From NCBI GenBank assembly GCA_054600435.1, contig BAAIJX010000078.1:48673-68672 (forward strand): a stretch of DNA of 20,000 bases, given 5' to 3'. The stretch comes from Neophaeotheca triangularis (taxonomy: Eukaryota). Below the pieces are notes generated by a model, which saw nothing but the letters and a program-made list of their open reading frames with translations, was not told where the DNA came from and did not search any database. The first letter of the stretch is position 1; every line of letters starts with the position of its first letter. A program made the translations under genes and the position numbers. Below, piece by piece: positions 1-20,000 of this stretch.

Positions 1-234
1 CGACGGGAGATTGTTCACATCCTCCCTCTGCGCCCTCCAACGTTTCTATTCTTGACGACAGCGCCGTCGCAGACTCCTCCGCTTCATCTTCGCCCAAGGC
101 ACAGCACGTGAAAGAGCGGGTTAAGTGAGGACGGGTCAATTTGTCGCGGAATGCCGCAACGGTCGTCAGATACCCGCTTCGTACCTTAAACCCCGTACGA
201 CTGCTCGTCGGCCACCATAGCCAGCCAGCTCAAA

Positions 235-2888
235 ATGAACGGCGACCTCAGTCTCTCCCAATCGCTCGGTGGCCTGCGAATTGCCAACCCGGACAGTGAC
301 GACGAAGCCCTTGCCTCTCCCCAACAACCAACCCCTGCCGCGCGACGACCACCACACCCTTCCTCCCGCGACTCTGAAAGTACCATCACAGGCGGCAATA
401 GCTCGAGTACAGTGCCAAGCATAAACCACGACTCTTCATTGTCAGAATATCACAACCAGCGATTCGAACCAGACGAATTTTCCCTCCAGAATACCCAGCG
501 ACACTCTCAGTCACCGGCTGCCTCGCAATATGGGAGCTATCAGTCCCAGCCTGGCCAAAGCCCTAGGATGAGCTTGCCGCCAGAGGGCCATGGGCATCCG
601 CCCCGACGGTATCCATCTTATACTTCGGAGCATAGTGGACCGTCTCGGAACCCAGGGCCATCCCCACGCCCTATCAGTGGCATGTACACACAGCCGAACA
701 CGTCCTCGAGCTCTCACATTTCAAGTCAAGGGTCTCACAGATTCCGTGACGACACTTACTCATCCGACGGTAGCGTCAACGGGCTTGCAAGGAGTGGGTC
801 CAGGTCAGCAAGGCAGATGGTGGGTTCCACGCCCTCAAGACAAGGCAGCAACAGGGTGTACCGAGGGGATAGCCAACAGATTGGCGGCAATGGACCGCTG
901 CCTCCTCGACGGAACTCGAAGCGAGCCAAGCCGCAAATGGCTGGCGGGCCGCAGTACGACCCAAACGTACCGTACGCAGGGTCGGCGCCGGTGCCAAAGA
1001 CAGCAGATGAGTGGAGAGATAGGGGAGGAGCGACGTCGGTAAGGCAGGAAACAGATGCGGCTGGTAATACACAAACACGGATATTAAAAAAGGGACCCAA
1101 GGACTTTACATTCGGCCGCACGCTGGGCGAAGGCTCGTACTCGACAGTACTCGCAGCAACCGACCGACAGACTCTGAAAGAGTACGCTATCAAGGTACTC
1201 GACAAACGTCACATTATCAAAGAGAAGAAGGTAAAGTATGTGAATATTGAGCGAGACACTCTGAACCGATTAACGGAGCACCCTGGCGTTGTGCGGCTTT
1301 ACTACACGTTCCAAGACGAACGAAGTCTATACTTCGTACTTGATCTGGCCACCGGCGGCGAGCTCCTAGGCGTGCTGAAGAGAATGGGAAGCTTCGACGT
1401 TGAGTGCACAAGATTCTACAGTGCACAGATACTGGACAGCATAGCATACATGCACTCAAGAGGAGTCATCCACCGCGATTTGAAACCCGAGAATGTACTG
1501 TTGGACAAGGACATGCACGTGAAGATCACAGATTTCGGCACTGCGAAGATTCTTTCAGATCCCAAAGCCACAGGATCGGCGCAAGCAGACGAGGGAAATC
1601 CGTTGGATGGCTCAGAGTCAGACCGAGCGGTCAGCTTTGTAGGGACGGCAGAATACGTCAGTCCGGAACTGCTGCGCGACAAGAACGCCTGCAAGGCGAG
1701 TGATTTATGGGCTTTCGGTTGCATCATGTACCAATTGCTGGCTGGAAGACCGCCATTCAAGGCCAACAACGAGTACCTCACATTTCAGAAGATACTGGCT
1801 CTGGAGTATACCTTCCCCGAAGGCTTCCCGCCAGTGGCCCGGGACCTGATAGAGCGTTTGCTAGTACTCGAGCCCTCCAACCGGCTGCCCATAGAGCACG
1901 TCAAGAACCATCAGTTCTTCGATGGCACTCAGTGGGGGAAGCTGCTCTGGCGGCAGAAAGCACCTCGTCTGAAGGCGTACGAGCCTCCCGCCTCCCAGCC
2001 CATCAGGCTAAACGGTAACGGCAACCCAAATGGCGGCTCTTACGGGGCCATTTCCGCCGGCACGTCAACACAGCAGAACCACACACCGTCTCCGCCACAA
2101 CACCATCAGTATCCAGGGCCGAGACCGCAAATGAGAGGGATCACCGAGCTCCCGCCTCCCTCCCAGTTGGATATCGACTGGTCCCCCGTGCTAGGCAACA
2201 ATGAGCGCATTCTCAAGCTCGGTAACCTCATGGTACTTTCATCGCCACAATCGGACGCGCCAGCCGGCACGCCCACAGAGAAACCCAAGTTTTCACGCTT
2301 CTTCAGCAGCGGGACAACCAAGAAGCGCGAAAGGCTTGTACTCATCACGAGTAGTGCACGGCTTATCATAGCGGCGGCGGGAGGAAACGAGAAAAAGGCA
2401 AAGCTAGAGGTGGAATTGTTGAGGAACGGGTGTCAGTGGAAGAGCTTCAAGGACGTGAAAGGATTGACGGGGTGGTGCGTGGATACGGTAAGATTTGCTA
2501 TGCTTTCACCGTTGTTGGTGCTTGCAAAAGTTGGCTAACGTATTGTTCGCAGCGTGAGAAGCATTTGTCGTTCGAAGACCCACGCGCTACGCCTTCCGAC
2601 CCCCAAGGATCGCACTACTCGACGAATGAATGGCTTGAATCGTTGGAGCGGGCACGCGAGCTCGCCCTTTCGCAGAGCCAGTCCACGTATTCGGGCGAAG
2701 ACACTGTCGGCGACCTTCAATCGCCTTCACAATCCGGCGGCATAGGCGAGGGCGATCAGCCGCGAGCCACGCGACACACACTGCGCAAGAACAGCGAGCT
2801 TGGGGGCGGAAGTCCCTCGGACGACGGCAAGGGGAGGAAGCGATTCAGCAAGCGACACAGCAAGAGCGGGCTCGCAGCGGTGTTTTAG
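235..2888 (+). CDS. ksg1: PDK1-family (Pkh1/2, Ksg1) Ser/Thr protein kinase with C-terminal PH-like region; exons 235-2487 and 2553-2888, about 862 aa
   Basis: Kinase motifs LGEGSYSTV, YAIKVL, HRDLKPEN and DFG, plus the PDK1-type activation segment RAVSFVGTAEYVSPE. Removing intron 2488-2552 joins ...WCVDT|REKHLSFED... in frame with ORF 2430..2888. Confidence 0.95.
2488..2552 (+). other. Spliceosomal intron (65 nt, phase 0) of the kinase gene
   Basis: Donor GTAAGA at 2488, branch point GCTAAC at 2534-2539, acceptor CAG at 2550-2552; splicing restores the reading frame. Confidence 0.92.
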
Positions 2889-3563
2889 TAGTGCCCGATG
2901 CTTGCGCTGCCGCTGCTCGGTCTGCTAGCCAGCACATATATGCCCTGAGGATACAGCAACAAGGGCGCGACACGATGGTTTACGATTTCTACACTTTCCC
3001 TTGGCCCTGCACTGGGCCCCTTTTTTTTATATCCTCCGACGTTTGACCTAGGAGATGCGATATCCCTTTCTCACTCTTGCTCAGGGGGTTTTGAGCGATT
3101 GGCGTTCTAGCGTGTTGGTGGAGGGCTTTTTTATTTGTCAAGGGATGGATGCATACACACGGGCACGGGGAAGATTGGGAACAGCCTTTACTGCATGAGT
3201 GAGGCTTTAGAATGCCGGACAAGGCACGCTTGTTTTTCGTCAAGATAGAGCGGGCGTGTAGAGCGTGCATGCTGTTCAGCGGAGGATAAGGGTACATAGC
3301 TGTAGCCATAGCCATTCGGTTGTGCATACTTGCAATGGCTTTCAAGTCAAGAGGCTTTATGTTTTCATCTTCGGTACCCGTTCCCTTCCTGTTGCGGTCT
3401 TCCATGGGATGGATGGGTCCACAGCCACTTTCTTCACTATCGATAAGCCACACGTGAGCTCGGACCAAACGCAACTCAAGGCAGGTGCCAGTAGTCAACA
3501 CCGGGGAACTTCCTGCACAGCAACGTCACAAACAGTCGCTGCACGTTAATCTCACACTCGGGT

Positions 3564-3601
3564 TCTACTCTACCTTACTCTACTCTTCTCTACTCTACTC
3601 T
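3564..3601. repeat. Degenerate (CTACT)n pentanucleotide / CT-rich tract upstream of the J-domain gene
   Basis: tctactctaccttactctactcttctctactctactct. Confidence 0.7.
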
Positions 3602-4027
3602 GTCTCGCTCGCTGGCTATTGACTTCACATCCTTCCTCTTCGCTGTCCCTCTTCGGCTGTCCCGCGATTAAGGGGGAAAAGAGAGGGCGGAACGTCACTG
3701 AGCAGCCGACCAGCAATGTTTACTGGCGCAGCCAACTAAACCCGACCACTGGCAGGACATTACCTTACTACTACTCTGCTCACTCACTCGCGATTCTCAC
3801 GCCTTGCTCGCGTACTCAATCACCGACTCCTGCCCACCCCGGCATTACGCGCAACCCCGTGACGACCAATTACTCTCCGCCAAGCTCCGCCGATTTACAT
3901 GCACCGCCTGAGTCCCCGTGACACGACATACCTAGTGACTCTGCTATCTTCCGACCCTCCATGCTACCACCTCCACTGCTTTGCTCTCTAATTACATCTC
4001 CCATTCGCGCCTGAACCAGCTGCCAAG

Positions 4028-7000
4028 ATGGTCAAGGCAGATGTCAAGCGTAATTACTACGCGGATCTGGAAGTGTCTAACACGGCAAGCGTGGAGGAGA
4101 TTAAGAAGCAATACAGGAAGCTGGCATTGGCCTACCACCCGGACCGAAATGCCGGCAAAGAGGAGGAGGTCATACCCAAGTTCCAGGCTATTCAGGCAGC
4201 GCATGAAGTCTTGACAGATCCTGTTCAAAAGGCAGACTACGACAACGCTCGGCGCAGCGCCGGCCTCTATCCAACATTCAACCGCAACAGGCCTGGCGCT
4301 GGTACTGCCGGGTCTACCGGTACCACGGGAAACCCCTACCAAGCTTCTTCGAATTTCCCACCTCCACCGCGCCGCACTCAACCAGGTACCTACAACCGTC
4401 CTCCGCCCTACAATGCTGGCAATGCTGGCAAAACGCCCAACGGTGCAGATCGCTTCTCCAGCTTCCCCAAGCCTTCCGCTTCACAACAGCGCTCCGATCC
4501 TGCGCAAGATCGCACCAACATGTTCAGAGCTTGGCAGAATATGAACACTCCTCAAGATCGTCAGGGGCGACCCGGACAGACGAGAGGAGGCGCGACAAGC
4601 GCAGGCAGAGGAGCGCCAACAGGACAACGGCCAACACCTCCACCAAGACAAGGTACAACGTATCCTACAGAAGAGGACATAAAGGCAGGCATGAACTACA
4701 CGCGCGGTCCTCCGCCGAAACCACCGCCTCGCAACCCGGAGACCAACTTCAAGAACTATCAAGAGAGCCATGGTACAGATTCCGCGGAGAAGACGAGGAC
4801 AGCATGGCAGTCATTCCAGGCTAGCGGAGGTAAGGCCGGCGTTGGTCGTAGCAAGACCACGCGCACACCACGAAGGGGAGGCTTTGATCCGAGTGCGCCA
4901 GGCTCCGATGAACGCCCTGCAAACGGAAGCTACACAAATGCCAGGCACAAGTCGGACGATATGGGCAGACCATTCGATGGGATGCCTCCCCCACCACCTG
5001 GTCCACCTCCGCAGGCTCCCGGATCCGTACCCACATCCCCTGATCAAAGTCGTCAGCGACCTCATCCTGATCCTCTAAGACCATTCCAAAGCCGAGAGGA
5101 AGATGCGCCCTATTCCGAAGGCAATCGCAGACGTACTCCCTATAGTTCGTTCAGCGGCGAGAAGACGGATTTTGGAAGCGATATGCGCAGGTCTGCAAGC
5201 ACGCGCGACACGACAAAGCTCCACGAACAGGGCACACAGTCTGGATCTGGACAGGGCAGGCACAAGAGCACGAGTCCTCCTGGTCGTCAGAACCGCAATA
5301 ACGCTCAGCAGGCTCCTACTGGACAACCACATCGTAAGCCATATACGGAATACAGCAGCAACAGTGATGGGTCTAGCGACGAAGACTCACCTCAAACAGG
5401 CAGGTTTGGACAGACTGCGGGCTCGAGGACTTCTCATGGTAGACCCATGGCGACGCCCAGAGCTAGCAACTACTCTAACTCTAACACCCCATCCGCGGGT
5501 GCGGGTGAAACAAGCAGGCCTCCCACTGCTACGGATGGTGCACAGTCAGACGGCGGTGCCTTTGGACAACGCCCAGAGAGCAACGGCAACATGTACGTGA
5601 ATCCTTCTAGTGTTCCCCTCAAGCGCAAATCCCCCATGCACAGCTTTCCTTACTCAGAGGTATGGTCTCTTAGCATGTTCAATCTGCCTGAGACAGACAA
5701 CGGGTACTATAAGAAACAGAAGCACACTATCTGCGCCATCCCAACATGGGCGCTTCCGAGCACAGTAGTACCAATGACCTGGAACAGTAAACGTCAGGTT
5801 CCAGCATCGTCGATTCGTGCCCAGCAGATCGCTGAGAGGGTGGCTGCACGAGCCGCTCTTAACCAGCTACAGTCTATGCTCGTCATTGAGTATGGCGGCG
5901 ACGAAGGGCTGGATATGAACGTTTTCTCCGAGCTCGTCATCATGTACGAGGAGGGCTGCTCAACCGGCCACTCCCGCCTCGACGAGATGCTCAAATTCGT
6001 CTTCAAAACCCATCCTGACGCGCTCACCAAATCTACCACGCACACGGCAGCTAACCAGAGCTCTTTTGGCAGTTTCAACTTCCCCGCTGGTACTGCCGAG
6101 GAGACTTTGTCCTCGCCCGGTGCCAAAAGTCGCAGCGAAGAGAACATTAACACCAAGTTCTCGCCAGGAGGCTGGAACGGTACTTTCCAAGGGACAGGCG
6201 ACTACTTTGCCCCACCGCCCATGGCCGGCAAGAAGTCTGTGTCGCCTACCAGACGTCAAGGACAGCGTTCGAACTTGAGGTCCTCGACCACTCCCGGGGG
6301 GCCTACGATTCCGGCTGCCGCAAACGAGGCTCCGACAGGTGTACCTCCGCAGCAAGATCCCACGGAGGCGAATGGTTCTCAGCCCGCTCAAGTACCACCA
6401 AGCAGCGACGCCCGCTTCAATAAGGACACCTGGGCGCAGACTTTCAAGGAAGCCGATTGGGTTTTCCCACCACCGCCCCCCGGCAATCCACCAAGCCCGT
6501 CAAAGCCTCCCAGCCGTAGAGTTCCAAGTCGCAAGTCTAGCAGGGCCGGCAGTAAAAATACCGCTGCGGGCTCCAAAGCCCAGCCGCATGTGGTCGATGA
6601 GACAGAAGAGCCCACCACGGTCGAGGAGCCAAATTCAGCTGTACCAGACGACATTGACGCCATGGACATTGACAACACGCCGCCTCCCGCTCGCCAGGCT
6701 ACCCAAGCACCCCTGCCAAAGGCGCCAACCGCTGAGAATGTAAGTTTCAAAGGGCCACGCCTATACCCTATCCCCACGTCGCCATGGCACCAACAACAGC
6801 AAAAGCAGCAAAACGGCCTTTCAACGCAATCACCCCCGCCAAACCCGCAACAACAAAACCAAGACAATCTCAAAACCAACCTCAACGACATGGCCAACGT
6901 CGCCCCCTTCGCCCAATACTCCGAAGGTCTCTCCAGCTTCTCCGACGTCAGCGCCTCGCTCCCCTTCAAATCCGCTGCCTCGTCCGCTGGCCCTTCCGCC

Positions 7001-7450
7001 CCGACTCCAAAGGCCGACGACGACGACCCACATCACCGCAACCTGCAAACACCCCAACTACCCAAAGCCCCCGACGCGCCGCCCAAACTCTCCAAACGCG
7101 CCTGGTCCGAGTACGTCACCCGCTTCGCCGCCTACATGCGCGCTTACACCACGTGGTCCGAAACAATGCTCAACCACTTTGTCGCGCGCACTTTCCAGGT
7201 CGACGAGCGCCTCAAAATGGGCAACAACTGGCTCGAGGCTTCTGGGGACGTTACAGGTGGTGGTGCTGGTGGGGGGGAGATGGGTATCGGCGGCTGGGCA
7301 GGGTATATGTCCGGGCTGCGCGAGGATGGTGTGGTTAGAGAGAAGTGGGTCGTTGGTTGCGAGAGGCATGCGGCGGCTTGTGTAGGGTTCGAGAAGGTTA
7401 GGGAGAGAGTGAGAGCGTTGGCTGCGAATGGGACTTTGCTTGAGGGGTAG
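4028..7450 (+). CDS. Large J-domain (DnaJ class C) protein: N-terminal J domain, long Pro/Ser/Gly-rich disordered middle, helical C-terminal region; 1140 aa unspliced or 980 aa if 5593-6072 is spliced
   Basis: N-terminus NYYADLEV...EEIKKQYRKLALAYHPDRN...FQAIQAAHEVLTDPVQKADYD contains the HPD motif. No Gly/Phe-rich linker or zinc finger is seen. The ORF is continuous. Confidence 0.9.
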   Translation: MVKADVKRNYYADLEVSNTASVEEIKKQYRKLALAYHPDRNAGKEEEVIPKFQAIQAAHEVLTDPVQKADYDNARRSAGLYPTFNRNRPGAGTAGSTGTTGNPYQASSNFPPPPRRTQPGTYNRPPPYNAGNAGKTPNGADRFSSFPKPSASQQRSDPAQDRTNMFRAWQNMNTPQDRQGRPGQTRGGATSAGRGAPTGQRPTPPPRQGTTYPTEEDIKAGMNYTRGPPPKPPPRNPETNFKNYQESHGTDSAEKTRTAWQSFQASGGKAGVGRSKTTRTPRRGGFDPSAPGSDERPANGSYTNARHKSDDMGRPFDGMPPPPPGPPPQAPGSVPTSPDQSRQRPHPDPLRPFQSREEDAPYSEGNRRRTPYSSFSGEKTDFGSDMRRSASTRDTTKLHEQGTQSGSGQGRHKSTSPPGRQNRNNAQQAPTGQPHRKPYTEYSSNSDGSSDEDSPQTGRFGQTAGSRTSHGRPMATPRASNYSNSNTPSAGAGETSRPPTATDGAQSDGGAFGQRPESNGNMYVNPSSVPLKRKSPMHSFPYSEVWSLSMFNLPETDNGYYKKQKHTICAIPTWALPSTVVPMTWNSKRQVPASSIRAQQIAERVAARAALNQLQSMLVIEYGGDEGLDMNVFSELVIMYEEGCSTGHSRLDEMLKFVFKTHPDALTKSTTHTAANQSSFGSFNFPAGTAEETLSSPGAKSRSEENINTKFSPGGWNGTFQGTGDYFAPPPMAGKKSVSPTRRQGQRSNLRSSTTPGGPTIPAAANEAPTGVPPQQDPTEANGSQPAQVPPSSDARFNKDTWAQTFKEADWVFPPPPPGNPPSPSKPPSRRVPSRKSSRAGSKNTAAGSKAQPHVVDETEEPTTVEEPNSAVPDDIDAMDIDNTPPPARQATQAPLPKAPTAENVSFKGPRLYPIPTSPWHQQQQKQQNGLSTQSPPPNPQQQNQDNLKTNLNDMANVAPFAQYSEGLSSFSDVSASLPFKSAASSAGPSAPTPKADDDDPHHRNLQTPQLPKAPDAPPKLSKRAWSEYVTRFAAYMRAYTTWSETMLNHFVARTFQVDERLKMGNNWLEASGDVTGGGAGGGEMGIGGWAGYMSGLREDGVVREKWVVGCERHAAACVGFEKVRERVRALAANGTLLEG
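5593..6072 (+). other. Candidate in-frame, stop-free intron (480 nt, phase 2) within the J-domain gene
   Basis: Donor GTACGT at 5593, branch point GCTAAC at 6050-6055, short pyrimidine run, acceptor CAG at 6070-6072; length divisible by 3. Confidence 0.6.
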
Positions 7451-8083
7451 GTGGTGCGTTACTTTTGTGAAAGGTTTGGGGTAAGGGAGGATGGGTGTTT
7501 TGTTTACGGAACTGGCGTGATTACGGGGGAAAGGCATGACATGGCATGGCAGCACAGCACCGGCGTTTTTGCTTTCCTCGGGACGCGGCCGCTACAGTCG
7601 GTCTCTTGCATAGCGAGGCAAGCGGACGAGTGGACGGCCCTTGAGCGTTTCCTACACAAACGCACGCTGCTCTTGCCGCGGCCATTAGCCACTCGCGGGC
7701 GCCACAAACCACGGCGCCTTCGGCCTTGTTGCGATTGCACGTTTGCCTTACTGTCTCTTTCTTTCTCTTCTTCTCCCCTTTTTAAACCAAAGTTCAGCGA
7801 TGGTAGGCAGGCAAGCTTTTCCTTTTGAAACTCAAACGAGTGGATGATGGCCGAGTCCTTATCAATCTACTTTGTCTTTTCTTCTCTTCTCTTGTTCCAC
7901 TTGCATACATACATACATATATACATACTCGCTAGCACGACCATACATCATCATCCCAGCCGCCGCCGCCGCCGACCGCGGGCCCCTTTTGTCTGCAATC
8001 CGACCGAGGGCGTAGTACTAGCTAGCTAGCAGCGCGACGGGGGCCTGTGCTCTCGTTTCCGTCGACTGCTGTTGCGGGTTGCG

Positions 8084-8125
<42 letters not shown>
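8084..8125. repeat. (ATT)14 microsatellite between the converging J-protein and protease genes
   Basis: Perfect trinucleotide run read directly from the sequence. Confidence 0.97.
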
Positions 8126-8282
8126 TTGGTATTGGTATTGATCAATTGGGACGAAAAGGGAACAGACGACTTGAGAAAGGCGAAGAACTGAGGATTCCTT
8201 TTCATTCCTATCGTGTAGTATATACTACTCATAGACACCACGCCTGAGCGACGCAAGCCAACCCAATGCAATGAAAACCCCC

Positions 8283-9204
8283 CTAATTCCCCCGCCTATA
8301 AGCTCTATACCGATGAAACATCCTCTTGGCCTGCTTGGGCGTGAAGTGATCCATGCAAGCATCAAAACTATAATCCATGAAATTGTGGATACTGTCCAAG
8401 CCCTTGCGATCGGGACAGCTGTCCTTGCCGGTCGGGCAAGCGTAACTGGGAGTCGACTGACGCGGGGTATCGGGGACGTAGTCGCCGCCGCCGCTGCAGG
8501 AACTGCCTTGGAAGACGTGGAAGATGCCGAGCCAGTGGCCCGTCTCGTGCACGGCGGTGGCGCCGAGGTCGTAGTTGGCGAAGCTGCCGCCGGGGAGGCT
8601 GTCGGCGGCGTTGACGCAGCCGTCGAGCGTGCGTTCCAGGCTCGTCGGGTTCGGCACTGGGAAGTAGCAGAATCCGAGCAGCCCGTCGCGGAGGCGGGAG
8701 AAGAAGTAGAGGTTTAGGTCGGCGTAGGTGCCTTGGCGGAGTTTTTCTTTGAGTTGGATTTCGAGTTCGTCGAAGTCGGCGCCGCTTGAGGGGTCCAGGC
8801 CTGGTTCTACCGTGAAGTCGAGGCTGATGTAGTTGAAGGAGAAGCCGGTGGAAGCGTAGGCTTCGTTCATTTTTTGCATCTGGGTGGGTGGGGGTTAGTG
8901 GATGGTATTTACAGGTGGAGACGGGTCTCTGTCAACGAACCTGTTGCTCAACTTGCTCCTCGGTGTAAGCGCCTTCTCGGTCGGGCGAGGTGACAATGTG
9001 GACGTACGTGTTGACATTGGTCGTCTGCACCTTGCCCTGTCGGTTTTCGAGATGAAGAGAGTCGTCTCGAGCATCGATCTCGGGGTCTTCGTTCATGAGC
9101 ACCACAGGGGGTTCAGGAGCACCACAGCGTGTGAAACCATCTGGGTCCTGGGCGACGGCCAGAGTCGCCAGAGCGGCCGAAGCCAGCGCGAATGCTACCT
9201 TCAT
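8283..9204 (-). CDS. Secreted zinc metalloprotease, family M43B (pappalysin/ulilysin-like, fungal MEP1 type); exons 9204-8941 and 8879-8283, about 286 aa
   Basis: Signal peptide MKVAFALASAALATLAVA and a propeptide RCG motif. Zinc motif HETGHWLGIFH, D-x-V-x-DTP and Met-turn NFMDYS are present. First ATG is at 9204 (the ORF-track start at 9213 is TTG). Confidence 0.94.
8880..8940 (-). other. Spliceosomal intron (61 nt, phase 0) of the M43 protease gene
   Basis: On the minus strand: donor GTTCGT (8940), branch point CTAAC (8898-8894), acceptor CAG (8882-8880); joins EQQ|MQKMN in frame. Confidence 0.92.
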
Positions 9205-9320
9205 GATAGGCAAGTCGATCGCAAGAAGGGGGAAGGAGAGTGGACGACTTCAAGGACAACGTATAGAGAGGATGTTGAAGAGATGAGCAGATGGCGAACC
9301 TACCGACCAGCGAGAGCACA

Positions 9321-9326
9321 TTTATA
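9321..9326 (-). promoter_or_regulatory. Probable TATA box of the M43 protease gene
   Basis: TATAAA on the minus strand about 117 nt upstream of the ATG, followed by CT-rich leader sequence. Confidence 0.5.
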
Positions 9327-9624
9327 CCCCCAACCCCTCTCGTCCTCGCAAAAAGGTGCCCAACATATACACACCTGCCTTCCTATCTCGACCCAAAGCT
9401 CGCGTGACATGGGCCAGCCAAGAAAAAGGCGCGAGTGCTTGGACAATAATGCAATGCAACCCTGTGGCCATCAGAGTTCTAGAGATAGACCAAGAGAGAG
9501 CACGAGACGTCCAATCTCTCCCCACGGGCGACGGAAGCGGGTGAACAGACTCCAGTCGACTCTATGACCTGCATCAAGTCTACGAGCTAGTGTACAAAGA
9601 TCTACAGCGCCAGTATCGCGCCTT

Positions 9625-9659
9625 CCGAGTCGAGTTCGAGTTCGAGTCCGAGTCCGAGT
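9625..9659. repeat. Degenerate (CGAGTY)n hexanucleotide tandem repeat
   Basis: ccgagtcgagttcgagttcgagtccgagtccgagt. Confidence 0.8.
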
Positions 9660-10375
9660 GGTGGATGGCGGCCCAGGCGAGAAGAAGGTCTTTCATCACG
9701 AGACCGAAGGACTGCGGTGGTAACGTAAGCTGTTGTTGTTATTATTGATTGATGATGGTGGCAACCTAGGTGTGTGGTGATTCGGTGAAGCTCAGTGGTC
9801 CAGAGATGCAGTGATGCAGTGGGTTATTAGGTAGAGTGTGGAGGGAGTATCGACAGAGTTCACCGGGCCGTTTTTGGTGGGAGAATGCCTCGGCTTGTCT
9901 AGGCGCGATTAGGAAGGCAAGGAGAGCTGGTCTGGAGTCTCTCACTACTGTGACTGTCTGTACCGTTCGTGGGTGACTTCGGGCCAGAGATAACGATTCT
10001 TGTTTTCTCTTCCTCTTCTGCCGTTAAGAGATAAGAGGTTGTCTTGCGTGCAGATGGTCTTGTCTGCAAGCAGGCATAGCTCCGGCTGTCATTTCATCTC
10101 ATCCTCATTCTCCCCACTTGTACTACTGCATCTAGTAGAGAACGAGGCATGGACAGCTGTTATATATTGTCTTGCGAGCGATGAGGGCCGTCGGCATAGG
10201 GGCATCTCTAGCAAGACGCTGCTACCGCCACCACTCACAAGGCGCCGGGCCAGGTTGCTATGCACAAATAATGCACCCATGGGTCTGGCGACGGCGGCGG
10301 ATATCTGAAGGTCTGATTGTGCAGAGCAAAAGCATCATAGCACAGGACACTGCCGACGGAAAGGTTGAGTAGATT

Positions 10376-10453
10376 GCAGAGTAGAGTAGAGTATAGCAGA
10401 GCAGAGCAGAGCAGAGTAGTAGAGCAGAGCAGAGCAGAGCATAGTAGAGTAGA
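10376..10453. repeat. Compound (GCAGA/GTAGA)n pentanucleotide microsatellite
   Basis: gcagagtagagtagagtatagcagagcagagcagagcagagtagtagagcagagcagagcagagcatagtagagtaga. Confidence 0.9.
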
Positions 10454-10610
10454 ACAAAGCAACCAGAGACAGCCAACCTATTTTTACATATAGTAAAACC
10501 ATACCCTTCGTCCATCAAGGTGGTCATCCACACGTAAAAAACTTAGCAAGTCTACAGACAGACAGGCGGGGGGTCCTTCCTACGGCCCACAAGCAGTACA
10601 AAAACAACAA

Positions 10611-10623
10611 CCCCCCCCCCCCC
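10611..10623. repeat. Poly(C)13 homopolymer
   Basis: Direct read. Confidence 0.9.
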
Positions 10624-10662
10624 TGACCTTCGCTACAAGCACGCAAGACCGGCACGCCATTG

Positions 10663-10687
10663 TAGCATAGCATAGCATAGCATAGCA
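10663..10687. repeat. (TAGCA)5 microsatellite
   Basis: tagcatagcatagcatagcatagca. Confidence 0.92.
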
Positions 10688-11206
10688 TACCTATGGTACA
10701 GTAGGTCTCCACCGCGCACGACCCAGCACGCCATTCAACCCAAGGGAAATGACGAAAGTGCAAACACCACCCAGCATTCATGATCGACGAAACGACCGCT
10801 CAAGTAACGCAGCTAATAAGAGCGGTAAAAAGGATCATATACCCAGATCTGTCCACAGTATATGTATAGATATATATATGTGTACCCACCACCCCCTTTT
10901 ATTCCTCCCCCTAACAACAGAAAAACTTGGAGAGCCGTCCCTTTCCCCCTAGCTTTTCGCAACCTTTCACTTGTCAACTGTCCATCCACTAGACCACCGA
11001 TACTTTTACACCCCTCTCACAAAGCATCACCGATACTTTGCGCTCTGAAACAAAAAGGAAACGCCAGAAATGCAAAACAAGCATCAAAACACACAAATGA
11101 TGGGGGAGAGGGAAGAAGAAAAGAAAAAGAAAAAGGAAAAGCGAAAACGCTCATCAAATTGCACACCCTCCTCATCCCAAATGTACACCCAAATCCAAAT
11201 CCATCT

Positions 11207-13417
11207 CTACCTCCCATCCCCACTCCCCCCAGCCCCAACCTCGCCCTCCTTCATCTCCCCCTCCTCCCCAGGCAGGAAAATCTCATGCCCACTCCCGTTC
11301 TTCACCCACAAAGCTGCCACGCAACCCACCGCCGCCACACAACCCACAATCCACCAACTCATGCCCACAACGCCCCTGTCGAGCCAAATCCCATACCAGA
11401 ACCCCGCCAACATGGGTCCCAGAGTGCGGAAAGTGGCGCTGCAAGCCTGGCCGACGCCGTGGATGGTCGCGAGGACAGAGGGGTGGGGGGAGGAGTTGTT
11501 GAGGAGGATGATGGAAGCCGGCAGGGCAAAGGTTCGGGCTGAGACTTGGAGGAGCAGGACGAAGGAGATGCCGGCCCAGATTGCGAAGCCCGACGAGGGT
11601 TCAGGTGAGGGCGTGGACGAGGGGAGGAGGGCGATGTAGGGGGCGAGGAAGTAGGCGGCTGGGAAGAGGATGAGGGAGCTCCGGAAGCAGCGCATTAGGC
11701 CGAATCGTGAGTTGGCCCAGGGGTACAGGAGAAATTGTAGGGCGACGCCGATGAAGCCGATGATGGCCATGGCGAAGCCGATGGTGGGAGGCGGGAAGGC
11801 GAGGCCTTGGGAGAATTTGAAAAAAGAGTGTGGGGGGACATAGTCCGGGGGTGCGTTTTCCGGGATGAATTGGCGAGGGGTGGCGAGGAAGAGGATCCAG
11901 AGGTTGGCAAAGGCGCCCATGTGAAAGTCGAAGATGGCAATGGTGACGAGAGTCCAGAGGACGTTGGAGGTCCAAATGCGGCGGAATGGGAGGCGTTGGA
12001 TGGGGCGGGCTTGGTCGCGTTCGCCGGTGCTGTTGAGACGGTCCATTTCGAACGAGTTCCGTTCTTGGCCAGACAACAGGCCGTGGCGTTGCGTCTCTTG
12101 CAGCGCTTTATAACCCTTTTCGCGCGCATTTGTGATTTGACCCGTGACTGAGCGGAACAAGGCTATCGGATCGAGTTTGGAGAGCTGCAGCGGCTTCTTC
12201 CCCTTGAGCGTCTCCTCCAGCCCAAAATACACCAACGCAGCCTCCGCAAACAACAGCGCCGTACTAAGCAAGTTGGCCACCGCATAGGGATAATCGCGCA
12301 TCCACGCAACCCCACTCGCGCCACCAAACGTACTCCCCTCGCCAAACATGTGCGGGAAGTTCTTCACCGGCTCAACCAACAAGCCCCCCAAAATCGGACC
12401 CAGCACATTCGCAACATTAAAAGCCGCCGGCAACAGCAAAAAAGCGCGCGGATGCCAGGGTTTCGGCGTGACCTCGGCGACCATGGTTCTCGCAGACCCA
12501 ACCGTGCCATTGATAGCGCCGCTCATAACTCGCCAAAACACCGCCTGCCCGAACGTCGTGCTGAAGCCCACTCCTATACACCCAAACCCCGTTCCCACCA
12601 GCCCAATCAACAAGACCAACTTCCTGCCCACGCTCGGCTGGTCCGCCGCCCGCCCCCATAATATGCTCGTAACGATTTGTGCGGCTGTGAACGACCCCTG
12701 TAATATGCCTGCTTGGTGGGAAATGGCGGAATCGGGCTGTTCTGGGTCAAAGGATTTGAGCTGGTGCACCATATATGTTTGTATCGCTGCCATTTGAAAG
12801 AAATCCACGAACCGCGAGCAAGCGAGGATAGCGAGCTGGATTTTATTAGGCATGTTGCCCCACGAGGGGGTCGGGGGTGTGTAGGTGGAAACATTGCTTT
12901 TGGCGAGGTGCTCGGCGGACTCGAGGTTTGGGGTTGAGGCGCCAGAGGGGAGCGTCAGGGGTGGGGATATGGGGCGGAGGGTTTGTTCTTGTCGGTATTG
13001 AGCAGAGGTTTTGCGTTTGCTGTCGTAGTCGTGGTGGTGAGTGGACATGTTGTCGTCTTTGTCGTATCCGCCATTACCGTCTTCCAGTCTATGAGGGGAG
13101 TAGCCTGTCCGTGTTACCGTCGGGGCATTGCTGCCGTAGTAGGGTTCTTCGTCGGCGTAGGGTGAGTCCGTGTCGAGCGGTTTATCGTGTTGGTTGTGCT
13201 GGAGGCTTTGTCGCGGGAGTGAGGGTTGCTGGTGTTGCGGAACTGAGAGGGAGGTGGTGCGTCGCTGGGCGTCTTGGGATTGGGAGGGGGTCTCGGGATG
13301 GTGGTAGTCGTACTCGTCGTCGTAGTCGTAGTCGTAGGAGGCGGAGGTTTCCCGTTGACGGAGAGGCCGCGACGAGTTGCGCTTGTGTGCCTGCGAGGCG
13401 CTGCGTTGGTGAGCCAT
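11207..13417 (-). CDS. Major facilitator superfamily transporter (DHA1-like; resembles the YCR023C/ZIFL group) with a roughly 190-aa hydrophilic N-terminal tail; 736 aa, no intron needed
   Basis: Two bundles of hydrophobic helices separated by a long central loop. MFS motif A variant WGRAADQPSVGRK, R-x-x-x-G in FWRVMSGAING, motif C-like VLGPILGGLL, and ATIHGVGQ...RTLGP near the C-terminus. Confidence 0.93.
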   Translation of the reverse strand: MAHQRSASQAHKRNSSRPLRQRETSASYDYDYDDEYDYHHPETPSQSQDAQRRTTSLSVPQHQQPSLPRQSLQHNQHDKPLDTDSPYADEEPYYGSNAPTVTRTGYSPHRLEDGNGGYDKDDNMSTHHHDYDSKRKTSAQYRQEQTLRPISPPLTLPSGASTPNLESAEHLAKSNVSTYTPPTPSWGNMPNKIQLAILACSRFVDFFQMAAIQTYMVHQLKSFDPEQPDSAISHQAGILQGSFTAAQIVTSILWGRAADQPSVGRKLVLLIGLVGTGFGCIGVGFSTTFGQAVFWRVMSGAINGTVGSARTMVAEVTPKPWHPRAFLLLPAAFNVANVLGPILGGLLVEPVKNFPHMFGEGSTFGGASGVAWMRDYPYAVANLLSTALLFAEAALVYFGLEETLKGKKPLQLSKLDPIALFRSVTGQITNAREKGYKALQETQRHGLLSGQERNSFEMDRLNSTGERDQARPIQRLPFRRIWTSNVLWTLVTIAIFDFHMGAFANLWILFLATPRQFIPENAPPDYVPPHSFFKFSQGLAFPPPTIGFAMAIIGFIGVALQFLLYPWANSRFGLMRCFRSSLILFPAAYFLAPYIALLPSSTPSPEPSSGFAIWAGISFVLLLQVSARTFALPASIILLNNSSPHPSVLATIHGVGQACSATFRTLGPMLAGFWYGIWLDRGVVGMSWWIVGCVAAVGCVAALWVKNGSGHEIFLPGEEGEMKEGEVGAGGSGDGR

Positions 13418-14632
13418 TGAGTTTGCGAGTGACGCGCCGCGCCGGAGATAAGAGTGACGGGGTCGGAAGCTGGTTGAAGTATGTGGCAGCGATGATGCCG
13501 AGACTTGAGAGAGAGCTGAAGGTGTGCTTCCGTGTCTACGGTCTACCTTCTAGTGTGGGAGGGGTGCTCAGGTTGCCTTGGCCCGGGTGGCACCTCAACT
13601 TTCTGTTCTCGTCCTCCCCTCTGCTCCCCCTCCCATCCGACACGAGGTACGAGTAACGACTGTAGTAGTAGCAGTAGTAACAATATCGATTAACGCCCGG
13701 GTATAGTTTGCTAGCCAGCCGAGCTCGATGGCAGAAGTGAGCGGAAGTCGACGGCAGCAACAAAAAGCAACCCACTAAGCTCATGCAGTACTGTGGCTCA
13801 GAACAAAGTCTCGGGTTTGCTAAGGTTGTTGTAGGTAGCACAGCATCATGTAGGGGGAAAAGTGTCAGTCAATTCCCCAGTTAAAAAGCAAAGATACCTT
13901 ACTGTACCTACCTACCTCACTCTACCCAATCATTACCCCTAGCAAGGTACCTACCCAATCTACACAGGCCAGCCAATTCATTGCCAAGTCGATTCCATCC
14001 GGCATTGCGCGTCGCGTGCGGCGTAGATCAATTAATGTACCTGCAAAGCCCACACAAACGAGATGTAGATAAAGGTCAGAAACAGTTCATCACGCCCGTC
14101 ACTCCATGGTAAAACACACGCCTCAGATCTGGACAAGCTCGGTGAAACACAAGTCAGATACAAAAGCAGAGTAAAAGTAAATCCGAGGCAAGACTGATTA
14201 CGACGCTGCTTCAAAAGCACTCACTGGCCGCCACTGGAGATCTGGATAACCGAGACAGTACAAAGTGACCATCAATCCCGTCGGCTAGAATCAATTGCCA
14301 TTATCGAATATTAGGCGGGGGAGAAACGCGTCGGGAAGCGCAAACACCCAACCCTGAGGTCGAAACGATGATAAGGGCTGCTTATAGCACATTGAACGCG
14401 TGTTCTCGTCCTGCAGTTGTCCCTCCCTCCCTATTGACCTACTACCATCAATAATCATCTCGGCAATGCTGCATCTGAGCAAAGGGTATATTGGAAATGC
14501 TAGCGGTAACGACTACTGCTAACAGGAGCTCGCTATGCAAAGTCGAGACGGATTCAAAATGCCTCCGCCGTACAAAAACACCCATCTCCAATGCAGACTC
14601 TTGAGACTATGCACAGCGACACAAGACATTCT

Positions 14633-16820
14633 TCATCGCGCATCTGCACCGGCGTCCGCATCCCCCTCCCCTTGTCCACCCCTACCACTCCCATGCCCCT
14701 CCTTACTCCCGTCTCCAGAATTGCTACCGCTAGAGGCACTCTCGCTCCCCTCCATCTCCCTAATCCTCCCATACGCACCGCGGCCCTTGTCAAACTTATC
14801 CGCCCCCTGCAGAGGGAAAAGATTCTTCCCCTCATGCCAAGCCTCCTTCGCCTGCCCAAAAGCCCCACGCTTCCAAGCGACGAAAACCGCGACTCCAAGA
14901 CCACCTATAACTAGCACGAGGAAGGTGAAAACTCCCAGTACAGTGAAGAAGCCGAAGCTGGAGTATGTTTTGCCGCTACCGGTGTATTTGTCGCTCTTGG
15001 CGGCGTTGGAGGTGCTTTTCTCGCCCGGGAGGGTGGCGTAGTAGTGGGAAGTGTCGAAGCCGCGGTTGGGGGAGAGGTAGGCAGCGGGGACGGAGGTGGA
15101 GGCTTCGTAGGGGGTTTCGTCCTTGGCGTGTTCGGGCTTACTGCATCCGCGATCGTCACAGTGGTCCCGGAGCGAGTCGCTGGGGATAAAGGTGCGGGCT
15201 ATGACTGAACTCGCGAGAGCGTGGCCTTTGACGTCGAGAGCTTGGGCGTAGCTCCAAGGCGCGAGGGTGGGGGTGTGCCACTCGGTTTCGAAGCCGGTTT
15301 TGGTGGCGTTGCCTGCGAGGTGCCAGGGGCCCTCGGAGGAGTCGCTGTGGTAGAAGTTCCAGCTTGCTACGTCGGTCGCTCCGTTCCACGAGGCAAAGGA
15401 GGCCATCTTGTCTTTGCCCTCGCGGCTGTAAGTCCAGAGCGCGGGTTTAGTGAGCGGTTGCGCTGTCCAGTTGTATTTGTTTGAGCGGTAGATCATGACA
15501 TTTGATGCGCGCTCGGCCAGCTTGCCGTACATGACTGCTTCGCCGTCGGCGGTATGTTCGGAGAACCAGGGGTGCTCGCCCCAACCAATGTGGACGTTTC
15601 CGCTGGAGAGAAGCTGCATGTTGCCTTGCGAACCGGATAGCAGCCCTCCTTCTGGCTCAGGAGCACCCCATTCCTTCACCACGGACGCAGTACTGTTGCT
15701 GTGGTCTATCTCAATAATCCAGCCGTGGGAAAACTCTCCAGTGCTGTTGAAAGTATTGCTGGCGTTGTCATAAAACGACAAGACCGTATGTGTGCTGTTT
15801 TCGGAAATCCAACGGGCGTGGTGTTGGTAGCTGAAGTTGAAGTTGGTCTGCTCAAACGTCGGGTTGTTCCCACCCATTTCCCACATGATATGGCCATCCT
15901 TGCCCGAAATCTTGTACAGCGCGCTCACATGCCGCGCAGACAGCAGGTAGTCCCCCTCTTTGTTCTTGTCAATCGAATTTAGGTGAAAGTAATCCCACGG
16001 CGACTTCTCGCCCAGTCCGTCTCCAGAAGTATCAGTCGTGCCTGGCATAGTCCAGCTGAGCCCAGGGTCGACATGATCCAGACTCCTCCACTCAAATATC
16101 ACCTTGCCAGTCTCAATCTCCACCTCTTGAAAAACTCCCTCGACAACCCAGCCCATACCCTTGACGACATTAAAACGCGGGTTCGTGGTGAGATCGTACT
16201 GCCGTGGCTGATAGACTGTCATGAGAGCAGTCGTCCCATCACTGTACGGCGTCATCTTGAACTCGTGCATATCGCTGCTGGCGCCCGCGCCGCTGCTCTC
16301 CACCGTCCGCACAATCTGGTAGTGCTTGTTCATGATGACACCATGCCCGCGCGCAAAACCCTGGTGCTGCTCGCCCTGAAAGTAGCACAGGTGATCCTCG
16401 CCCTTATATTGGCACACTCGAGGTGTATGGGCGGTCTTGGGCCCGCTTGAGCCCGCGCCTGACCAGACGAGGTTGCCGGCATTGTCGTAGATGTAGGGAC
16501 CGGGATCGACGTTGCGGTAGGGGGCTAGGAAGACGTAGCCGGGGGTGACGAGATCGGGTTTGAGGACGTCGAACGTTATTATAGGTGGGTGAAGGTCCGG
16601 TCGCTGGGGAATGAAGGTCAGCAGCGGTTCTTCGCTTCCGAGCATTGCCGGGCCTGTAGCTGGCTGCCTGTTTGTTGCTTACCGATTTGAATTGAGAGGT
16701 CGGGCTGGTCTTGTTGTTCAGTTGAGCCCTGGCGCCATCAACCAGTAGCAATAGAAACACTGTCAAACAGGTGCTCCATATCCGGCCTAAGCCTGGTGTA
16801 CTGAAGGAAATTGACGACAT
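14633..16820 (-). CDS. Arylsulfotransferase (ASST / Arylsulfotran_2 family) with signal peptide and C-terminal TM anchor; exons 16820-16683 and 16603-14633, about 702 aa
   Basis: Splicing gives the family-type start FKS|RPDLHPP. Motifs GPYIYDNAGNLVWSG, DMHEF, FEWRSLDH, WDYFHLNSIDK, YLLSARH, FSYQHHAR, SQGNMQLL, IGWG, SWNGAT and KTGFET are present. TM segment FGFFTVLGVFTFLVLVIGGLGVAVFVAW. Confidence 0.93.
16604..16682 (-). other. Spliceosomal intron (79 nt, phase 0) of the ASST gene
   Basis: On the minus strand: donor GTAAGC (16682), branch point CTGAC (16621-16617), acceptor CAG (16606-16604). Confidence 0.9.
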
Positions 16821-18110
16821 GCTAGCCGGATGAAGATATAGTAGACACCATACGCATAGGGCTGGGGAATGATCAGGCGAGGTACTATTGGCGTGAGTAC
16901 CGTATGTAAACAATCCAAAGGAAAGATAAGGTATTGGGAGGAATGCACGCGTTAGCAGGCGGTCATGTGTTTGCCGGGCAAAAGGGAACGAAGGTAGGTA
17001 GTGGACGTAAAAGGAAACAGGAAGGATGGCAATCTGTGTGTACGAATCTGTGTACAAGAAGGTAAGGCAAGGTACAAGCGGAAGTGATGTCCTCGGATTG
17101 GTATGGAAATGTTGCCGCCTCTCCAGAAGTCTTTCCAAGGGGTTACGTCTCCGCCACCAGTTCACGCGCTCAACAAACAGTCAAGACTAAAATGTCCACG
17201 GATGCTCTTGCAGGTGGTTAGTCTTGGGACATCTGCTCACGTCTTCTTAGTCGCTTCGACACGCATGCAGCATATGCGCCATGGCGGATCCAGTAGGTAA
17301 CCCTGAACGTCGTCGTCTTTCGGCACCGTTTCAACGAGGCCCACTCAAGTTGCATGCCAATCTAGCTGTCACTACTAGTAAGTACTCTCTGAATCAAGCA
17401 ATCGTCAACCCCCTAGATTATTCAAACAAGACCCCAACCCTTCGTCCCGTACCGTTTAGCAAACTATCATCTAACAATCAGACCTCACTAGCACTCCTCG
17501 TGTCGCCTCAATACTGCACGACGTGTGATGAACCTCCAGACAACACCTCGTAACCGCAGATACGAAACCCCTCCAAACCCGTTCTGAAAGGCTGAAGATC
17601 GTCAAAACACCAACAAGGCGATTTCTGGTAATAGGTTGGATTGCGCGTACGAGACACATTCAAACTTCGGATCGTCGGAGAGTACCTACTGCACGCCCGG
17701 GCAGACATCTCGCGAATTTGAGTGCATGTCATGGAGACGTACATGGATGTATGGACGAGGACGTATCTAGCTAGCTCACAATGTCTCCAATACTATGCCT
17801 GAGGGTAAATGTAACAGGCGTCTTTCTCTCGCTGCTCTCTACTTTGTGCAGTGTCGGTTTGGTTACTCAAGAGAAGAAAAACAAAGACTCCCAGCCACAG
17901 TTGGCAAAGCCATCCCACGTTACGCCAAGGCACCACCGGCCCAACTCCTCGCACAGGGAAAAGCACACAAAAGCAACACGGCAGCCGTCAGGGACAAGAC
18001 GGCCCGTCCGGGTGAGACATCACCGCCGTCGTGCTACCCAAAAATGACCAACACTTTCATCCAAAAGCCATCGAATCCCAACTCTTTCTCCATGTTCACG
18101 CCCCCTCTCT

Positions 18111-19127
18111 CTACGACCACAACGCACTGATGCCCTTGCCTCCCGTGAACCTCCTGACAGTCATAGTGGCACCGAGCACAATGCCCGCCAAGCTGCCGCC
18201 AACAACCACGGCGCGGAAAGCGACATTCATCATCTGCCGCCTGTTGCGACCACGACAGCGATCGACGAAACCATCCGTGTCGTTTGTGCGCGGGAACTTC
18301 TTTCCCTCGGGTACAGGCACTTCAAGGAAATCGCACAGCGGCTTCCAGCCCTCGCCCATCTTGTAGTCGAGCAGTCGCTCCGGGGGCACCATACTGTGCA
18401 CTTCGTCGTAGTATTCGACAAACTTCTTCTTGCCGTTGTTGGGGAAGTCGCCGTCCCAGAAGACGGTCCAGAATTCTGTGAAGGGTGGCATATTAGCGCT
18501 GTTGATCTTGGTAGTGTGCGAGTGTTTGTTGAGGAGAACATACTCTCGAGCATGGGCTGGTAAAGGCCCGCGCCCCAGTCGAACTTGGCCACAGCCTTGA
18601 GTTCGGGCTCAGTAGCGCGCCAGTGGACAGTCTTCATGGTGCTCGCATGCCAGCTGTCGACGTCACGGCCCGTCATGATGATCTTGGCCTCTGGGTATGC
18701 TTCAATCAACTCTTTGGCGAAAGCGACGGCCGGCCAGTCGCAAACGGCCTGGCAGTGGCCGAACAGCTGGTCCCATTGCTCGCGGCCGAAGGTGCCGAGG
18801 CCGTCGTATTTGGCTGCGAAAGCGTCCTGCCACATGAGGCAGTCGGGGGGGTTCTCAGCCGAGGCGGACATCATGTGGTAGCAGTCGTTGAAGCCGAGTT
18901 CTTTGAGTGCTGTGCGGAGGGCTGGTGGGCGCGGCTAGTTAGTAATTGTGGTTTCTTTGCGTATGCCATTGCTCTTGTGTAGGTGTCTTACATGCTGTGC
19001 CGGTTCTTCCTAGCCCGAGCGCAAGCACCCTCATGGGGACTACTCTACGGCATTCTCTCCGGTTGATGTCAGTGTCGTGTGTGAAGATGTCCGTGACAGG
19101 TTTGGGTGTGTAGGGTTGGAAGGCCAT
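18111..19127 (-). CDS. P-loop sulfotransferase-family protein (Sulfotransfer_4 type, often mis-annotated in fungi as NAD-dependent epimerase/dehydratase); exons 19127-18992, 18921-18544, 18475-18111, about 292 aa
   Basis: The spliced product reads MRVLALGLGRTGTA-S-LRTALKELGFNDCYHM...AVCDWPA...YPEAKII...RDVDSWHAS...VPPERLL...GEGWKPLCDFL...FPRTND. It ends in a hydrophobic segment VAFRAVVVGGSLAGIVLGATMTV. Confidence 0.92.
18476..18543 (-). other. Intron 2 (68 nt, phase 1) of the sulfotransferase gene
   Basis: On the minus strand: donor GTATGT (18543), branch point CTAAT (18496-18492), acceptor CAG (18478-18476); joins MLE-K-FWTVF. Confidence 0.88.
18922..18991 (-). other. Intron 1 (70 nt, phase 1) of the sulfotransferase gene
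   Basis: On the minus strand: donor GTAAGA (18991), branch point CTAAC (18942-18938), acceptor CAG (18924-18922); joins GRTGTA-S-LRTAL. Confidence 0.92.
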
Positions 19128-19860
19128 TGTGGCGGTGTGGCAGTGGTGGTATCGAAGTGGTGGGTAGTAGGCTCGTTTCGAGGATCGAGATGGCAGGGGT
19201 GTGATTCTGGTTGCTTGTGGTGAACAAGTCTTAACGAGTGGATGTGGTTTCGAGGTAGGTTTCTTTGGATTGGCGGAAGACAGCAAGGTGGGAAGCGAGT
19301 GATATGGAGAGAGGAAGGGATGTACAGAGGTAGAGGAAAGAGTAGAGGTAACAGATGCAAGCGAAACCCAAGAGATTAGATGTCTCCCAAGGACTCAGGA
19401 GCTTGGATGGAAGCGATGGTGCAGCAACGAGAATAATACTACGAGGTACTACTAGGGCTAGTCGTCGTAATTCGCTTGAAAGGGGGGAGTACCTAAGGTA
19501 GTGAGGATGATGCAGCAAGCAAGCACCCCTCGTTACCGTTGTTTCCCCCTGGGCCATGGCCAACAAAAACACGGGCAACCTTAAGCCGTGAGATGATTGA
19601 TTGATTAACATTTGGTGAGGTGGGATTTGCACCGCCTTCTCCTCCTCCATTTGGCATTTACCTTTCGGCTGTCGCCCTCCTTCTCAGTTCTCACGTAACT
19701 TACCTAACTCACGTTGCCTAGTTCAACATTAATCCAAGGTTAATACTTAATAGTTTACACCAACTAATGAGACTGTTGGGACTTATGCATGCTTTTTTGC
19801 CCGCTCCAAGCGCAGGCCAGCAACGGTCTCCATCCCGGCCACGCCCGGCCGCGTGGCTGT

Positions 19861-19917
19861 TTCCCGATTCCCAATTCCCAATTCCCATGCTCCACGGTCC
19901 ACTGTCCACGGTCCACG
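19861..19917. repeat. Two adjacent heptamer tandem arrays: about 4 x TTCCCRA and about 4 x GTCCACK
   Basis: ttcccgattcccaattcccaattccca followed by tccacggtccactgtccacggtccacg. Confidence 0.8.
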
Positions 19918-20000
19918 GAGCATAGCGCCACTAGGTACCCCGTCGCAGATACAACACGATCAACCTGACAACGGACAACTGACAACCTCACCCCCCCCCC

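Follow-up and report, generated by a model that had tools for sequence, protein, structure and literature searches.

The closest described system in which two types of sulfotransferase work in succession is bacterial. The caprazamycin producer Streptomyces sp. MK730-62F2 has a type III PKS, Cpz6, a PAPS enzyme, Cpz8, and an arylsulfotransferase (ASST), Cpz4 (PMC4257720, PMC12142624, PMC13426309). In the available parts of these accounts Cpz8 makes phenolic sulfate esters that are the donors for Cpz4 (PMC4257720, PMC12142624). For a bacterial arylsulfotransferase, Dh_ASST_6, the available part of one report gives the residues His220, His283, Arg301 and His350, with the sulfo group carried by His350 (bioRxiv 10.64898/2026.10.08.757636). 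On the fungal side, part of an account of Aspergillus oryzae places two proteins of the sulfotransferase family PF17784, LdrG and LdrH, on lipid droplets, where they alter droplet number and size; a double deletion was not obtained by its authors (bioRxiv 10.1101/2022.11.24.517872).

We analysed a stretch of 20,000 nucleotides from Neophaeotheca triangularis, referred to here as the window. A sequence-only reading had reported a neighbouring, co-oriented sulfotransferase, ASST and MFS transporter, and Pfam and the gene models bear this out: the minus strand carries an ST4 gene in three exons (19127-18111), an ASST gene in two exons (16820-14633) and an MFS_1 gene (13417-11207). The ST4 gene (18111..19127, identified by Pfam, splice model and RNA contigs) encodes a PAPS-type sulfotransferase of 292 aa (Sulfotransfer_4, PF17784) from exons predicted by the splice model at 19127-18992, 18921-18544 and 18475-18111, the last including the stop. 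Its first intron (18922..18991, 70 nt, GT..AG) agrees exactly with a joint at 18921/18992 found in one RNA contig of run X4 and one of run X6. The second (18476..18543, 68 nt) is predicted from its splice signals, a GTATGT donor and CAG acceptor that restore the frame, and from an ungapped match to orthologues; no joint for it is listed among the RNA-library contigs. The ASST gene (14633..16820, identified by Pfam, NCBI and PDB matches) encodes a predicted type I membrane protein of 702 aa (Arylsulfotran_2, PF14269) from exons at 16820-16683 and 16603-14633, stop included. The intron between them (16604..16682, 79 nt, GT..AG) is again exactly that seen in the RNA, as a joint at 16603/16683 in one contig of run X4, and two of the three predicted introns of the trio are thus confirmed. 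The RNA data are assembled contigs, which show splicing of two genes but give no readout of co-regulation. The spacer between ASST and ST4 also gave a spliced RNA contig of the opposite, plus strand (17243..17564; exons 17243-17377 and 17492-17564, joined at a plus-strand GT..AG), represented by one contig of run X7 at a depth of 2.5.

Two open reading frames of the ST4 gene, 18230-18934 and 18111-18608, match Sulfotransfer_4 at 120.1 and 72.8 bits (cut-off 22.8). The nearest solved structures, identified through the ST4 orthologue P0125, are SgdX2 and 9KF1/9KF2. ST4 of the window has GLGRTGTAS and RDVDSWHAS, motifs that SgdX2 and 9KF1 share in the P0125 alignment. Exon 2 is 67-88% identical across four classes. 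The enzyme lacks a signal peptide, as had been claimed, but that earlier description overlooked a hydrophobic segment at residues 256-274 of 292 (18168..18224, minus strand), which has basic residues on both sides and is a candidate tail anchor or membrane-binding helix. A hydropathy scan found such a segment in 60 of 70 full-length homologues. The flanking basic residues could instead mean that the protein goes to mitochondria, peroxisomes or lipid droplets and not to the membrane in which the ASST sits.

The ASST reading frame at 14633-16678 scores 174.9 bits against Arylsulfotran_2 (cut-off 27) and also matches Arylsulfotrans (PF05935) at 71.4 bits (cut-off 24.2), and over the query the gene model shows 100% identity with the NCBI entry MBLNU230_g7829t1 of Neophaeotheca triangularis. 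The signal peptide and C-terminal membrane anchor that the sequence-only reading assigned to this protein are both recovered. A hydrophobic stretch at residues 9-27 marks a signal peptide region of about residues 1-31 (16728..16820), and a transmembrane helix is predicted at about residues 598-625 (14867..14950), with a Kyte-Doolittle peak of 2.69 at residues 604-622. A helix beyond residue 480 is found in 76 of 77 ASST homologues of at least 600 aa. The ectodomain carries 8 N-x-S/T sequons, and a tail of about 80 aa after the helix is predicted to be cytosolic. The closest solved structure is PDB 9KF4/9KF6, which aligns end to end (E 1.8e-57; by profile, E 9.5e-99); these codes neighbour 9KF1/9KF2, matched by the ST4 orthologue P0125 at E 5.4e-31. 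Residues H159, H253, R270 and H307 are invariant in all 23 aligned sequences, and their counterparts in the alignment with 9KF4 are H, H, R and H. Judged by these residues and motifs, both enzymes look catalytically intact.

The third member (11207..13417) is a transporter of 736 aa when read from the first ATG at 13417, a start chosen by comparison with orthologues. Its reading frame, 11207-13549, matches MFS_1 at 76.9 bits (cut-off 33.4), and the protein has a disordered N-terminal region of about 190 aa followed by a transporter core with a long central loop. Orthologues are 53-89% identical. Its description as a DHA1-like MFS carrier holds at the level of the MFS_1 family, while the DHA1-like part is weakly supported by the nearest solved transporter, NorA, whose match (E 1.2e-5) is confined to the N-terminal half.

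To see whether the three genes travel together we compared the window with 75 fetched loci, 12 of which carry a strongly scoring ASST at 47% identity or more. The order ST4, ASST, MFS on one strand is present in all five fungal metagenome contigs that have an orthologous ASST and several kilobases of flank on both sides (L005, L007, L008, L009 and L014). One is Aureobasidium (L005, 98.7% to P0032) and one a Pleosporales fungus near Boeremia (L007, 83%). Two belong to Eurotiales: L009 is Penicillium-like, its ST4 being 92% identical to a Penicillium protein and its ASST 81% to Aspergillus varians, and the nearest relatives of L014 are Rasamsonia and Thermoascus. Five loci with short flanks (L001, L004, L006, L011 and L012) have whichever neighbour fits, and in two with flanks of at most 1.5 kb (L002 and L003) neither neighbour is visible. 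Named genomes agree. The ASST and MFS locus tags are consecutive in six and two apart in one of seven genomes where they share a positional prefix, the ASST and ST4 tags are consecutive in three of four, and in Lepidopterella palustris all three genes lie on a single 13.9-kb contig. Fused gene models join ST4 to ASST in Pleomassaria and ASST to MFS in A. varians, where the MFS part is 45% identical to that of the window over 617 residues.

The surroundings of the trio are not conserved with it. A tblastx comparison of the whole window with the trio loci matched the three genes alone, and the kinase, DnaJ and M43 genes of the window had no tblastn match in any trio locus. The flanks of the five full loci hold unrelated housekeeping genes, different in each (Pfam, 85 flank ORFs), and a comparison of two contigs from Eurotiales shows the neighbouring Ist1 and TP_methylase genes on swapped sides of a trio block that stays collinear. 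The sequence-only reading had allowed that the adjacency may be chance. It is not: order and strand recur in five of five loci, in Dothideomycetes and Eurotiales, while every flanking gene differs, which goes beyond background synteny, and the three genes can be read as one conserved module. In a quick-method tree of 41 chosen rows (no bootstrap) all linked ASSTs fall in one clade of 24 rows with SH-aLRT 90. The unlinked ASSTs of L010/L015, L016/L018 and L013 lie outside this clade and therefore look like paralogues. Linkage can nevertheless be lost, since in Phaeomoniella, inside the linked clade, a gene model joins ASST to a PfkB kinase rather than to MFS, and in Myriangium duriaei the scaffold recorded for ASST differs in length from that of the MFS orthologue. 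The wide gap between the ASST and ST4 tags of Elasticomyces LTR28 is uninformative here, that ASST being on a 2.7-kb contig.

We tentatively propose, at somewhat less than even confidence, that the trio works as one module, carrying activated sulfate through a membrane while PAPS itself is not moved. ST4, held by its C-terminal segment at the cytosolic face, would transfer sulfate from PAPS to a small carrier, phenolic or enolic. The weakly NorA-like MFS protein would take the resulting aryl sulfate to the opposite side, where the ASST ectodomain, on its one-helix anchor, would be exoplasmic, at the cell surface or in the lumen of the secretory or vacuolar system. There the ASST histidine would accept the sulfuryl group and pass it to an acceptor, perhaps an external phenolic or the sugar hydroxyl of a glycan, either secreted or in the wall, freeing the carrier for re-use. 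What we infer here is each chemical step, which way the transporter works, which membrane is involved and that the three proteins share one pathway. Of such a relay, suggested previously, the genomic part is supported by the conserved adjacency, and the predicted topology, with a cytosolic PAPS enzyme, an exoplasmic ASST and a transporter between, fits. Given its C-terminal anchor, the PAPS enzyme would sit on the cytosolic side of a membrane and the ASST across from it, and conservation of the anchor strengthens this arrangement. No published description of such a fungal trio was found in the literature searched; if true, the proposal suggests an undescribed fungal route for sulfating molecules outside the cytoplasm.

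The same parts could serve other ends. The three genes may take part in unrelated processes, kept together by shared regulation or as a neutral, slowly decaying ancestral arrangement; ST4, for example, might reside on lipid droplets or the ER in the manner of LdrG/LdrH, and the ASST-like propeller might be a surface protein with no catalytic role. The droplet localisation of those PF17784 proteins favours this, as do the multi-copy nature of both families, with ASST paralogues elsewhere, and the loss of linkage in some lineages. Against it, trio order and strand persist in two classes where the other neighbours have all been replaced, the Ist1/TP_methylase swap leaves the block intact, and the catalytic-type residues of ST4 and ASST are invariant; we consider it unlikely. 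Detoxification, with chemistry identical to the relay but defence rather than biosynthesis as its purpose and without a dedicated shuttle, we consider slightly more unlikely still. Here ST4 would conjugate incoming toxic phenolics and MFS export the sulfoconjugates, the surface ASST shuffling sulfate among external phenolics or pre-sulfating them before entry. This would account for the absence of a shuttle-making gene beside the trio, a point against the relay (neither the window nor the flanks of the five related loci yielded one), and detoxification is favoured by the weak kinship of MFS to a drug exporter. Part of a review, in which bacterial ASSTs accept many phenols (PMC13426309), points the same way, as does the listing of an arylsulfotransferase of Phaeomoniella chlamydospora as raised in drought-stressed grapevine wood, in the available part of a field metatranscriptome study (PMC13133591). 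Detoxification genes, however, usually vary in copy number and position. The orthologous trio is fixed in order across two fungal classes, which together with the identity of ST4 exon 2 points to one conserved substrate.

The relay could also run backwards for sulfur scavenging, the ASST loading the carrier from environmental aryl sulfates, MFS importing it and ST4 converting aryl sulfate and PAP to PAPS, so that sulfur assimilation is fed without ATP sulfurylase. Identical parts and topology would suffice, and PAPS-type sulfotransferases are reversible given good aryl sulfate donors, which favours this direction. Fungi already have arylsulfatases and sulfate permeases, however, and MFS is, weakly, more like exporters than importers. 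The motif ATGRYRYCAT, which we take to be a CYS3/MetR-type site, occurs once in the window, in the ASST coding region, at chance level (one or more copies turned up in 42 of 200 shuffles). The available part of a Raffaelea genome paper does list arylsulfotransferases alongside genes of organosulfur assimilation, purely at the level of annotation (PMC7441637), but we regard the reverse direction as improbable. Very improbable, in our view, is that the trio belongs to a larger secondary-metabolite cluster with its backbone gene beyond the window. A bacterial locus with both enzyme families, described below, looks biosynthetic, and in A. niger an ASST paralogue is joined to an ABC transporter in one gene model. 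On the other hand, the flanks are housekeeping genes that vary between loci, and no backbone or tailoring enzyme lies in the 11 kb of the window downstream of MFS, nor within 10 kb either side of the trio in the five related loci; upstream of ST4 the window covers about 0.9 kb. The earlier statement that the window has no PKS/NRPS stands for the 12 large ORFs scanned with Pfam, not for the smaller ones at 8.9-11.2 kb and past 19.2 kb. With none in the flanks of the five related loci either, this is not a classical secondary-metabolite cluster.

Among known proteins, the fungal ST4 shares its family, PF17784, with SgdX2 of the sungeidine pathway (8Y9P; P0125 matches at E 1e-33) and the oxamniquine-activating sulfotransferase of Schistosoma mansoni (4MUA and others; E 2.4e-23). 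All three have the 5'-phosphosulfate loop and 3'-phosphate motif. P0125 aligns with the solved enzymes as far as about residue 244-249, and the fungal protein has about 45 extra C-terminal residues with the hydrophobic segment. In this it resembles LdrG/LdrH, fungal PF17784 proteins with hydrophobic or amphipathic helices on membranes or droplets, although the available part of that account mentions neither sulfotransferase activity nor a link to ASST (bioRxiv 10.1101/2022.11.24.517872). The fungal ASST is predicted to be extracytoplasmic like the bacterial periplasmic enzymes of PF05935 (E. coli CFT073 AssT and those of Desulfitobacterium hafniense), but, being eukaryotic, it differs in its predicted type I membrane topology and its N-glycosylation sequons. 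It gave no sequence match to PF05935-type structures, even by profile at E up to 1, and its H ... H-x17-R ... H set is comparable to that of Dh_ASST_6 by order and spacing, without structural superposition. Micromonospora chokoriensis (L154) also has a PF14269 ASST, a PF17784 sulfotransferase and an MFS_1 gene nearby. There, the PF17784 gene is about 50 bp downstream of the ASST on the opposite strand and MFS_1 about 5 kb upstream of it, in a biosynthetic-looking cluster with an AMP-binding enzyme, thioesterases and a P450, unlike the fungal trio. Of 79 bacterial genome loci no other shows the PF14269-PF17784 pairing, which is therefore no general rule for these families. As far as the available accounts of caprazamycin go, that system and the fungal trio both encode a PAPS-type enzyme together with a PAPS-independent ASST; the former has a type III PKS for its shuttle, whereas the fungal genes are surrounded by neither such a gene nor an antibiotic cluster. 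The fungal proteins are predicted to be membrane-bound on opposite faces, have MFS as a fixed third member, and are conserved across fungal classes amid housekeeping genes rather than in one producer strain.

The window carries three genes arranged head to tail on the minus strand, as the sequence-only reading of this DNA had correctly observed. The first of them, ST4 (19127-18111, -), is split into three exons, and its product of 292 residues contains a Pfam Sulfotransfer_4 domain, the mark of a PAPS-type sulfotransferase. It is followed by the aryl-sulfate sulfotransferase gene, ASST (16820-14633, -; two exons, 702 residues, Pfam Arylsulfotran_2 and Arylsulfotrans) and by an MFS transporter gene, a single ORF of 736 residues that runs from its first ATG at 13417 to 11207 (-; Pfam MFS_1). 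The Sulfotransfer_4 profile gives 120.1 bits on the exon 2 ORF and 72.8 bits on the exon 3 ORF of ST4 against a cut-off of 22.8, ASST scores 174.9 bits with Arylsulfotran_2 (cut-off 27) and 71.4 bits with Arylsulfotrans, and the MFS ORF reaches 76.9 bits with MFS_1 against a cut-off of 33.4. The host is a dothideomycete, and the modelled ASST matches the NCBI protein MBLNU230_g7829t1 of Neophaeotheca triangularis at 100% identity over the query. Pfam also identifies a protein kinase (190-2538, +), a large DnaJ-domain protein (3992-7450, +) and a M43 (pappalysin-type) metallopeptidase (around 8283-8894, -) in the window.

Assembled RNA contigs span portions of ST4, ASST and MFS. Such contigs cannot be used to rank expression, and stretches that they leave uncovered carry no meaning. 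Contigs from the RNA-library runs X4 and X6 contain the joints 16603-16683 and 18921-18992, both with minus-strand GT..AG boundaries, exactly where the intron of ASST and intron 1 of ST4 had been predicted; the second ST4 intron was placed using splice signals and an ungapped fit to orthologues. Because the MFS gene is intronless, the pieces of it in RNA libraries are no proof of its transcription. The disordered N-terminal part of the MFS protein includes an Asp/Tyr-rich low-complexity stretch (13248-13528, -), where a depth peak of hundreds-fold consists of unrelated contigs of other organisms in metatranscriptomes and is an artefact for expression analysis. ASST begins 1.3 kb from the stop of ST4, and this spacer holds a spliced plus-strand contig from run X7 (17243-17564, depth 2.5), in which 17377 is joined to 17492 with GT..AG ends. 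The contig may represent a small gene that lacks annotation, a non-coding RNA or an antisense transcript, and tblastx of the surrounding spacer against related loci shows no conservation. We also considered control of the trio by the sulfur regulator. The sequence ATGRYRYCAT, which we take to be the consensus of its site, occurs once in the window, within coding sequence, and at least one match is found in 42 of 200 shuffles, which lends this idea no support.

The trio is a conserved unit of microsynteny and probably predates the split between Dothideomycetes and Eurotiomycetes. Positional locus tags with a shared prefix are available for ASST and MFS in seven genomes, and they are consecutive in six (Meristemomyces frigidus LTR08, Recurvomyces, Teratosphaeriaceae sp. 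CCFEE 6253, Saxophila, Zalaria and Elsinoe australis) and two apart in Coniosporium apollinis. The tags of ASST and ST4 are consecutive in three of four genomes (Meristemomyces LTR08, Aureobasidium pullulans D6C84 and Bogoriella megaspora M1820); the fourth, Elasticomyces LTR28, cannot be judged as its ASST lies on a 2.7-kb contig. Meristemomyces has MFS, ASST and ST4 as tags 006336, 006337 and 006338, and in Lepidopterella palustris all three genes lie together on one 13.9-kb contig. Two gene models run neighbouring members of the trio together: that of Pleomassaria siparia contains Sulfotransfer_4 (residues 33-216) and then Arylsulfotran_2, and that of Aspergillus varians contains ASST and then an MFS protein 45% identical to the window MFS over 617 residues. 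Bisporella has ASST and ST4 on the same 1.16-Mb scaffold and several Dothideomycetes have trio genes on contigs of equal size; both observations fit linkage and were excluded from the adjacency counts.

A survey of 75 metagenome loci around ASST relatives, in which neighbours were sought by tblastn, gave 12 loci with a high-scoring ASST of 47% identity or more. All five of these that have several kilobases on both sides (L005, L007, L008, L009 and L014) contain ST4, ASST and MFS in the same order on one strand. In a further five (L001, L004, L006, L011 and L012) the expected neighbour is present on whichever side has DNA, and the remaining two, L002 and L003, with flanks of 1.5 kb or less, have neither neighbour. 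The ST4-ASST pairing, separated by 1.3 kb on one strand in the window, occurs in seven metagenome loci in addition to the named genomes, and in metagenome loci that do not belong to the trio set tblastn found no ST4 neighbour. Judged by best matches, L005 belongs to Aureobasidium, L007 to a Pleosporales fungus near Boeremia, L009 to a Penicillium-like fungus (its ST4 is 92% identical to a Penicillium protein and its ASST 81% identical to the A. varians protein) and L014 to a second Eurotiales fungus nearest Rasamsonia and Thermoascus, so the trio is common to two classes of Pezizomycotina.

The sequence-only reading had cautioned that adjacency might be due to chance, both sulfotransferase families being often multi-copy in fungi, and had asked for a background control. 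In that control tblastx of the 20-kb window matched the trio genes alone in related loci, including L008, whose ASST is 70% identical to that of the window, and tblastn with the window kinase, DnaJ and M43 genes gave no match in any trio locus. The 85 ORFs flanking the five full loci encode, according to Pfam, unrelated housekeeping genes that differ at each locus: a HECT ligase and a peroxiredoxin at one, a ferritin-like protein, a ubiquitin-conjugating enzyme and a C1-like peptidase at another, and elsewhere an R3H/G-patch protein, or Ist1 with a TFIID subunit and a methylase. A bleomycin-hydrolase-like peptidase is among the flank genes of related loci. Between L009 and L014 Ist1 and TP_methylase lie on swapped sides of the trio in opposite orientation, and the trio block itself is collinear, together with one or two genes upstream of it that lack annotation and are specific to Eurotiales (L009 3084-4971). 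The conserved order and the control together reject chance adjacency.

Not every fungal ASST has these neighbours. At L010/L015, L016/L017/L018 and L013 the ASST is 41-49% identical and tblastn finds no ST4 or MFS nearby. A quick IQ-TREE analysis of 41 rows of our own choosing, with SH-aLRT as the only support measure, places every linked ASST inside one 24-row clade (support 90), within which there is a Dothideomycetes subclade of 16 rows (98) and a Eurotiales subclade of four rows (100). The backbone of this tree is weak, and the unlinked loci fall outside the linked clade and so look like paralogues. The linked clade has two exceptions: a Phaeomoniella gene model in which ASST is fused to a PfkB kinase, not to an MFS protein, and Myriangium duriaei, for which the records place the orthologues of ASST and MFS on scaffolds that differ in length. 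The unlinked loci L010 and L015 both have a zinc-knuckle gene on the upstream side of ASST and a caleosin on the downstream side (Pfam; L010 12852-13262, L015 13375-14010). Caleosins are a lipid-droplet protein family, which is curious given that fungal PF17784 proteins have been reported on lipid droplets. A further transporter-ASST neighbourhood, in a separate ASST lineage, is seen in the Aspergillus niger gene model P0504 (1377 aa), in which an ABC_membrane and ABC_tran transporter is fused to an ASST paralogue.

Membership of ST4 in PF17784 is given by a profile match over the curated cut-off. Structure comparison used the full-length orthologue P0125, which is 87% identical and matches SgdX2 (8Y9P) with E 1e-33, 9KF1/9KF2 ('Sulfotransferase family protein') with E 5.4e-31 and the oxamniquine-activating sulfotransferase of Schistosoma with E of about 1e-23. 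ST4 has the motifs GLGRTGTAS and RDVDSWHAS, and in P0125 both align with GFGRTGTAS and RDPVQWHRS of SgdX2 and with the equivalents in 9KF1. ST4 conserves a phosphosulfate loop and an R-D-x3-W-x2-S motif, and the two motifs are the putative 5'-phosphosulfate loop and 3'-phosphate motif of a PAPS enzyme, the names being those used in the part of PMC11677658 available to us. Hydropathy analysis indicates that ST4 has no signal peptide and carries a C-terminal hydrophobic segment (residues 256-274) between basic residues. This tail, absent from the sequence-only account, is present in 60 of 70 ST4 homologues of 275-320 residues. Many orthologues of the PF17784 gene are named 'NAD dependent epimerase/dehydratase' in UniRef and NCBI, which looks like a propagated misannotation since PF17784 is the only domain of the listed proteins, apart from PF13469 in some.

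For ASST, residues 45-516 align with PDB 9KF4/9KF6 ('Sulfotransferase', 472 residues) with E 1.8e-57, and a profile built from 23 fungal sequences matches the same entries with E 9.5e-99; for assignment to the family these sequence matches to solved structures are decisive. H159, H253, R270, H271 and H307 are invariant in all 23 aligned sequences, and 9KF4 has the same residues opposite H159, H253, R270 and H307. The active site of a Desulfitobacterium ASST, Dh_ASST_6, is described in the accessible text of a preprint as His220, His283, Arg301 and His350, with the sulfo group on His350 and His436 as the E. coli equivalent (bioRxiv 10.64898/2026.10.08.757636). The fungal H...H-x17-R...H order and spacing mirror those of Dh_ASST_6, and by this putative equivalence H307 is probably the sulfo-carrying histidine.

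The ASST protein begins with a hydrophobic N-terminal signal, followed by an ectodomain with eight N-x-S/T sequons, a strong membrane helix at about 604-622 by hydropathy and a tail of about 80 residues. Two of its cysteine pairs are near-invariant in the alignment. Signal, helix, sequons and cysteine pairs, all read from the protein sequence, agree in predicting an extracytoplasmic enzyme. A helix after residue 480 is found in 76 of 77 ASST homologues of 600 residues or more. A 19-residue hydropathy window detects an N-terminal hydrophobic stretch in 18 of the 77, a count that depends on gene models retaining a short first exon and on a window that is insensitive for signal peptides. The PAPS-type domain of ST4 is thus predicted to be cytosolic yet membrane-tethered, with the ASST domain on the opposite face of a membrane. 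The nearest solved protein to the MFS transporter is NorA, a weak match (E 1.2e-5, query residues 46-170); a crude hydropathy scan resolved eight peaks, DHA1 transporters being of the 12-helix type, and a Protein Atlas query returned generic MFS clusters and nothing more specific.

The best single reading of the trio, to which we would give somewhat less than an even chance, is the relay suggested by the sequence-only reading, in which ST4 would sulfate a carrier with PAPS, the MFS protein would move the aryl sulfate and ASST would pass the sulfuryl group to an acceptor. Other explanations have to be weighed against it. The same relay may exist in a detoxification version, or it may run in reverse as a means of scavenging sulfur, and the three genes may also be co-regulated without sharing a pathway. 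What favours the sulfuryl-transfer relay is that it makes use of all three parts, of both conserved active sites and of the opposed topology, and that bacteria offer a precedent built from members of these two enzyme families. A more specific and rather unlikely proposal is that the relay constitutes an ancient, vertically inherited system of PAPS-independent extracytoplasmic sulfation in filamentous ascomycetes, with a carrier that is charged, exported and recycled. The membrane-tethered PAPS enzyme would charge a small diffusible phenol or pyrone, the dedicated MFS protein would export the sulfated carrier, and the surface ASST would sulfate wall or secreted glycans or external phenolics, after which the carrier would be recycled. 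To our knowledge PAPS-independent sulfation outside the cytoplasm is not known in eukaryotes.

If the relay works, a eukaryotic lineage would have a second route of sulfation, one independent of PAPS. Sulfation beyond the plasma membrane or in a lumen would then be explained without a PAPS transporter, and three widespread fungal genes labelled 'hypothetical' would gain a function. Fungal ASSTs might in addition serve as cofactor-free sulfation catalysts. The carriers of the trio include plant pathogens, black yeasts and industrial moulds, with an ASST orthologue in Aspergillus oryzae, so the question is directly testable in tractable species. In the portion of a 2024 article available to us eukaryotes are said to use PAPS universally as sulfate donor and fungal sulfation to be largely unexplored (PMC11677658), and the string 'fung' occurs nowhere in the accessible text of a 2026 review devoted to PAPS-independent aryl sulfotransferases (PMC13426309). 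A literature search for arylsulfotransferases and for PF17784, PF14269 or PF05935 with fungi returned neither a description of this cluster nor a characterised fungal ASST; in the excerpts retrieved, fungal ASSTs appear as annotation labels in expression lists and nothing further.

The location of ST4 may be informed by Aspergillus oryzae, whose lipid droplets carry the PF17784 proteins LdrG and LdrH according to the sections of a preprint that we could consult (bioRxiv 10.1101/2022.11.24.517872), if these are orthologous. Among bacteria the ST4-ASST pairing is rare: tblastn with ST4 found a PF17784 gene beside ASST in one of the 79 genome loci closest to the fungal ASST, that of Micromonospora chokoriensis (L154), where the two genes and an MFS gene are part of what looks like a biosynthetic cluster. 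The fungal MFS had no neighbouring match by tblastn in any of the 79 loci, a weak test as MFS proteins diverge fast. The ASST ORF of L154 (9746-12010, +) also encodes, at residues 557-721, a DUF3159 membrane-protein domain; the two domains are either fused or belong to overlapping genes that were read as a single ORF.

The closest known system is that of caprazamycin. According to the available parts of two papers, pyrones made by a type III PKS are sulfated by the PAPS-dependent Cpz8, and the ASST Cpz4 then sulfates the antibiotic with the pyrone sulfate esters as donors (PMC4257720, PMC12142624). The PKS of this system is Cpz6, and the preferred acceptor of Cpz4 is given in the review text as a sugar hydroxyl (PMC13426309). 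Pfam finds no PKS domain that could supply such a shuttle in the 12 large ORFs of the window or the 85 flank ORFs of the five trio loci, and no secondary-metabolite backbone (PKS, NRPS or terpene synthase) beside the trio in the window or in those flanks. As in caprazamycin, the genes of a PAPS-type sulfotransferase and an ASST lie together in the fungal trio. Unlike caprazamycin, it has no PKS and no antibiotic cluster, it has a fixed MFS partner, and its enzymes are predicted to be membrane-bound on opposite faces. If the more specific proposal of an ancient extracytoplasmic system is true there would be a possible role for the type III PKS pyrones of fungi, and the trio would be a eukaryotic counterpart of the Streptomyces Cpz8/Cpz4 relay, serving a core function at the cell surface rather than the tailoring of an antibiotic.
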